A stretch of DNA of 64,000 nucleotides from a virus. Lineage: Duplodnaviria; Caudoviricetes. Below, piece by piece: positions 1 through 64,000 of this stretch. The stretch is from positions 64,001 through 128,000 of the IMG/VR virus record IMGVR_UViG_3300047160_009226; one strand, written 5' to 3'. Both the position numbers and the translations under genes were made by a program. A model generated the notes under the pieces. That model was not told the DNA's origin, made no database searches, and saw only the letters and a list, made by a program, of their open reading frames with translations. Numbering within the stretch: position 1 is the first letter of the stretch; each line of letters starts with the position of its first letter.

Positions 1-339
1 TACTTCTAGCTCCAACAAAAGTAACTTTATGATCATCTTTCTGGATTTGAAATTTTCCTGGATCATTAGTGACAATATAGAAATGAATATCCAACAATTT
101 CTGTCCTTGTAAGACCCAATACTGACCCATAACATCAACCGCACCGTCTATAAGAATTACATCACACTGATAAGATCTATTATTTCCGATGATTTTCCAG
201 AAAGCCTCACGCCCTTCACCTATTCCATATGTAAAATAATGCTCTTCAGCCCCTCCACTTTCTCCTCTGTCGATAGCATCCTTGACATCTTGATTAACTT
301 CCAAATATTTCTCTGCATCAAAAACAGAGTTAATCGTCC
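1..339 (-). CDS. Partial CDS (C-terminus runs off the window), protein with FDxxxYLxxNxDV...HYxxYGxxEGR repeat motif
   Basis: Not in the supplied track. Manual translation from ATG at 339 is open to base 1: MEPRTINSVFDAEKYLEVNQDVKDAIDRG...EEHYFTYGIGEGR. This motif is common in glycosyltransferase-associated and surface proteins. Confidence 0.7.
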
Positions 340-348
340 TAGGTTCCA

Positions 349-3306
349 TTACTCTCCAACCTCCTCCTGAGGCGGCGAATTCTCCTCACCGAACACTGAT
401 GAAAGTATATCTTCGGGTTCACCCGCAATCTCCTCTGGTGCCCCGGATTCCTCCAAAGGCCCATTCCCCAACGCTTCAGATTCAAGCCCCTCCATCGAGT
501 CCGTAAGCCCCTCGGCAACTTTTTCTACAACCCTCTCACCCGACTCTGGAGGTGCAACTGCTGCCGCAGCTTCCTGCTCATTCAATTTTGACTCGATTTC
601 ATGAATCCTGTCCAAAATTATCTTCTCCATCGCCGCATAACCTTCATCACCTAGTTTACTCTCCAAAAGTTCCAACCGCTGACCACGATACTCGATTCCG
701 GTCTCTGGATTAGTCCAATAAATCGTCTTACTACGTCGCGTCAACATATTCAATGCATCTGCCTGTTCAATCAAACTATCACGAGACAATACCAACTCCA
801 ATAGACCCTCACTAACCACTCCAGTTGTATCCGTAAGCTCCTCTTCTTCTCCTGTATCAACAACTTCCTCTGTCATCCCCAAAACTTGCGCATGAATCTC
901 ATCAGCCTTATCCCATTGGAGCATCTTCTGGAGTGAATCCAGTATTTCTAAACCTTGACGGCCGTGCGTCTGCCCCTTCAATGCTTGAACCAGCTTTTCC
1001 TTCCCAACTACAGAGAACACTTTTCCCTCAGGAAGCTTGATCTCATATGTTCCTTTGCCCTTTGATGTTGTAATGAGTCTTTGAGTAATAGCCATGTCAA
1101 TAATTGTTCTAACTGTATCAATCCCCTCCCCAAACTGAATATATCCCATAGCAGAACGATACGGAGATCCACACTTATTCTTACTCATCGTCATCTTAAC
1201 CATATTAGCAATTGGAATGTCTTCGCGGTCGCCTAACATTGGATTATATACACTAGCCTTGATAACCTTACTCGGACGCAAGTCAATCATCTGCGACGCA
1301 TAAAATTTAAGTGCAAACCCACCTGGCTGATTTTCTCGATCTGATCCCGGAATCCCTACCGTACTCTTCCCTTTCTGTCCATATCCAATTTGGATGTTAG
1401 ATCGAAGTTGATTCAGAAGTAAGAATGTAACTCCATACTTGGCTGCAAACTTCACCCACCTCGCCAGAAGATCTGAAAACATTCTGGCCTGAAGAGCCAC
1501 CTGCGGATTCTCATCGGACTCACGCTCAAAGGCAGCCTTGGGAACCATAGCCGGAATACTGTCGATGATCCAAATAGCAGGGAAGACTTTCTGCTCTTCG
1601 AAAAGCTTAACCAGATTGTCTGCCATCTCGAATTCATCAGATGGGATGAGCAAGAACCTACCATTATGTTTATGAAGTCCCATCTTCCTGGCATAATTCA
1701 CTGCCATTGAATGCTCATAATCCTGGAACACCACAACGGCATTAGGATTATCTGTGAGTTCCTGATTTGCAAGGTGCATGGCCAATGTCGAATTATGGCT
1801 GATCAACCCTCCTGTCGAATAAAGAGACCCAATAGGCACCGAAAGATCTGCCATCGGCACCTCTACACCTGTCGCTTTAGAATACGTCACTCTATCCAGA
1901 TAAGTATATGGAGACGCCATGAGAGAAAGAGTTTGAAAAATACGATCAAAAGTTTTCTTTTTCAGACTCAATGGAAAAAGCAACTCAGCGACTTCCTTAA
2001 GATTTTCCTTTTCTAGATCCTCTACCTCTATACTCTCGGTCTGTTTCTCAAGATATTCCTCTTTGAGTGCCTCCTTAGCCCGTTCCAAAGTCTGTCGAAG
2101 ATAGTCATGGGTTTCAATTCGATCGATAACAGATTCACCCCTCCAATCCGGTGAAATGTCATACCCGCTCCAAAGAATCTGTTGGGCTGTCTGTTGTGCT
2201 AATCGATCCCTCAGAGCGACTTTAAATTTCTCTCGACTGAATGTATCCAAAGATGGATATATAATCGCACGTACTCCAATGTTTTCCAAAACCATGTGCA
2301 AGGTCTTGGCAACATCCTCCGACTCAAGCTCGATCTCCAGATCATACTGAGTCCACACCCCTCGCGTCAATGTCAGCCCGGCACACCAATGTGATTGAGC
2401 CGTCAGAGATGCTGTTCTTATGATTCCAGGGACCAACCTAATAGCTTCTTGGGCCAATTCCGACCACCGACCATCCTGAATCCGAGCCATCCCTGAAAAA
2501 CGCGAAAACTCCACCACATCCTTATCAAAAGGATCGGCAGAGTCATCTCCTGTCATCTCCTTTGCCCACTGACGAACCATCCTAATCTGACTTGGATTCG
2601 TCACCAGCAAGTAAAGTGAGCGATCTCGAGTCTCAATCCCACACAGGGCTCCAAAAAATGATGCCGTAGAAGATTGCTCTATTGTTATCTCTTCATCGTC
2701 AAGAGGAAGTAACCATTGAAAAATTTTATCTGATGGTCCAGTAACCTTCTGTCCTACTGTCTTGACTAACACATTTCCCAACCGCAAATCCCTCAACATC
2801 ACCCAAGCCAAAACTCCACGATCAGTCAGAGATAAGACTCGATGTGTTTTTGATGCAACTAACTCATTTCCGTCTTCAGTAATAACTCGATGACTTTCCA
2901 ATGTTCCCGCGAAATACATAGCATTCGTCTGAACTCGCTCTGACTCAGCATTCGGAACATAAATTGTCAATTCTGCATGTTGATTCGGCTGTACCTCATC
3001 TCCTACAGTATTCCAGTAAAGCTCATTGGCCAGATCCTGCATCCGGATCAAACCTCTCCCATAGACAGGGATAAACGTGCTAAGACATACACACTTTCCC
3101 GATGACTCGGGTCCCTTGACCACAATCACACGCCCGCGGGGAATCCCCCCACAATTAGTAATCCAGTCCAATGAAGGACACTTAGATTTGATAACCGGTA
3201 TATTTTCTTGAGCATCTAGTGAACGCAGTCTACGGTGTTTTGTCAAATATTCTTTGATATTCCCCAAACCGACCGGATGAAACTTAGGCATAGAGTAATA
3301 ACTCAT
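349..3306 (-). CDS. recA: RecA recombinase containing an intein and a long acidic C-terminal extension
   Basis: GGIPRGRVIVVKGPESSGK/S Walker A; IIDSIPAMVP Walker B; LLNQLR; PGGFALKFYASQMIDLR; KNKCGSPY. Confidence 0.95.
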   Translation of the reverse strand: MSYYSMPKFHPVGLGNIKEYLTKHRRLRSLDAQENIPVIKSKCPSLDWITNCGGIPRGRVIVVKGPESSGKCVCLSTFIPVYGRGLIRMQDLANELYWNTVGDEVQPNQHAELTIYVPNAESERVQTNAMYFAGTLESHRVITEDGNELVASKTHRVLSLTDRGVLAWVMLRDLRLGNVLVKTVGQKVTGPSDKIFQWLLPLDDEEITIEQSSTASFFGALCGIETRDRSLYLLVTNPSQIRMVRQWAKEMTGDDSADPFDKDVVEFSRFSGMARIQDGRWSELAQEAIRLVPGIIRTASLTAQSHWCAGLTLTRGVWTQYDLEIELESEDVAKTLHMVLENIGVRAIIYPSLDTFSREKFKVALRDRLAQQTAQQILWSGYDISPDWRGESVIDRIETHDYLRQTLERAKEALKEEYLEKQTESIEVEDLEKENLKEVAELLFPLSLKKKTFDRIFQTLSLMASPYTYLDRVTYSKATGVEVPMADLSVPIGSLYSTGGLISHNSTLAMHLANQELTDNPNAVVVFQDYEHSMAVNYARKMGLHKHNGRFLLIPSDEFEMADNLVKLFEEQKVFPAIWIIDSIPAMVPKAAFERESDENPQVALQARMFSDLLARWVKFAAKYGVTFLLLNQLRSNIQIGYGQKGKSTVGIPGSDRENQPGGFALKFYASQMIDLRPSKVIKASVYNPMLGDREDIPIANMVKMTMSKNKCGSPYRSAMGYIQFGEGIDTVRTIIDMAITQRLITTSKGKGTYEIKLPEGKVFSVVGKEKLVQALKGQTHGRQGLEILDSLQKMLQWDKADEIHAQVLGMTEEVVDTGEEEELTDTTGVVSEGLLELVLSRDSLIEQADALNMLTRRSKTIYWTNPETGIEYRGQRLELLESKLGDEGYAAMEKIILDRIHEIESKLNEQEAAAAVAPPESGERVVEKVAEGLTDSMEGLESEALGNGPLEESGAPEEIAGEPEDILSSVFGEENSPPQEEVGE
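1792..3093 (-). mobile_element. Intein (434 aa) inserted in the RecA P-loop, with a degenerate LAGLIDADG-like domain
   Basis: Begins with Cys immediately after GPESSGK (CVCLST), ends GLISHN, +1 residue Ser. Removing it restores GKSTLAMHL. Confidence 0.93.
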
Positions 3307-3314
3307 AAAAATTC

Positions 3315-3334
3315 AAGCGATGTCAAAATCGCTT
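3315..3334 (-). promoter_or_regulatory. 7-bp hairpin between a GAGGAG Shine-Dalgarno and the recA ATG
   Basis: Minus strand GAGGAGT-AAGCGAT-tttgac-ATCGCTT-GAATTTTT-ATG. Confidence 0.45.
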
Positions 3335-3430
3335 ACTCCTCTCATAATAAAGGATGAACTGATCCCTTTAGAATTACCGTCGGATAAATCGGCTATAATA
3401 AAATACCCAAAATTATCCGAAAAAAATGAC

Positions 3431-4018
3431 CTAAGCCAGCCGATCTAGGATGCCAAGATCAATTAAAACTTGCCTGAATTGAGGGATAAGCACTTGTAAT
3501 ATAACTCGATCATAGTATCCCTTAGATCTAAGCCACATACTTGGATGCGTCATCGGAAAATAGGCCCAACCCGGAAGATGTCTAAACTCTACTTTTTTAC
3601 CTTGAATCACTGATATTGGTGATACATCCCCTGTAATCCTTCGATATGCATCAAAACCAAATGGCATAATAAGTTTAGGCTTGATCTGTGCAATTTCTCT
3701 TTTCAAAAAATCTTCGCAGCAATCGAATACTTCATCTGTCGGACATGGATCTCCTGGACCACCATAACATTTAGACGTATTCGTAATGTAAACTTTATCC
3801 CTGGAGATTCCTGCATCCGAAAAAAACTGATCCAAACGTTTGCCAGCTGGACCGATAAACGGCCTTCCTATCAAATCTTCAGTAGAACCTGGATTCCTGC
3901 CAACGACAAAAAGAGGCGAATCCTCCGGTCCTTCCGGTGGAACCGTCTGAGATTTTCTATCTTTCCAGGGGCAATTCGGACATCCCTGCTTAATTTCATC
4001 AAGCAATGAAATAGTCAT
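3431..4018 (-). CDS. Uracil-DNA glycosylase, family-4-like (Fe-S), with variant motif A
   Basis: CPNC...KC...C iron-sulfur ligands, EDLIGRPFIGPAGKRL, YITN, HPS motif B; motif A reads GRNPG. Confidence 0.88.
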   Translation of the reverse strand: MTISLLDEIKQGCPNCPWKDRKSQTVPPEGPEDSPLFVVGRNPGSTEDLIGRPFIGPAGKRLDQFFSDAGISRDKVYITNTSKCYGGPGDPCPTDEVFDCCEDFLKREIAQIKPKLIMPFGFDAYRRITGDVSPISVIQGKKVEFRHLPGWAYFPMTHPSMWLRSKGYYDRVILQVLIPQFRQVLIDLGILDRLA

Positions 4019-4086
4019 AACACTATTCTTATAGATAACAAAAATATGGATCTCTATTTCTGCTATCTACTTAATGGCTGCTTAAA

Positions 4087-4848
4087 TCAAAAATTAGTCC
4101 AAAAAGATTCAAACTTACGATGTACCATTCCAGTCTCAGGAGCAAGAAAAATCTTTTGCTCTTTTTTAGTCAAAAATTCTTGACTCCAACATCCTTCTAA
4201 ACAAATAGCCCAGAACCGACCACTGTGAACTGCTACAAAGAAAGCATCTGCTTCATGATCCTTGACGCCTTTCCTGATATCACCACTGACCTCATAGTAA
4301 CGCTCTTTGACAATTTTTGGCTTAGTCTGACCTTCATGATGAGCCACAGATTGAAGTTGTGGTGGCTTAAGAGCTACTCCATAATGAGGGATGTGATCTA
4401 TATGTGAAAAAATTTCTGTCGTCTCCTGTCTCTCTCCGTCAGCCCAGCGATTATCAGGGCATCGAGCCAATCTTACTTGACGTAAATTTGTACAGAAGTA
4501 TGGAAAGACAATCCCAAACTGAATCGCCACTCCCCAAGTACATCTCGCTGATCCAACCTCTAACTGCGACTCCATAGCAATGAGTTCTGGCTTATGAATT
4601 GCACAAAGAAGATGCACCTCATCAATTTGATTGATCATTCTCTCATTAACAGTCATCTGATTATCAGTACTGAATGTTCCTCCATCTATTCTCTGGAAAC
4701 ATTTATAAGTGTGTATGCCTGTTCTATCATTCATCCAAGAAGGCGCTTGCTCTTCATTGATCACATTCGGGTCGAAGTTCACTAATACCCACCCCATATT
4801 AGCTAGGGCCGGATCAAACGCCAATATTTTTAAGGGCTCTATACCCAT
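4087..4848 (-). CDS. RuvC-like Holliday junction resolvase
   Basis: ILAFDPALANMGW, IAMES and HEADAFFVA acidic catalytic motifs of the RNase H fold; located in the recA block. Confidence 0.75.
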   Translation of the reverse strand: MGIEPLKILAFDPALANMGWVLVNFDPNVINEEQAPSWMNDRTGIHTYKCFQRIDGGTFSTDNQMTVNERMINQIDEVHLLCAIHKPELIAMESQLEVGSARCTWGVAIQFGIVFPYFCTNLRQVRLARCPDNRWADGERQETTEIFSHIDHIPHYGVALKPPQLQSVAHHEGQTKPKIVKERYYEVSGDIRKGVKDHEADAFFVAVHSGRFWAICLEGCWSQEFLTKKEQKIFLAPETGMVHRKFESFWTNF

Positions 4849-4862
4849 AACCTAAAATATAA

Positions 4863-4897
4863 AAACGAGTCGACCCAAGGAAAAGATCGACCCGTTT
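4863..4897 (-). terminator. Intrinsic terminator after the SSB-like gene
   Basis: 13-bp stem AAACGGGTCGATC/GGTCGACTCGTTT followed by TTATATTTT on the minus strand. Confidence 0.7.
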
Positions 4898-4926
4898 CTT
4901 AACTCCCTCCGTCATCAGATCAGTAG

Positions 4927-5931
4927 TCAGCCTTCCGAGGATGATCCCAGGATGCTTTCCATTCCCTCTTGAGACAAGTCCGGGAATTCCGGAGAGGGAT
5001 TGTGCTCAAGAGCTGTCCGGTTACCATTTCCGGTCACCTCAGTAGCTCCAGAGCCAAGAAGGCCCGCAAAATCAATCTCCTCAGGCATCGTCGTTGCCGT
5101 CGGTGCTCCCTGCTTGCCCTTACCTCCCTGCTGTTGAGCACCCGTTATCATCTCAACGATTTCAGCAATAGTGAAATCTTTGGCGATGAGTTTCGGGAGA
5201 TTGACATACATCTTAGCGGCTTCCTTGATGATCCTTTGCATGACCATCGGATCCTGACGCCACAGAGAAGGGCCAGCCGGAGAGAACTTGGTCCGATCGT
5301 ACAGCCCCTCCTTCTGAGTCCAAACCATGTAATCGTTTTTGATCACTGGATTGGTTCGGCTGTGCTCCTTCCATGCCCGAGTCTTGGCATCATTGATTGA
5401 CCATGGCTTAAGCTCGTATTTGAAGTTGAGCTTATGCCCGCCTCCCACCTCGATCTGTCGATCGGGTGGCAGGATCACCGGTTCGTTTTCGTTGTCAAGA
5501 TCGTACTCCAAAAGTACGAACCCGTAAACGATTTGTGCCGGCTTCTCGATCAGCCCATCTGGAATGCCGTCCTTCCAATAGATGTATCCGACTCCATCGA
5601 TCCAGAACGTCTTGGCTGCTTCAGTTCTGGCGTAAATGATCGTCTTCTTCCCGTTCTCGTCGGTCCAGACCTCCGCCGATGGTGGATTCTTTTTCAGGCT
5701 GTTCGTGAGATTCTCGCGAAGCGCTCTGATGTCCTCGATCTCTTCAATTGCTCTTGCATCCCTAGCTGTGGCCCTCCGTTGCAAATCCTGTGTCGGCACC
5801 AATTGATTCTCATACGCCGTGGCTGGGATATATGCGATTCTCTGTGGCCGTTCCTTAATGCCTGTCACCTTAAAGAATTCGCCGTCTCCCTTGCCCACGC
5901 GCCGATCGTCAAACGAATAGTGTCGTCCCAT
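4927..5931 (-). CDS. Putative single-stranded DNA-binding protein (gp32-like)
   Basis: Aromatic-rich core, flexible Gly/Thr linker and acidic C-terminal tail (EEIDFAGLL...EFPDL); adjacent to ruvC/udg/recA. Confidence 0.5.
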   Translation of the reverse strand: MGRHYSFDDRRVGKGDGEFFKVTGIKERPQRIAYIPATAYENQLVPTQDLQRRATARDARAIEEIEDIRALRENLTNSLKKNPPSAEVWTDENGKKTIIYARTEAAKTFWIDGVGYIYWKDGIPDGLIEKPAQIVYGFVLLEYDLDNENEPVILPPDRQIEVGGGHKLNFKYELKPWSINDAKTRAWKEHSRTNPVIKNDYMVWTQKEGLYDRTKFSPAGPSLWRQDPMVMQRIIKEAAKMYVNLPKLIAKDFTIAEIVEMITGAQQQGGKGKQGAPTATTMPEEIDFAGLLGSGATEVTGNGNRTALEHNPSPEFPDLSQEGMESILGSSSEG

Positions 5932-6014
5932 TGCTATTGCTCCTGATCTAGAAATGAGAGGAAAAACTCGTCATCACGTCTCTAAACTTGCACGTTGCAC
6001 GTCACGTCTGAGTA

Positions 6015-6372
6015 TCCCGAATTCCACACCGCTCGGAATCACACAGTATGTTCAAAAGGTCAAGGTGGTGACAAATTTCATACTGGGCTCAACTTAATCA
6101 CACGCCATCCCCGGACCTTCAAGCGTGTCGCATTACCAGTTACCTGGTCCCCAGTTTTCCTGTTAATTCAGGCACACCACACGGTCCGGCCTATTACGGG
6201 CTTGTACCTTTGCCCTATTCCCCGATCATGAGTTGAGATCATGATCACTGGTTACCCAGTTCTAAACATCAAGGTGGAAGAATACCTGACAGACAGAGAT
6301 GGAAGCGAGGCCAGTTCCCGCGAGGCATCACTCTACTAAAAGCACCTCACCCCATCTCTGCTGTCAGATATT
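6015..6372 (-). ncRNA. Candidate structured non-coding RNA (multi-hairpin, two predicted pseudoknots)
   Basis: Intergenic gap of ~450 bp holding about ten complementary helices, two GUAA tetraloops and two loop-pairing interactions; see finding. Confidence 0.6.
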
Positions 6373-6384
6373 ACGCTTGCTAAA

Positions 6385-7104
6385 TCAATAAGGCACTTCC
6401 TCATCAATGGGAGGAGGAGGTGCGTCAAAATCTTCTTCGAGAGCATCTGGATCATCACTCTCGTCTACTTCTCGTGGAACAACTCCCACATCCACATGTC
6501 CTCGTATATTTCCCTGGTTGCCATTATTCGCCGCTTGTGGTTGTGGGATTCCACCTTTACCATAAATCGCTGCTTCTGTCTCCATCGTTTTCTGTTGCAG
6601 TCGTACTCCAGAATCCAGTTTTCCAAGCTCATCACGTCTATGATCAATGATTCGAAGAAGTGCCTTGAATCTGATAATATCGCTCCTGGCTGTTTTGAGA
6701 TCTTCACTTAACTGAAACTGATTCGTCGGAGTCGATCTCAGAGCAAACTCTGCCTGATGATCACTGACATACCCTTGCTCCACCTGAGTCCAAATATATG
6801 AGTCTCTACTCTTGGCGTTTCTCATTCCAGTCGCATCGGGATCAAAATTTTGATACTCGACATGAGTCCTAAGCTGAACCTCTTCCTCAAGGTCATTGAG
6901 CCACACCTCAGACTCACAAAGAGCCATTTCTACTTTCTCAGACATTTCATTGACGATAGATTTAGCGTCGAGAATCTCAGTGATCTTCTCGGCAATGTAG
7001 CCAGGTCCCATCGTCGTTGGAGTTTTGGACAGATGGATCTTGAGTTTCTCATCAGAAGCCAACCTATCAACATACGCTTTATAATCGTCATCAGAGATCA
7101 TCAC
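6385..7104 (-). CDS. Coiled-coil protein with acidic tail (possibly UvsY-like recombination mediator)
   Basis: Helical heptad pattern, AKSRDSYI segment, acidic C-terminus, position next to ssb/recA; family call is weak. Confidence 0.35.
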   Translation of the reverse strand: MMISDDDYKAYVDRLASDEKLKIHLSKTPTTMGPGYIAEKITEILDAKSIVNEMSEKVEMALCESEVWLNDLEEEVQLRTHVEYQNFDPDATGMRNAKSRDSYIWTQVEQGYVSDHQAEFALRSTPTNQFQLSEDLKTARSDIIRFKALLRIIDHRRDELGKLDSGVRLQQKTMETEAAIYGKGGIPQPQAANNGNQGNIRGHVDVGVVPREVDESDDPDALEEDFDAPPPPIDEEVPY

Positions 7105-7514
7105 GAATTTCCTTGATCAGAGGAAACTTCATTAGCATCAATATGTGTATCTTCCACCATCGATGGTGCCGGTGACGAAACATCCTCGTCTCGATATGAC
7201 ACTTTCCCGTTCATACTATCCTTCAGAAATTGGACCTTCTGCTTATACTTAACAAGAGCATGGCTGGCATTGGCTGGAAGTGTGACGCCCCTCATCTGAG
7301 CATCAGCCATGAGCATGACATGAATTTTCATTCGTAGCTCGAAACCGATGACCTCGGCTTCATTGGGATACCAACCAATCACTTCTGGATTAGGAACAAC
7401 TGTCAGTGTCACCTCTGATCCATCGGAAATCCCTGGTGCATCACGAGTCGGATCAGTCCAATGCTTAAAACTTCCCGTCACAGAGATCGAACTGACGTAA
7501 TACTCAGGCATCAT
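7101..7514 (-). CDS. Hypothetical protein
   Basis: 137-aa ORF coupled to neighbours by overlapping start/stop codons. Confidence 0.7.
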   Translation of the reverse strand: MMPEYYVSSISVTGSFKHWTDPTRDAPGISDGSEVTLTVVPNPEVIGWYPNEAEVIGFELRMKIHVMLMADAQMRGVTLPANASHALVKYKQKVQFLKDSMNGKVSYRDEDVSSPAPSMVEDTHIDANEVSSDQGNS

Positions 7515-7963
7515 ATTTCATTTCTCTTTCGTTCTTGTAAGGCTGCTAGGGTCTGATCACGTTCATGATTCTTCAAAACATTACGATCGCGAATAGTATA
7601 CATCAAGTCTTGCGCCCGAATCAAGACTAATTCCTCAAACGAAAAATCAGCTCCAATCTCCGAGCGGACTACTTCGCCTAATTGTAGGCCAGCCAAAGCC
7701 GCGAAGATCACCACATCGCCCGGCTCCAGTTCAATAGGCTCCCGACCTCCAGTTAAATCCACATAACGTCCTGGTCCTGCCGCGATCACCACGCCAGCCC
7801 CGGCAAAACCTTGAGATGACTTTGAATCCCTCTTGTCTGGAAGAAGAATTCCTCCCGCAGTCTGTCTTAAATTAATTTTATACACGATAACGGCGTCATT
7901 TCGTGGAACAAGAGGACACTTGTCAATGACTCTTTTTATTATCTGCGGATCGAAATCAAGCAT
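7511..7963 (-). CDS. groES: Co-chaperonin GroES (Cpn10)
   Basis: PRNDAVIV...TAGGILLPD...[10 protein letters not shown]...LEPGDVVIF. Confidence 0.9.
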
Positions 7964-8756
7964 GAATTTTCACTCCAGTTGTCAACGTCCGCTCTATACT
8001 CCATCCACGACGAAGTCGAACCCTAATCACCTCAACAGGAATCCCTTTAATCTTCGACCATTCTGATCGCGTTCTTTTTTCACCATCATATTCCAGTAAT
8101 ACAGCAGTTGAAAGACTAGCTTCACGTATCTTCTGTTTTGTCTCTTCACTGTGTTTCTTTCCAATGTTTTTTCCGAGCATAGAGCTACTTCTCTTCTGCT
8201 TAGTTTCTTTACTAGGCTTCATTCCAAGATGAGCTTCTCGTATCTTCTGTTTATGTTCTTCACTGAGCTTTTTCCCGAGCTTAGCCTCACGCATTTTCTG
8301 CTTGCTCTCTTCGCTATGCTTCCTCCCGCGATTAGCCTCCGCTATCTTCTCTAATGATTCTTCCGACAGCCGTCCAGATGACGGTCTCAAATTAAATCCA
8401 AATCTCCGGTTTGCCGCCTTAAGTCGATTAATCCATTCATTTTCCAACATGGTCAAGACGTCGGAATTATAAACATACTCCAAGATTCCCCAAACAAAAG
8501 CCTGAGATCCATACTCATTCCATGCCATTTGAAGTCGACGGCAGCGATTTCTGTTTCTATTTAAATTTTTTCTGTGGTCTCCCCATCGTTGACGTAAATT
8601 AACCGTACTCCCAACATACACTCTCTCATCAACCAAACAACGAATCTGATAGATCCCCATCTTGGACTTCTGATCATCCCCCAAAACCCACATCCAGCCT
8701 TCAGGAGTAATGGTCTGACCATCTACGAATACCGTCGGTGCAAAACTTTCTCTCAT
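7956..8756 (-). CDS. Free-standing GIY-YIG homing endonuclease with NUMOD3 repeats and C-terminal HTH
   Basis: [19 protein letters not shown]; [15 protein letters not shown]-type repeats. Confidence 0.9.
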
Positions 8757-8788
8757 AGGATCCTATACCCCGCTGACCCTGGAAAAAA

Positions 8789-9232
8789 TCACTCGGCCAT
8801 GACTAATTGCTCAGCCGGTACCATTGCGATCAACCTCCTAACCCCCCTATCTCCTTTCACCTCCACCAGAACCGGCTGGTGCCCGAATGGAGCGTTCAAT
8901 GCACCGAAAGTATCCTGCGTAGCCTGATAAATTTGAGACGGCTCTAGGATTACAGTGGTTGCTCCTGCTTTAACTTGCACTCTCTCTGTCGGTCGGACTC
9001 TAGTGCCCTTGACAAAAGGATGATCATCAGCAGGTTGCAGTCGAACTAAAAGTGCAATTCCATAGAGTGTGCCACAAACAGTGCACTGAACCTCAGAACG
9101 ATTATCACCTTGAACGATATGAGACTTACGACAACACGAAAACCGAAGTGTCCCAGAAAAGGACACTTCAGTAATTTCAGGCGGCTCTGTAAATTGATCG
9201 TTAGGGTCCTTCTCCTGCATGACCCCTCCCAA
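8789..9232 (-). CDS. Hypothetical zinc-finger protein
   Basis: CC...CTVC pairs; no family recognised. Confidence 0.6.
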   Translation of the reverse strand: MGGVMQEKDPNDQFTEPPEITEVSFSGTLRFSCCRKSHIVQGDNRSEVQCTVCGTLYGIALLVRLQPADDHPFVKGTRVRPTERVQVKAGATTVILEPSQIYQATQDTFGALNAPFGHQPVLVEVKGDRGVRRLIAMVPAEQLVMAE

Positions 9233-9235
9233 TGA

Positions 9236-9580
9236 CTATTTTGGACTAAAAGAAGGCTCCTTCTCCGTCACCAACGCAAAAGTCGGCAAGTAGTCTGGAT
9301 CAGTAAGCATATATGTGTCATTCACATGGAAATACTCGTCCTCACCATCAGCCCGAATCCCGGTCGCCTGAACCTCAAACAACCCGGCCTTAGCAATCAG
9401 CTCGATCCCTGGCCCTAAAATAGGAGCAATCTTCCATTGAAGCTCCTTAATCTTTTCCCAAATTGAAGCCTTTTGATCCCAATCCTCGACTGACTTCTTC
9501 TGATTCCAGAGCTCCGCAAGATGCTCAAGCGCCTGAACCATCTCCTCATTGAAGAGAACAGGCTGAGTCGAATTCGACAT
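9236..9580 (-). CDS. Hypothetical protein, paralog of 10018..10452
   Basis: LEHLAEL...IWEKIKELQWKIAPILGPGIE resembles LEYLKEL...LWEKIDEIRLQVIPILSPWIE. Confidence 0.7.
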   Translation of the reverse strand: MSNSTQPVLFNEEMVQALEHLAELWNQKKSVEDWDQKASIWEKIKELQWKIAPILGPGIELIAKAGLFEVQATGIRADGEDEYFHVNDTYMLTDPDYLPTFALVTEKEPSFSPK

Positions 9581-9629
9581 GATCTCTCTCCTAAAAATTG
9601 AAATCGGAGGAACCCCTCCCCCTTAAATG

Positions 9630-9658
9630 ACTATACTCTGACCTCAGCCCGCTTTCGC
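9630..9658 (-). promoter_or_regulatory. Phage promoter P1 (GCGAAA-N17-TATAGT)
   Basis: Matches a motif repeated about 15 times upstream of accessory genes. Confidence 0.75.
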
Positions 9659-9674
9659 CTGAAAATCCATTTTT

Positions 9675-9884
9675 TTAAAATTTTGATGGCTTGAGTCGTT
9701 TCACCGCAGCCCTCTGACTTGCAATCATCTCACGAGTCCTGGCCAGTTCTTCGGCCCATTGACCAGTGTTCGCCAGTGTCAACTTTCCACTTCCACCAAC
9801 TTCCTCAAGCAGAAACCGCTCGGTTTCCTCCAGGATTTCGAGTGACTCTTCTGCTTTTGTAAGTTCATCATCTGGCGTACCCAT
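9675..9884 (-). CDS. Small hypothetical protein (start moved to MGTPDD)
   Basis: GGAGG SD before ATG at 9884; the longer track ORF overlaps the tRNA. Confidence 0.6.
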   Translation of the reverse strand: MGTPDDELTKAEESLEILEETERFLLEEVGGSGKLTLANTGQWAEELARTREMIASQRAAVKRLKPSKF

Positions 9885-9901
9885 CAAGGAACCTCCCCCG
9901 A

Positions 9902-9984
9902 TACGGACGGTGGGATTCGAACCCACATAGGATCACTCCCGAGGGATTTTAAGTCCCTTGCGTATACCATTCCGCCACGCCCGC
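9902..9984 (-). tRNA. trnL: tRNA-Leu (anticodon TAA), CCA not encoded
   Basis: GCGGGCG/CGTCCGT acceptor stem, TGGCGGAATGGTATACGC D arm, AGGGA-CTTAAAA-TCCCT anticodon arm, long variable arm, GTGGG-TTCGAAT-CCCAC T arm. Confidence 0.95.
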
Positions 9985-10000
9985 TACTGCCCATGAATTG

Positions 10001-10027
10001 AGTCCACCGGCTGCAGTTCACGGATGA
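10001..10027. repeat. 27-bp direct repeat, copy 1 (26/27 identical to 10540..10566)
   Basis: AGTCCACCGGCTGCAGTTCACGGATGA. Confidence 0.9.
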
Positions 10028-10452
10028 GTAGAAACAACAAAAGGATCGGTGATATTGTCTGAAGGTTCGTCACCGTCATCACCGTCATTCCCGTGGTCTC
10101 CCCCATCATACTCCTGATCCCCGTTTTTGCTCACCAACGTAATATTGGCCAGCACATCAGGATCGCAATCATCGACCCACAGATGGTGAACAGGACCGAA
10201 CAGCGGCGTCTCCAAACCAAGTTGATGCGTCAACAAACCAGTTTGAATCATCCACTCGATCCAGGGCGACAAAATAGGGATGACCTGGAGTCGAATCTCA
10301 TCAATCTTCTCCCACAAAGGATCTGAATTGCGGTCAGCGTCCAACCGACCATGACGTTTCACGTACTCATCCTGAAGTTCCTTGAGATACTCAAGACTCC
10401 GAACCATCTTCTCCTGAAGGGCGACGGGACGAATCGAATCTGACATCATCAT
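10018..10452 (-). CDS. Hypothetical protein (moron cargo), paralog of 9236..9580
   Basis: ATG run after a GGAG SD downstream of promoter P2; acidic tail. Confidence 0.7.
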   Translation of the reverse strand: MMMSDSIRPVALQEKMVRSLEYLKELQDEYVKRHGRLDADRNSDPLWEKIDEIRLQVIPILSPWIEWMIQTGLLTHQLGLETPLFGPVHHLWVDDCDPDVLANITLVSKNGDQEYDGGDHGNDGDDGDEPSDNITDPFVVSTHP

Positions 10453-10490
10453 CTCTCCGGTAAAAGTGAACTTTCTCAACCTCTCAATTC

Positions 10491-10519
10491 ACTATACTCG
10501 ACTCAACCCTGAATTTCTC
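10491..10519 (-). promoter_or_regulatory. Phage promoter P2 (GAGAAA-N17-TATAGT)
   Basis: Perfect consensus match. Confidence 0.8.
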
Positions 10520-10537
10520 ATCGATTCTCAGGAACAC

Positions 10538-10873
10538 TCAGTCCACCGGCTGCAGTTCACAGATGATCGGATAATCAACTCGCTTCCCAGTCCAAAAGTC
10601 CGGTCCACCGTTGCGAAGTTGTTCTATCTTGAGTTCCCCTAACTCCTTAGTGCCATTCCAGACAATAGTCCGACCTTCGTTGTGAATGCACACTGCCAAC
10701 TTCACGCTCTTGTCCAACGGATAACTAAAGACCTTCATGAACAGTTCAACGACATACTCAAAGGTATGGTCATCGTCATTGAAGACCACAATGATATGCA
10801 TCGGATGTAACTTAGGTCGTTGCTCCGTTTCCTCAACCTCATCCAGTTCCGGTAAAGCAACGGCCTTGCTCAT
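10538..10873 (-). CDS. clpS: ATP-dependent Clp protease adaptor ClpS
   Basis: VVFNDDDHTFEYVVELFMKVF...IHNEGRTIVW N-degron-binding signature. Confidence 0.92.
   Translation of the reverse strand: MSKAVALPELDEVEETEQRPKLHPMHIIVVFNDDDHTFEYVVELFMKVFSYPLDKSVKLAVCIHNEGRTIVWNGTKELGELKIEQLRNGGPDFWTGKRVDYPIICELQPVD
10540..10566. repeat. 27-bp direct repeat, copy 2 (3' end of clpS)
   Basis: AGTCCACCGGCTGCAGTTCACAGATGA; encodes the last codons of ClpS. Confidence 0.9.
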
Positions 10874-11625
10874 TTGAACTCCCCTTGATTGAGCTTGGTC
10901 TGATGATAGGTGCGACTTTCATTCTCGCCCACATCCTGACCTTTGAAGTAATCCTTCTGCCATTGCCGCTTACGCACATCCGGATCAGCCCACAAGAGCC
11001 CTTGAATGAACTGCATCCGAGACTGAGACCAGGCGGTATAACGTTCATGCAATACCGGGTCCTGAATCATACCACGCACCTCTGGTTTCAGCATCTCAGT
11101 AAGATAACGTGGTATCGGAATGACTCGGCAAATCGGTTCACCAGCAGCGAACCTCACCCAACAATATGGACGGGTGAAGATCCAATTCATGGTAAACTTG
11201 GCCGACGACCAGTCCGTCTCTACCACGCCTTCCAACGGATAGACCGCATCTTTTGGACTGTTCGGTGTACCCTTGGCCCATAAGTTAATACCACCAGGTG
11301 TTCGAAACAGATACGGAATGTGGAAAGTGATAACGCCATTGCCGAATTCGTTAGTTACTATCGGAGTCCCATATTGTGCCATTCGAATAACAACATCGCC
11401 CACCCCAACACCACCAGTCCAGTACGCCCAGAACTCTACTGGATTGAGTACATCCCAGCCCAACTGATTAGCAATAGTAAGAGGCAAGCAACGATATGCA
11501 AACTGATTAGCAGTGCAGTCCATCCAGTCACGCTCACGCTGTCCGCGTCTCAGCGGAGCCAAATCAATCATAATAGGATACGCAACGAACTCACCCGATT
11601 TGATCACTAGTTCGTTCGGAATCAT
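10870..11625 (-). CDS. DUF6065-family protein
   Basis: RDWMD...FAYRCLPLTIANQLGWDVLNP, PLEGVVETDW, FTMNW. Confidence 0.75.
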   Translation of the reverse strand: MIPNELVIKSGEFVAYPIMIDLAPLRRGQRERDWMDCTANQFAYRCLPLTIANQLGWDVLNPVEFWAYWTGGVGVGDVVIRMAQYGTPIVTNEFGNGVITFHIPYLFRTPGGINLWAKGTPNSPKDAVYPLEGVVETDWSSAKFTMNWIFTRPYCWVRFAAGEPICRVIPIPRYLTEMLKPEVRGMIQDPVLHERYTAWSQSRMQFIQGLLWADPDVRKRQWQKDYFKGQDVGENESRTYHQTKLNQGEFK

Positions 11626-11972
11626 AATCGCCTCGAATCAGGATCCCCCGGATCGCCATTATACGTCCAAAGACGCCCTCCCATCGGTCCCAAAATCTGA
11701 TAACCTTTCCTAGCAAATTCCAAATCATCCCGCCTCATCTGTGCTTCCTTCCGTGCTCGCTCTATACCCCGACACCAAGCGCACAATGATTGTCGCTTCG
11801 GATCGATTCCATCCCCACAAACCGCACACTGACCTGACTTCCGTTTGATAGCGGCAGCCCGCCGTGCCACATCCAGATACGCCAGGTGCTCTGGACTTGG
11901 CCGATTCCCCCTACTGACCTCACGCCTCAGTTCTGCCTGCATCTCAGCCAGATCTGACTTCATGAGTGTCAC
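11622..11972 (-). CDS. Hypothetical zinc-finger protein
   Basis: CAVC...CAWC; coupled overlap with neighbours. Confidence 0.6.
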   Translation of the reverse strand: MTLMKSDLAEMQAELRREVSRGNRPSPEHLAYLDVARRAAAIKRKSGQCAVCGDGIDPKRQSLCAWCRGIERARKEAQMRRDDLEFARKGYQILGPMGGRLWTYNGDPGDPDSRRL

Positions 11973-12271
11973 CTGATAAATGCTGGTCGTTCCTGAATGA
12001 TGCTATCGTCCAGACTGGATGAATTATATAACATTCTGTCAATACCACCCTGATTCACCCCATCCGCTATTGTACTCAAATGGCAGTCGAAAACCTCCAG
12101 TTTCGTAACCCGCAAATTGTAAGTTTCGACTAGCGTTTGAGCATGACGAAACGAGTCCTTGATGGCATCTCGATCTGACTTTGCAAGAAAGTAAGTCGGA
12201 AGAATAGACTTGCCCAGAAGATCTGGTATGATCCACATCTGCACCATGTAACACTGCACTGAAGTTTCCAT
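11969..12271 (-). CDS. Hypothetical protein
   Basis: 100-aa ORF in the same strand and operon. Confidence 0.55.
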   Translation of the reverse strand: METSVQCYMVQMWIIPDLLGKSILPTYFLAKSDRDAIKDSFRHAQTLVETYNLRVTKLEVFDCHLSTIADGVNQGGIDRMLYNSSSLDDSIIQERPAFIR

Positions 12272-12332
12272 CGGCAGTTCCCACCCCTAAGAGAAAAATG
12301 GTGCGGACTCTTTCGAGCCCGCACCTTTATGA

Positions 12333-13691
12333 TCATAGATCTTTCAACGGCAGGTTCATACCCCACGGTTGATGCTGTTTCGGACCCCAAAGAGCCCACA
12401 ACACCGGATATGCAGGAGCCGCATCAGGTCGATCACCACCACACTTCCCATCGGTGAAATAGACCAGACACGACGGTGGATCAGACAGATTGTTGTCTAC
12501 CCACTCAAATGGTGGTTTGAAACTAGTGCCCCCACCACCACGAGTCGCCCACACCACTTCCTGGTTAACGTCATACACGTCGACATTGCCTCGAATCGAG
12601 TCATCACAGAAAATCAACGTCAACGTATGATCACCCAATTGCTTCCTAATCAGTTCGACATTGGATGCAAACAGATTGAGCCCTTCCTTCTTGATCGACC
12701 CTGATGTATCGACCACAATCACAATATTGATCGTAGACGACTTCAAACCAGGAACGATCAGACCGCGACTCAGATACGATCGGTTAGGTCGACCATAAGA
12801 ATAATCAGCCATCGCATTCATAACGATGAACTGAGTCAAGATCGACCAGTCATCCTTGACCTGATCAGCCTGTGGTGTTGCAGTCCGCTGAGCAGTACCT
12901 GTCCCCTTACCAGCCTCTTCTCCACTTCCACTACTACCTTCCTCAGCAGCCTTGAGATCGCGTCTGATGGCGATCTGAATCTTCTTCGGATTCATTGGTT
13001 TAGGAGCTTCACCTGCATCCTTGGCTTCCTGCGAAATCTCAACTGGACCACCATTGCCATTGACTACCAGGACCCAGTTGCCATCTTCGTCCACCATTGC
13101 ACCTTCCGGTGCATCTGCAGGATCTCCTGTACCACGGAAGATGTGAACATCGAAGTTCTGTGGCTTCCCGTTAGCCTTATCATACGGATTGTTGAGCAAG
13201 AATTCATAAATCTGTTCCATGCTCATGTTGTAGAATCGCTTATCATAGATACCGCGATTCTTACCCGTCGGAAACTTCATCTTCCGATAGGCCTTTTTTC
13301 GGACCAGTGGAACCAAGATCTGATGAATCGCATAGTCAGCAGCCAGATTCAATCGGCGAAGAACCTTCCTGAGTGCTGATCCCTCCAACCCCTTCTGATA
13401 GCGAGCCCCTCTCCAGATATGACCGTTCGCCACATGAAAGACTTCATGCGCCAATAGAAACAAAAGCTCCCGATCAGACAAACTAGCCGTAAATTCGGGA
13501 TTCCAGTAGAGCTTCACCCCATCGACTGCAGCGGTGGCACACCAGCCGCGAGTCATCGTGAGATGCAGACGAGCCGCATGGTGATGCCAATATGGAAACA
13601 CCCCTTCCAATGCCTCTATTGCCTCATGCCACCGATCCTCTTGGATCAGCATCTCAGCGTCATCGAGTAAAACCTCCGAACCCACCGACAT
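12333..13691 (-). CDS. DUF2201-type putative metallopeptidase + VWA domain protein
   Basis: LLAHEVFH zinc motif, VVVDTSGS MIDAS, RGGGGTSF, YFTDG. Start moved to ATG 13691 (GGAGG SD, downstream of P3). Confidence 0.88.
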   Translation of the reverse strand: MSVGSEVLLDDAEMLIQEDRWHEAIEALEGVFPYWHHHAARLHLTMTRGWCATAAVDGVKLYWNPEFTASLSDRELLFLLAHEVFHVANGHIWRGARYQKGLEGSALRKVLRRLNLAADYAIHQILVPLVRKKAYRKMKFPTGKNRGIYDKRFYNMSMEQIYEFLLNNPYDKANGKPQNFDVHIFRGTGDPADAPEGAMVDEDGNWVLVVNGNGGPVEISQEAKDAGEAPKPMNPKKIQIAIRRDLKAAEEGSSGSGEEAGKGTGTAQRTATPQADQVKDDWSILTQFIVMNAMADYSYGRPNRSYLSRGLIVPGLKSSTINIVIVVDTSGSIKKEGLNLFASNVELIRKQLGDHTLTLIFCDDSIRGNVDVYDVNQEVVWATRGGGGTSFKPPFEWVDNNLSDPPSCLVYFTDGKCGGDRPDAAPAYPVLWALWGPKQHQPWGMNLPLKDL

Positions 13692-13724
13692 CTGCACCTC
13701 CCTCGAAAGAACAACCGACATGAT

Positions 13725-13753
13725 ACTATACTCGTGCCTCACAAAAATTTCTC
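13725..13753 (-). promoter_or_regulatory. Phage promoter P3
   Basis: GAGAAA-N17-TATAGT, perfect match. Confidence 0.8.
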
Positions 13754-13789
13754 CACTCGGTAAATAAATTTCTCCATCTACCGAGTGGA
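13752..13789 (-). terminator. Stem-loop abutting P3
   Basis: 11-bp perfect stem TCCACTCGGTA/TACCGAGTGGA followed by GAAATTTTT. Confidence 0.6.
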
Positions 13790-13795
13790 TTAAGA

Positions 13796-15334
13796 TCAGA
13801 ACGGCGCGATATCAGAAGTCATCCCGGTGTACGATGGGATCGTTTGTAACAATTCATCCCCGAACCTTTCACCCAAAGCACGAAGACCCAACTCACGATA
13901 TTCGCCATTGAGCTTCGAATTTTTCATCCAAAAGATCACATTTTCCAAGATCTCAGGATCGTCAGTACAGTTAGCAACCACGGCAATAATGACCGTCTGT
14001 GCCCGATTAGGATCGGTTTCGACGTAATTCTTTGCCTGTCCATTCAGAATACTGTCAACAGACTGGATCATCCTGTCGTATCCCTCACAGTGCTTAATGA
14101 ATTCCCTTGCAGCAGCCGTGCCCACCAGTGACGCGATGCCGACACCCTGGTCCACCGGGCTCAAATCCGAATTTAACACCAAATTACATGAAGCCCAAGA
14201 CCGTGGCGAAGGCCAAGCTTCACCGGAAGTCGTAGGCAACATCTTATGGAGGAAATCTTCACTGCGAAGCGTCAAGAACGAGATAATCCGAGGATCAATT
14301 CCTCGCGACAGTGCCCAATTTCTCCAAGCCTTAATAGTTGCCTTAACCGTCAAGTGAGCCAGACGATTCGCAAGTGGTGAGGGCATCTGATACGCTACAC
14401 CACGATCAGTAACACGATTACCAGCACAGACGATGATGCAATCTTTAGGAAGTGGAGTCGACCCGATCATCCGATTAAGTGTGATCTTATAGGCAAGCGC
14501 CTGAATCGACTGTGGAGCCGTCGTGATCTCGTCGAGGAACAGAACACAGTTCGGCCCCTTCGGAATCATGTCAAGAGGCAAAAACTTAGTAACCTGCTCG
14601 TTAAAGTCAGGTACTCCAACCCCTTGCATCAAAGTGGGATCCATGCTCGAAAGACGCCAGTCGAAGATTTCCTTCCCTCGCTCATGCGCCCAATCCTGTA
14701 CCGCATCAGACTTGCCCACTCCAGCCGGACCCCAAATCATTATAGGCTTCACCATACCAAACTTATCGAGAAATAACTCGATCTTGTCAACCGACACAAC
14801 CGGAGATCCATCAGCAGGGGATTCAGCCAACCCAGTCACAGAAGGAGTGACTTTCTTCTGCGCTTTAACAACCTGCTTCGATGCAATCTTCGGAGCCATC
14901 GGAGCATCTAAAACCGCCGTACCACCACCTGAACCACCAAAACTGCCACCGTTTCCAAACACGTTTCTGTTTCCCTTGTTCACCCCCCTTGACACTCCAA
15001 CGCCAGGACGGATCGCCGAGATCACGCCAGCAGGAAGAGCATCACCCTGGATTGACTGAATTTCATATTCACCAGATTTGTGTTTCGCTGTTTGCGGACC
15101 GTAAACCCGAACCGGAAAACGCAAAAATGTATTATGCGTCCGATCGAGTAAACTGGCCGGACAGTAATACCGTGTCCCCAGAAACGACTTCCGAATGAGC
15201 TGCCCTTCTGGATCGACCATACCGGTGCCATCCAGGAAGTTCCCGGCAGACTGTGACGATCCGTCCCGCACGACCAAGAACCAGTAATTGTGCTTCACAT
15301 GCGACGGATCTGTAACTTTCGCGATCTGCGGCAT
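13796..15334 (-). CDS. MoxR-like AAA+ ATPase with N-terminal extension
   Basis: IMIWGPAGVGKS, LFLDEITTA, CAGNR, PLANR, PSPRSW. Confidence 0.9.
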   Translation of the reverse strand: MPQIAKVTDPSHVKHNYWFLVVRDGSSQSAGNFLDGTGMVDPEGQLIRKSFLGTRYYCPASLLDRTHNTFLRFPVRVYGPQTAKHKSGEYEIQSIQGDALPAGVISAIRPGVGVSRGVNKGNRNVFGNGGSFGGSGGGTAVLDAPMAPKIASKQVVKAQKKVTPSVTGLAESPADGSPVVSVDKIELFLDKFGMVKPIMIWGPAGVGKSDAVQDWAHERGKEIFDWRLSSMDPTLMQGVGVPDFNEQVTKFLPLDMIPKGPNCVLFLDEITTAPQSIQALAYKITLNRMIGSTPLPKDCIIVCAGNRVTDRGVAYQMPSPLANRLAHLTVKATIKAWRNWALSRGIDPRIISFLTLRSEDFLHKMLPTTSGEAWPSPRSWASCNLVLNSDLSPVDQGVGIASLVGTAAAREFIKHCEGYDRMIQSVDSILNGQAKNYVETDPNRAQTVIIAVVANCTDDPEILENVIFWMKNSKLNGEYRELGLRALGERFGDELLQTIPSYTGMTSDIAPF

Positions 15335-15371
15335 TTTCTTCTCCGGTGTTGATTACCACGACCAACACCTT

Positions 15372-15400
15372 ACTATACTTAGCCCGCAGAAAATTTTCCC
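15372..15400 (-). promoter_or_regulatory. Phage promoter P4 (GGGAAA-N17-TATAGT)
   Basis: Consensus match. Confidence 0.75.
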
Positions 15401-15407
15401 ATCAATT

Positions 15408-16544
15408 TTAGTCTTCCCAGGGCAATCTTTTCATTTCTTCATCTTCAGTCACAACTTCTTCTGTTGCGGCTTTCTGATCAGATTCCTTCCTCGTATACAC
15501 TGATTGATCTCGTGGAAAGAAACTCGGAATAAATGGTCTGGCTCCAACCATCCGACTATACTCAGGTAAACTTCCATTTTTCTTCGCGTCGTTATAAGCT
15601 TGTCGACAGACATCGAGATGCGCTGATATCATGTCGAGATGATGAAGGATAATAGCTTCTGGCGTTTTGGGCTTGACAGCGCCCATTTCCTGCCCATGAT
15701 GAGCTGCCAATGCGTGCATAAGTCGTAGACCACGGTCAATCGCTTCTGATGAATCCTTGACCCAGTATCGCTCGACCATCAAGACCCCGACAATCGTATG
15801 CTCCAGACAGTCGCTGATCGGATTAGATTGAAACTGCAGCGTCCTCTCATCGTAGTCATAGACCTTGCCAATGTCATGAAGAACAATCCCTGCCCGAAGA
15901 ATCTGATAATCGATCAGACCGGGATAATGCTCTGGTCCATGCACATGAAAAACATCTTTGCTAGGATCTCTCCCACCAGGATCAAGAACACTTTGCCCAA
16001 ACACATTCGCGTTGCAAATTCTCTCAGAAAACTCCAGCATCTCGTCGATATGAAGTAGGAATCCACCACGAACACTGTGGTGATAAGAAGCTCCCGCCGG
16101 AATTGCTTTGATCTTCTCCCACACTCCGTCTCGCTTGAGATGTTCTTCTACACCTTTCATAAGAGTCTGCATGCCATGATCCCAAAATGGCCAATGGAAC
16201 ATCCTGTCAATCACTCGATCCACATCGATAACTGATTTCTCCACGAATTGTTCCTTGACTGCCTCATGAACCTCATCAAGCTTATAAAGCCAATAACCAT
16301 TAATAACCAGTTGTTTCTGCCCTCTGAACACATTCTCATAAGACTTCACTTTCCCCCAGTACTGACCTTCCTGAGGCAGATAACATTCCTTGATTCCTTC
16401 GAGGCCATCACTCCAGAGACGAGCCTCGTACTTGTCTCCTTTTGCATCCAGAAGTTCCAAAGCGTAATATGGCTCGTTATTCTTAGTAGTTCGACGCTCA
16501 GAACGAACCACTTTGAAATCAACTTTGATCTCGTCTCGTGGCAT
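15408..16544 (-). CDS. YhaM/Cbf1-like 3'-5' exoribonuclease (OB fold + HD domain)
   Basis: N-terminal OB fold (EARLWSD), PAGASYHH, LHDIGK, HHG, PKTPEAIILHHLD. Start set at MPRDE. Confidence 0.88.
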   Translation of the reverse strand: MPRDEIKVDFKVVRSERRTTKNNEPYYALELLDAKGDKYEARLWSDGLEGIKECYLPQEGQYWGKVKSYENVFRGQKQLVINGYWLYKLDEVHEAVKEQFVEKSVIDVDRVIDRMFHWPFWDHGMQTLMKGVEEHLKRDGVWEKIKAIPAGASYHHSVRGGFLLHIDEMLEFSERICNANVFGQSVLDPGGRDPSKDVFHVHGPEHYPGLIDYQILRAGIVLHDIGKVYDYDERTLQFQSNPISDCLEHTIVGVLMVERYWVKDSSEAIDRGLRLMHALAAHHGQEMGAVKPKTPEAIILHHLDMISAHLDVCRQAYNDAKKNGSLPEYSRMVGARPFIPSFFPRDQSVYTRKESDQKAATEEVVTEDEEMKRLPWED

Positions 16545-16965
16545 TGCGATTCCCTTTCGTGGATCTCTTGGGTGTGGATCTCTTGGGTGTAGACTTAGTA
16601 GCCTCAACTTCTCTTTCAGCCTGAGTCCGTAAACTTTCACCTACGCAAATAAGTGCCGCCACTGCTCCCTGAGCCCTACACAACATACTCTCATGAGTCA
16701 AGAATTCTCGGAGTGCTGCGGGATCATTGGCTATGTCTCCATCCTTCGCTTTGGCAAGACGGTCTATGGCCTCGGCCATCCAGGAAATTGCCGTTGGTAA
16801 AAACGGCACGTATTTCTGCAATTCCCTGACTTGCCCCTCGATAAAAACAGGAGAACTCTCTCCAGAGGAGACTTGTGTAAGAATCCCTAGGATGGTCGAT
16901 AAGAGTTGATGTTCAATGTTGATGACTACAAGCGGTTTCTTACCCACAGACTCTTTTTCTCTCAT
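16519..16965 (-). CDS. Hypothetical protein with a short STPKR tandem repeat
   Basis: GAGG SD before ATG 16965; 15-bp duplication near 16559-16590. Confidence 0.6.
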   Translation of the reverse strand: MREKESVGKKPLVVINIEHQLLSTILGILTQVSSGESSPVFIEGQVRELQKYVPFLPTAISWMAEAIDRLAKAKDGDIANDPAALREFLTHESMLCRAQGAVAALICVGESLRTQAEREVEATKSTPKRSTPKRSTKGNRNATRRDQS

Positions 16966-16966
16966 C

Positions 16967-18223
16967 CTAAACACCTCGAATAAAATCATTAATCAGTGAT
17001 TCCATTTTATGCTTATCCCAGTATGGAATCACCAACAAAGGAACTCCATTATCATCAGCATACTGTTTTTTAATCTGATCACGTTTTTGGATCTTCTCAA
17101 GTTCAGCCTCCCTTTCTTCCTTAGTCCTAGAAGAACCTCGACGACTTGGTTCATAATGATGAAGACCCTGATATTCAATTAGAAACCGCTTCCTATCGGG
17201 AAGCCAAACCAGAAAATCAAAAGGAAGATGACACTGATACTTACAATCATCAAACCTGACTTCTCGTTCAAACCGATATCCTCGCTGAGAAAGAATTGAA
17301 ACAATGGCTTTCTCACCTTGTGATTCGTTACAATAAGGGCAACTACGCTCATTTGACATTCGTCCGTTAATCGAAACATTCCACTCGTGCTCGTCTACAG
17401 TTAGACATCTCCACCAAACTCTTCTACTAGAACCAAAAGTAACGTTCTGAGGCGTCAAAGAACCATTTCTAATGGGATGCCATTGTGCTGCTAATTCAGG
17501 ATGCGTCGTTGCTAAACAATTTGATGGTACAACCACTCGACCGCTGCAACAAGCACACCCATTACCATTTAACCGACTAGCTATCGTAGCTTCCCACTCA
17601 TGATCCGAGACAACAGGACATCTCCACCACGCCTTCTTAGTAGAAGTAGCAACAATATCATACGATGTCAGAGATCCATTTTTAATAGGGTGCCATTGAA
17701 CCGCCAATTCAGGATGCGTTGTCATCAAACAATTTGAAATAACCGCAGTGCGATTAGCACAACACGGACAACCAATACCCTTCTTAGCTCGATTACTTAC
17801 CCATGATTCCCATTCATGATCATCAGCAACTGGGCACTTCCACCAGACCTTCCTGTAAGAACCAGAGACAACATCATATGGTGTTAGAGAACCATTCTTA
17901 GTCGGATGCCACTGAGCCGCCAGGTCCGTGTGAGTTATCACTAAACAATTCGATGGTACTACAAGCTGCCGTGAGCAACAAGGACAGCCGCTATTAAAAA
18001 AAGTTCTACCACTTACCTTCACTCGCCATTCATGATCGTCAGCAACTGGACACTTCCACCATATCATCTTGTTAGATCCAAAACTTATATTATCAGGTGT
18101 CAAAAAACCGTTTCTAGTCGGATGCCACTGTGCTGCCAATTCAGGATGTGTAAAAGACAGTCTGTTCTGATCGCTAAGCCTAGCCACAATACACCCCGTC
18201 AAGAAAACCCGGGCTCCAATCAT
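16967..18223 (-). CDS. Zinc-ribbon repeat protein with C-terminal Vsr/EDxHD-like endonuclease (putative homing endonuclease)
   Basis: Four ~70-aa THPELAAQWHP...VWWKC...HEW...GCPCC repeats, then LPFDF...LIEYQGLHHY. Confidence 0.8.
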   Translation of the reverse strand: MIGARVFLTGCIVARLSDQNRLSFTHPELAAQWHPTRNGFLTPDNISFGSNKMIWWKCPVADDHEWRVKVSGRTFFNSGCPCCSRQLVVPSNCLVITHTDLAAQWHPTKNGSLTPYDVVSGSYRKVWWKCPVADDHEWESWVSNRAKKGIGCPCCANRTAVISNCLMTTHPELAVQWHPIKNGSLTSYDIVATSTKKAWWRCPVVSDHEWEATIASRLNGNGCACCSGRVVVPSNCLATTHPELAAQWHPIRNGSLTPQNVTFGSSRRVWWRCLTVDEHEWNVSINGRMSNERSCPYCNESQGEKAIVSILSQRGYRFEREVRFDDCKYQCHLPFDFLVWLPDRKRFLIEYQGLHHYEPSRRGSSRTKEEREAELEKIQKRDQIKKQYADDNGVPLLVIPYWDKHKMESLINDFIRGV

Positions 18224-18232
18224 TTGGAGCCC
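18211..18232 (-). promoter_or_regulatory. Hairpin holding the endonuclease start codon in its loop
   Basis: 9-bp perfect stem GGGCTCCAA/TTGGAGCCC, minus-strand loop ATGA. Confidence 0.55.
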
Positions 18233-18245
18233 AGATAAAATCACC

Positions 18246-20399
18246 TCAGTTGCTGAACTGCCACTGACGAGGATACCTCTTCAAGATGTGCCACGCCGCC
18301 AAAAGCTCGTTCACATCATTCAAACCGGCCAAGGCAAGCAAGTGACCCCTCATCGTATCTGGCCGATTAAATCCCTGGAAGTCCTTGGCAACAGCCCCGT
18401 CACACACACTGGCCATGAAGCGAATTCCCTTCCGAATCTCATCGGCAAGAGTCGGTGTAATAATTGGTTCAATCCAGTTGTTCCGGGAACGCTCCGAAAC
18501 CAAAATCCCTTCAACCTTTGACTTCGCCCGGATCACCTTCTCAGCTTCTGCCTGCGCCTTGACCTTTGCCTCCAATTCCTGTGCAGCCTTCAGGATCGCG
18601 TCCATACGATCCTGATACTCCTGCTGCGTCTCCCCTTTAACCGTCACCTGCGACCCCTGAGGAGCCACAGGAGCCGCCGCGGTAACCGTCGCGTCGATCG
18701 CGTTAGCGATCAATGCCATCTTCTTAGCGATCAAGCTGTGGATATGCTTCTCCAGCGGATGACGCGTGATCAACCGAGTAATCTGGCAAGGCTTGGTCTG
18801 TCCGATACGGCAGATTCGGTCCTCAGCCTGAATGTTGTTCGCGGGCGTCCAGTTGAGATCATTAAAGATCGCCTTCCATGCATGAGTCAGAGTCAGACCA
18901 GTACCACCCGCAGTAATCGTGAGCGCGATTCCCTTCAACTGACCCGCCTGGAAGGCGTCGATGACTGCCTGACGATCCTCCGGCTTCATTCCACCCTTGA
19001 TCACACCCCAGCCCTGTCGAGCACCACAAGCGTCCACAGGAGCGATGTGATCAGAGAAGACAACCAACGGGATGTTCTGCTCTTCGTGTTCTTCAACCAT
19101 TTCCAGAAGAGCAGGAATCTTGGCGATAGCAAGCTCGTTCTTGATCTTACTGAACTCTTCGAACCCAGGAAGCGTCTGCTCAACTTCCAACAGATCGCCC
19201 TGTTCCGCCCAAACCGCGTCGAGCTGCGACTGAAGATGATCCGGGATGTCATTGACTTCGACGTCCTGATACGTCTTCTTCGGCAGGTCCGGAAGAACTT
19301 CGGTCCGAATCCGACGAAGCATGACTCGACGGAGCCGTTCCGGAACCGACCGGTCAACCTCAGTGCTCCATTCGATACCGCCCCACTTGCTCTTGGTCCG
19401 TGCACCGAAAAGACGCTTGAAATTGGTCCAACTACCGAAAGCTTCGTGTTGAAGACCAGCCGCACCGAGGACACTCCAGAGATTCCCCGGATTCGTCGTC
19501 AGAGCCGTCCCGGTGAGAAACCACACACGGCTAACCAAGTTCGCGAAGTTCTTGACCTTACGAGAACGTTGCGCCTTGTAGTTGGTCAAGAAATGAGCCT
19601 CATCGACGATCAACGTAATTCCCTTCAGTCGATCCAGTCCCTTCGGAAGATTAGCAACCGCCGTCTCATCCGTGGCGTCGTAGTTGAGCCACTTGGGAAG
19701 AATGTCATAGTTGACCACCACGATCTCGTTGGCTTTGGGGACCGGAAAACCACCCGTCTTCCGATCGTGCGACGACAGAACACGCACCGAAAACTCAGGA
19801 CGCCACTTAGCTGCTTCCTTCGCCCAATTGTATTTGAGTGTGTTCGGGCAGATCACGATCACCCGGTCGTCCTTAGCCAGTGACAGAAGCGCCTGAATCG
19901 TTTTGCCAAGACCCATGTCGTCACCGAGGAGCGCCCGGTCGCGGCGAGACAACCACTGCACACCCTTCTCCTGAAACGGATACAGACCAGCCGGAAGAAC
20001 CGCGTAGTCAGCCTGACTGAGCGTCCGAAGAACCGGATCGACCTGCAACTGCAACTGATCAGCAATCTCCAGGACTCGCATCCGATCCTGATCAGCCACA
20101 CTCACTGACCACTGCTTCCGACCGCCACAACCGCACTGGCAATCCTTCGCATGCCACTTGGCTCCCGGCATGGCTTGCAGCAAGGCCAAATTGTCCGGCT
20201 CGTATGGCATGGTGACGTAACCGTCCAGACCAAGCTTGCGCTCCGTCGAAGGAGCCTGACGCGCCTGGATCTGCTCTGGAGCGTGCGCCTTACAGTACGT
20301 CTGCCACGGTCCACGAACGTTCGACGCGAAACCCTTGCCCGTCTCAACCATCGTCCCGCACACACAGCACTTCTTGTCAAACTTGTTCAAAATCTGCAT
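18246..20399 (-). CDS. SNF2-family (HARP/SMARCAL1-like) helicase/translocase
   Basis: DDMGLGKT, IVDEAH, LTGT, VVFS, QAEDRICRIGQ. Confidence 0.92.
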   Translation of the reverse strand: MQILNKFDKKCCVCGTMVETGKGFASNVRGPWQTYCKAHAPEQIQARQAPSTERKLGLDGYVTMPYEPDNLALLQAMPGAKWHAKDCQCGCGGRKQWSVSVADQDRMRVLEIADQLQLQVDPVLRTLSQADYAVLPAGLYPFQEKGVQWLSRRDRALLGDDMGLGKTIQALLSLAKDDRVIVICPNTLKYNWAKEAAKWRPEFSVRVLSSHDRKTGGFPVPKANEIVVVNYDILPKWLNYDATDETAVANLPKGLDRLKGITLIVDEAHFLTNYKAQRSRKVKNFANLVSRVWFLTGTALTTNPGNLWSVLGAAGLQHEAFGSWTNFKRLFGARTKSKWGGIEWSTEVDRSVPERLRRVMLRRIRTEVLPDLPKKTYQDVEVNDIPDHLQSQLDAVWAEQGDLLEVEQTLPGFEEFSKIKNELAIAKIPALLEMVEEHEEQNIPLVVFSDHIAPVDACGARQGWGVIKGGMKPEDRQAVIDAFQAGQLKGIALTITAGGTGLTLTHAWKAIFNDLNWTPANNIQAEDRICRIGQTKPCQITRLITRHPLEKHIHSLIAKKMALIANAIDATVTAAAPVAPQGSQVTVKGETQQEYQDRMDAILKAAQELEAKVKAQAEAEKVIRAKSKVEGILVSERSRNNWIEPIITPTLADEIRKGIRFMASVCDGAVAKDFQGFNRPDTMRGHLLALAGLNDVNELLAAWHILKRYPRQWQFSN

Positions 20400-20451
20400 T
20401 GATGTTCCCTTGTTGTCAACTTGTTCGTGTGAAGCACTCGCCTCACATGAT

Positions 20452-20480
20452 ACTATACTATCACCGCGAGTTTTTTTCTC
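20452..20480 (-). promoter_or_regulatory. Phage promoter P5
   Basis: GAGAAA-N17-TATAGT. Confidence 0.8.
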
Positions 20481-20509
20481 GTCTTTTCCATGAATCTCAG
20501 AAAGTTTTA

Positions 20510-20767
20510 TCAGGCGTCGATCCGTTTAGCGGACCAGTCCGAAAAGACCATGTACGTGTGACCGTCGTTCCCCTGAAAATGCTGCACCTTCCGACCATCC
20601 GGCATCACATGCCGCCCCGGCAGCATCTTCACGCCCGTAACCTGGCGATACTTGTCGGTGTTGAAGAGAAAATCGTCGTGCTTCATAAGGAACAGCACGT
20701 TCTGATGACCGTTGTAGTTCCCACACAGCACGATGGACTTCTCAACCTTCTTATTCGCGGCTTTCAT
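20510..20767 (-). CDS. Small hypothetical protein
   Basis: AAGGA SD; directly downstream of P6. Confidence 0.7.
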   Translation of the reverse strand: MKAANKKVEKSIVLCGNYNGHQNVLFLMKHDDFLFNTDKYRQVTGVKMLPGRHVMPDGRKVQHFQGNDGHTYMVFSDWSAKRIDA

Positions 20768-20809
20768 TGGTGTTCCTTTGTTCTCTATAAGACATCCATC
20801 TCACACAAT

Positions 20810-20838
20810 ACTATACTCGAACTACAAGTATTTTTCTT
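20810..20838 (-). promoter_or_regulatory. Phage promoter P6 (AAGAAA-N17-TATAGT)
   Basis: Consensus match. Confidence 0.75.
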
Positions 20839-20876
20839 TTCTTTTGGGCCTCCATGCCCACTTTTTCTCCCAAGCG

Positions 20877-21278
20877 TTACTTACCACCATGAGCAAACCA
20901 CCAGCGGGCGTCCCGATCCATCTGTCTGTAGTCATAGAACTCCTTCAATCCCAGCTTACGGAAACCCGCCATCTCAACTAGCCACAAACCGCCGCAGATG
21001 ATTACGTCTCCGACCGATACACTCCGCATCGGCTGCGGCTGGAAGTCGTTCTGGCCGTACTGAAAGATCAAGTCTAAGGCCTCGTCAGTCTTGAGGTCTG
21101 GTTTGTTCGGAATCTCGACTGTACGCGTCGGCACCTCTGACATGGTAGGATACTTGCCGTTCTCGAACGCTAGCATCTTGACCATGAACCGCCTGGTCGG
21201 CATCGCGTCGAACTCTTCCTTGACCTTGCGGGCTTCAGCTTCCATGTCCTCACGATAAACGTCGTTTGTCGTCCACAT
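20877..21278 (-). CDS. YodL-like domain protein
   Basis: LDLIFQYGQNDFQPQPMRSVSVGDVI resembles the YodL SxSVxDVV motif. Confidence 0.5.
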   Translation of the reverse strand: MWTTNDVYREDMEAEARKVKEEFDAMPTRRFMVKMLAFENGKYPTMSEVPTRTVEIPNKPDLKTDEALDLIFQYGQNDFQPQPMRSVSVGDVIICGGLWLVEMAGFRKLGLKEFYDYRQMDRDARWWFAHGGK

Positions 21279-21336
21279 CTTCGTCTTGTCCTTGTTCGTT
21301 GTAAACTTATACTGATTGAGACACGAGTCTCATAGT

Positions 21337-21365
21337 ACTATACTCTAACTATTATCGTTTTTCTC
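21337..21365 (-). promoter_or_regulatory. Phage promoter P7
   Basis: GAGAAA-N17-TATAGT. Confidence 0.8.
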
Positions 21366-21380
21366 ATCTTTTTGATAAAG

Positions 21381-21815
21381 TCAACTGTCCATTATCTTAG
21401 ATATAGCCGCCGATCCATCAAATGGACGTCCCTCCTTTTCAGCCTGCTCTCTCTCCGCCCGTAACTTTGCCAATCTCTCCTCCACCTCCTCCATGGACAA
21501 ACCAGCACGAATTCGCTCATTACCCGATTCAGAAGTGCGGACATCATTGTCGACTTTGCGGTGATGACCTACCAGCTGTGCCAACTCTTCCACCCACGGT
21601 CCCTGATCGCTTTCTCCCACCCTGACCCATCCATTCGCAACAAATCGTCTCAATCGCTTATTCATCATAGCAGTCGGAATGCAAGAGAACCTTACCAACA
21701 CCTTAATAGATGGCCATTTTCGATCTCCAAATTGTGCCATCAATTTACGAAAAGCCTGCTCGTCACGCTTCCTCAGATCTCGCTGAGAAAAACTCTGCGG
21801 CGAGTTATGATCCAT
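21381..21815 (-). CDS. Hypothetical protein (possible winged HTH)
   Basis: 144-aa ORF; LRRFVANGWVRV wing-like segment. Confidence 0.55.
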   Translation of the reverse strand: MDHNSPQSFSQRDLRKRDEQAFRKLMAQFGDRKWPSIKVLVRFSCIPTAMMNKRLRRFVANGWVRVGESDQGPWVEELAQLVGHHRKVDNDVRTSESGNERIRAGLSMEEVEERLAKLRAEREQAEKEGRPFDGSAAISKIMDS

Positions 21816-21864
21816 TAGTTTCTCCTGTCAAAATAATTGTGGCATGCCTGCCACTCGATCCCAT

Positions 21865-22065
21865 CTAAAATGCTAAATCATCACCTTTCTTCTGAAAAGG
21901 CTCATTAGCAATAGTCTCGATGGCGTGTCCCACCGATTCTTGGGCCTTTTCCAGAGCACGAATCTGAGCGTCCGGTCCCTCAGGTTTGAGTTCGCGGGCC
22001 TTGTCCAAGTGTTGCTTAGCCTCATCAATGTAGGCGTCGGCGTTCTTGTCCTTAGTCTCGCTCAT
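21865..22065 (-). CDS. Small helical hypothetical protein
   Basis: 66-aa ORF with coupled overlap. Confidence 0.6.
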   Translation of the reverse strand: MSETKDKNADAYIDEAKQHLDKARELKPEGPDAQIRALEKAQESVGHAIETIANEPFQKKGDDLAF

Positions 22066-22256
22066 GATAATGACTCCTTCTGTAGGGGACTAATCGGTTT
22101 GAGAGTGTCGTCCAACCTAGCCATACATCTCATGCAGTCACATGCCATACGGGAAGCATCCGCCCGATGACCACACTTATGACAATATACAGGGCGACCA
22201 TCAGAATGAGTTTCATTCTCAGTATGACACCAACTGCAAGTCCTGATAGATCTCAT
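22062..22256 (-). CDS. Small zinc-ribbon protein
   Basis: CSWC...CHKC...CDCMRC. Confidence 0.6.
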   Translation of the reverse strand: MRSIRTCSWCHTENETHSDGRPVYCHKCGHRADASRMACDCMRCMARLDDTLKPISPLQKESLS

Positions 22257-22270
22257 GGAATCCCTCAGGG

Positions 22271-22657
22271 CTAATTCGGAAGATTCTCCAGTTCATCCGC
22301 TAGATCGCATTCCGGCATGTCAAGATCGTTTGGGAAATCGACATCCACACTATCGGTACTAAAAGCCTCGTATTCGTCCTTCCATGCTAAGTAATCCTGG
22401 CCGTTCTCACTCTCCTGCCAGTCCTCAGTTTCTCCGTCGTAATAATATTGCATATCCCAAGCAATACTCTCAACCCATTCCTTGGCCTCCTCAATTTTTT
22501 CGTTCAGGATGTTCAACTTCCCCTGGACCTTATCTTTCTCTTCCTCCATCACGACATTGTATCCTTTGATGGCGGTTTCCAGTTCAGCGTGGGCAGCCCT
22601 GATCGCGTCGATCAGTGCTAGCTTTTTCTTCTCTTGCTCTTTGTCAAGTGCCGTCAT
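22271..22657 (-). CDS. Acidic coiled-coil hypothetical protein
   Basis: 128 aa, GGAG SD. Confidence 0.65.
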   Translation of the reverse strand: MTALDKEQEKKKLALIDAIRAAHAELETAIKGYNVVMEEEKDKVQGKLNILNEKIEEAKEWVESIAWDMQYYYDGETEDWQESENGQDYLAWKDEYEAFSTDSVDVDFPNDLDMPECDLADELENLPN

Positions 22658-22688
22658 GTCTCACTCCTGGTAAAACTTGTCAACTTCT

Positions 22689-22943
22689 CTACCCCACTAG
22701 TTTAGCATGAATCCTTCCAATAGACGTGAGAGCAACTTTCCAAAGTATTGCTCCCTTCACCGTCTTGCCAGAGGAGATCGACTGATATCTATCAACCTTC
22801 TCTATTAAACCCCTGCGAATCAACTGACGAGCAATATCAGGAGAAATCCAATCATGCCCGTTGTTTCGGTACACTCTCAACAGAATGGTTTCCTGACGCA
22901 CTGTCAAAGCGCGATATCTCCTCATTACACTTTTCGTCTGCAC
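22689..22943 (-). CDS. Small basic HTH-like protein
   Basis: LTVRQETIL...IARQLIRRGLIEK. Confidence 0.55.
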   Translation of the reverse strand: MQTKSVMRRYRALTVRQETILLRVYRNNGHDWISPDIARQLIRRGLIEKVDRYQSISSGKTVKGAILWKVALTSIGRIHAKLVG

Positions 22944-22965
22944 GGATGCCTCTCGTCGTTAAACT

Positions 22966-23250
22966 TTAAACTTTTTCGTCAGCGAGAATGCTCATTCCGA
23001 TGGAAGTATTCCTAGCCAACTGAATGCATTCTTCAAGAGTCTGAGCCCCATCGAAGTACTGACCACCCTTGATCTTGATATTCCAGTGAGTTCGCTCTCC
23101 GGTCTCAGACCGAAGCATCCGATCGAACTCGTAAACGGAACCATCAATGGTGTACTGATAATGGCCATTAAAAACTTTCTTAAGCGCTTTTCTAGCCACG
23201 ATCTCGTCTCCCCTCTTCAATGAACCCCACTGCCATCTTACTATACCCAT
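22966..23250 (-). CDS. Hypothetical protein (start uncertain, overlaps P8)
   Basis: Track ATG lies in the P8 spacer; TTG at 23220 is an alternative start. Confidence 0.55.
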   Translation of the reverse strand: MGIVRWQWGSLKRGDEIVARKALKKVFNGHYQYTIDGSVYEFDRMLRSETGERTHWNIKIKGGQYFDGAQTLEECIQLARNTSIGMSILADEKV

Positions 23251-23268
23251 AGCATGATAGTTTTTCTC
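23240..23268 (-). promoter_or_regulatory. Phage promoter P8
   Basis: GAGAAA-N17-TATAGT. Confidence 0.75.
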
Positions 23269-23298
23269 CTATTTTTCAATAATAATCTATCGAATAAA

Positions 23299-23347
23299 AC
23301 TCGATGGGCTGCACTGACACCATAGATATCAGTGCAGTCTATCGAGT
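23299..23347. repeat. Palindrome A flanking the RICIN-calpain gene
   Basis: 19-bp stem (2 G-T pairs) ACTCGATGGGCTGCACTGA / TCAGTGCAGTCTATCGAGT, loop CACCATAGATA. Confidence 0.85.
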
Positions 23348-23467
23348 AAATCCGTCACCTACCCACCAGCTCCGTACTGGACAGCCGTAGAATTCCAACT
23401 ATCGCGGAGACCAAGTGTGGTGGTACCCATCTTGTAGTACGGAGTCACAATCGTCATGAAGACGAAG

Positions 23468-25804
23468 TTAGTGACCACTAGGACGTCTGTGCCGGATGAT
23501 CGTGTCCAACACGTTGTCGAGAGTAATCAACGTAGTGGGCTCGCTCACCGCTCCGATAGCATTAATGGCCCCGGTACCGGTGGACTGCGCATCAAAGTTC
23601 TGCACGATCGTCGTCGGACTGGCCCAGAACAGACCATAGTACACACCGGCCGCACCAGGTGCCCAACCCGGTGACGTCGGGGTGGCTGTAGCCGAGGTGG
23701 TGCCCCATGGATTGTATAACTCGTACGGCTGGCTGCTCGCCGGGTTGTAGCCGACAACAGCGTAGACATGGGGGCCGACAATGTGAGAATCGACCGGCGT
23801 GCCAGTGTCCATCACAATGAGTTGGCCTGCATTCCATGCAGCAGCGATGTTGCTGGGGTTGACGGTATAATTCTCACTAGCGGGCTTGCCGGTGATGGCT
23901 TGCAGCGCCGTTGAGGGCCAGCCGCCGTTGATTGCACTGTAGGAGTTTTGGTATGTCTGAGCAGCCCCCACATAGCCATAGCTGCTGGCCACGACATACG
24001 CCTTCTCGGCCAGAGCAACCCAGAGCACCTGGGTGCCTAGGGCGTTGCCAATATGGGCGTAATAGCTGCCACCGGAGGGGAGTTCCGTATCCACAACAAC
24101 GTGCACTGCAGATCCATTGCTCTCGAAGAATCGGACCGAATAGACTCCAACCGTGGCCCCATTCTCGACGGTTGTTCCGTCGTAAGTAAACATACTCGTG
24201 ATGTCCTGGGGTGCCCTGGCCGCAACTTCAGCCAAACTTCCAAGCAACCAGCAATCTCCAACTTGCCCCTGCTGCACATCCAGATAAGACGGTCCCCCAC
24301 CATTGAAGAGCGGCACACCAGCAGGAGCAGGTGAGTAGGGCGTGTTCGCCGTCGGATTGGAGGACGGAACTGGAACAGGAGCCGGAGTCAGCAGATGCAA
24401 CACCCATTCCTGGTTCAGAGCACCATCTCCATGGTACTGAATCACCTGAGTTCCATTGGCAGCCGCCCAGCCATTAGAGTCCAGGTACAGGCCGCTCTTG
24501 GCGTTGACGACGTTATAGTTGCCGTCGCAAAGCTGGACCAGCTTCCATTCTCCGGCGAGAGTACCGTCGTTATGGTACTGGATCATACCGGTCCAGTCAG
24601 CGGTTGACGCATAGCAGTCGTTCAGGTCCAGGCCGCTCTTGGCGTTGACGACGTTATAGTTGCCGTCGGAGAGTTGGACTAGATTCCACTGCTGGTTCTG
24701 ACCACCAGTGTACTGATTTTGAACAACCGGAGCCCAGTCGTAGGGCGATGAGTTGTTGTCCAAGTACTTGCCACTGTAGGCGTTGGAGATCGTAACCGTC
24801 CCGCTGATCGGGGCCGTGGTCAGCGGATGCAGCACCCACTGCTGGTTGTTAATGCCTCCGTTATACTGCCACTGACATGTGAATGCACCGTTGGCAGTCG
24901 AATACCCGTAGTCATCCAGGTACAGATGACTATAGGCATTGATGAGATTGTAATTGCCGTTGGGCAGCAGGACCGGCTTCCACTGCTGGTTCAACCCTCC
25001 ATTGTTGTACCACTGAATCATCCCGTTCCCGTTAGCAGTCGAAAACGCGGCGTCATCCAGATTCTTGCCACTCTGGACGTTGACAACGTTGTAGTTGCCG
25101 TTGGAAAGCTGGACCATCTTCCACTGCTGATTCTGACCACCAGTATACCGATTCTGGACGATCGAAGCCGCGTCATATAATGACGAGTTGTTGTCCAAGT
25201 ACTCATTGCTGCAGACATTGGAGATCGTGAACGTCTGGCCGTTGAGGTTCGATGGTGGAGTCACCACATGCAGAACCCACTGCTGGTTCGTATACCCTCC
25301 GTTGTACTGCCACTGCTGGACCTGAGTGCCATTAGCAGTTAACTGCCACTGAGCATCCACGTACAGACCATTCCAAGCGACAATATCGTAGTTGCCGTTG
25401 GAAAGCGGTGTCACTTTCCACTGTTGGTTGGCATAGCCGCCATTGTTCTGCCACTGCTGGAGCTTGGTGCCGTTGGCCGTCGATCCCCAAGGATCGTCCA
25501 GGTAATCGCCGCTCTGGGCGTTAATGATGCTGTAGCTGCCGTTGGACAACTGGACCAGATTCCATTGCTGGTTGGCAGTGCCGTTGTACGAGTTCTCGAC
25601 GATCGGAGCGCCGTTATTAGTCGCACCGTTGTTGTCCAGATAGTTGCCGGTTTGGACGTTGGAAATCGTGAACGTGGTCAACAACTGGCGATTCTCGACC
25701 TGGTCCAGCGCCGGCCGAAATCGACGTCGAGACTTGGATGACCCAGAACTGGATCGCCCAAAGCCCGTAACACGAGATAAGAAACCTTGACGAATCGTCT
25801 GCAC
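23468..25804 (-). CDS. Planctomycete-type exported protein: three RICIN beta-trefoil lectin domains + calpain-like (C2) cysteine protease
   Basis: AGGAG SD + GTG at 25804; RRRFRPALDQVENRQLLT signal; many QQW repeats; QGQVGDCWLL (Cys), HVYAV (His), YNPWG (Asn). Confidence 0.9.
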   Translation of the reverse strand: MQTIRQGFLSRVTGFGRSSSGSSKSRRRFRPALDQVENRQLLTTFTISNVQTGNYLDNNGATNNGAPIVENSYNGTANQQWNLVQLSNGSYSIINAQSGDYLDDPWGSTANGTKLQQWQNNGGYANQQWKVTPLSNGNYDIVAWNGLYVDAQWQLTANGTQVQQWQYNGGYTNQQWVLHVVTPPSNLNGQTFTISNVCSNEYLDNNSSLYDAASIVQNRYTGGQNQQWKMVQLSNGNYNVVNVQSGKNLDDAAFSTANGNGMIQWYNNGGLNQQWKPVLLPNGNYNLINAYSHLYLDDYGYSTANGAFTCQWQYNGGINNQQWVLHPLTTAPISGTVTISNAYSGKYLDNNSSPYDWAPVVQNQYTGGQNQQWNLVQLSDGNYNVVNAKSGLDLNDCYASTADWTGMIQYHNDGTLAGEWKLVQLCDGNYNVVNAKSGLYLDSNGWAAANGTQVIQYHGDGALNQEWVLHLLTPAPVPVPSSNPTANTPYSPAPAGVPLFNGGGPSYLDVQQGQVGDCWLLGSLAEVAARAPQDITSMFTYDGTTVENGATVGVYSVRFFESNGSAVHVVVDTELPSGGSYYAHIGNALGTQVLWVALAEKAYVVASSYGYVGAAQTYQNSYSAINGGWPSTALQAITGKPASENYTVNPSNIAAAWNAGQLIVMDTGTPVDSHIVGPHVYAVVGYNPASSQPYELYNPWGTTSATATPTSPGWAPGAAGVYYGLFWASPTTIVQNFDAQSTGTGAINAIGAVSEPTTLITLDNVLDTIIRHRRPSGH

Positions 25805-25823
25805 AGAACACACTCCTACTTCG

Positions 25824-25859
25824 GAAAAACTTGAGAAACTTGGGAAACTTGAGAAACTC
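25824..25859. repeat. 4 x 9-bp tandem repeat in the leader of the RICIN-calpain gene
   Basis: GAAAAACTT GAGAAACTT GGGAAACTT GAGAAACTC. Confidence 0.8.
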
Positions 25860-25864
25860 ACCTC

Positions 25865-25914
25865 AACTATTAGCTGCACGGACACCAACACAGTAATCCG
25901 TGCAGCTAACAGTT
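25865..25914. repeat. Palindrome B flanking the RICIN-calpain gene
   Basis: 18-bp stem AACTATTAGCTGCACGGA / TCCGTGCAGCTAACAGTT, loop CACCAACACAGTAA. Confidence 0.85.
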
Positions 25915-25933
25915 ACCTGCTCTGAGTCAGTGC

Positions 25934-26104
25934 TTACTTCTTGATCGGCGACGCCGTGGTGTGGTAACCGGGGTTCTGAGCGACCGCCTGCTTTCGAGCT
26001 TCCTCGTAAGAATTCGCCCGGACATGGGCCTCGCGGTAGCCACTCTCGGTACCATGAGGCTTGTTGGAATCGCGATACATGCGAACCTTGTAATCGTCTG
26101 TCAT
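25934..26104 (-). CDS. Small hypothetical protein (MTDDYKV...)
   Basis: GAGG SD; downstream of P9. Confidence 0.6.
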   Translation of the reverse strand: MTDDYKVRMYRDSNKPHGTESGYREAHVRANSYEEARKQAVAQNPGYHTTASPIKK

Positions 26105-26180
26105 CGTGCTCAACTTCCTCTCAGTAAACTTGGACTGAATACCCTTCGAGCAGAGCCACACGACTCCGCTCTTGCAGTTC

Positions 26181-26209
26181 ACTATACTCTTCTCAAACGA
26201 TTTTTTCTC
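26181..26209 (-). promoter_or_regulatory. Phage promoter P9
   Basis: GAGAAA-N17-TATAGT; nearly identical to P10. Confidence 0.8.
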
Positions 26210-26233
26210 ATATTTTTCTACGATTTCGTAAAA

Positions 26234-26272
26234 AAGTAGTTCGGGAAGACACCGTCGTCCCCCCGAACTACT
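26234..26272 (-). terminator. Intrinsic terminator
   Basis: 12-bp perfect stem AAGTAGTTCGGG/CCCGAACTACTT with a T-run on the minus strand. Confidence 0.8.
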
Positions 26273-26276
26273 TACA

Positions 26277-26720
26277 TCAGACCTTCATCTGATCCACGAA
26301 ACCATTCCACTTCTTCACAATTGCCGCCTTGCTGGAAATCTGATACCTCGATCCCATCTTGATGCACAAGTCGTGCTTGAGCAGCCAAGACAAGATCACG
26401 TAGAAATCCCCGCTGCCGAACTCATCCGAGAGTGGCACGGTGCGGTTCGTTACCACACATCCATTAGAGACGTGCTCAAGAAAGTACCTCAGAGCCGTCT
26501 CCCGCAAGTACGCCTTTGCTCCATTACGATCACGGACCAGCGTGCCGCAAGTAGACCACGCATCACTCACTTCCTCTGCACGGACAGCAGGCAGCGTTGA
26601 CCGCAGTTGCGACAGTTTCCTGGACGCAATTTCGCGCTCGTGCACGGTGCCTCCATTAGCCATGGCCTCCACTCCCGCCATACGCCGCTCCAGCCGAGCA
26701 ATCCCCGAACTCTTTCGCAT
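26277..26720 (-). CDS. Hypothetical protein
   Basis: GGAGG SD; between P10 and a terminator. Confidence 0.7.
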   Translation of the reverse strand: MRKSSGIARLERRMAGVEAMANGGTVHEREIASRKLSQLRSTLPAVRAEEVSDAWSTCGTLVRDRNGAKAYLRETALRYFLEHVSNGCVVTNRTVPLSDEFGSGDFYVILSWLLKHDLCIKMGSRYQISSKAAIVKKWNGFVDQMKV

Positions 26721-26758
26721 CTATCCTCCAAATTGTGAATGAACAAACCGACCGTATT

Positions 26759-26787
26759 ACTATACTCTTCTCAAAAGATTTTTTCTC
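26759..26787 (-). promoter_or_regulatory. Phage promoter P10
   Basis: GAGAAA-N17-TATAGT. Confidence 0.8.
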
Positions 26788-26811
26788 AAGTTTTTCCATA
26801 AAATTACAAAA

Positions 26812-26842
26812 AATGGGTGGGACAATTTCTATCCCACCCATT
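26812..26842 (-). terminator. Intrinsic terminator
   Basis: 11-bp perfect stem AATGGGTGGGA/TCCCACCCATT followed by Ts on the minus strand. Confidence 0.8.
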
Positions 26843-26850
26843 CCCTTTCA

Positions 26851-27054
26851 TCAGTCTTCAAGACGGTCACGATAGATTTTGGTGATCCGCCACTTCAGCG
26901 ACCGTGGTCTGCGACCACCACGGTAACGACACTGAGCCTCCCCTTCGATTTCATGAGCCAGTTGACTAGCACTCAGCGTTCGCCCTTCCCCTTCATAGAG
27001 CGTGGCTTCATCCCTGATCGCAGCCTCAAGATCGCGAATCCTGACCTCGACCAT
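26851..27054 (-). CDS. Small hypothetical protein (MVEVRIRD...)
   Basis: GGAGG SD; its leader shares TCACAATTTGGAGG with the 26277..26720 gene. Confidence 0.65.
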   Translation of the reverse strand: MVEVRIRDLEAAIRDEATLYEGEGRTLSASQLAHEIEGEAQCRYRGGRRPRSLKWRITKIYRDRLED

Positions 27055-27097
27055 TCTTCTGTACCTCCAAATTGTGACAGAGCAAACTAACCATGCT

Positions 27098-27126
27098 ACT
27101 ATACTACACACATCGCACTTTTTTTC
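27098..27126 (-). promoter_or_regulatory. Phage promoter P11 (GAAAAA-N17-TATAGT)
   Basis: Consensus variant. Confidence 0.65.
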
Positions 27127-27140
27127 CAACTTTTTTTCTG

Positions 27141-28028
27141 CTACATTAATTTTGTCAGTGATTTTCCTACCGTAATATCAACAATCAAGGTAAAATCCGA
27201 ATGTGCGTTTTCTAGGCACTCTCGATAAACTGATGATATAAGTTCAACGTGCTCGTTTGGTGCAAATAGGTATGCTGAATACGGTGTGAGAGCAAAAATC
27301 TGAGACTCTAACCTACCAATTCTATAATCCTCGAAGAGATTGATGAACCCCATCTTTGCCAGATCCATTGCAGTCGATTCAATCGGAAATTCCACCACAA
27401 ACCTCGATCTCTCTGATTCAATTTCAGGAACTATAGCTGTCCGCCCAAATAATGAAGATACAATATTCTGTGACTTCGCCAAATTATGAATAAATGACTT
27501 AACGTCAATCCCTGAATCATTAGCAAGTTTTTGAACGACCTTCGATATAATGTCAGAATAAGTTGCCTTGATTAATATCCGATCTTGACGACTAATCGCC
27601 ATCAAAGATTCTTCAGGAAGATCATTCAGCGCCAATTCACTGATAGTAGTAATCTTCCCATTCATATCCAAATCATATTTCGGATAAAGTCCAAATGAAC
27701 GATCCAGTATCTTAGAATTCCCATTGGCTAAATCATAAACCTGCTGGAGTTTCCGGATCAAAGAACCGAGTACCCTGGACCCTAGAATTTGATTCAAAAC
27801 AAGCTCTGAATCTATCACTTGCATAGCTTGATGCCAATGATCATCAGAGTCAATATTAACTGTAAACCCAACTTTACGATTAATTGTTTGCTTCTGTTCG
27901 GCTAGTTGCCTCTGAAACCCTTGGATCATACCTAGTAATTTCTTTTCATCTAACGAGATTCCCGTCTCTGCAAGACTTTGAAATAAGGGCCTCATACCCG
28001 CATCGATCCTTTTATAATTCATGCGCAA
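27141..28028 (-). CDS. Catalytically inactive, fingers-less family A DNA polymerase homolog
   Basis: Collinear similarity to PolA thumb and palm; motif A reads ATYSDII, motif C reads TPYS, motif B absent. Confidence 0.75.
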   Translation of the reverse strand: MRMNYKRIDAGMRPLFQSLAETGISLDEKKLLGMIQGFQRQLAEQKQTINRKVGFTVNIDSDDHWHQAMQVIDSELVLNQILGSRVLGSLIRKLQQVYDLANGNSKILDRSFGLYPKYDLDMNGKITTISELALNDLPEESLMAISRQDRILIKATYSDIISKVVQKLANDSGIDVKSFIHNLAKSQNIVSSLFGRTAIVPEIESERSRFVVEFPIESTAMDLAKMGFINLFEDYRIGRLESQIFALTPYSAYLFAPNEHVELISSVYRECLENAHSDFTLIVDITVGKSLTKLM

Positions 28029-28033
28029 CTATC

Positions 28034-28264
28034 TCACTTGAGAAGTGGTGCTCTGCCCATCACACGGTTGGCTAACTCCTGCTCAACCGCATCAAACTCA
28101 TCTTGATCTTCCGGTGTTGAAACATGATCCGCTAAGTATACCCCTCTGGCCGTAAGATCTCGGATATGAACAGAGGTGATCTGCCATAATAAAATCGGAA
28201 TTTTACCTAAAGCTTGAAATTCTGCCAGAACTTCTTCAGGTGTCGGGTTGGTTGTCTCGGCCAT
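28034..28264 (-). CDS. Small hypothetical protein
   Basis: 76 aa, AAGGA SD. Confidence 0.6.
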   Translation of the reverse strand: MAETTNPTPEEVLAEFQALGKIPILLWQITSVHIRDLTARGVYLADHVSTPEDQDEFDAVEQELANRVMGRAPLLK

Positions 28265-28267
28265 CCT

Positions 28268-28552
28268 TTATCTCCCCTGGATAAATTCCCAGTCTTGACC
28301 CATCACGTCTTCAATAGATGGGCACCATCCAAAAATAGCTGTCTCGCTGTTCATAATTAGGCTCATCCCAAACGTCAGGAATTCGGGCTGCTTTATACCA
28401 CCATCATCATATTTAACGACTGCCATCGGAGCCCCTCCTGTATCCACTCCTAAAAGGAGGTGCATGTTCGGTGACCATATTCTCCTGCGTACCCTAATTT
28501 GAGTATCATTCTCCATCGCGATATAACTTTCGCACATGGACTTAAAAGTCAT
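28268..28552 (-). CDS. DUF2829 / Tad2-like anti-defence protein
   Basis: MTF...VRRRIW...MHL...GWCPSIEDVMGQDWEF fits the DUF2829 pattern; 94 aa. Confidence 0.65.
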   Translation of the reverse strand: MTFKSMCESYIAMENDTQIRVRRRIWSPNMHLLLGVDTGGAPMAVVKYDDGGIKQPEFLTFGMSLIMNSETAIFGWCPSIEDVMGQDWEFIQGR

Positions 28553-28692
28553 AATATGCTCCTGAAAAATAAAAAAAGAGGCCTACGTCCCTCCATGAGA
28601 CCCAGGCCATAAAATAAATCTCCATGACTCCATTACTTCCTAAAATAAAAAGATCTTTACACCGCCTCTAATTCAACGTCCTTCACAAGCTG

Positions 28693-29244
28693 TTAATATA
28701 CAGTCGGCTCACTAGGTAAAGACCGATAGGTTTGAAGATCCTTCAAAATCCCCATCAACCTATTGATCCCTTCGGGAGTACCAGCACGTCGATCAATATA
28801 TCTCACGTCAGTAATTCGATGCCCACATCGCAATTCATCTTTCACTTTATCCTCATCCCATCCATAAGGAAGTGGATCAGGTAGAATCAAAAACGGGACA
28901 TCACGAAACCTCTCCTCCTTGAAATCGACATATCCTGTAGGAATGGCATTGTCACCCGCTCCCGACCAGAGATCAGCTGGATCAATATTCCATGCCTCAG
29001 CTAAGAGATTAAGCCCATGCCCTTCCCAGAGATGGTAATGCCACTCTTTGGGATCTCCTGATCCTTTTAACATCTTCCACTCACCATTCGGCAAAGGAAA
29101 CCATAAGAAACTTTCAAAACACGGATTGTCATAATGAGCAGCATTACGCCGAATCACACGCCGTAATCGCTCCATTCTTTCATCATCCCTTCCCTCACCA
29201 ACTCTCATCTCATTAATCTCCCTCGAATTTAAATGCTGAGTCAT
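28693..29244 (-). CDS. Hypothetical protein
   Basis: ATG after GGGG SD, downstream of P12. Confidence 0.65.
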   Translation of the reverse strand: MTQHLNSREINEMRVGEGRDDERMERLRRVIRRNAAHYDNPCFESFLWFPLPNGEWKMLKGSGDPKEWHYHLWEGHGLNLLAEAWNIDPADLWSGAGDNAIPTGYVDFKEERFRDVPFLILPDPLPYGWDEDKVKDELRCGHRITDVRYIDRRAGTPEGINRLMGILKDLQTYRSLPSEPTVY

Positions 29245-29278
29245 GATAATTTCCCCTTTAAAAAAGAAAGTCACATAT

Positions 29279-29307
29279 ACTATACTACAAACTAAGTCGA
29301 ATTTCTA
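29279..29307 (-). promoter_or_regulatory. Phage promoter P12 (TAGAAA-N17-TATAGT)
   Basis: Consensus variant overlapped by a 12-bp hairpin. Confidence 0.7.
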
Positions 29308-29360
29308 CGGAAATTCGACTTTTTCTTTTCTATTTAGTACCTTAAGCCAGGTAATCCTTC

Positions 29361-29762
29361 TTATTCATCTCGGAGTTTCACCCCTGGTTTAGGAAGAAAA
29401 TCAGAAGGAATACCCTCGAATCTGAAGGGTCGAATAGCCTGGATTTGATCATGATAATCAATATCGACAATCCAAAGTGTGTCTACATTCAGTGCGGTAT
29501 ACAGGTCAATAGAATTATTACAAATATTATCTACAGTAGAAAAATCAATTGGTACCACTACATAAGTATGTTGTTTTTCCTCCAATCGAGAAAAAAGAAA
29601 GTAAACTAGATGAAGACGATTCGTCCTATCACGGATCAAATAGATCATAGGAGCCATGTCGGGGTCGTAGAGAACTATTTCTGGTATCAGGTCCTTAAAA
29701 GGACTCTCCATCAAAGGTGGAGTTTCATCCAACCAAGATGAATCTACTGTCGAGGAATCCAT
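29361..29762 (-). CDS. Hypothetical protein (DUF6575-like)
   Basis: VLYD.DM.PMIYL.RD...YVVVPID...LP.PG pattern; weak. Confidence 0.35.
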   Translation of the reverse strand: MDSSTVDSSWLDETPPLMESPFKDLIPEIVLYDPDMAPMIYLIRDRTNRLHLVYFLFSRLEEKQHTYVVVPIDFSTVDNICNNSIDLYTALNVDTLWIVDIDYHDQIQAIRPFRFEGIPSDFLPKPGVKLRDE

Positions 29763-29788
29763 TTTCTGCTCCTAGATTCAAAATTACC

Positions 29789-31039
29789 TCAACGATAATA
29801 CTGAACTTCGTCAATAAACCTAGTTGCTGCGGTATAGGACCATCGCTTAACGTCCGTATCTCTATGACATTCTTCTAGTACTTTACCTCTACTGTACTCG
29901 CTCCCCATCGCTTTGTGAGCAGTGCTCGCATAGGCGAAGTCCAGAAAGACTACATCCCGATATCCATCCCTGTAAAATCGAGTCGAATACGAAAGATCAA
30001 TCTTATCTCGACCAAACTGGTCCTTAACAGCAATGACATTATATATTGCACCGTTATCATCCAAGATCATTCTCAGAAGTTCATCACCCTCTGGCTGGAT
30101 GCTGTTGACAATGAAGTGTTGTCCATTAAAAAGACCAATATCACGGTGGTTATAAAGACATGTCACCTTCTCTCCAACATTAGGAACAGATCCAAGATAA
30201 CCTCTGGCATTGCGGACCACCTTATTCACCCCATGCCTGGTACGATTAAAACCAACGATGATTTTATCACAATTAGGATCAACCACATCCTTCCAGAATG
30301 CACTCCGTGGTGCTATCATAACTCCAGGGCATTTTCCGAACCGAATCGGCTTACCAGTACGTAATGCATGAGCGAACTGAAGAATGTTCGAACCCAATGC
30401 TTGTCGCCTGGGTTCCTCCAATTTGATCCTGGGATTGTACATCAGGTCAATCGTATCGCCTCCAATAGCCTGCAGTTGACCATGGTCTCCAATAGCAATG
30501 ATCCGAATATGTGGAAATGACAAGAGGTCGTCATAATACTGCTTTGAGAGGATCTGAGCCTCATCAATAATGATGATCTCATAACCAAGGGAGTAATTCT
30601 TAGTAAAAATCAATCGTCTCTGTTTTTTGCTCTCGTCATCATCTTTAGTATAAAGACAAGAATGAATCGTTTCAGGTCGATTGATTCCTTTCTTTTTCAG
30701 AACATCCACAGCCTGTCCTGTCAAAGAAACTACATTACACCTTAATCCCAACGCCTGGATATACGCCTGGATGTGAGAGATCAAAAAAGTTTTTCCCGTA
30801 CCGGCCAAGCCACCCACTGAAAAGACTCGATCATCAATATCAGGGTGAATAATCCAGTCTATTACGTCGTCTCGTGCAGCTTTCTGTTCACCTTCGAGAT
30901 CTATGCCTGGAGTTGGACTGTTCATTTCCAGAAACGGCTTAGAAAGCCGTCTGATCACAAAATCCTGAAAATGAATCGTCGACGTTTTTCCAGGATAACG
31001 ACTGTAGTCAAAATTCTGTGGTACATGAATCTTGGACAT
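29789..31039 (-). CDS. Dda/RecD2-like SF1B DNA helicase
   Basis: GLAGTGKT, IIIDEA, IGDHGQL, FAYASTAHKAMGSEY, YTAATR. Confidence 0.9.
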   Translation of the reverse strand: MSKIHVPQNFDYSRYPGKTSTIHFQDFVIRRLSKPFLEMNSPTPGIDLEGEQKAARDDVIDWIIHPDIDDRVFSVGGLAGTGKTFLISHIQAYIQALGLRCNVVSLTGQAVDVLKKKGINRPETIHSCLYTKDDDESKKQRRLIFTKNYSLGYEIIIIDEAQILSKQYYDDLLSFPHIRIIAIGDHGQLQAIGGDTIDLMYNPRIKLEEPRRQALGSNILQFAHALRTGKPIRFGKCPGVMIAPRSAFWKDVVDPNCDKIIVGFNRTRHGVNKVVRNARGYLGSVPNVGEKVTCLYNHRDIGLFNGQHFIVNSIQPEGDELLRMILDDNGAIYNVIAVKDQFGRDKIDLSYSTRFYRDGYRDVVFLDFAYASTAHKAMGSEYSRGKVLEECHRDTDVKRWSYTAATRFIDEVQYYR

Positions 31040-31080
31040 TGGAAAATTGATTCCTTAAAAAACTTCAAATCTATGATCAC

Positions 31081-32388
31081 CTACCTCCGATGTTCCTTAA
31101 GCATCCAAATCTCACCATCTATTATAAACTCAATGCCTTCTCTACTTGTAAAGTCACGTACAGCCCTTCCTACCTCTGGCCAAGATGCATAGTCATCACC
31201 GCATACAATTGAGTTTGGAAAAAGTCGGTATATTAAATTTAACTGTGCAAAAACAGACTCGTAAGAATGATTCGCGTCCACATAGATAAGATCGGGAACT
31301 ATTGCATGCTCAGCGACAATCCAAAGCCCATTCAATGTATCCATTCTCAAAGGAATAATCCGATCACGATAATACCAGAGATTGTGACAAAAAGTCTCGT
31401 AAAGAATTGGTATTTTATGTTCCCGTCTCTTAACCAACTCCAGTGAATCGCCTCTCCATGTATCATTTGCAATAACCAAGGCATTGGAATGCTCCAGAAA
31501 AAACTTAGTCGATCCAGCTCCAACCCATGAGCCAAGTTCCAATATCACCGACATCGGCCGCTCAAGCAGTTTACTGAAAAATCGAGCAGCGGTGTCTCTC
31601 AAAAAATGTTCCCCATCTGGTTCTACACTAGGCCTAACATCCGGCCATGGATTCTTCGCTGCCAACTCATAAGTCTGATAACGACGATGTGCTCGTTCTC
31701 CAAGAACCATCGGAATTTGAGGTGATAGTTCCAGTACTTCATAAATCTTAGTCATATCTGTACATGCAGACAAATGAATCGCACATGGAACAGAGAAAGT
31801 ATGTTTATTGTACACTAAATGATCTCGATACCCCAAATCCTCATCAACATAATTGTAATTAGAAGAAGTCACAAGTACATTTTTATAATCAATCGTTGCT
31901 TTAGTCTGATTTTCAGCGTGCCATTTATAAAACATCCTCTGATCATCATCATCATCTTCACCACCTTCCCACATCTCATCAATCATATTTCTAGCATTAC
32001 CAACACGAGCCATCCAAAATCCACCATTCAATGATCGATAAAGCGAATTCGGAGTCTTTGGTAATATTTCATTACTAATATCAGAATATCCAATTCCCAT
32101 CTCGGCCGAAATGACCACTGGCTTCCGATATGACAAAAAAGCATTGACTACTGCTTTAGATCCTTTCTGAAAAACCACGTCGTAACAATCACTTACCACG
32201 ATCAATTCATCGTCACTCAAGTTATCAAGTTGCTCTCTCACTAAACGAATCTTATGATTCCACCCTTCCCATTTCTGGCCCATCCCCAATACTCGCGGTT
32301 CGATACCATGTCTGGCACAACTAGCAAGATACTGTGGAAATCCTCGTACAGAATCCGTTGCTAAAGTGAAAAAAGTCACTTTCTTCAT
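31081..32388 (-). CDS. PLOD-like glycosyltransferase fused to a class I SAM methyltransferase
   Basis: VLGMGQKW...VVSDCYDVV...ISAE...LNGG...DDQ; C-terminal LELGSWVG...IYVDANH...GDDY. Confidence 0.8.
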   Translation of the reverse strand: MKKVTFFTLATDSVRGFPQYLASCARHGIEPRVLGMGQKWEGWNHKIRLVREQLDNLSDDELIVVSDCYDVVFQKGSKAVVNAFLSYRKPVVISAEMGIGYSDISNEILPKTPNSLYRSLNGGFWMARVGNARNMIDEMWEGGEDDDDDQRMFYKWHAENQTKATIDYKNVLVTSSNYNYVDEDLGYRDHLVYNKHTFSVPCAIHLSACTDMTKIYEVLELSPQIPMVLGERAHRRYQTYELAAKNPWPDVRPSVEPDGEHFLRDTAARFFSKLLERPMSVILELGSWVGAGSTKFFLEHSNALVIANDTWRGDSLELVKRREHKIPILYETFCHNLWYYRDRIIPLRMDTLNGLWIVAEHAIVPDLIYVDANHSYESVFAQLNLIYRLFPNSIVCGDDYASWPEVGRAVRDFTSREGIEFIIDGEIWMLKEHRR

Positions 32389-32408
32389 GCATCAATTCCT
32401 GAGATAAG

Positions 32409-33782
32409 CTATTGCTTTTTTAAATAGTCCCTCGAATCCAAGCTCGATTTATCAGTGCCATAATGAATAGCCAGCTCATCGAGCGACTTACGATTACTCA
32501 TTAGGACCGTCTCCATCTGATCTACTGTTCGTTTCTTAATCATCCAAATCTCATCACTTACCACAGGAGTTATAGAATGATTCTTAGTGAATCCTAACAC
32601 ATCTTGTCTAACAGATTGAAAATTAAACTTATTTCCAAAAATCATTGACTTAGGAAACAACCTATAAATCAAATCTAGCTGCTCCAATACATCCTCACTG
32701 GAATAATCGACATCCATATAAATCACATCCGGTATGACCTTGTACTCAGCGACCTTATGTAATCCATCTGTAATATTCATTGATAGAGGTACAACTCGAT
32801 CTCGCTCGCTCCACAAATTACAACAAAACTTGTCGTATAGATCATCCTCCCAAGAGTCATTACAAATTAACAGAGCATTTGAATGAGCTAGAAAAAACTT
32901 TGTAAAACCTAATCCATCCCCAGAACCTAACTCAAGTATAACAGACGCTTCACCGAGTGACTTACGAAAGACCCTTTCATTCTCTGCACCGAAGTAAGCC
33001 CCATTACTCGATTTCATCCCCGGCATAACAGCAGGCCAGGGATGATCTGCAGCTAGCATATAAGCTTGATGGCGACGATAACTCGGCTCATCCGAAGACA
33101 TCTCACTCTGACTGGGAATTTTGAGTGCCTCATAGACGCCGTTCATATTCCACCAATTCGTTCCATGAATCGCACAAGGAATACTACCGGTATGTTTGTT
33201 AAAAATAACTCCTTTGCTATTACATTGAATGTTGTTCTCAGTGTAATGTGTAGTTGTTGACAAGAGATTTTTATAATCAACGATAGCCTTGTCTCGATTT
33301 ATAGAATACCATTGCTGAAACACACCTTGATCGTTCTCATAAGCACTATCGCTCAGTCTATCTCCATATGCCTCATCAATGATCCTCTTAGCGTCATCAA
33401 CATGAGCAACCCAGACTCCAGAATTAAGTGATCGATAACGCGGAATCGGCGTCTCAGGAAGAATTGTATTTTCATAAGGCCATCCAGAATAAGCCTCAGA
33501 AGAAAACACAAAAGGTTTACCATATGACTTGAAATCATGTACCATCTTTCCTGTCCCTGTTTGAAAAACAACGTCGTAAGAATCTGTGAAAATTACAAGA
33601 TCTCTCCCTTCTAAACAGTTCAACTGTTCTCTCACCCGTTGAATCTTTTGACTAAGCCCCACCCATGGTTGCCCCATCCCTAACACTCGTGGCACAATCC
33701 CATTCCGGATACAACTCGTCAAATACTGTGCGAATCCTCTCTCTGGCTTTGTCGCAAACGTAAAAACGACAACCCGCTCCAT
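32409..33782 (-). CDS. Tandem paralog: PLOD-like glycosyltransferase + degenerate methyltransferase
   Basis: FTDSYDVV, SSEA, LNSG, NDQ; methyltransferase motifs eroded (MDVDY, FGNKF). Confidence 0.75.
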   Translation of the reverse strand: MERVVVFTFATKPERGFAQYLTSCIRNGIVPRVLGMGQPWVGLSQKIQRVREQLNCLEGRDLVIFTDSYDVVFQTGTGKMVHDFKSYGKPFVFSSEAYSGWPYENTILPETPIPRYRSLNSGVWVAHVDDAKRIIDEAYGDRLSDSAYENDQGVFQQWYSINRDKAIVDYKNLLSTTTHYTENNIQCNSKGVIFNKHTGSIPCAIHGTNWWNMNGVYEALKIPSQSEMSSDEPSYRRHQAYMLAADHPWPAVMPGMKSSNGAYFGAENERVFRKSLGEASVILELGSGDGLGFTKFFLAHSNALLICNDSWEDDLYDKFCCNLWSERDRVVPLSMNITDGLHKVAEYKVIPDVIYMDVDYSSEDVLEQLDLIYRLFPKSMIFGNKFNFQSVRQDVLGFTKNHSITPVVSDEIWMIKKRTVDQMETVLMSNRKSLDELAIHYGTDKSSLDSRDYLKKQ

Positions 33783-33785
33783 ACC

Positions 33786-34229
33786 TTAGTTCCTGAGGTA
33801 TGACATCGCCAATTGCCACACTCTCTCGAATCCTAGTCGGTTATCGTTATCAGAGACATCTTGCCACTCTCCTATAGTGCTTCCGTGAATTTGTGCTAGC
33901 CAAGTTCTCTCCTCATCATCAGAATAAAGAGTTCCAATTAAAACCCGTACAGCTTTCTCTTTTTCCTCCATCACGTAGAAGCCCTCGTAGCCGACAAATA
34001 ACTCAGAAAGTTTGAACCGTCGAATCAAATCGGCTATAGAGGAAAGTAGACTTGCATGAAGTTTCTCGACGTCCTCCTCTTCGAATAATGGTCGCATCAC
34101 CTGGATGATCCCGTCTTTTTCAAAAACAACCATCGGAGTTTTCACAGTCCCATGGATTTCAAACAACTTCTCCAAGGATAACTTGCCTATTTCATCAAAA
34201 TAAACTTCACCCACTCTTGTCCTCATCAA
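33786..34229 (-). CDS. Hypothetical protein
   Basis: 147-aa ORF in the operon. Confidence 0.6.
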   Translation of the reverse strand: MMRTRVGEVYFDEIGKLSLEKLFEIHGTVKTPMVVFEKDGIIQVMRPLFEEEDVEKLHASLLSSIADLIRRFKLSELFVGYEGFYVMEEKEKAVRVLIGTLYSDDEERTWLAQIHGSTIGEWQDVSDNDNRLGFERVWQLAMSYLRN

Positions 34230-34500
34230 AAAAGATTGTCACCGTAGAAAGGGACATATGGAGGTTCATCCAATCGGTTAGCTCATCCACTACATCCTGT
34301 GGGCATTCTGGTGACTTGTAAATTGTTACTCGATCCCATTCTCCCTTTATCAAGAAAGACTTGAGGTGCTTCTGACCCTTGAATTCCTTAACTGTCGCAC
34401 CTTCATGTACGACAGGTCGTTGCTCCCCGATATAAATATCGAGACTATGAACCTCTGGTTCCTGCTCTTCCACGTCGCTCGCAAAAAACATCAATGGCAT
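34207..34500 (-). CDS. Hypothetical protein
   Basis: 97 aa, downstream of P13. Confidence 0.6.
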   Translation of the reverse strand: MPLMFFASDVEEQEPEVHSLDIYIGEQRPVVHEGATVKEFKGQKHLKSFLIKGEWDRVTIYKSPECPQDVVDELTDWMNLHMSLSTVTIFFDEDKSG

Positions 34501-34560
34501 GGTACCCTTCTCATTCTTGATCTAACGCTCCACAATCAAAAAAGGAACTCTCCCCTTTTG

Positions 34561-34590
34561 ACTATACTCTAACCCTAGGGCCATTTTCTC
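34561..34590 (-). promoter_or_regulatory. Phage promoter P13 (N18 spacer), overlapping the stop of the upstream gene
   Basis: GAGAAA-N18-TATAGT. Confidence 0.6.
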
Positions 34591-35611
34591 CAAAATCCCT
34601 CAGCAAAGTCTCACCGGGATCCAAAAACGGGGCCAACTCCTTCCCAAATAGAGCCTGGAAAGCAAACTCCCGACGCTTCTTCAAAGCCTTGTTGAACTGA
34701 TATGCAGACTCCACCTGTTTGAGTTGAGCCAACTCATCATCAGTAAAGCGATATCTCTTCTCAGTACCATCACTGTACTCAACCAGAGCACCCCAGGTCT
34801 GATCATGAATCCGAGCCACTTGCTCGTGGGCTACTTGGTTCACATTCTTGAACTTCCCAGGGGTTGTCACCAGATGATATGTGTCGTTGATCAGGAGAAC
34901 AGACCCAGAAACCACCTTAGTCCACCGCGGCTTCTTGGCCGGCAAAGGAGGAGTATACCCCACACTCTCCCAAATCTCCTCGATCGATACGGAGCCAGAC
35001 GCAATACCAGGACGCAACATGGAGTCAAAGAACCGCATGGGATACTGGCCGAATGGCTCACCAAACTTGCTGTAGTTCGTGATGATCTGAAGCGATGCAC
35101 TGAACAAAGTGCCGTCCTCAAATGACAAATACAGGTTTCCTTCCCAGTGGCCAGTGGCCCTCTCAAACCCACTGAAACGATCCGTGGCTTTCGAGACCTT
35201 GAAATCATCCTTGCGCTCGACAACCGGACCCAACTTACTCAATGTCCGATTGATAAAAGCCGTAAGGACGTTGTCGGCATTACGCTCGGCGATCTTCTGA
35301 ATGATCTCAGTTGCCTGCTCGTGTCGGTGATATGAAAAGGCCGGGCGGTCTTTCCAAATATATTGAATTCGAACACCGTTCGAGTCCATTACCAGTGACT
35401 CTCGCACGCCTTGAGGCGTACCAAAAGAAGAGTTCCGATAGAACTCCTCCAGAGTCTGATTCGGCTGACGTTTTGCCAGAAAGTGAGCAATCTGATGTTC
35501 AATTCGCCCTGAAAAGAGCGTCACAAACGATCGGCGCTCAGGCTCAATCAGAGCCCGAATCTCGGTCTCAAGCTTCTCGACATTGGCTTTGTTCAGTGTT
35601 GTCGTCTGCAT
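34562..35611 (-). CDS. Hypothetical protein
   Basis: GGAGGT SD; downstream of P14; no family recognised. Confidence 0.75.
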   Translation of the reverse strand: MQTTTLNKANVEKLETEIRALIEPERRSFVTLFSGRIEHQIAHFLAKRQPNQTLEEFYRNSSFGTPQGVRESLVMDSNGVRIQYIWKDRPAFSYHRHEQATEIIQKIAERNADNVLTAFINRTLSKLGPVVERKDDFKVSKATDRFSGFERATGHWEGNLYLSFEDGTLFSASLQIITNYSKFGEPFGQYPMRFFDSMLRPGIASGSVSIEEIWESVGYTPPLPAKKPRWTKVVSGSVLLINDTYHLVTTPGKFKNVNQVAHEQVARIHDQTWGALVEYSDGTEKRYRFTDDELAQLKQVESAYQFNKALKKRREFAFQALFGKELAPFLDPGETLLRDFGENGPRVRV

Positions 35612-35632
35612 CACAAACTTAACCTCCTACTT

Positions 35633-35661
35633 ACTATACTATGTCGTCCTCGATTTTTCTC
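35633..35661 (-). promoter_or_regulatory. Phage promoter P14
   Basis: GAGAAA-N17-TATAGT. Confidence 0.8.
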
Positions 35662-35687
35662 AATGTTTCTCAATTTTCTGGTTAAAA

Positions 35688-35978
35688 TCAGACCGTCGCC
35701 TTCACGATAGCGTCGATCGCTCCGTTCTTGCCGCCCATGTTCATGTCATCGGTAGGCACCAAGCCGTTCCGTGGCTCATAGAAAGCACCGAGGAATCGAG
35801 CCGTTAAACCATGTCCCACCCATGCCTTCCAGGGATGGTAATCGGACTTGGTATTCTTATACTTCTCCAGCATGCCGAGGATCGTCTCTCCACGCTTGAC
35901 CAACAACAGCCTTCTCCGCCTCATACTTGGATTGTGCTCAACCAGTGTCAACCCTTTGTGAATCTTCTGCGTCTTCAT
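35688..35978 (-). CDS. Small basic hypothetical protein
   Basis: GGAGG SD; downstream of P15. Confidence 0.7.
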   Translation of the reverse strand: MKTQKIHKGLTLVEHNPSMRRRRLLLVKRGETILGMLEKYKNTKSDYHPWKAWVGHGLTARFLGAFYEPRNGLVPTDDMNMGGKNGAIDAIVKATV

Positions 35979-35997
35979 CAATTTGTCCTCCTAACTT

Positions 35998-36027
35998 ACT
36001 ATACTCTAAGAGTTTCAGATTTTTCTC
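35998..36027 (-). promoter_or_regulatory. Phage promoter P15 (N18 spacer)
   Basis: GAGAAA-N18-TATAGT. Confidence 0.7.
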
Positions 36028-36060
36028 CTGTTTTTTAAGAATCATACGATAATAATACAT

Positions 36061-37149
36061 TCAATCCCCTTCTGAATAAACCAGATCCATAGATTTTACA
36101 GGAGCACTCGGTACCGTAACCTGATAATATTTCACAGTCCCTTCCAGAGTTTGCGTTATATACCTAGAATCTATCCTAACTCTCCAAATATCTCTCATTC
36201 CACCGGAGCCTGCCAAGTCAGACGCTAGTCCCAGTGCATGGTCAAAACTGTTCGTTAGAAAAATATTCACAGGAAGAGTTTGAGCATTCTGGTATGTCTC
36301 TCGATCTGCGGCAGGACGAGCTGTGTAAAGAGTGAGTAACTTAGTTTTCTGAGTACTCCCAGGATTCTTTATCTCATTCACCAAACTGAAATAATCACCT
36401 TGTGACTCCAGATCCGTAAAGAAATCCTCGTCTCCAGCATCTAAAACATCATCTACCTCTGGATTTCCCTCTTCTCTCATAAATAGAGAAAATCCAGGTG
36501 GATAACTTGCTCCTGTTTTCAACTCAACTGTCGCATTCTCAGCTGGCTCGAAATTATACCGATCTCGAAGCATATCCGAGTGATTCGGCTCAGCCACGAT
36601 CACTACAGGATATCCATGCCAAGTTGGAATTCGTGAGATGGCAGCTCGAATCAGTTCTTCGATCTTATCCATGTTCTGAGATGTTTGATTCATGATTTCA
36701 TGGAACTTAGCCTCGGCGGTTTCTGGCAAGTATCTTTGAGAAAGATCCATAATGCTTTCTTGGAAGTCCATCAGTGTAGTTACTGACTCACGTACAGCCA
36801 TATAACGATCCCGACTCTCTTCCCCATGCATAAGCCAATCCCAAAGTTTCTGAATCTCACCTCCTAATGCTTGTGGATTTTTAGCTTCAATCCATTTTAT
36901 AATGAAAGGAAGACGTGAATAACCCCGTAGTTCCTGTTTGATTTTCTCAAGCATTTCCAATGATAACTTAAAATTTAAAGCCTTCTCTTTCTTTTCCACC
37001 ATCCAGTCCTTGAGCGACTCCGCTTCTACTTGCATGGCCTTCTGATAACTTTCCAAAGAAACGAAAATTTCCGGAGATCCCGCTCCGGTAATATCTGCGG
37101 CGAGAACTCTCCGGAAATCCTGAGACAATATGATCATACTAATGCTCAC
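36061..37149 (-). CDS. Hypothetical protein, possible C-terminal ART-like fold
   Basis: LYTARP...IFLTNSFDHA...IWRVRID...YYQV; weak. Confidence 0.4.
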   Translation of the reverse strand: MSISMIILSQDFRRVLAADITGAGSPEIFVSLESYQKAMQVEAESLKDWMVEKKEKALNFKLSLEMLEKIKQELRGYSRLPFIIKWIEAKNPQALGGEIQKLWDWLMHGEESRDRYMAVRESVTTLMDFQESIMDLSQRYLPETAEAKFHEIMNQTSQNMDKIEELIRAAISRIPTWHGYPVVIVAEPNHSDMLRDRYNFEPAENATVELKTGASYPPGFSLFMREEGNPEVDDVLDAGDEDFFTDLESQGDYFSLVNEIKNPGSTQKTKLLTLYTARPAADRETYQNAQTLPVNIFLTNSFDHALGLASDLAGSGGMRDIWRVRIDSRYITQTLEGTVKYYQVTVPSAPVKSMDLVYSEGD

Positions 37150-38045
37150 GAAAATAAAGCATTAATTGATTTTCTCCCATTGATCCTAACCAAGTTTTCA
37201 GGATCCTTCAAGCCCAAATCCAAAGGATCTGGAGATGCCTGAAGAGTGCGAGGTGTCCTGGATGCACCCCTCATTGTGTTTTCAAAATGTTCATTCAACG
37301 TCTCGGCTGTTTCTTGAATTTCGTACCATGGTAATGCCTGTCTCAGCGTCGCAGTCTGCTGTTCCTGCTCCATGTTGTCCCATTCTTCCCTCTGAGCATC
37401 CGAAAGATACTGAGGAAGAACGCTCCGGATTAGATCTCTAATGTCGGGAGTTTCATAATTACTGTCGTCCCAATCCAGCATCATGGCGAAATCGTCACCG
37501 TTTGACTCATAAATATCCCTGATCGCATTTATCAGACCAGTACGCTTAGCTGACTCTCGTGCCACCCTCCCTTTCGACTTAGGAGCCCCCGGATTGACCA
37601 GGGACGTGGTCCCCACCACCTCAGCCTCTTTCCCCCCGAGCCTCTTGGACACCCCCGTATGCCCCGCCCCATCCCGATCATAGATCGTAACCACATCGGC
37701 AGAACCTTGCTGAGCTAATGCTCCTGCTACCTTCTTCGCAATATGTGAATCTAGGTCAGTACTGATTTCTACCGCAGTAACTTTCCCTGGCAATCGGATA
37801 GTGCGTGACGCCTTTACCGGCATCCTAGCCGATCGTAGCCGGCCTACCATCGCATCAGAAACATCCCAGTCCTGTTTCCCCAGCCCCAAACGCAGGAAAT
37901 CCTGAACCGTTGCCGTAATGCGTATCCCTTCACGATTACCGCCGATTTTCACTCGATCATTGCCTTTCGACCTGGCTTGTACCGTCTTGGCTAGTCCGGT
38001 AAATTCCCACGGTAGAAAGACAGCGAGAATGGGTCTGTTATGCAT
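37146..38045 (-). CDS. Hypothetical protein
   Basis: AGGAG SD before ATG 38045. Confidence 0.7.
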   Translation of the reverse strand: MHNRPILAVFLPWEFTGLAKTVQARSKGNDRVKIGGNREGIRITATVQDFLRLGLGKQDWDVSDAMVGRLRSARMPVKASRTIRLPGKVTAVEISTDLDSHIAKKVAGALAQQGSADVVTIYDRDGAGHTGVSKRLGGKEAEVVGTTSLVNPGAPKSKGRVARESAKRTGLINAIRDIYESNGDDFAMMLDWDDSNYETPDIRDLIRSVLPQYLSDAQREEWDNMEQEQQTATLRQALPWYEIQETAETLNEHFENTMRGASRTPRTLQASPDPLDLGLKDPENLVRINGRKSINALFS

Positions 38046-38059
38046 GATTTCTCTCCTGA

Positions 38060-39256
38060 TCAAAGGCTCAACACATTAACCGTTTTAATCTCTGTCGATT
38101 TACCTTCCTCCTGAGTCTTATATCTAAGCGGATCGCCGATCGGATCAAGTGTTCTAATCCTAAGCATGATATCTTTATCTGATCTCTGATAATATTCCCG
38201 AAGTATACTATTATTAATGTAGTTATTCTGATGTACCTTTTGTGCCGGTTTATGATAGTGATGCAATAAAGTGATTCCAGTCACAGGACTCGTTCGATTC
38301 ACGCGTCCAAGCTTAGTTGCCTTCGCATAAAACGCATTATCTTCCCCACCCCATCCAAAGAACCGCTCGTCCATTCCTCCAATTCTTAGATAAAAATTCT
38401 TTTTAACTAAAAGGGATCCACCAACTGCTTGATTGGTAGTCAACGTTGAAGTCGCTTTAAGGTGACAATCAGGATACTTCTTACTTGATTCCTCATCAAG
38501 ATAAAGTATTTTTGCCCACGGTAACGCTATATCCTTTGTTCCCAATACCTTTATAGATTCTTTTACATAGTGTTTAGGCGTCAATAAATCACAGTCATGA
38601 AACAATATCAAATCATCTGGTGCAATCATAGCCCCACAATTAAATGCCCAACTCTTATTAAACATAAGACTTGAGTAAATAAACAAGTAACTGTCTACCA
38701 GTGGTTCTAACTCACACTGATGTACAGGGATTTTATCCTGTTCGACAATTATAATATAACAATCTATCGTTTGATCTCGAAGACACTTAATGCATTTTTT
38801 CAACCCATCCAATCGATTATCTTCCCGCCCTCTAAAAGCCATTACTACAGAAACTCTGTCATATATAGGAAGTATTTCGGGCTCCTTTTTCTTCTCTGCT
38901 AACTCTAACGGCGGCCCTATTTCCTTAACTTTCGACTCTCTTGACTTCACCACTAACTTAGTTAGTGATTTTTTTTCTTTCACTTTTCCTGCTTCTTCAA
39001 CCACCTTCTGAATAACAACAGGTTCTTTTTCATGGATTTCTGGTTCATGCTCAATGACTAATGACTGCCTCTCCTGAGATCCATCATTTGATTTAATCCT
39101 TTTTGGTAATGTTCTTCTGTAGAAAACAGGTACAGGAACTGAAGATCGATCAACCCTCAAAAAAGGAGCCCATGCCAAATCATCATCTAACAAGTAGACT
39201 TGAGTCGATCGCTCCCGACGAGGAGAAGGAAAATGATATGCTTGCCTTCGCGTCAT
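38060..39256 (-). CDS. GT7/GT2-type glycosyltransferase with a Lys/Glu-rich N-terminal linker
   Basis: FNKSWAFNCG, FHDCDLL, GGMDERFFGWGGED. Confidence 0.88.
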   Translation of the reverse strand: MTRRQAYHFPSPRRERSTQVYLLDDDLAWAPFLRVDRSSVPVPVFYRRTLPKRIKSNDGSQERQSLVIEHEPEIHEKEPVVIQKVVEEAGKVKEKKSLTKLVVKSRESKVKEIGPPLELAEKKKEPEILPIYDRVSVVMAFRGREDNRLDGLKKCIKCLRDQTIDCYIIIVEQDKIPVHQCELEPLVDSYLFIYSSLMFNKSWAFNCGAMIAPDDLILFHDCDLLTPKHYVKESIKVLGTKDIALPWAKILYLDEESSKKYPDCHLKATSTLTTNQAVGGSLLVKKNFYLRIGGMDERFFGWGGEDNAFYAKATKLGRVNRTSPVTGITLLHHYHKPAQKVHQNNYINNSILREYYQRSDKDIMLRIRTLDPIGDPLRYKTQEEGKSTEIKTVNVLSL

Positions 39257-40245
39257 TTAGGCATCATAGTAAGGATAAATCTAACCCGCTCCTGCCACCC
39301 TTCGCTCTTGCCTCTTCGAATATCCTGATAAACTTCATTGAGACCTTCCATAATTGTTCGAATCAACACAGGAGAGTATTTCTTTTTAGCGATTTTATAA
39401 TCTTCTAATTGATAGCGATTCAACTTAATTTCTGTAGACACTAATGATTCACTCTCCTCTTCTTCCTCCTCATCATCAATATCTGGCTCCTCTTTATGAT
39501 CGTCATCTTCACCTGTCTGATTAATCCAACAGTATATCTTCTTGAAGATTCCATACCAATTGCTAAGCAATAAAATCGGCTCCAGTTGTTCCATCTCTTC
39601 CAGCAAAATAATAATATTACCGTAAGCAATCGCTCTTAAGGTGCTCCGAAGATCATCTCGCTCACCAGCCGCATAAGTGATCTCTTGCTCTGTGATCTTG
39701 CATGACTTAGAAAGAATGCTTAATGTCAGTACAGCGGATTCTACTTCTTCTGAAGACTTAACTCGAACAGATAGCTCCTTAATCATCTCCTGATCTAAAT
39801 GACATCCATTCGTTTTTAATCTCAGATCAACTAACTTAGCACGCTCCTTCACTCTTTTAGGAAATTTGCACTCCACAAACTGAAAGACAGGTCGAGCTAA
39901 CATCCCTTCCCAAGATGGCTCTTCTCCCTGAAAATTAACCGTCATGTAATTCTTACTGGCTGATATTTTAGCCAGGAACGGTTTCCAAAGCTTGTTATTC
40001 TTAAGCTTGCCATTAACTCGAACATCTATGAACCTGGCTCCCATCAAAGAGCCTTCTTCCCAAAGAGCCACAATCGACCTGACATCCTTCACCTCAAACT
40101 GTTCTCGAACATCCCATAAACCAGTCAGTCTCCCCATCTGCTCAACAATAATATCCTTCAGAACCTGATCATCACCAGTAATGAGGGTGAGTTTAGCATT
40201 CTTCTTAGTATCAGTGGAACGTTCAAAAAATTCACGAAATCTCAC
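39253..40245 (-). CDS. DNA polymerase III delta (HolA)-like clamp-loader subunit
   Basis: LTLITGDD N-terminus, degenerate AAA-like architecture, adjacent to a delta-prime homolog. Confidence 0.55.
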   Translation of the reverse strand: MRFREFFERSTDTKKNAKLTLITGDDQVLKDIIVEQMGRLTGLWDVREQFEVKDVRSIVALWEEGSLMGARFIDVRVNGKLKNNKLWKPFLAKISASKNYMTVNFQGEEPSWEGMLARPVFQFVECKFPKRVKERAKLVDLRLKTNGCHLDQEMIKELSVRVKSSEEVESAVLTLSILSKSCKITEQEITYAAGERDDLRSTLRAIAYGNIIILLEEMEQLEPILLLSNWYGIFKKIYCWINQTGEDDDHKEEPDIDDEEEEEESESLVSTEIKLNRYQLEDYKIAKKKYSPVLIRTIMEGLNEVYQDIRRGKSEGWQERVRFILTMMPK

Positions 40246-40247
40246 AA

Positions 40248-41123
40248 CTAGCCTCTGGTTAGAATAACTTTTGAAATAGCATAAGTCTTAAAAAGTAACG
40301 TAGAAGACAACATTTTATTCATAAAACCACTTTGTGTGGTATTTCTCGCCTCCATTCCTACCAATCCTACTTCTACCCAGAACCGATTTCGATTTAATAC
40401 AGATGCAATCATTTGAATCAGCAAATCCCAGCAGGCAATCTGAGTCGATTCAGATGCTTCCTCCAATCGTGCAGTCCAAATCGCTAGAAAACTTTTTTTA
40501 AAATCTGATCCGATCAATACCGCTGACCAATCTCTATGCCATTCTTGAATCACGAATAGATTAAGATTCTCAGCGACATTCAAGTCTCCACCACACGCTT
40601 TAATTCTTAAATCATTCTCTTCTTTTCCCAGTCTGTTTAACCACCACTTAACTTCACTTTCGTCAGATGGACGAATCTTAAGTTGTAGTGACCTCGACAA
40701 AATAGTTGGTAATACCCTTCTCTCATTAGAAGTAGTAACGATCATTGAAAAATGATCTGGAGGTTCTTCGATAAGCTTAAGTAGAATTGGCATAACCACA
40801 TAATGTGGTCTGTGGATATAAGAAATGATTATAAACCGTCGATCCCAAATCGCAGGACAAGATGTTGCAAACTGTCTTAGATTACGTGCATCTTCAGCAG
40901 TTAGCTCTCTACCATCATATAGAATGAGATCTGGATGGATTCCCTGCCAAACCATCTCCTCAGCTTCTTGTCTTTCCTTGTCTACCGTATATTCCTCCAG
41001 AATCGCCTCGACAGTCCGGACAACTCCTGTCTGCTCAGTTCCACTCAGCAAAAGAACAGGATGTGAAGAAAGGCACTTCCTGATGTGTTCCTTTTCTAAG
41101 TTCTTAAAATATCTAAAATTCAT
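40248..41123 (-). CDS. DNA polymerase III delta-prime (HolB)-like clamp-loader subunit
   Basis: HPDL, LLKLIEEPP, VLPTILSR. Confidence 0.82.
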   Translation of the reverse strand: MNFRYFKNLEKEHIRKCLSSHPVLLLSGTEQTGVVRTVEAILEEYTVDKERQEAEEMVWQGIHPDLILYDGRELTAEDARNLRQFATSCPAIWDRRFIIISYIHRPHYVVMPILLKLIEEPPDHFSMIVTTSNERRVLPTILSRSLQLKIRPSDESEVKWWLNRLGKEENDLRIKACGGDLNVAENLNLFVIQEWHRDWSAVLIGSDFKKSFLAIWTARLEEASESTQIACWDLLIQMIASVLNRNRFWVEVGLVGMEARNTTQSGFMNKMLSSTLLFKTYAISKVILTRG

Positions 41124-41166
41124 ATTAAACCTTTTTGCTTTAATAAAACTTCAATCTATCTAGAAA

Positions 41167-41850
41167 CTAATCTAACACCCCAGAGGCATGGCTCTTGCCA
41201 CCCTTAAACCGAATAGAAGAAACAATAGGATCAATCTTCCTAGCAGGACAATTGTACCACCAACATTGAGGACATTTATTAAGGCGAGGGATCAACTCAA
41301 CTAATCCCCTCTTTTGTTGCATAATATCCTGAGCCCATGAATCGGCCTCTTCCACCTCTTTTGACGTCGGATCAATTGTCTCCTGATCTGGATATCCAGG
41401 ATAGCAGCTAACCACTCTAACTTGACCCACCTCCGTAAAAAATCTGAAAACGTGTTGAACCATCAAAATTTGAAGAAACCTCTCAGCCTCAACTGCCTCC
41501 TCATCTCTGGGATCGTATTTCTTATTGCGAATAACCGTAACAACTCCACCAGTCACACTCGTTGAATCCCAGATCACCTGATGTGCTGTTAACAAGAACT
41601 TCCCAGTAGAAAAAGGAATATGAAGCCAAAAACTCTCTCCGTAAGGAAGTGCCTTGATTCCATTATCAGTACTTTCAATAAACACCCACCTGGAATGAAT
41701 TCCAGTAAAAAGAGCTTCATAGATGCTCTGTAATGGATCATAATCGCGTTCTGGCTTAACTCTATTGGTGTTGTTCTGTTCGTCCATCCACATAAACGGA
41801 CACCAGACTGCATCGAAAACACCCTTATCTGTGATCATGCCATTATGCAT
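41167..41850 (-). CDS. Hypothetical protein, possible degenerate PD-(D/E)xK/Cas4-like fold
   Basis: C-terminal KCPQCWWYNCP cluster; catalytic motifs not clear. Confidence 0.3.
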   Translation of the reverse strand: MHNGMITDKGVFDAVWCPFMWMDEQNNTNRVKPERDYDPLQSIYEALFTGIHSRWVFIESTDNGIKALPYGESFWLHIPFSTGKFLLTAHQVIWDSTSVTGGVVTVIRNKKYDPRDEEAVEAERFLQILMVQHVFRFFTEVGQVRVVSCYPGYPDQETIDPTSKEVEEADSWAQDIMQQKRGLVELIPRLNKCPQCWWYNCPARKIDPIVSSIRFKGGKSHASGVLD

Positions 41851-41991
41851 GATAAACCTCCGTAGTCTGTGTCTACTTGAAAACTAAACTGATCCGTTTG
41901 ATTTTCCCGCTAGGATATCCATCAATGATCTTATTATGAAGAGAAACTAACTCCTGTATATGTGTCTGTATAGAATCTATCCCAGAATACT

Positions 41992-42669
41992 TCAACCTGC
42001 TTGATCTACAATTGAAACCATAGACTCCCTAAACTGACCACAAACTAGCAAATCATCAAGAGTCTCCATTTCATTCACTATGATATCCAGCCAAATCTTT
42101 GGAGAAAGATGGACAATGACATTTTTACCGCCGTAAGATTGCAGGATACTAGCCTCTAGCGGATCGGACTCAATTGCTACGATTGGCCAATTAGGGTTAT
42201 AGATCTTTCCATAGGTCCTTTCAAAAAGGGTCAGTTTTTCAGTCGCCGGAGAAAAAGTCCCATCAGCTGGAAGCTCACTGTTATTCAATAACAAAGGTGT
42301 TCCTAAGAACACCTGAGCTGTATGCCAGATTTCTGTTTTTCTCAAAATGTTAATAATATGGAAGGTTTGCCTTCTTGGTCTAGTAGTCCACAATGAAAAT
42401 AACCATCCTGCTTCTGCCAGTTTATCCAACGCAGGAATAACAGCCATATAACAGTTATCTTCTGTTACATTTAATTCGGAGCGATATGCTACAATATTTT
42501 CGGGATTATAGTGGGCGTTAGCACACCACCTCTCAAATTTACATCTGGCGTCTTTTCCACGAAAATTCATGGCCTTATCACAGAGTGACTTCGTGCAACA
42601 AGGGTGATGTAACTTGTTCTTCGTACCCAACAATGCATCCACATCTATGATCACAAGCTTGTTGTCCAC
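41992..42669 (-). CDS. HAD-superfamily phosphatase-like protein
   Basis: VIIDVDALL DxD motif I, LWTTRP motif II, AIESDP. Confidence 0.55.
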   Translation of the reverse strand: MDNKLVIIDVDALLGTKNKLHHPCCTKSLCDKAMNFRGKDARCKFERWCANAHYNPENIVAYRSELNVTEDNCYMAVIPALDKLAEAGWLFSLWTTRPRRQTFHIINILRKTEIWHTAQVFLGTPLLLNNSELPADGTFSPATEKLTLFERTYGKIYNPNWPIVAIESDPLEASILQSYGGKNVIVHLSPKIWLDIIVNEMETLDDLLVCGQFRESMVSIVDQAG

Positions 42670-42705
42670 TCATATTTCCTTTCTGTGCTCTCTAGTTAAA
42701 AACAA

Positions 42706-44841
42706 TCATGGGGCAAAAATTTCCTGAACTGTTCTCCGCCTGTGTCGCTTCGCCTGTCGCGGATCGAATTTAAAATCACGAAAATCCTTCCCTGTCTTGA
42801 ATTTACTTACATGCTCTCGATACTCCTGATTATACTTTAAAAGTTGTTGTTCATGTCTATGCAACCAGATTTCACACTCCTTAACAATCTGAGGGAACAT
42901 CTGATCGACAATCTTCAACATATCAATCATCTCACTCATTTCTTCTTGAGTGGTCAAATCTGTAGCTGCAAACTGAATCTCCATCATAATAAAATTTGGA
43001 TAATTAATAGATACTTTAACATTAAAAAGATAGGGATTATAAGTTTCTCTCTTCGATGGTGCTGGCTCAAATCCAGGAGAATAACCACCGGTTGATTTTT
43101 GACTGGCAATGATCTTCTTGATCTCATTTTCAACCAACTTCCGAACTTCCACCTCCACTGTTTCAGAGAATTCTTTCACAGAACTAGTCATGTAAGTAGA
43201 AAAAGAATTACTCTGTCCAATATTCGCTTCGGCATAAGCCACCAAATCCCCTTTATCCCAGTTCACCTTGAAATTTTTGAATTGATGGATCTCATTTTCA
43301 ATGTCTACCATGAATTTTCGTACTGGACTTGGAGGAATATGCTCGTTTTCATACAACCAATTCGTAGTAACTTTCTTTATCTGATCATATTTACTGTCAT
43401 AATCTCTAAATACTTCGTTACAAAAAGTGTCATATCCATCAGGATCTCCAGCACATAAATTACACTCAATATTAAAGATAAAATTTACATAATCCCCATA
43501 AATATGGTTTCTGACAGGATCCACGTTAATCTCTCTAAAATAAAAATCTTTATCTGAAAGTGCCTCTCTTAAAGATCCTGCACCAGAACCCATATAAAGT
43601 TCAGAGATCTCACTCCCAAACTGATTCTGAGGGATATATACACGCATGTTACCTGACCAAAAAAACACCACCTCGTCGTCATCTTCCTCCCCATCGTAAT
43701 CAACAGAGCAATATATAAATCGATTGCGCCATGCATCATGTATCTGTCGAATTTCATTACGCCGTCGCTCGTTCTCTGCTTCTTGCCCCTTACCAGGGAC
43801 ACCTGTTGTATTACCTCTATCCAAATGATCTTCAAAAAATCGATTAAATAAGGTACTGTCATCACTATCGGAGTAGTCACCCCCTCTTCTCATAAACTCG
43901 TTCATTCTCCATCGATGTCCACCAGTAGTCTCTGCCTGTGTGATTCTTGCCCAATCTTGTACCTGCTCCTTAAAATCTGAACTCGGATTACCATAGACCT
44001 TTGTTTCTGGAATTGCAAGATCAAAACCGTCTGTTTCGTGAGTAAATCGTCGTAAACGTAATCGACTCAAAGGACGAATACCTGGAACATTCCGATCAGG
44101 ATCTGCAAAAATCTCATTTCTACCAGCGACCTGCTTTGGATTCAAAGACCATAAATCTTTATTCTTTACTAAATAAGCAATAGGTCCGCCATGCTTCATT
44201 TCATTAACACAACTATCCCATTCACCACTTCCAGGAGAGTGACACGACCGAATGTCAGGGTAATCTTCTTCTTCATCTCCTTTAAAGTCACTCATGCGAA
44301 TCACATCAAGAGGATGACGCGATATAATAATGGAATAACCATTCGGATCTCGCTCTCCTTGACTTTGACTCCACCAGTTTAAGTACTTTTTTGAGCCGGG
44401 GAGACGTCCCAGAGCCTTCCCTAAGTTAGTATACTGTACTTTTGATGGCGTACCTGGAGGAGCCTTCTCATGAGGAGGGACAACTTTATAAGCCTCTCCT
44501 TTGACCCAATCGATGCCGTCGAACTTTTTAACGCCCTGAGGATCCGTTAATTCCTCCACTGCCTGCTCTACCTCTTTCTGCATTGGACTTCTTAGAGGAA
44601 TTACAGTTCGATATATATTCTTGCCGAAGATATTCATAAAAGGAATCTTGTAATCAAACTTGCTCATTGCTTGTGAAGCAATATCCTGATCAATTGCTTC
44701 GCGTCGAAATAAATCTCGACTAACTACCAACGTACGTGCAAGACGATTAACTCTGGACACCGAAAGAATCCCTTTTATGAGTTCATTCTCTTCATCATCT
44801 CGATTTTTGATTGTAAGTAAGTTTTTCCATTCACAATCCAT
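42706..44841 (-). CDS. Large hypothetical protein
   Basis: 711-aa ORF; no family recognised. Confidence 0.75.
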   Translation of the reverse strand: MDCEWKNLLTIKNRDDEENELIKGILSVSRVNRLARTLVVSRDLFRREAIDQDIASQAMSKFDYKIPFMNIFGKNIYRTVIPLRSPMQKEVEQAVEELTDPQGVKKFDGIDWVKGEAYKVVPPHEKAPPGTPSKVQYTNLGKALGRLPGSKKYLNWWSQSQGERDPNGYSIIISRHPLDVIRMSDFKGDEEEDYPDIRSCHSPGSGEWDSCVNEMKHGGPIAYLVKNKDLWSLNPKQVAGRNEIFADPDRNVPGIRPLSRLRLRRFTHETDGFDLAIPETKVYGNPSSDFKEQVQDWARITQAETTGGHRWRMNEFMRRGGDYSDSDDSTLFNRFFEDHLDRGNTTGVPGKGQEAENERRRNEIRQIHDAWRNRFIYCSVDYDGEEDDDEVVFFWSGNMRVYIPQNQFGSEISELYMGSGAGSLREALSDKDFYFREINVDPVRNHIYGDYVNFIFNIECNLCAGDPDGYDTFCNEVFRDYDSKYDQIKKVTTNWLYENEHIPPSPVRKFMVDIENEIHQFKNFKVNWDKGDLVAYAEANIGQSNSFSTYMTSSVKEFSETVEVEVRKLVENEIKKIIASQKSTGGYSPGFEPAPSKRETYNPYLFNVKVSINYPNFIMMEIQFAATDLTTQEEMSEMIDMLKIVDQMFPQIVKECEIWLHRHEQQLLKYNQEYREHVSKFKTGKDFRDFKFDPRQAKRHRRRTVQEIFAP

Positions 44842-45230
44842 AACCCTGAAAGAAGAACTTTAATCTGATAATTACTCAACTGCTTTTTAATCAATCTTAA
44901 TCCACGATTCCCAATTCTTTCCTTTAAATCTTTATGCCATAGAAAGTATTCCTGATTTACTCTCGTACAAAAATCTTTCTTGTCTCCGTAAACTAATAAA
45001 ATAGTGACTGATGGAAGAATAAAAACTAATCCATAATATAGAAACTCATTCTCTTTAACTCGTGCCAGTTCAGACAGGCTAATCTCTACTAATTTTTCTA
45101 CATCCAAAAAATTACTGATCTTACGACGAGATACTCTTATATATCCGGTGCCAATCTGGACGCTTTTCTTGATAACCGAGAAACTCCCAGGTCCCCGATC
45201 CCGGTCGCATAGTAATGCAGTTCTTGCCAT
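44775..45230 (-). CDS. Hypothetical protein (start uncertain)
   Basis: Fills the gap between two long ORFs and overlaps both. Confidence 0.45.
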   Translation of the reverse strand: MARTALLCDRDRGPGSFSVIKKSVQIGTGYIRVSRRKISNFLDVEKLVEISLSELARVKENEFLYYGLVFILPSVTILLVYGDKKDFCTRVNQEYFLWHKDLKERIGNRGLRLIKKQLSNYQIKVLLSGLWIVNGKTYLQSKIEMMKRMNS

Positions 45231-47341
45231 GCCACTCTACTCGCTAACCGAGACTTAACAATCGACTCCTCCCCTATCCCTATACCGACCAATCTCGTCA
45301 AAAACTCACCAGCCGAACCATAATCCCCCCGCCGCATCGCCCTGCGGAAACCCAAGATGAAATGTCTGGCAGCCTGCCGATTTTTCCTGCTAGAAGACAC
45401 CTCAGTAAACTTAAACATGGGGTTATTTTTCATGTCATTCTGAAACTTCTGCATCTGCTCATCATCCGTAAAAGTCATCTTGATTCCCTGGTTACCAGGG
45501 AGAACCTCCGTCCGTCCATATTTCTGAAGACCCTTCACTTGCGTCATTGGATTTTCCAGAGTGATACTGGGATTTGGCGTAAAAGCCTGACTGGGATTCG
45601 TCACTGCCGGACCTGTCGTCTGTTGTCCTACCACATCGGCGGCGTTTCTTTCTTGTTCTCTCTTAAGCTTCTGTTTTCGCTGTACTATCGTTGGACGCAT
45701 CATCTCATCGTCAGTTTCAATGGGAATCGTCGTCGTTCCGCCACTTTGAGCACGTCTCCTACGGCCCCCTGTAGCAACCAAGTCACCTCTCCTGCTTGCC
45801 TTGACCTCGACACCACCCTTCTGCAACACCCGGACGATATCCTTCTTCAAATCCGAATCCTGAGTCAGAATCAATACACGTCCGTTGCCGATGTGGTCCA
45901 CCAGGTCAGGCTCCAGCGCTGAATCCCGTAAAACCTCTCGTACACGGTGGAGAATGGGAGGTATTCCTGGTCGTGGTGCATGGAATGGTGCCACCTCATC
46001 GAAGGATTGGGGAACTTGCCCGATCGACCGATCCAGATCCGGGGTTTCGTTCCGCATCAACGCAAAGACCGATTCGAAACGATCGGGTAGATTCGTATCT
46101 AAAATCAACCCAATTCCCTTCGCTCGCTCCATCGTCTTCCCATCGGGATCGTAAGGATTGCCCTTCACATAGTGAATCACCTGATCCGGGTCTCTGTAAA
46201 CCCGAATGAATGCCCAATCACCGTCGTTCTTCCACATAAGTGGACTTCTTAAACTGTTGGCTTCTTGACCGTCTTCATCCAGGGGTCTAATCCATATGGT
46301 ATTTCTGTTGCGTCGGTCAACAATCCCGCTAAAATCAGGCTTTGAATCTTCTCCACGAGATGCTTGATTTTTGAGAAAAATCTCCACCTCGTCACCCACC
46401 AGAATCGCTTCTCGCAAATCCTCAGTGGGCTCGGGGATCGGTCTTACAAACCTAGTCGGAAGCAACTGATTCGCTTGCCTTCGACTTGAAGTTTGTCTAT
46501 TAAACAAAATGTATTCTGTGCTATCTCGCATCACAACATACTCCCCATCAGGCTTCATGCGCTGTATTGGAACATTCTTGACAATCAGCCCGTCATAACC
46601 TTCATGCAGTAACTTCTTAGTAATCTCATCAGGTCTATGAGTGCCAAACTCTTGTTTCAGTTCAGTAAAATAGGCTTTCTCTCCAAGTGTTAATACATAA
46701 GGATTACTCATTGCGATGTTACCACTGATCACCTCGCTTCCATAAGTCTCTGCGATCTCCGGATTATCTGTCCAGTGCTGACCCACTGCAAACTGACTGG
46801 GAATTCTATTTTTTCTTGCCTTAACAGGATCGATCTCAATCCCTCGATAGAGCGTTCCATTAAAAGATTGACCAGTTTCTACAGCTTCTCTTTTCGACGA
46901 TTCTCTTTTTAAGGACTCACCATTTAATCCCACTTTGGCTTTCTTTAACAGTCTTGCCAAATTTTCACTCATGTTTTTATGAGTAGGCTTTATTTTGCTT
47001 AAATTGCGTGCCTTAATCCAGATATAGTGATCATGCTCATTGTCTGCTAAATCAGGCTCTGGCTTAATATCTCCATTAGCTACAAATCCTAAAAACTGAG
47101 CCGCTTTTCCTGCTTTAGTAGGAAAATCAATGCTAAATGGCATAAGATAAATTTCTAACCCTGTCTCCTCGAATACCTCTCGAACTGCTGCAAGTTCTGG
47201 TCTCTCACCCCCATCGATATGTCCGGCTGGAAACTCCCACTTTCCACCGTTACTCGAATCATCCTTGACACGACGGATCATCAAGAGATTGCTATCCCCA
47301 TCTATCACTGCAACAATACTAACCTTATACTCTTCACTCAT
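45137..47341 (-). CDS. Multi-domain protein: Nudix hydrolase + ART-like (polyvalent-protein type) domain + unknown domains
   Basis: Intact Nudix box GHIDGGERPELAAVREVFEETGL; LYRG...GQHWTDNPEIAETYG...NPY...GYDGLIV. Confidence 0.8.
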   Translation of the reverse strand: MSEEYKVSIVAVIDGDSNLLMIRRVKDDSSNGGKWEFPAGHIDGGERPELAAVREVFEETGLEIYLMPFSIDFPTKAGKAAQFLGFVANGDIKPEPDLADNEHDHYIWIKARNLSKIKPTHKNMSENLARLLKKAKVGLNGESLKRESSKREAVETGQSFNGTLYRGIEIDPVKARKNRIPSQFAVGQHWTDNPEIAETYGSEVISGNIAMSNPYVLTLGEKAYFTELKQEFGTHRPDEITKKLLHEGYDGLIVKNVPIQRMKPDGEYVVMRDSTEYILFNRQTSSRRQANQLLPTRFVRPIPEPTEDLREAILVGDEVEIFLKNQASRGEDSKPDFSGIVDRRNRNTIWIRPLDEDGQEANSLRSPLMWKNDGDWAFIRVYRDPDQVIHYVKGNPYDPDGKTMERAKGIGLILDTNLPDRFESVFALMRNETPDLDRSIGQVPQSFDEVAPFHAPRPGIPPILHRVREVLRDSALEPDLVDHIGNGRVLILTQDSDLKKDIVRVLQKGGVEVKASRRGDLVATGGRRRRAQSGGTTTIPIETDDEMMRPTIVQRKQKLKREQERNAADVVGQQTTGPAVTNPSQAFTPNPSITLENPMTQVKGLQKYGRTEVLPGNQGIKMTFTDDEQMQKFQNDMKNNPMFKFTEVSSSRKNRQAARHFILGFRRAMRRGDYGSAGEFLTRLVGIGIGEESIVKSRLASRVAWQELHYYATGIGDLGVSRLSRKASRLAPDI

Positions 47342-47364
47342 TCTAAAACACTCTTTGACGATCT

Positions 47365-47586
47365 TTATGTTCTCTTAGTAAGTACTGATTCAGTTATCGA
47401 TTTGATAAAGTCAAGTTGCCTCTTATCCTCAGCTGCAAGAACATCCAAATTATCTTGAATTGGATTTTCTCTACATGCCTCAACAAGATATAACAAACGA
47501 CTTTGATTGCTCAGACTTAATTGAAGTGCTGCAAGTGATGCTCTCAGTTGATTTGCTCGCTCATCTAAGTTCAATTGTTCTTTCAT
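47365..47586 (-). CDS. Small coiled-coil protein
   Basis: 73 aa, coupled overlap. Confidence 0.55.
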   Translation of the reverse strand: MKEQLNLDERANQLRASLAALQLSLSNQSRLLYLVEACRENPIQDNLDVLAAEDKRQLDFIKSITESVLTKRT

Positions 47587-49577
47587 CGAGCTGTCTGCTC
47601 TTGTGGTCCATACTGGAAAAAAGCATTCAAGTCTTGAATTAATTCTGTAGAAGTCCTATTTACATGATCTTGTAAGAATTCATCATTTGCTTGAAAAATA
47701 GTTGCAACCTGATTTGCGGAGAGCTTGTCTTTTTTCTCTGATAGATTTAACAGGTCAAATGCTTGTCTCAGCGGCCATGACATATCATCAAGAGAAACTC
47801 CTATTAAGAAATTTCTTGATTTTGGAAGAGATGACGTTCGTCCTCTGAATCTCAATCTTCTCCTCAAATCAAAGAGATTCGAAAGTTCCAAAAACTCTTT
47901 CCGATCTAGATCAACCAGGTTGCTACCTTCCTCATCAATGGAAACCATCTGTGTGCTTTGCTGCATTGCCATGTTATGAAGAATCTCAAAATACTTCGGT
48001 GTTAGTCTCTTGCATTCGATGTATAAATAGTCTGCATGTGCTGGTCCTGATCGCCCAATCTTTGCCCATCCGTCATCAACCAAAATGTCATAAGACTCAA
48101 TGTTTTCATATCCCATATCTTGAAGAGCATCTCTGTTTTTTTCTACACAATCCTTATGATCCCGACCACAAGAAAGTATCTTCCCTTCAGGGGATACAAA
48201 CCACGCTCTATCTTCAACCCAAGCCGGTTGTGAAGACCAGTCCGTCTGTGAAGCCATTCGCTTACTCACGATCACCGGCATTCGTCTTACATCACTAGAC
48301 CTCGACATACTTAAAATATCCGATCGATTATGCCATAGAAATTTATTAACATCCTGCATAGAATCAAAAAATTTAAAATCTTTCCACTGCAACTTATTCG
48401 TCTTACCGTCAACAAATAATACTACAGTTGTATTATCCATTATATTCAAGGAGGAGAGTATTTCCTGAACCTTACTAAAAATAGAGCTAGATAAAAAATA
48501 TGATTCTATACTAACTATATGACCACCATAACCAGGATGGACAAAATAACCAATCTTTGTCCACTTATCACCTACCAAAAGATATGCTATCTCATTTTGA
48601 TCAGCATCTGGATCAATTTCTTGAGCAACTTTGAACAATTCTGGATTAGATCCACAACCATCAGGTCCGTCATGCTCATGACCACAGTTATACACTCTCC
48701 CCTCAGGAGAGATTAACCACGCTCTATCGTCACCGGATGCTTTTCTACTTCCCTGTACTCTCAATTCTTTCATTAACTTCGGAACAGAATCAGCTTGTAA
48801 AAATTCATCTCTTGTTAATTCTGCATATCTATCCCCAATATTTATCAAAACAGCCGCGTTTCCTGTTCCAGAGAATAAACTTTGAGCCTCGTCCAGCCCT
48901 TTCTGACTTAATGACTTTGCATCAACAACAAACTCCTTTCCATAGGATGCGATTCGTACCCAACCAAAGTCTTTCACGAGTTTAGGGTTGTTGGTGCCAA
49001 AAATCTCTGGGTGTTCTTTCACAAACTGATCGTGATCATATCCTGCGTCGTGAACTTCACCATAAGGACTGATCCACCATGACCTCTTATTGGGATATAT
49101 CGCTTTCATCCATTCGGATGCTTGCGACGCCATGACAGATGCTCTAATTCCTGTCTGATCTTTGAATAAGTTTTCAAGCAAGTCTATTTGAGAATCTGCC
49201 CAAATGAAATCATGATGAGAAATATACCCAATCTTATTAAGAGTAGAAATGAAAATCTTGTGTTCGCCACCCAGTGACTTATAGATCTGTTGACAGGCTT
49301 CAAGTTGTGCTCTTGTAATGCTATGACAGTGGACTACATACTCATAACCCAAATACGCAACCCTAATCCAATTCAGAGTCAGAGCTTTATTGATGTCAGC
49401 CCATTCCCCGAAGATCTTAGGATGTTCCTTCAGGAACTTGACGTGATTATGCCCTACATCATAGATTTTTCCCTGCGGATCAACCCACCAGGAACGCTTC
49501 TCAGGATGCTTTTCCTTCATGGCGTCCGATGGACTGGTAGCCAATTTCAAGTAGCTGTAATCCGTAGAGACAATCAT
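47583..49577 (-). CDS. Protein with four tandem W-x-x-P-x-G...H...W-x-R/K domains
   Basis: RSWWVDPQG, RSWWISPYG, RAWLISPEG, RAWFVSPEG. Confidence 0.8.
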   Translation of the reverse strand: MIVSTDYSYLKLATSPSDAMKEKHPEKRSWWVDPQGKIYDVGHNHVKFLKEHPKIFGEWADINKALTLNWIRVAYLGYEYVVHCHSITRAQLEACQQIYKSLGGEHKIFISTLNKIGYISHHDFIWADSQIDLLENLFKDQTGIRASVMASQASEWMKAIYPNKRSWWISPYGEVHDAGYDHDQFVKEHPEIFGTNNPKLVKDFGWVRIASYGKEFVVDAKSLSQKGLDEAQSLFSGTGNAAVLINIGDRYAELTRDEFLQADSVPKLMKELRVQGSRKASGDDRAWLISPEGRVYNCGHEHDGPDGCGSNPELFKVAQEIDPDADQNEIAYLLVGDKWTKIGYFVHPGYGGHIVSIESYFLSSSIFSKVQEILSSLNIMDNTTVVLFVDGKTNKLQWKDFKFFDSMQDVNKFLWHNRSDILSMSRSSDVRRMPVIVSKRMASQTDWSSQPAWVEDRAWFVSPEGKILSCGRDHKDCVEKNRDALQDMGYENIESYDILVDDGWAKIGRSGPAHADYLYIECKRLTPKYFEILHNMAMQQSTQMVSIDEEGSNLVDLDRKEFLELSNLFDLRRRLRFRGRTSSLPKSRNFLIGVSLDDMSWPLRQAFDLLNLSEKKDKLSANQVATIFQANDEFLQDHVNRTSTELIQDLNAFFQYGPQEQTAR

Positions 49578-51484
49578 CTCTGATAGCTCGTATGCCGATA
49601 GCTTGCCGTCCTATAAGGAACGTTATGATCAATTATTACCTTCATCAGTTCTGTCGAATGTTTAAGGACCAAAGGTGCTCCCTTACCAGCAACACGAGTT
49701 CTGATAACTCGTGCCAATTCCTGCCGATCTATCGAAGAAACCCGACGATTTCCCACGTCCACGCTGACTAATAAAAGAGTACCCAACTTAGCTGCTATTT
49801 TCTCTTTTCTATCTAGATCCTCATCGAAAACACTGACATCTATTTGACCACGACCTTGACACTGACCACAACATCGGTCTCCCCTCTCACCTGTCCCGTG
49901 GCAACAAGCACAGATCTCTCTATGACGCCTCAATCCTGATTTCCGTTTGGACGTCAAATCTCGAGATTTCTCAAACAACCGCTGAACCCGAGGAAGAAGT
50001 CGTATAGCTAATTTTTTTCCAATATCTAAGTAACCAGCAATATCTTTATATGTAATTGATTCCGCCGTCATTCCTTTCTCTTTATATAACCTCACAAAAT
50101 CTTCAAGATCAGAATGAGAATAAGACCTTATATCATCACGATAGCCAGCCGACTTTCTGGAAGCCCCCCATCTCCTCTCAGGAGCCCGTCCAGCAGCTCC
50201 AAAATGAACCTGAAAACAACGATTGGCTTCCTGATTCGTTCTTTCTTTTGGCTCTTCCTCATGTCGTTTCTTTGGATCGCTGATCTTTTGAATCGCTTCA
50301 TAGACCTTACGCCAGTCTATATCAGGAAACTCATCTTCTATGAACTGCTGAACATGATCAGAAGAAATCTCACTGGGAAGCATATCACCTGCAAAATGAT
50401 CCAGGCACTGATCCACAGCTTCTGCGATCTCGTCCTCTACCTCGATCTTACGACTGACCCGACTCCTGCCCTCCCGCTTGTCTTTCATGGTTCTAAGATA
50501 GCGATCCATCGTCGGGTTTTCCCACATATTGATCACAGTATTGAACCAGTCTCCACCTGGAGCTGAGTACTCTTGAATTGTCTCTTTTTCTCGCGTTGCT
50601 GAAACTGGCGACAGATTTCCTCCTTCAAACTCTTCAGAAAGTGGTGTTCCTGACTCTTCAGCGATTTCATTCATCGCATCGTTCCATGCTTCATCCAACT
50701 GACCAGGATCTGGATTCACTCCCTTGCTATCCAAATCCAGAAGCCAAGACTCAAAAACATCGGGATCTTGAAGTTGATCCAGCAGGTCTTCGTCATATAA
50801 GGAGTTTTGAGACTTATATTCCTGTAAAAAATCCCTTGCCATTGTCAAAAGTTCTGAATCTACTTCTCTCTCCTTGGCAACACGACCGGACTCCCTTGCA
50901 CGCCAAGCTTGATCTTGACTGTAATCAATCGGTTCTCCGGGTGTTAACTGAGATTCTTCGTTGAACTCCGATTGAGGCGGTACAGCTTGATCCAATGGTT
51001 TTTGAATGACTGGCATTCCAGTTTGATCCCGTCGCCGTGCTTCCTCCTCTAGAGGTGCCGCCATCTTGGCCAAAGCCCGTGCCGCAACCCCTCTCTCCTG
51101 GGTAGAAACCCACTTGAGCTTCTTGGCTAATCGTAACAGCGACGGAGATCTGTACCGATTGGCATTGAGCCGTGCTGCTTCAGCGAGTTGCAATGCAAAT
51201 CGGCGCGGGTCCATAGGACCTCGACCTCTATGTGCTTTTCTGAATCCAGCACTGGTGGCATGTTCTTTGGTATGTGTCTTCCATTCCTTGATCTTTTCCT
51301 TGATGTCTTCCTCTGACATTTCAGCGTCTTTAGACTTGCTGGAAGCGATCCGAAGATAGAGATCTCCTCCCTGATCTAGCATAGACGCTTCAACAGATTC
51401 AGGATAAGACTCAAACATGGTATCTAAAGATGCTGCTTCAGGGAGTGAGAAAATCTCACTCGCTTCGATTCTACGCCGAGTCAT
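49574..51484 (-). CDS. Large acidic/basic mosaic protein with a C-terminal DnaJ-type CxxCxGxG zinc motif
   Basis: CACCHGTG...CGQCQGRG; start set at MTRRR. Confidence 0.7.
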   Translation of the reverse strand: MTRRRIEASEIFSLPEAASLDTMFESYPESVEASMLDQGGDLYLRIASSKSKDAEMSEEDIKEKIKEWKTHTKEHATSAGFRKAHRGRGPMDPRRFALQLAEAARLNANRYRSPSLLRLAKKLKWVSTQERGVAARALAKMAAPLEEEARRRDQTGMPVIQKPLDQAVPPQSEFNEESQLTPGEPIDYSQDQAWRARESGRVAKEREVDSELLTMARDFLQEYKSQNSLYDEDLLDQLQDPDVFESWLLDLDSKGVNPDPGQLDEAWNDAMNEIAEESGTPLSEEFEGGNLSPVSATREKETIQEYSAPGGDWFNTVINMWENPTMDRYLRTMKDKREGRSRVSRKIEVEDEIAEAVDQCLDHFAGDMLPSEISSDHVQQFIEDEFPDIDWRKVYEAIQKISDPKKRHEEEPKERTNQEANRCFQVHFGAAGRAPERRWGASRKSAGYRDDIRSYSHSDLEDFVRLYKEKGMTAESITYKDIAGYLDIGKKLAIRLLPRVQRLFEKSRDLTSKRKSGLRRHREICACCHGTGERGDRCCGQCQGRGQIDVSVFDEDLDRKEKIAAKLGTLLLVSVDVGNRRVSSIDRQELARVIRTRVAGKGAPLVLKHSTELMKVIIDHNVPYRTASYRHTSYQR

Positions 51485-51717
51485 GTCAGTATCCCTTCCT
51501 CTGATCACAGGAGGTGCAATCAGGTATACCGTCAGGTTTACCGCTTATCACACACTTTTCTCGTTTCTGACAAGTGAAAACTTTCACTTTAACCCTTGAT
51601 CCATTTCATCCCGGACATTCAGCGATACCTAGATAAAGGCCCCGGTAGATGCAAGGAGGATGTATTATTCTCGGGTCCTTACCTCTTCTTAGTATTTGCA
51701 TCATGACTCAACTTCTC

Positions 51718-52650
51718 TCAGTTTTTTGACAGTTCACTTTCTCTTATCCTCCTAAGACGTTGAGCTTCTCTCATCTTCTGTTTAGTCTTTTCACTATATT
51801 TCCTACCAAGTCGAGCCTTTGACATTTTCTGCTTACTCTCTTCACTGTGTTTCTTACCAACATTAGCTTCCCTCATTTTCTGCCGTGTTTCTTCACTAGC
51901 TTTTTTACCTATGTGAGCCTCTGACATGTTCTTTTTATGCTCTTCGCTAAACCTCTTGCCAATATGAGCCTCTGACATCTTCTTTTTACGCTCTTCACTA
52001 AACCTCTTACCAAGTCGGCATGCTGACATTTTCTTCTTATGCTCTTCACTTTGTTGCTTAATACGTTGAGATTCTGATAGATTCCTCCTATGTTCTTCAC
52101 TAAGTTTTTTACCAAGTTGAGCTTCTCTCATTTTCTGTCGTGTTTCTTCACTGACTTTTTTACCTCTATGAGCTTCTCTCATTTTCTGCCGTGTCTTTTC
52201 GTTGGCTTTCATACCTCGATGAGTTTCACTGATTTTTCTCAATGTTTCTTCTGACAAACGTTCTGATGAAGGCTGTATATTGTAACCAAACCGTGAATTC
52301 GCTGCTTTAAATCTCAAAAGGTACTCATCCTCAATAATTTTTAACAAATTCTTTTTATACACATACTCTAGAGTTTCATACACAAACGCTCCGGACCCAT
52401 GCCTATTCCACGCCTCTTGAAGTCGATGAGATTTATGTTTATTCTTAATCAAATCACGTCTATGTTGGCCCCAACGTTTAGAGAGGTTAACAGTACTACC
52501 AATATACATTTTTCCGTTTACCAGACACCGAATCTGGTATATTCCCATCTTAGATTTCTGATCATCATAAAGAGCTAAAATTTGATCCTTGCGATACCGA
52601 ATCTCCTTGGCCATCTCACAAAACAAGGGTCGAGAAACTTGATTAGTCAT
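51718..52650 (-). CDS. Free-standing GIY-YIG homing endonuclease with about nine NUMOD3 repeats
   Basis: [19 protein letters not shown]; 17-aa [17 protein letters not shown] repeats. Confidence 0.9.
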
Positions 52651-52714
52651 CCTATTTTTCCCTTAAATTGTAAATACTTAAAACCAATATCTTCGCCCCT
52701 TCTTATTAGTCTAG

Positions 52715-53464
52715 TCATACTGAAAGCCCCGCAAAAGCTCTGATCGCATTTGTCCAATCAACTGGAAAAGTAATCCATTCTCTAAGGAAACAGTATCTAG
52801 GATCTATAAATGTAATACCTAGATCACCACCTACTGTATAAACGAACTCAAAATTTAATAATGACGGAGGTGGTGGAAGTAATGAAGACGGAGGTGGTGG
52901 AAGTAAAGGAAGCGAACTTGGAGGTTGTAAATCCATGACATAATAGAGAACTTCATTCCACTGGAACGTTTTAACTGTAACTGGAATCTCAGGGACATAA
53001 GAAGTGTTCACTAGATCAATTTTAATTTGTTCTCCCGCATCTGTTGACAGAAGAACGAATTCTACTTCTCCATAAGTATTCCCTTCAGGTGGAGGTACCA
53101 GATCCGCTGATGAATTAATCGGATTCATCATCGCAGTAACAATTGCATCGTAGATCACCTGAGGAATGTAAATTTGAACGTTTAATGGTCCAAAAGGCAT
53201 AAATTCTGGAGAACTCTCCAAGGAAATATAAATTCCATTGATACCATCTGGAGGAACCCACTCTATCAAAATCGTGTGTGGAAAATAAAGTCGAAAAGGA
53301 TGATCAAGGAGTATAGGATTCTGTGTATCTTGTACAAGCTCAAAATAGTATCTGTATTTATTAGGAAACAAAACATTCAAGTACATTGCTTGTGAATGAA
53401 TGACATTCTCTAAAACAACTACTTCATCATACAGATCAATAGTCGGCCAATCTAGATAAGACAT
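52715..53464 (-). CDS. Proline-rich hypothetical protein (probably virion-associated)
   Basis: LPPPPSS duplication; located beside tail genes. Confidence 0.6.
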   Translation of the reverse strand: MSYLDWPTIDLYDEVVVLENVIHSQAMYLNVLFPNKYRYYFELVQDTQNPILLDHPFRLYFPHTILIEWVPPDGINGIYISLESSPEFMPFGPLNVQIYIPQVIYDAIVTAMMNPINSSADLVPPPEGNTYGEVEFVLLSTDAGEQIKIDLVNTSYVPEIPVTVKTFQWNEVLYYVMDLQPPSSLPLLPPPPSSLLPPPPSLLNFEFVYTVGGDLGITFIDPRYCFLREWITFPVDWTNAIRAFAGLSV

Positions 53465-53472
53465 ATGCCCCC

Positions 53473-54162
53473 TTAAGTGTATTGCTGTGCCGGAATGTAA
53501 GGCAGCATCTCCAACGGAGGAAGTGGAGTATCTTCATACATAATATAAGACCAAGAATAAAACGTATTAACTTGTGATGGCCACAAAAATCCTGGAGGAT
53601 ACTCAAAACCCGGTGGAAAACTTCCATCTACAAGAACATTGTCATACATCGGTGGAGGAGGTGAAATCGGTATAGAAACTGGTGGAGGAGGTAGAAGTGG
53701 TGGAAAGTCCACGTAAATACTGCCAAGTACAATTCCAGAGACATCAAGACTTAAATGAAACTCTTCTGGTGTTCTGACACCCAGAAATAAGTCACATCCA
53801 GTCTGAGTTGTTCTATATCGCAGAGCATCTGTATTATCTGGAATAGTAATTGACAAATCTATAAAATCTAGGGCATGTGGATTCTTAAGGTTAATTGCTG
53901 ACCAAGTTGCCGGTAATGGAGGAAGCGGTGGAAGCCGAGATGGAATCATCTGAGAAAGAAGGATGTAATCTCGCAGTATCGGATCAAACTCTAGAATCAC
54001 TATGGGATGCTTAGTTCCAGTATGACAAACAGGTTGAAATAAAATTCCTACTCTTGTCAGTCCAGCAAGAGGAAGTTTAGCTAACGGTGAAATACTAGGC
54101 TCAAAATACGCGAAATGGAAATACCCAGATCGCGTAAGAAAAGCACTATAATTTAAGTTCAT
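53473..54162 (-). CDS. Proline-rich hypothetical protein
   Basis: 229 aa, multiple PPP tracts. Confidence 0.6.
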   Translation of the reverse strand: MNLNYSAFLTRSGYFHFAYFEPSISPLAKLPLAGLTRVGILFQPVCHTGTKHPIVILEFDPILRDYILLSQMIPSRLPPLPPLPATWSAINLKNPHALDFIDLSITIPDNTDALRYRTTQTGCDLFLGVRTPEEFHLSLDVSGIVLGSIYVDFPPLLPPPPVSIPISPPPPMYDNVLVDGSFPPGFEYPPGFLWPSQVNTFYSWSYIMYEDTPLPPLEMLPYIPAQQYT

Positions 54163-54165
54163 ATG

Positions 54166-54717
54166 CTACTTCAGTGTGACACTCCGGGTTGTTTCTGTGT
54201 TTGCAGACATCGCCCTAATGGTATTCGGATCATTCACATCCGTAAACTCAGAGGTGCTATGCTCAGTATCCTCTACAAGATTACCAAGATTCACTGCGGC
54301 TAACCCCTGCATGACCTTTTGGAACGTGGTAGTATTAACTACAAAAGATCCATAGAGTTCTTGAACTACCCCTGATGGATCCATGCTGGAAACAGGAATT
54401 TCTGCCGTGCCATCCCATTTCATCAGTTCCATGGCTCCAGTCACTAAATCACCAACAGCCGCTGTTGCCGGAATCTGTGCTTCATAAGCTACCACAGGAT
54501 AATCACCTAATATGGTAATACTCGCAGGAAAGACCGCACTATAAATCCCCGTAGCTGGAGTAGTATCACTTAAGAAAATCGCATAATGACTCCAATTAGA
54601 AGCGTTTACAGCCTCAAATACTTCTAAAGTTGTATTCCAAATTTGACCAGGTAAGTTAAAAATAACGACATAAATACTTAACCCTATGTCGTCAACAATC
54701 TGTATTTCTCCTGCCAT
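54166..54717 (-). CDS. Putative virion structural protein
   Basis: AAGGAG SD before MAGEIQ; beta-rich. Confidence 0.55.
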   Translation of the reverse strand: MAGEIQIVDDIGLSIYVVIFNLPGQIWNTTLEVFEAVNASNWSHYAIFLSDTTPATGIYSAVFPASITILGDYPVVAYEAQIPATAAVGDLVTGAMELMKWDGTAEIPVSSMDPSGVVQELYGSFVVNTTTFQKVMQGLAAVNLGNLVEDTEHSTSEFTDVNDPNTIRAMSANTETTRSVTLK

Positions 54718-54730
54718 TTCTGGACTCCTT

Positions 54731-55030
54731 TCAAGCATCAGCCCACTCATATACCTGACCGACAATCAGAGGAGAATACATCACTCCAATGACACTCTTA
54801 ATAAGTGCAAGTTCTTCTGGAGTAAATTCCTGTTTTCCTCCTTCATTAATACGCATAGCTAGCTTATATCGTCGCATCTTCTCTTCCCCTGTAACTTGCT
54901 CCCCATTCACAAGCGCCAAGGCATTGACCACAAAATTCTTGATCGTCGCCGGTCTATCTTCTCCTCTGATCCTATCGACAACCTGCTCGCCGTCAAGGTC
55001 GTGAACAGGGATATCCAGATCCTTAGTCAT
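54731..55030 (-). CDS. Small tail-associated (chaperone-like) protein
   Basis: VNAL...GEEKMRRYKLA...EELALIK...YSPLIVGQV pattern typical of genes following tail fibres. Confidence 0.5.
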   Translation of the reverse strand: MTKDLDIPVHDLDGEQVVDRIRGEDRPATIKNFVVNALALVNGEQVTGEEKMRRYKLAMRINEGGKQEFTPEELALIKSVIGVMYSPLIVGQVYEWADA

Positions 55031-55100
55031 ATCGTCACCTCCAAAGGAATATGATGCACGTTATTGACTGCATTAAAGAAGTTCGGTATATCAATCTTCC

Positions 55101-56615
55101 TTAGTCCATTATATATCCGTGTATGTAAGTTCCACTATTATAAATGGTCACTGTTTGTGATACAGTGTATGCATTATATAACCCTTCCACTATAGTGAGC
55201 CAATGCAAGCCAATTTGGAGATTGCTACTAGGAGAATACTTATTCCACATTAAGTCTATTTGTGGAGAATTTATCTGAGATAGAGTGTCATTTGAATAAC
55301 TATTCGCAGTAGCTGCATCCAGTTGAACACCATGATACATTGAAGCACTCTGAGCATTCATGTTAACGATGATACTGCTATCTACTTCTATAAATTGGCC
55401 ACCTCCTATCCCTATATTTCCTGCGCTGCTACCTATTAGGAAGTAAAATCGAGCATTAGCATCATCACCGTTAACTGCACGATATATAATTACACCATTA
55501 GCGACTGTGAAATTCCAACTAGTAGCACCCGTATATTGAAACTTTATCTTCCGAGGTACCTGATTATAAGCATTCCAAAGTAATCGTGCGGTACTTGAAT
55601 CAGTTCCATGTCCAGCCGTACCATATATGTACAAAGTACCCACATAACGCCAATTCTGATTGCCTCCTTGAAAAAGCATACCCGCAGTAGGTCCCATTAG
55701 AGCAGTGGCTCTGGTATTATTGCCACTCCATGCTGTACCAAGACCTAAACTAGCTGTCCCATTCAAGTTATTCTGAATAAACACATCATATACAGTGTTA
55801 AGAGGATAAGATGCTAGACTTAGACTATAACCAGCATTTGGTAGCAAAATATCTTCATAGTCACTGATATTGCTATTCCAAAGTGTAATATGATTGCCAT
55901 TACATGGGAGATAATAAAGAGTAGTTGCAGCAGTAATATCAGATAACGAAACTGGATTAGCGGAATCATAAGTCAGTCTGCCACAAGCACGGGGATTGGC
56001 TATAGTTCCAAATGGGGTTCCATATGGTGTAAAACCGCCTTTAATATTAGCATTCAAATCACGGGCTCTGAAACTTGGATATCCAGCTACCGGTGTCAAG
56101 TCCACCAAACCAGCGACTTGGATAAGTGGAGATGCAAATCCTGTTGGACTAAAAGTAAATGCACTAGTACCACCGAAAACACCGCTATTATTAAACTGTA
56201 TATATGTGTTAGAACCTGCTGATGGAGTACTCGGCAGTGGCTGCCAACTAGAATCGCCTCTCAGAAATGTGTTAATACTAGCTGTACCAGTACCTAAGCG
56301 AGCTGTTGGAACAGTGCCTGATGTAAAATAAGTAGCGTTCAAATTAGTGAGACCAGATCCAGAGCCTACGAAGTTTGTAGCAGAAAGAGTGTTAGTACTG
56401 TTATTAAAAGTAAGACCTGAGTTTCCGGATAGAGCCCCAGCTGAATTATATAGTACCTGACCACTGCTTCCTGGAATAGTTAAACTTGGTACTACCCAAG
56501 TGCCATCTCCTCTTAAATACGTAGAAGTGCTTACAGTACCAGAACCCAGCCTGGCAGTCGGCATTATGCCGGCGGTAATGTTAGAAGCATTTAATGAAGT
56601 GAGGTCAATAGCCAT
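55101..56615 (-). CDS. Tail fibre / receptor-binding paralog 3
   Basis: LNASN...ARLG.G...FLRGD and QYN..G repeats, shared ACGRLT...WNAYNQVPRK core; start at MAIDLTS. Confidence 0.8.
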   Translation of the reverse strand: MAIDLTSLNASNITAGIMPTARLGSGTVSTSTYLRGDGTWVVPSLTIPGSSGQVLYNSAGALSGNSGLTFNNSTNTLSATNFVGSGSGLTNLNATYFTSGTVPTARLGTGTASINTFLRGDSSWQPLPSTPSAGSNTYIQFNNSGVFGGTSAFTFSPTGFASPLIQVAGLVDLTPVAGYPSFRARDLNANIKGGFTPYGTPFGTIANPRACGRLTYDSANPVSLSDITAATTLYYLPCNGNHITLWNSNISDYEDILLPNAGYSLSLASYPLNTVYDVFIQNNLNGTASLGLGTAWSGNNTRATALMGPTAGMLFQGGNQNWRYVGTLYIYGTAGHGTDSSTARLLWNAYNQVPRKIKFQYTGATSWNFTVANGVIIYRAVNGDDANARFYFLIGSSAGNIGIGGGQFIEVDSSIIVNMNAQSASMYHGVQLDAATANSYSNDTLSQINSPQIDLMWNKYSPSSNLQIGLHWLTIVEGLYNAYTVSQTVTIYNSGTYIHGYIMD

Positions 56616-56641
56616 GAATAATATCTCATAATATAGTCTAA

Positions 56642-58174
56642 TCAGCCCATTAACCAACCGATCATCTGAGTGCCGCCAGTGTAGAATGTAACAGTTGCCG
56701 AAGCGCCACTATTATTATAAAATGATTCTGACATGGTAAACCAATGAAGTCCAATTCCAAGATTACCAGGTAATACATACCTATTTTGTAATGTAGATAA
56801 TTGAGTAATGCCGCTAGCCGAAGCAATCTGAGATGCTATATCATTTGAAAAATTATTAACAGTGGCCATATCAAGTGCCACACCAGCGTGAACATTACAA
56901 TTTTGTGTAGGTATGTATGCACACATATAGTTATCCATTACTACAAACTGAACACCATCCATTCCTATATGATTACTATCGCCTCCCATTACGAAATATA
57001 CTCTTGCAGCATTAGTATTATCACCATTGACAGCACGATAAATAATCGTTCCTGAAGTGGGATTAGTATAAGTCCAGGAACCGCCACCTGGATTATAATT
57101 GCTTAAGGACAGCTTCCGAGGGACTTGATTATAAGCATTCCAAAGGCAACGATAGTTCCTAGCATCAGAAATTTGTCCAGCTGCTGTCGTCCAAAACGTG
57201 CCTACATATCTAGCGTTCTGATTTAAGCCGGTGCCCATAAAAGACATACCGGCTGTAGCATACAAATCGACTGCCCTAGCACTACTATTAGTCCACGGAG
57301 TACTCCAGACTAACTGTGCTGTACCATTCAAGTTGTTCTGAATAAACAAATCATACATAAATCCAGACGGAAGAACAGAGATGTTCAAACTATAACCACC
57401 ATCTGGTACCCTGATATTCTCAAAGTCGGCGAGATTACTGTTATATAGTGTAATATAAGCTCCGTTACATGGTATATAATAAATGATACTGGCCGCAGTA
57501 ATATCGGCATTAGAAGCCGCATTATTAGGATCAAGAGTCAATCTACCGCAAGCATAAGGTACAGCCAGTGATCCAAATGGAGTGCCATAATACGTAAATC
57601 CGCCTTTGATATTTGTACCCGTATCCCGATATCTCAAACTAACAGTATTAGATACTGGTTGTGCATCTAAAGTACCCGTTAACTGAACAGTTGGCGGAGT
57701 GGCAGTCGAATTAAATAGAAGATTACTAGTACCACCAAAGACTCCATTATTGTTAAACTGAACTGCATTAACAGGACCAGCTGGTGCAGCCAATGGCGGT
57801 ATCTGCCAGCTACTATCTCCACGTAAAAAGGTGCTTGCACTATCACCAGGTCCCAGGTAAGCTGGTGGAACAATACCAGCAGTCAAATTAGATGCATTAA
57901 GTAATTGAACTGCACTAGCATTACCAGCCAAATTAGTAGCAGTGAGAGTACCAGTAGAAGCAGCAAAAGTAAAATTAGAACTGCCTGCCAATACTCCTCC
58001 AGCGTTATACTGAACCTGAGTATCAACTCCAGCCGATGCAGCAATAATAGCCTGCCAAGTATTATCACCACGCAAGAAAGTAGATGAGCTACCTACATTA
58101 GTTCCTATTCTAGCGGTAGATATAACCCCAGAAATAAAGCTATTTGCATTAGTAGCTGTAAGATCAGTACCCAT
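56642..58174 (-). CDS. Tail fibre / receptor-binding paralog 2
   Basis: Same architecture as paralog 3. Confidence 0.8.
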   Translation of the reverse strand: MGTDLTATNANSFISGVISTARIGTNVGSSSTFLRGDNTWQAIIAASAGVDTQVQYNAGGVLAGSSNFTFAASTGTLTATNLAGNASAVQLLNASNLTAGIVPPAYLGPGDSASTFLRGDSSWQIPPLAAPAGPVNAVQFNNNGVFGGTSNLLFNSTATPPTVQLTGTLDAQPVSNTVSLRYRDTGTNIKGGFTYYGTPFGSLAVPYACGRLTLDPNNAASNADITAASIIYYIPCNGAYITLYNSNLADFENIRVPDGGYSLNISVLPSGFMYDLFIQNNLNGTAQLVWSTPWTNSSARAVDLYATAGMSFMGTGLNQNARYVGTFWTTAAGQISDARNYRCLWNAYNQVPRKLSLSNYNPGGGSWTYTNPTSGTIIYRAVNGDNTNAARVYFVMGGDSNHIGMDGVQFVVMDNYMCAYIPTQNCNVHAGVALDMATVNNFSNDIASQIASASGITQLSTLQNRYVLPGNLGIGLHWFTMSESFYNNSGASATVTFYTGGTQMIGWLMG

Positions 58175-58186
58175 TAATCTCCTCCA

Positions 58187-59710
58187 TCAGCACCAAATAA
58201 ATCCTGTTATAGCACACCAGCCATTGCCATACAGAGTAGGTCCAGTCGTAATACCGCTATTATTATATACCCCTTCTGCTAATGTCAACCAATTATATCC
58301 AAGAGCAACCGGCTGAGTAGTCGGACAAAATCTATTCCATATCATAGCCGTGTTAACACTGTTACATTGAGATTGAACCTCATTGGAAAAACCAGTAACA
58401 GTGCCTTGATTCAGCGCAACTCCACCAAAAAAATCTACCCCTGAAGGTGTACCAAATAATTGTGTGCTATCTACCGAAAGCCATGGAATGCCCGCTACGC
58501 CCATATTACTACTCAATAGTCCAATCACAAAATAAAATCTGGCACTCTGGTCGTTATTAACTGCTCGATATACAGTGCTTCCAGTGGCTATAGAGAAAGT
58601 CCAACTACCTGTAGGATAACTATAAAACACCTTTCTAGGAACTTGATTATGGGCATTCCAAAGCAAACGCAAAGCCGGAGTATCTGCACTCTGGGCCGCA
58701 GCCTGTGTCATTATAGTTCCTACATAACGGCTATTTTGGTTGCTGCTATTGAAGAGCATGCCATTGATAGGATTAGTTAAAGCAGGTGCACCTGCTCCAC
58801 GAGTATTCAAATTCGTCCAGGCGGAACTACAGACCAATGCCGCCGTGCCATTCAGATTGTTTAAAATATAACAGTCAAACATGCTGTTAGCAATGGAAGG
58901 TACAGATATACTAAAACCAGCATCGGGAACTCTGATATTCTCAAAATCATTAAGGTTACTATTCCACAATGTAATCTGGTTTCCATTGAAAGGGATATAA
59001 TAAATGGTGGCAGTGCTAGCACCAGAATAACTATTATTCGAAGCCGGATTAGCGGAGTCAAATGTCAGTCTGCCACAGGCACAAGGAGTCGCTAAAGTCC
59101 CATAAGGAGTACCGTATGATGTAAAGCCACCTTTGATAGCGGAACTAGTATCTCTAAATTGAAAACTAGACCCAGATACAGCAGTCAAATCCAAACAACC
59201 ATTATATGCGGCAAGAGGTGGAGTAGCAGTCGAAATAAAGGTGAGATTTAAATTGCCAGCGAAGACTCCAAAATTGTTGTACTGAATTGCTGTATTAGCT
59301 CCCGCTGGTGGAGTAATCGACGGTGTCTGCCAACTTCTATCTCCACGCAGAAAAGCGCTAGTACTGGCTGTACCTGAACCTAATCTGGCAGTAGCCATAG
59401 TGCCAGATGTAATGTTATTTGCATTGAGATTAATAATACCGGCACCTGAACCGGATAGATTGAGAGCTGTGAGAGTATTAGTAGTATAGTTAAAAGTGAA
59501 ATTCGCACTGCCACCCAAGACCCCAGACGAATTGTACTGAACCTGAGTATCGGCACCTGCAGCAGGAGGGATAGGGGCTGTCCAGACACTGGTGCCACAG
59601 AGATATGTTATAGTACTAGTAATGCCAGTGCCCAAATGAGCAGCTGGTACAGTACCTATATTTACATTATTAGCATTAAGATCTTTGAGATCAGTAGAGT
59701 TCAGCGGCAT
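58187..59710 (-). CDS. Tail fibre / receptor-binding paralog 1
   Basis: Same architecture as paralog 3. Confidence 0.8.
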   Translation of the reverse strand: MPLNSTDLKDLNANNVNIGTVPAAHLGTGITSTITYLCGTSVWTAPIPPAAGADTQVQYNSSGVLGGSANFTFNYTTNTLTALNLSGSGAGIINLNANNITSGTMATARLGSGTASTSAFLRGDRSWQTPSITPPAGANTAIQYNNFGVFAGNLNLTFISTATPPLAAYNGCLDLTAVSGSSFQFRDTSSAIKGGFTSYGTPYGTLATPCACGRLTFDSANPASNNSYSGASTATIYYIPFNGNQITLWNSNLNDFENIRVPDAGFSISVPSIANSMFDCYILNNLNGTAALVCSSAWTNLNTRGAGAPALTNPINGMLFNSSNQNSRYVGTIMTQAAAQSADTPALRLLWNAHNQVPRKVFYSYPTGSWTFSIATGSTVYRAVNNDQSARFYFVIGLLSSNMGVAGIPWLSVDSTQLFGTPSGVDFFGGVALNQGTVTGFSNEVQSQCNSVNTAMIWNRFCPTTQPVALGYNWLTLAEGVYNNSGITTGPTLYGNGWCAITGFIWC

Positions 59711-59749
59711 AAATTATCCTCTCACTTCCGAGTATGTTATATTATTCAA

Positions 59750-62700
59750 TTACGCCATAATCCAAGCTGAAATACCACCATATGGACTACCATATGCAGT
59801 CAAAGTTTGACTGCTCGCAGTTCCATTCCACAGAGCCTCTAGCAAAGTAAGCCAATGATGTCCAAGAGCTAAGTAACTTGTCATTTTGAAGACTGAAGTC
59901 GTTAGAACAGTAGCATAAACCTGTGGTGTATAATCGCAAGCATTAGTCCAACCACTGGTTTGATCAAGAGATGCACAACCATAAAAATTAACATTAGCAG
60001 CAGAAGTAGCGGATCCTAAATAATATCCATCCGCATAAAGAAACGGATCACCTGGAGAACCTCCATACAAAAAATCAACCCTGGCATTAATATCATTGTT
60101 AATCGGACGCGTAATCGTAGTATTTTGAGTTGCGTTTGTAAGAGTCCAACTAGCTATAGAATATCTGAAATATATTCGCCTACGGACCTGATTATATGCA
60201 TTCCAACAATACCGTCTTACCATCGAGTCTTCTATCTGTCCAGCGGCAGCAGTAGTACGAATAGTGCCAACCCACCTCAAATTCTGATTAGCGCCTGATC
60301 CAGAAAAATACATTCCACTAGAAAAATACAGGGCAGTAGCTCTAGTAGTATCATTAGTCCAAGCAGTTCCAATGACCAGTGTCGGAGTAGTTCCATTATT
60401 ATTCTGGACAAATATATCATAATTGGTATTGGCAGCCAACGAACTAACAGAAACCGATATGCCACTATCAGATATAGTAACATTTTCAAACACATTGCTA
60501 GTGGTGTTATATAGGGTTATTGTGTTGCCAATAAAAGGCAAATAATAAAGCGTTACAACAGCTGTGAAGTCTGCTGTTGATATTGGAGCAGCAGAATTAC
60601 ATGTCAATCTACCCTGTGCTACTGGAGTCGCTAGTGCTCCGAATGGAGCTACTGAAGCAGAATAACTAGTCGTCCCTGCTCTTACAGTAGTTCCAGTGTC
60701 CCTTATCGAAAGAGCACCAGCGGGACCAACCGCAAATCTGAGATTTTCACTGCTATCATGTATCTCAAAGAGATTAGTAGTACCCTGGTTAGTAGAACCT
60801 CTGGTAGAAATCAAGCCGCTTGGTTGCAATCTTAAAAACGGACCAGGGTCCACACTATTAGCACCTAATACCAGTGTGTTACCTGTATTTAATCCGGTGA
60901 TGTCAGGATTAGCCAGGTTACCCTGAGAATGATTAGTCACCATTCCATTAGCAGAAATAGTACCGCCAGTATTCACATTAAAAAGGCTAGTGCCACCAAT
61001 CTGCAGATCCAACAATAACGAATTAGCACCAGAGGCAGTATTAGTCATGTTGACCAATAGTGGAGCAGCAAAATTAGTAGCTGCATTATTAAATGTTCCT
61101 GTGATAGACAACGCTTGTGTAGAAGTAGTAATAGTACCAGTTGACAAAACCAGTGGAACAGGGAGGCGTGCAGACGGAATGGTACCCGATGCAAGATTGC
61201 TGGCGTTCAAACCAGTGAGAGCAGTACCTGATCCAACCAAGTTGCCAACGGTAAGAGTGCTAGTTGCATTATTAAATGTAAAGTTAGCGCTGCCAGCCAA
61301 TATCCCCGCCGAATTATACTGAACCTGAGTATCAGATCCAGCAGGACCAATTTGCTGCATGATCATCTGCCACGAATAATTAAGCTGTACACTAACATCC
61401 TGTCCTGGAATAGTAGATCCAATTTGAATGACATCGATCCGTAACAAAGTTCCGGCTGCTAAGGTACCGGTATCAAATGTCGAAGTAGTACCCGAATTGC
61501 TGCCAGCGGCCATGGTGGGCCGATTAGCCTGATTAGTCGCCCATAGTGAAGTAAAGGTAGTTCCACCATTCGTGGAGTACAAGATATCCAAGATAACACT
61601 AGTACCAGTCGGAGCTGTCTTAGCAGCGATCTTAACGCTCTGCAAAGTACAGGGCCAGTTGATAATCTCCCATGTGGTTTTATCAGTTCCCACTGTAAGT
61701 GGGGTGTTCACACCCAGTGACCAATTGACAGCCTGAGTGGTTGATGCAGCGACTGCTTGCCAGGTATTATCACCACGTAAGTAAGTAGTGTTATTAGCAG
61801 TGCCTGTTCCCAATACTGCAATGGGAACAGTACCCGATCCAAGATTGGATGCGTTAAGAGCGGTCAGTCCAGTAGCGGGGCCGTAAAATCCTCCGGTGCT
61901 TGTAACACCAGACAAAACAGTAGCACCACTATTCTGCCACTGTTGCAAATCAGCTGTCTGAGTGGTAAAAGATCTAACAATCATCTGGACTTTATTACCA
62001 GCACCAATAATTCTTGCACTATCTGTTACATCCAAACCCCAATCGTTGGCACCACCGGGAGCCAGCAATAACGCAGCTGTATTAGAGTTCACTGCACCTG
62101 AGACATTGCCATATAGACCAGTATTTCTGCTAGCTCCAGATCCATAAGAATAAGCATATACTCCATAATTAGTTGAATTAGCAGCGCCATTAGTAGTGCC
62201 ATTAACTCCCATATTCTCTATGATGCTACTATCAGCGTATCCATACACACCGATATTATAGCCACCAGTAGTAGTACATTGACCATGAACAGCATAACAC
62301 CATGCGCTAGGGGCGGTTCCTGTAACATTTCCTTCAACCCCTGTTCCAGATGTGGTAGCAGATACATTGAATTGACCTGCAATATGAGTGTCTGAACCCG
62401 TAACAACTAATGCACTCTGTGCTGCATTCCAGGTGAAATTACCACTCGCAGCAAATCCACCAGTACCATTAGAATATTGAATTTGACCAGCAGCCCCTAC
62501 CGAGCCAACAGCCGTTATTGTCTGCCAAGTACTATCACCACGGAGGAAAGTAGTGTTGTTCGCAGTACCTGATCCGAGTACAGCGGTAGCAACAGTACCA
62601 GAAGTGAGATTAGATGCATTAAGAGCAGTAATAGCCGTGCCAGATCCGGCAAGATTAGTTGCCGTAAGAGTAGTCCCATCAAAAGTCAAACCAGCGGAAC

Positions 62701-64000
62701 TAATAATTGTAGTTGAAGCACCCGAGTACAATACCTGATTAGGAGAACCATTAATAAACGCCTGATTAAAGGCTACACCACCAGGAACTTCGACTCTCCA
62801 GTGCTGTGAAGTTAAATCATACTGAATAAAAAGCCCAGTATTAGGAGTAAGTCGAACCGTTGCCCCACCAGGAATATAAAAGCGATTACCAACCAATGAA
62901 CTAGTACTGTCATGAAGCAGTGTAATATTTGTAGCACCCACATTCCAAATGTTGTGGACTTCGCCATCCTGACCAGCAGCAATCCCCGTAATACTGGCGT
63001 TTGTTGAATAACTCGCCCTCAAAAAGAAAGAAGCTCCAGGAGCCCAGTCATTCACACTATTGGATGGCAAAGTAATACTAACTGCATTAGAAGCCACGCT
63101 CTGAATAGCGAGAACTGTTCCATCAAAGGCCAGAGAAGAAGACTCAGCGAGATTATTACTTACATTAGCATAAAGAACGCGATTTGGTGTAGATCCGGAA
63201 ATCGCACCACCAATCGCCATTCCTCCACCAGTGCCAGTGCCACTCGACGCTGCCGTAATTCTCCCTTGTTGATCTACGGTAATATTGGTATTAGTATAAG
63301 ATCCAGGCGTCACAGCTGTGTTAGCTAAATAGGCAGCAGTGATTGGAGTGCCACTCCAAGTTCCAGATGTAATTGTTCCAACGGTGGTGATATCAGTACC
63401 AACTAATTTAGAAGCGGTAATGGAACCTGCGAGCATTGCATTAGTTACAACTCCAGGAGCGATTGTCGTTGCGATTGTCCCTGATCCAGAACCAGTAATG
63501 TTTCCAGTTAAAGTGAGAGTTTGTGGAGCTGCTGCCATTTGGGTAAAAAGAATTGGTGTCGTACCAATCACAAACGGACCCTGCCCAGTTTCCAACCAAA
63601 GAGTTCCTGCTTGTGTAGTCCCCTCCTCAACGACAGAGTAAGTCCCTTCTGCAACAGTAGTAGAGGAGTTATAATCAGTGGTTCTTGTCAAAATCCAGGC
63701 AACTGTTCCTGATCCTATATTTGTTACAGAATAGATGCCATTTGTGGGTGTGGTGGTCTGGTTCTTGATTAAGACTCTATCATTGGTTACAGCGGTGACA
63801 CCATCTAGAGAAAGAACTGCCAGGGTACCAGAATTTGTAAGAGTCGCTCCAACACCACTAGTGCCATTGTTGTAAGTAGCGGTCAAATTAACAGTCGAAG
63901 CTGAACGACAAGAAGCCTTAGCAGATAATCCAGAAGTGGCACTGTCCACATAGCTCTTATTAGCTACATCAGATCCTCCAACAGGAGTCGGCATTCCAGT
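59750..64000 (-). CDS. Long tail fibre protein, N-terminus truncated by the window edge
   Basis: Frame is open to base 64000 (TGMPTPVGGSDVANKSYVD fibre repeat); DRVLIKNQT..NGIY module; same C-terminal tip as the three downstream paralogs. Confidence 0.85.
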   Translation of the reverse strand, partial: TGMPTPVGGSDVANKSYVDSATSGLSAKASCRSASTVNLTATYNNGTSGVGATLTNSGTLAVLSLDGVTAVTNDRVLIKNQTTTPTNGIYSVTNIGSGTVAWILTRTTDYNSSTTVAEGTYSVVEEGTTQAGTLWLETGQGPFVIGTTPILFTQMAAAPQTLTLTGNITGSGSGTIATTIAPGVVTNAMLAGSITASKLVGTDITTVGTITSGTWSGTPITAAYLANTAVTPGSYTNTNITVDQQGRITAASSGTGTGGGMAIGGAISGSTPNRVLYANVSNNLAESSSLAFDGTVLAIQSVASNAVSITLPSNSVNDWAPGASFFLRASYSTNASITGIAAGQDGEVHNIWNVGATNITLLHDSTSSLVGNRFYIPGGATVRLTPNTGLFIQYDLTSQHWRVEVPGGVAFNQAFINGSPNQVLYSGASTTIISSAGLTFDGTTLTATNLAGSGTAITALNASNLTSGTVATAVLGSGTANNTTFLRGDSTWQTITAVGSVGAAGQIQYSNGTGGFAASGNFTWNAAQSALVVTGSDTHIAGQFNVSATTSGTGVEGNVTGTAPSAWCYAVHGQCTTTGGYNIGVYGYADSSIIENMGVNGTTNGAANSTNYGVYAYSYGSGASRNTGLYGNVSGAVNSNTAALLLAPGGANDWGLDVTDSARIIGAGNKVQMIVRSFTTQTADLQQWQNSGATVLSGVTSTGGFYGPATGLTALNASNLGSGTVPIAVLGTGTANNTTYLRGDNTWQAVAASTTQAVNWSLGVNTPLTVGTDKTTWEIINWPCTLQSVKIAAKTAPTGTSVILDILYSTNGGTTFTSLWATNQANRPTMAAGSNSGTTSTFDTGTLAAGTLLRIDVIQIGSTIPGQDVSVQLNYSWQMIMQQIGPAGSDTQVQYNSAGILAGSANFTFNNATSTLTVGNLVGSGTALTGLNASNLASGTIPSARLPVPLVLSTGTITTSTQALSITGTFNNAATNFAAPLLVNMTNTASGANSLLLDLQIGGTSLFNVNTGGTISANGMVTNHSQGNLANPDITGLNTGNTLVLGANSVDPGPFLRLQPSGLISTRGSTNQGTTNLFEIHDSSENLRFAVGPAGALSIRDTGTTVRAGTTSYSASVAPFGALATPVAQGRLTCNSAAPISTADFTAVVTLYYLPFIGNTITLYNTTSNVFENVTISDSGISVSVSSLAANTNYDIFVQNNNGTTPTLVIGTAWTNDTTRATALYFSSGMYFSGSGANQNLRWVGTIRTTAAAGQIEDSMVRRYCWNAYNQVRRRIYFRYSIASWTLTNATQNTTITRPINNDINARVDFLYGGSPGDPFLYADGYYLGSATSAANVNFYGCASLDQTSGWTNACDYTPQVYATVLTTSVFKMTSYLALGHHWLTLLEALWNGTASSQTLTAYGSPYGGISAWIMA

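Follow-up and report, generated by a model that had tools for sequence, protein, structure and literature searches.

An apparent structured RNA of no known family, carried as a cassette in a variable intergenic region of an uncultured soil jumbo phage

Comparison of an intergenic gap in an uncultured soil jumbo phage with the corresponding region of its relatives suggests that 266 nt of the gap form a constrained orphan structured RNA cassette, which appears to occupy the variable slot of a probable module of UvsY-like and gp32-like genes. The window analyzed here is a stretch of 64,000 nt, bases 64001-128000 of a 200.7-kb IMG/VR virus record that is ~91% complete, and coordinates refer to this window unless a contig or the genome is named. 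The gap is 453 nt long (5932-6384, minus strand), lies between the genes at 6385-7104 and 4927-5931, and had been proposed to encode one continuous RNA with a double pseudoknot. Our analysis resolves it into three separate things: a hairpin (6281-6372), an insert (6012-6277), and a box followed by a U-rich leader and an SD. In the order of the minus strand, the region reads as follows:

6385-7104, minus strand: upstream gene, an open reading frame with a translation of 239 aa, C-terminal tail acidic
6281-6372, minus strand: long hairpin of 92 nt, about 30 pairs with bulges, then UAUUCUU; from the MFE structure and the alignment
6012-6277, minus strand: insert (RNA cassette), 266 nt, absent at one junction in relatives, with a homolog in contig L010
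5967-6011, minus strand: conserved box of 45 nt, tandem ACGTGCAA and three GACGTG, conserved in contigs L002, L007, L010 and L033
5932-5966, minus strand: U-rich leader and SD (AGGAG, 5940-5944), preceding the 334-aa gene
4927-5931, minus strand: downstream gene, 334 aa

The neighborhood of the gap is a DNA recombination and replication module, which includes genes for a RecA/UvsX-like protein with an intein-like insert, a UDG, a RuvC-like resolvase, a GroES-like protein and a homing endonuclease. A tRNA-Leu(UAA) at 9902-9984, within 4 kb of the insert, is the only gathering-level Rfam match in the window. The RecA-like protein (985 aa, 349-3306) has a RecA domain match from residue 503 and a weak intein-splicing-domain match over residues 108-505, and is probably an intein-containing UvsX/RecA. 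The homing endonuclease gene (7956-8756; PHROG 314, E 4e-35) is free-standing and sits between the GroES-like gene and the upstream neighbors; in L002, a P0027-family gene is found in its place at a comparable spot upstream of the Cpn10/GroES gene. Farther away, at 121-132 kb of the genome (57-68 kb of the window and just past its end), the top over-represented 11- and 12-mers are GTATTATCACC, GATGCATTAAG and GTACCTGATCC. These were considered as promoters and rejected, since they recur periodically within the coding sequence of several consecutive large genes that are probably fiber-like.

Searches of the 239-aa upstream protein against Pfam, PHROG and PDB sequences returned no match, and a lead that it is possibly UvsY-like comes from its Atlas feature score of 0.88 to clusters in which 17-33% of members carry PF11056 (UvsY). 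The 334-aa downstream protein has 24 homologs, every one from soil metagenomes, and gave no match in Pfam, PHROG and PDB sequence searches or in PDB and PHROG profile searches. Its AlphaFold model is poor (pLDDT 59) and Foldseek found nothing for it in the PDB at E <= 0.001. Over 160 residues the low-confidence model does align with chain 2atq_B of RB69 gp32 (Z 4.0), some low-scoring SSB rows are found in BFVD, and an Atlas score of 0.86 links the protein to a cluster with PF08804 in 24% of members. These leads, all of them weak, make a divergent gp32-like SSB a plausible possibility, so that the SSB-like label given to the gene in the original prediction is retained here as a lead and is not established.

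For comparison, seven related soil-phage contigs were fetched and aligned (L002, L003, L007, L009, L010, L033 and L034); protein-anchored searches for further related phages found none in IMG/VR and only five metagenome loci. The long hairpin had been counted as part of the same RNA as the helices that follow it, and this grouping was not borne out by the alignment. Four of the contigs (L002, L003, L007 and L009) keep the hairpin and show compensatory substitutions in it, for example AGAGAUGG/CCAUCUCU to AGGGAUGG/CCAUCCUU; because relatives lacking the rest of the gap structure, the insert included, still carry it, we treat it as a separate element. A terminator scan recognized no U-run terminator at the hairpin and none between the insert and the downstream gene. 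This element is probably a terminator, processing or stabilizer hairpin of the upstream gene. The hairpin is also largely responsible for the folding signal of the gap as a whole, which is clear (z -2.86, with 0 of 100 shuffles as good) and nearly as strong on the other strand (z -2.70). The folding energy test thus favors the gap as a unit, largely through this hairpin, and is modest for the insert alone, where z is -1.37 and 16 of 200 shuffles are as good.

On the other side of the insert, the box, U-rich leader and SD are kept in the related contigs with or without the insert. RNAalifold found no consensus RNA structure in the box and leader, and a sigma-70 scan recognized no promoter at the box and none for the insert itself. 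The box occurs once in the 200-kb record, for which reason a repeated or ECF-type promoter was rejected; it looks like a gene-specific DNA site, probably a promoter or operator of the gp32-like gene. In two contigs (L010:2396-2470 and L033:150-215) a second GTGCAAGTTT-like unit is found together with a small hairpin, with a compensatory difference between them (GCUUC/GAAGC and GCCUC/GGGGC).

The insert is missing from five of the seven related contigs (L002, L003, L007, L009 and L034) at a clean junction between GGTATTCTT and TC. An assembly artifact is excluded, because independent soil runs yielded short contigs that bridge both of its borders with zero differences; the four soil DNA runs examined yielded only identical short contigs and no natural variants. 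It is single-copy in the 200.7-kb genome and has neither a target duplication nor terminal repeats. The slot is empty in L002, L007 and L034, and its cargo otherwise differs from phage to phage: in the window it holds the RNA of 266 nt, in L010 the homologous RNA together with an ORF of 249 aa, in L004-L006 extra ORFs (ORFs of 249 and 166 aa are among the slot cargos), and in L033 an unrelated insert of ~130 nt. Because L033 holds another insert and L004-L006 and L010 hold extra ORFs, the slot between hairpin and box is plastic.

The L033 insert (L033:14-150, Ga0210392_10232268, the same as L029) lies at exactly the same junction and can be drawn with an 11-bp closing stem, UUCUCGGAAG/CUUCCGAGAA, four hairpins within it, and UCUUUUU after it. 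No Rfam match and no homolog among the collected loci was found for this insert, which is possibly another RNA cargo of this slot. The 249-aa ORF beside the L010 copy was considered as a partner protein and rejected, since its family, an ordinary one among phage genes, has members elsewhere in L002 and L032 that are not accompanied by the RNA, and none in this genome. At the 5' border of the insert described here, the sequence starts with CCACCUUGA (6269-6277, minus strand), which is repeated at 6060-6068, shortly ahead of the segment that forms the closing helix on its 3' side; the L010 5' border does not have the first copy. This repeat may be a recombination footprint or may be due to chance, a 9-mer repeat being expected in roughly 1 in 8 sequences of 266 nt.

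The single homolog of the insert occupies positions 2075-2400 of L010, a soil contig from Logan, directly upstream of the same box and gene and in the same orientation; the gp32-like proteins of L010 and the window share 82% identity. The core of the insert (its positions 10-251) is 84.6% identical between the two copies. Since third codon positions of the flanking genes are only 55-60% identical between the window and L010, while first and second positions are 87-92% identical, the insert evolves as a constrained sequence, and its core is, by this comparison, conserved well above the neutral level. Both phages share an identical block of 50 nt, which runs from the second base of H1 through the 8-bp hairpin into the junction after it, and changes outside the compensated sites cluster in loops. 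No reading frame of the insert is shared with L010, where its only long frame is lost, and on these grounds we regard the insert as non-coding. Only two copies are known, both from one family of uncultured soil phages, and the 85% identity could partly reflect exchange between phages and not constraint.

The complementary segments of the original prediction are all present at their positions on the minus-sense RNA. Their support was assessed with RNAalifold and a helix-by-helix count between the window and L010, which amounts to one pairwise comparison. The elements of the insert, from the 5' end of the RNA, are these:

6260-6268, minus strand: 5' strand of the closing helix (UGUUUAGAA), pairs with 6049-6057
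6247-6260, minus strand: H1, GUAA-tetraloop hairpin, nearly invariant in L010, where base 6260 differs and is kept as a wobble pair
6224-6246, minus strand: H2, 8-bp hairpin, stem kept in L010
6198-6215, minus strand: H3 (GGGC/GCCC), stem kept, four loop positions differ in L010
6183-6189, minus strand: strand CCGGACC of candidate pairing PK1, complementary to GGUCCGG at 6111-6117
6175-6180, minus strand: strand GUGGUG of candidate pairing PK2, complementary to CACCAC at 6065-6070
6159-6172, minus strand: H5 (CCUG/CAGG), stem kept, one loop change in L010
6135-6148, minus strand: H6, variable arm with a GUAA loop, replaced in L010 by a two-hairpin branch of 72 nt
6111-6117, minus strand: strand GGUCCGG of PK1, complementary to CCGGACC at 6183-6189
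6065-6070, minus strand: strand CACCAC of PK2, complementary to GUGGUG at 6175-6180
6049-6057, minus strand: 3' strand of the closing helix (UUUUGAACA), pairs with 6260-6268
6027-6048, minus strand: 3' hairpin (UACUGU...GCGGUG), directly after the closing helix

Three features are supported by the L010 sequence. The first is the 9-bp closing helix, which was missed in the original prediction: five of its pairs are unchanged, two differ on one side (U.G to C-G and G.U to A-U), two are compensatory (A-U to G-C) and none is broken. Of 1000 column shuffles, 0.9% contained a helix of 9 bp or more with two or more compensatory pairs. The second is the variable arm H6, whose stem changes from ACCAG/CUGGU to ACCGG/CCGGU by a compensatory A-U to G-C exchange; replacement of its loop by a larger branch is the behavior of a peripheral variable arm. 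The third is the 3' hairpin at 6027-6048, with one compensatory pair (C-G to U-A), two one-sided changes and none broken. It excludes the hairpin originally placed at 6015-6038, which remains a possible alternative fold. In the GUAA hairpin H1, the 8-bp hairpin and the hairpins at 6198-6215 and 6159-6172, stems are invariant and changes are confined to loops. The G.U pairs of the closing helix and 3' hairpin, together with the GNRA loops, fit only minus-sense RNA and so identify the minus strand as the one that encodes it. When every possible helix of at least 6 bp is counted, the compensatory pairs number 3 against 2.66 +/- 1.78 in column shuffles and are not in excess, and we regard the statistical significance of the covariation in this alignment as moderate. 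Examination of a homolog for covariation thus supports the closing helix, the variable arm and the 3' hairpin, and leaves one of the predicted host stems broken and the total of compensatory pairs at the level of the shuffles.

Two further observations concern individual arms. The loop of the 8-bp hairpin, CUCAACU (6231-6237), is perfectly complementary to AGUUGAG (6088-6094) in a conserved single-stranded stretch; both segments are invariant in L010 and form a candidate loop-to-strand tertiary pairing that was not listed originally. The 72-nt branch that replaces the H6 loop in L010 (L010:2176-2262) contains CUGAUGA and GAAAC around a three-way junction, an arrangement reminiscent of a type II hammerhead. 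A hammerhead was rejected for this branch, because one junction has a length of about 5-10 nt where 1 nt is expected, and because searches with hammerhead models gave no match at E <= 10.

The double pseudoknot is not supported by this comparison. The host stem of PK2 (6044-6050/6079-6085) is broken at four of its seven pairs in L010, and the PK2 pairing itself is invariant there and hence uninformative on covariation. For PK1, L010 retains six of seven pairs and has C.A in place of the pair at the end, which is likewise uninformative; the MFE structure draws this pairing as a nested helix, and it crosses another helix only if the stem 6123-6128/6100-6105 (ACACGC/GCGUGU, invariant in L010) forms. 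Complementary 6-mer pairs in the insert number 16 against 8.2 +/- 3.8 in shuffles, of which 18 of 500 reach 16, and complementary 7-mer pairs number 5 against 2.0 (49 of 500). Because 6- and 7-mer complementarity is only mildly enriched, a single long-range pairing of 6 or 7 bp is expected by chance. One crossing pairing within the invariant core is possible.

The other part of the original prediction, that the RNA may be new and resembles none of the common RNA classes, was supported, as the Rfam 15 covariance models returned only noise on the gap and the insert. At E <= 10 the gap and the insert alone matched SNORD88 (14 bits) and snR55 (13 bits), and the separate hairpin gave a weak mir-156 score of 26.4 bits against a gathering score of 62; the L010 copy likewise matched no Rfam family at E <= 10, and ARAGORN found no tRNA or tmRNA in the insert. 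A segment in L010, GAAAGUCCGGGG, and one in the window, CCAGGUAAC, presumably resemble motifs of E. coli M1 RNA. An RNase P-like reading was rejected, as the strand order is wrong for the P4 helix and no RNase P model matches. Retron msr/msd, TnpB/IscB omega RNA and IS110 bridge RNA were likewise rejected because no partner gene is present in the ~91% complete record, in which searches found no RVT_1 and no IS110 transposase, and one sub-cutoff zinc-ribbon match of 16 bits that lies 16 kb away.

Searches for further homologs were also negative. A blastn search of the gap against 50,697 phage records found no homolog, BLAST against 401 Planctomycetota genomes found nothing in the genomes covered, and an nhmmer search of the whole genome and all collected loci with the two-sequence profile found no further copy. 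Exact and degenerate patterns from five conserved blocks identified no homolog in IMG/VR, the 16 matches of one such scan being at the level of chance and in coding DNA, and with similar patterns every match in GTDB genomes lay in coding sequence, e.g., of Gly/Tyr-rich repeat proteins.

The reading we favor, to which we give about an even chance of being correct, is that the insert is a self-contained selected RNA of ~240 nt, carried as an optional cassette, transcribed with the module and acting as an accessory RNA through its fold. The slot would be bounded by the conserved long hairpin that ends the upstream, perhaps UvsY-like, gene on one side and by the promoter- or operator-like box of the putative gp32-like gene on the other. 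The predicted fold would be closed by the 9-bp helix, which joins the 5' end to a segment near the 3' end; the conserved GUAA hairpin and the 8-bp hairpin would form its first branches, followed by an invariant core containing CCGGACC/GGUCCGG and GUGGUG/CACCAC, and the length-variable arm and the 3' hairpin would complete it. Transcription with the module may occur by read-through past the long hairpin or from an unrecognized phage promoter. The RNA would act through its fold, most likely by binding a protein, and would not be the essential translational operator of the family. A stand-alone accessory RNA of this kind seems more likely than a cis-acting leader, and a selfish element and functionless filler are minor rivals.

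The leading alternative is nevertheless a leader function, in which the insert would be an accessory cis-acting part of the 5' UTR of a read-through transcript and would modulate translation or mRNA stability of the gp32-like gene. By analogy with T4 gene 32, such a leader could serve as a nucleation site for the SSB-like protein or stabilize the mRNA from its 5' side. The T4-type gene 32 translational operator consists of a 5' pseudoknot and an unstructured A/U-rich leader, and the arrangement here is alike in that a structured RNA precedes, in the same orientation, a gene that is possibly gp32-like, and in that the SD follows a U-rich stretch. In both phages the insert is directly upstream of the same gene with no recognizable terminator between them, and the weak gp32-like leads for the downstream protein are also consistent with this role. 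However, the five related contigs that lack the insert retain the box, U-rich leader and SD, and because of this the insert cannot be the operator of the family; the proposal of an elaborate SSB autoregulatory leader is not supported on the same grounds. Unlike the T4 operator, the insert is about eight times larger, an unrelated insert takes its place in L033, and a compact H-type pseudoknot is only a candidate. It is separated from the start codon by 80 bases, the DNA-conserved box included, and from the U-rich tract (5932-5966) by that 45-nt, G+C-containing box, for which no RNA structure was detected; if the box is a promoter, the insert would lie outside the mRNA altogether. The insert also has no anti-SD (CUCCU), and its closed architecture with paired ends resembles that of a stand-alone RNA. 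A leader role for the insert is therefore considered rather unlikely, though it is the strongest of the competing explanations.

A second alternative, which we consider improbable, is that the insert has no function as RNA and is filler DNA that recombination at the conserved flanking hairpin and box has shuffled between phages, or else functions at the level of DNA, for example within a replication origin, so that its helices are incidental. The modest folding score of the insert, an overall compensatory-pair count no higher than in column shuffles, the evident plasticity of the slot, and the replication and recombination functions of the flanking genes are all in line with filler. However, filler would not be expected to keep 85% identity where neutral sites keep 55-60%, to carry a 50-nt invariant block, or to accumulate substitutions that avoid stems or compensate in them. 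The arm that has been enlarged by insertion while its stem was kept and compensated, and the strand asymmetry given by the wobble pairs, likewise speak for the accessory RNA that we favor.

Least probable, in our view, is a selfish or mobile RNA with the foot of the hairpin as its target site; it could be an intron that is degenerate or atypical, or an insertion that bears a ribozyme. This would account for precise presence or absence at one junction, for the unrelated structured insert at the same junction in L033, and for the homing endonuclease and intein nearby in the genome. The exon-like flank UAUUCUU can moreover pair with an internal GGGAAUA, ending in U.G; yet this guide is 55 nt inside the element past two hairpins, and no equivalent of such a P1-like pairing exists beside the L010 copy. 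The insert resembles phage group I introns in its size of ~250 nt, its GNRA tetraloops, a possible crossing long-range pairing and its status as an insertion relative to related genomes. Unlike them, it gave no match to RF00028 or any other group I or II intron model at E <= 10 with permissive filters over 281-701 nt. It ends in ...GGGAUAC, with C in place of the terminal G, and has only 5 nt (GGAUG) between GGUCCGG and GCGUGU, too short for a P8-type hairpin; a group I intron was rejected on these three counts. The closing helix joins both ends, which is not the group I layout, and the insert does not lie within a gene, a non-coding location in which splicing would bring no benefit. Its single copy, bare borders and the lack of an RT, IS110 or convincing TnpB gene in the record also argue against mobility.

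Returning to a selected RNA cassette, two groups of known systems offer partial parallels. In the PeSL model of Arbiol, Comeau and Krisch, variable cassettes in hyperplastic regions of T4-type phages are reportedly flanked by promoter stem-loops. The slot described here is alike in that its cargo varies among related phages, or is missing, at a single junction that has a conserved stem-loop on one side and a conserved promoter-like sequence on the other. It differs in that the cargo is a non-coding structured RNA, not a small ORF, and in that the putative promoter box occurs only once in the genome and is not a repeated module. GOLLD, ROOL and HEARO are large orphan structured RNAs linked to phages or prophages, and all have Rfam models. 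The insert shares with them a phage-borne, multi-helix structure with GNRA loops, no assigned function, and a tRNA gene close by. Unlike them, it has no covariance-model match, is much smaller at ~240 nt, and has two representatives only.

More speculatively, the insert may be the founding member of a new class of phage RNA with a pseudoknotted, invariant core of ~150 nt, acting on its own, either with ribozyme activity or by binding protein as a decoy or scaffold for the recombination module or for counter-defense, and moving as a cassette at a hairpin-marked hot spot at which the L033 insert would be a second cargo. We hold this broader proposal to be doubtful. With two copies known and its pseudoknots at the level of candidates, the insert is best described as a credible candidate, not a discovery.

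In conclusion, phage genomes are compact, and 266 non-coding bases kept at coding-like conservation in two diverged jumbo phages should have a role. Taken together, the UvsY lead, the gp32 lead and the RecA/UvsX-like gene would represent a T4-style UvsY-gp32-UvsX module in a very divergent soil jumbo phage. Few structured RNAs have been described from uncultured soil phages, and if its fold is confirmed the insert would be an orphan RNA family beside recombination genes, and an example of a "moron" cargo in a plastic intergenic slot that is an RNA rather than a protein.

Follow-up and report, generated by a model that had tools for sequence, protein, structure and literature searches.

Does a small gene carried by a large uncultured soil phage encode a sponge for a nucleotide immune signal and, if so, which signal would its product bind? 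The gene lies in a 200,689-bp IMG/VR virus record that is estimated to be 91% complete, and it is therefore phage-encoded; we analyzed bases 64001-128000 of this record, a stretch of 64,000 nucleotides referred to here as the window. Long ORFs in the window are nearly all on the minus strand, as is the gene of interest, a 94-aa Tad2-like (PF11195/DUF2829) coding sequence at 28268..28552. Its annotation draws on the ORF itself, Pfam, a structural model, Foldseek searches and dN/dS.

The ATG of the ORF occupies 28552-28550, and sequence reading places a Shine-Dalgarno sequence, AGGAG (28559..28563, minus strand), 6 nt ahead of it. This site reads CAGGAG in four of the five loci compared (that of the phage itself and those of four metagenome relatives). 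The public gene call (P0001) is 82 aa long and starts at Met13 of the 94-aa ORF. We favor the longer start, because the first 12 residues (MNFKSMCESYIE) are kept in 11 of 12 close homologues and because the Shine-Dalgarno sequence fits it. Orthologues sharing 48-70% identity, as confirmed by tblastn, lie on four contigs from soil metagenomes (L002-L005), and pairwise dN/dS against these four ranged from 0.12 to 0.30. These observations indicate that the gene is real and under purifying selection.

A preliminary description of this DNA had assigned the product to the DUF2829 family from its size and from motifs at its two ends, and had proposed an HMM search as a check. Both motifs are present (V21-x-R23-x-x-W26 and G75-W76-x-P78-S79-x-x-D82-x-x-x-x-D87-W88), and the search matched the Tad2-like profile PF11195 over residues 20-90 (profile positions 15-72 of 73) with 29.4 bits (E=1.2e-6), about 4 bits higher than the curated Pfam cut-off of 25 bits. 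The assignment is thus borne out by the HMM, and likewise by the predicted fold and the conserved core residues described below. When the entire 200,689-bp record was searched in six frames, a single PF11195 copy emerged, at 28.1 bits. All of the nearest clusters in a language-model atlas were PF11195, and the PHROG matches were to families of unknown function. Similarity to the sequences of solved Tad2 proteins was weak (E 0.009-0.05) and concentrated in the C-terminal motif; a profile built from the clade of close relatives aligned to a profile of 33 homologues resembling phage SPO1 Tad2 over 85 columns (E=2.6e-4, probability 42%).

This clade is small. A word-indexed search yielded 12 relatives in addition to the protein of the phage itself, and an exhaustive search of 1.8 billion representatives returned 11 proteins at E<=1e-3, three of them spurious. 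Several members score 22.6-22.9 bits, short of what Pfam requires, or have no precomputed Pfam domain. A tblastn search of 50,697 GenBank phage records with the protein as query gave no relative from a cultured phage, and when the clade alignment was used to scan IMG/VR, the only member was in the phage's own record. None was present among 185,579 genomes of prokaryote species that were also scanned, so that no prophage copy points to a host. The motifs GWCPS, MGQDW and IWPPN are absent from the part of the Hadary et al. supplement that was compared. Candidate fused forms of Tad2 (P0021-P0023) were rejected as spurious matches to long He_PIG/Ig-repeat proteins, and no fused form is known.

Together, these results place the 94-aa protein within the known Tad2 family as a divergent representative, belonging to a clade seen only in one soil-phage lineage. 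Tad2 sponges are a well-described counter-defense family, for which a study published in 2025 collected 2,783 non-redundant homologues, so that another member is in itself unsurprising. The interest of this clade is that it sits at the edge of Pfam detection and has a variant loop found in just one tested homologue, and that many of its members are still unannotated "hypothetical proteins."

An AlphaFold2 monomer model built from 20 clade sequences (mean pLDDT 79.5, pTM 0.68) contains a helix at residues 3-12, five strands and a short helix at 80-84, a topology like that described for SPO1 Tad2. When the model was compared with the PDB by Foldseek, ranks 1-24 were all Tad2 chains (SPO1 Tad2, ModTad2, HgmTad2/AcrIIA7 and SptTad2), with probabilities of 0.99-1.00 and TM scores of 0.51-0.67, although E values were only 6e-3 to 9e-2. 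VIA-align placed ten Tad2 entries in a row with Z scores of 6.9-7.8, a range that is middling by the tool's own caveat; we nevertheless give these scores weight, because all of the top rows belong to one family and the sequence evidence concurs. In the BFVD viral structure library, the named entries among the top 40 were nearly all Tad2-like or DUF2829. Ranking after Tad2 in the structural comparison was a small mitoribosomal protein from plants, Polytomella and Tetrahymena (9EVS_Z, 8A22_Bz and 6Z1P_Bz; Z 5.3-6.7), and below it came Sm/LSm proteins with Z of about 3; both sets of matches probably reflect a common small-barrel-like arrangement.

The top Foldseek match is SPO1 Tad2 (gp34.65; 8SME/8SMF/8SMG; probability 1.0, TM 0.54-0.67; VIA Z 7.1-7.6). 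It is of similar length (89 versus 94 aa), with the same predicted topology and a short central insertion, and its residues W25, W73, S76, D79, D84 and W85 are kept here as W26, W76, S79, D82, D87 and W88. The two proteins differ in that GWNGK has become WSPN, with one deletion, T78 has become E81 and H71 has become F74; helix 1 of the window protein is also about 4 residues longer, and pairwise sequence similarity is limited to the 27 C-terminal residues. ModTad2 (9EIB, 8V3E), a sponge for His-ADPR and cUMP, scores Z 7.0-7.2 in VIA (9EIB: rmsd 2.3 A over 64 residues) and has the C-terminal W-x-P-S-x-x-D...DW motif in common with the window protein, but retains GWNGK and carries Ser where SPO1 Tad2 has T78. 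HgmTad2/AcrIIA7 and SptTad2 (8KBI-8KBM, 8WJD), sponges for gcADPR and cyclic dinucleotides, share the core fold (VIA Z 6.9-7.8) and the W/W/D core; they differ in carrying an insertion for cyclic dinucleotides that the window protein is missing. That insertion, 35-41 residues between strands 2 and 5, is the element through which HgmTad2 and SptTad2 bind cyclic dinucleotides (10.1101/2023.11.15.567273). In our model only about 21 residues (36-56) separate the strands at 30-36 and 57-67. Cyclic dinucleotides, which the preliminary description had also raised as ligands, are therefore unlikely here.

We compared the pocket residue by residue with those of solved members, taking the correspondence between SPO1 Tad2 and the window protein from the profile alignment. 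SPO1 Tad2 holds gcADPR through van der Waals contacts from W25 and W73, polar contacts from N26 and D79 that reach its phosphates and hydroxyls, a hydrogen bond between T78 and the adenine, and nonpolar contacts from I63 and T65; waters are coordinated by D67, H71 and S76 (10.1101/2023.05.01.538930). In HgmTad2, N22 and G23 of both protomers bind the diphosphate, and the mutants W21A/N22A and S90A/T92A/D93A no longer bind (10.1101/2023.11.15.567273). Five of the SPO1 positions are kept in the window protein: W25 (W26), I63 (I66), W73 (W76), S76 (S79) and D79 (D82). D67 is changed conservatively to E70. The remaining positions are altered: N26 is S27 here and Pro in most clade members, G27 is deleted, T65 is N68, H71 is F74, and T78 is E81, with Glu or Asp at this position throughout the clade.

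Six residues (R23, W26, W76, D82, D87 and W88; R22, W25, W73, D79, D84 and W85 in SPO1 numbering) are invariant in an alignment of the clade, the SPO1-like proteins and two tested homologues considered below (no. 72 and no. 69). From this invariance we conclude that the aromatic/Asp core of an ADPR-type pocket is intact. Conservation within the clade also peaks at the W26 loop and the G75-W88 segment, which are the pocket-forming elements in solved structures. Conversely, the GWNGK phosphate loop, common to practically all of 120 SPO1-like homologues and to every solved Tad2 whatever its ligand, is replaced by WSPN here and by WPPN in most clade members, one residue shorter. The pattern W-[PST]-x-[NGS] occurs in 18 of 19 clade homologues (the sequence of the 19th starts past the loop), WNG occurs in none, and the clade has added a basic pair, RR[RK], beside the remodeled loop. 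The C-terminal motif is W-[CS]-P-[SP]-[IV]-[ED]-D in the clade versus W-x-[AP]-S-Q-[TS]-D in SPO1-like proteins; within the S76-Q-T78-D79 segment, S79 and D82 are retained and T78 is E81, a position at which the active homologue no. 72 has Ala. As judged by these alignments, the putative phosphate loop and adenine contact are remodeled across the clade.

A set of 18 Tad2 proteins was cloned by Hadary et al. 2025 (10.1101/2025.08.24.671296), whose Table S2 lists the tested Tad2 homologues against seven defense systems. Three of these systems were assayed in B. subtilis (Thoeris types I and II, Bacillus Pycsar) and four in E. coli (Thoeris type IV, E. coli Pycsar, two CBASS systems). W-P loops occur in three of the tested homologues, no. 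72, no. 69 and no. 80. For Tad2 no. 72 (108 aa; loop RRKAWPKN), whose C-terminus reads GWAPGDADIKSTDW, Table S2 gives n / N/A / y under type I Thoeris and a negative score for each of the other six systems. According to the Methods of that study, any gene for which the 96-well transformation failed was introduced again on its own and tested by plaque assay, and an identical n / N/A / y entry marks the T4 Acb2 control under 3'3'-cGAMP CBASS, which T4 Acb2 is known to block. On the basis of this text and this control row, we read the code as a positive result. The active no. 72 thus carries WPKN, so GWNGK is not strictly defining for Tad2. The other two, no. 69 (SWPQG) and no. 80 (EWPDDG), inhibited none of the seven systems (10.1101/2025.08.24.671296).

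Among all proteins compared, no. 72 was the best match to the clade profile (probability 84%, E=7e-6, 77 columns), and BLASTP aligned it with the window protein over its full length at 26% identity (E=8e-5); for this comparison its sequence was taken from IMG/VR (L018:4001-4327), where it is identical. The profile match to no. 69 had a probability of 44% (E=2.4e-4), and BLASTP of the window protein against no. 69 gave no match. No. 72 resembles the window protein in its loop (RRKAWPKN versus RRRIWSPN) and in the same C-terminal GW-x-P-x-x-x-D-x-x-x-x-DWE. It differs in having a long HgmTad2-like insertion (108 versus 94 aa), Ala in place of Glu81, an origin on an unrelated phage contig and low overall identity. 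Because the nearest tested relative inhibits type I Thoeris and has the same type of loop, the odds for a cADPR-type ligand are raised despite the lost Asn and Gly. A caution comes from no. 79, which inhibits type I and type IV Thoeris although its C-terminal motif lacks an Asp at the SPO1 D79 position (10.1101/2025.08.24.671296): in the Tad2 family, pocket sequence by itself predicts poorly.

The window carries a host-derived lectin-protease gene (23468-25804), relatives of which occur in MAGs of Isosphaeraceae or other Planctomycetota at seven of eight loci (L023-L029), with 40-69% identity in their best segments. The relatives of this one gene support Isosphaeraceae (Planctomycetota) as the likely hosts. 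In the family of one such MAG, ThsB-type TIR domains scored above the Pfam cut-off in 25 of 61 sampled genomes, versus 1 of 14 control genomes. Stand-alone TIR proteins of 151-177 aa match ThsB/TIR PADLOC models (L035, L037, L039 and L041); one small TIR gene adjoins an IetA-like AAA ATPase and another adjoins a mad2-like gene. No canonical ThsA was found among the neighbors of the four host-family TIR genes that were inspected. These gene surveys make TIR signaling in the likely hosts plausible. For a large phage of likely Isosphaeraceae, this is a setting in which the interplay of phage and defense is essentially unstudied and TIR-domain genes are frequent.

Taking fold, pocket and relatives together, we consider the protein a candidate sponge for a nucleotide signal of some kind, with a probability of roughly 60%. 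By analogy with solved members, this small stand-alone protein would assemble as a homotetramer whose pockets are predicted to be lined by the aromatic clamps W26 and W76 and by S79 and D82. These pockets would enclose and sequester an ADP-ribose-derived signal made by a TIR protein, most likely the 3'cADPR of type I Thoeris; with the signal sequestered, the host effector would stay inactive and the phage could replicate. In this scheme we infer the tetramer, the binding and identity of the ligand, the timing of expression and the use of such a signal by the host. A cADPR isomer, probably 3'cADPR, is accordingly named as the predicted ligand only tentatively, at well under even odds.

The identity of the ligand is where the most serious alternative arises, namely that the protein is a Tad2-type sponge for something else: His-ADPR, N7-cADPR, a cyclic mononucleotide held in a second pocket at the dimer interface, or an undescribed Planctomycetota signal. 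Changes in specificity are known among Tad2 homologues, as ModTad2 (His-ADPR and cUMP), Tad2_71 (N7-cADPR) and HgmTad2 (cyclic dinucleotides) illustrate, and the clade-wide remodeling of the phosphate loop and adenine-contact residue, together with the added RR[RK], could mark another such change in a clade confined to one soil-phage lineage whose likely hosts are poorly studied. Moreover, 19 of 84 tested sponge homologues inhibited none of the seven systems, for which the authors suggest possible unknown signals (10.1101/2025.08.24.671296). Against this stand the activity of no. 72, the closest tested relative with the same loop type, on type I Thoeris, the intact W/W/D core of the ADPR-type pocket, and the replacement of the 35-41-residue cyclic-dinucleotide insertion by about 21 residues. 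On balance we regard a different ligand as unlikely. Were the ligand to lie outside the set of known signals, a new immune signal could be captured with the protein as bait, in the way that His-ADPR was with ModTad2. A related proposition, which we find less likely again, is that the pocket evolved for an undescribed signal of Planctomycetota, TIR-derived or another nucleotide, or else that the protein is part of a three-gene module with its two downstream neighbors, a 76-aa protein and a dead PolA.

The genes that share a unit with the sponge candidate are all on the minus strand. Four genes lie between two copies of a phage promoter: an upstream gene of up to 193 aa (28693..29274) with no domain recognizable by Pfam, PHROGs or NCBIfam, the Tad2-like gene, a 76-aa gene (28034..28264) and, as the last gene of the unit, a PolA-like ORF (27141..28028). 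The 76-aa gene, known from the ORF list and from the same order in relatives, begins 3 nt past the Tad2-like stop and is probably co-translated. The PolA-like ORF was recognized through a sub-threshold PF00476 match (25.1 bits versus a cut-off of 34.3) and an NCBIfam PolA match (E=6e-8) that is far below that model's cut-off. The Tad2-like gene is probably co-transcribed with the 76-aa gene and the dead PolA. The preliminary description had counted it two genes from the PolA-like ORF, which is correct, and had taken this as a hint of an anti-defense cluster, a suggestion that gained no support: searches of the neighbors with Pfam, PHROGs and NCBIfam revealed no anti-defense domains. In IMG/VR, the dead PolA had no relative and a Dda-like helicase had only distant ones.

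Comparison with four metagenome loci, of which three are shorter than 2 kb, showed the same order, Tad2-like, 76-aa, PolA-like, as far as each contig extends (L003 stops within the 76-aa gene); every relative that goes far enough has the PolA-like gene downstream of the Tad2-like one. Each stop directly adjoins the next start in L002, L003 and L005, and L004 has one inserted 99-aa gene. The slot upstream differs. In relatives it is occupied by a gene of 160-232 aa that bears a minimal nucleotidyltransferase signature (a sub-threshold match to DUF6036/NTP_transf_5 with E of about 2e-4; L002:5334-6032, L003:2-484, L004:25-522), followed by a 73-aa Cys-rich gene, and in their place the window has unrelated 133-aa and 193-aa genes. 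The arrangement looks like a variable slot adjoining a conserved trio.

These features could be taken to mean that a protein with the Tad2 fold is no sponge at all and instead acts as a small-molecule- or protein-binding subunit with the 76-aa and dead PolA-like proteins. The three genes keep their order in all five loci, with stop-start gaps of 0-3 nt in four of these, they all lie between two promoter copies, and they stay constant while the genes upstream of them change. However, the five loci represent one phage lineage (50-70% identity), so the linkage to PolA may simply be inherited gene order, and in L004 the 99-aa gene separates the Tad2-like and 76-aa genes. The characterized proteins in the Tad2 papers cited here are not reported to need a partner, and conservation within the protein falls on known ligand-pocket elements. 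We therefore hold a joint role of this kind to be improbable. Least probable of all is that this is a conserved small phage protein of DUF2829 fold whose anti-defense role is absent or undetectable in heterologous hosts, which would suit the Pfam score of just 4 bits over the cut-off, the lack of phenotype of no. 69 and no. 80 and the PHROG matches to families of unknown function, but sits poorly with purifying selection, a conserved pocket core and the fact that most Tad2 homologues in Table S2 inhibited at least one system (10.1101/2025.08.24.671296).

The phage-specific promoter motif, GAGAAA-N17-TATAGT, has 19 matches in the window versus 6.6 expected. One copy, TAGAAA-N17-TATAGT at 29279..29307 (minus strand), was found by the motif scan and also appeared in a sigma-70 scan; judging from its position and motif, it is the probable start of the transcription unit. 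The next copy, also on the minus strand, is at 27098-27126, and none lies between the two. A perfect 12-bp palindromic hairpin (29294-29321; AAGTCGAATTTC / GAAATTCGACTT) overlaps the -35 element of the 29279-29307 copy, and the hairpin and promoter at 29279-29321 form a predicted terminator-then-promoter junction between gene cassettes.

A second hairpin lies between this promoter and the Tad2-like gene, directly 5' of the ribosome site. It is a terminator-like element (GGCCTGGGTCTC / GGGACGTAGGCC) followed by a T-rich run (a U-run in the RNA) at 28565..28608 on the minus strand, and it is present in all five loci; a terminator scan caught part of it. The leader as a whole extends over 28565-28640 in the window and over L002:6275-6349, L003:716-790, L004:542-616 and L005:188-262 in the relatives. 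RNAalifold gives a 14-bp inner stem, the fold of the single sequence has an energy of -28.3 kcal/mol (z = -2.9), and three pairs show double changes. An outer helix pairs GGAGAU with the U-run and with CAGG beside the Shine-Dalgarno sequence, which it partly covers. By its structure the hairpin could be an attenuator, a terminator of the upstream gene, an RNA stabilizer or a translational control element, and, placed between the nearest promoter and the gene, it is a possible limit on Tad2-like expression. A conserved block just 5' of the hairpin was considered as a promoter and rejected, being present as a single copy in the window with no repeat.
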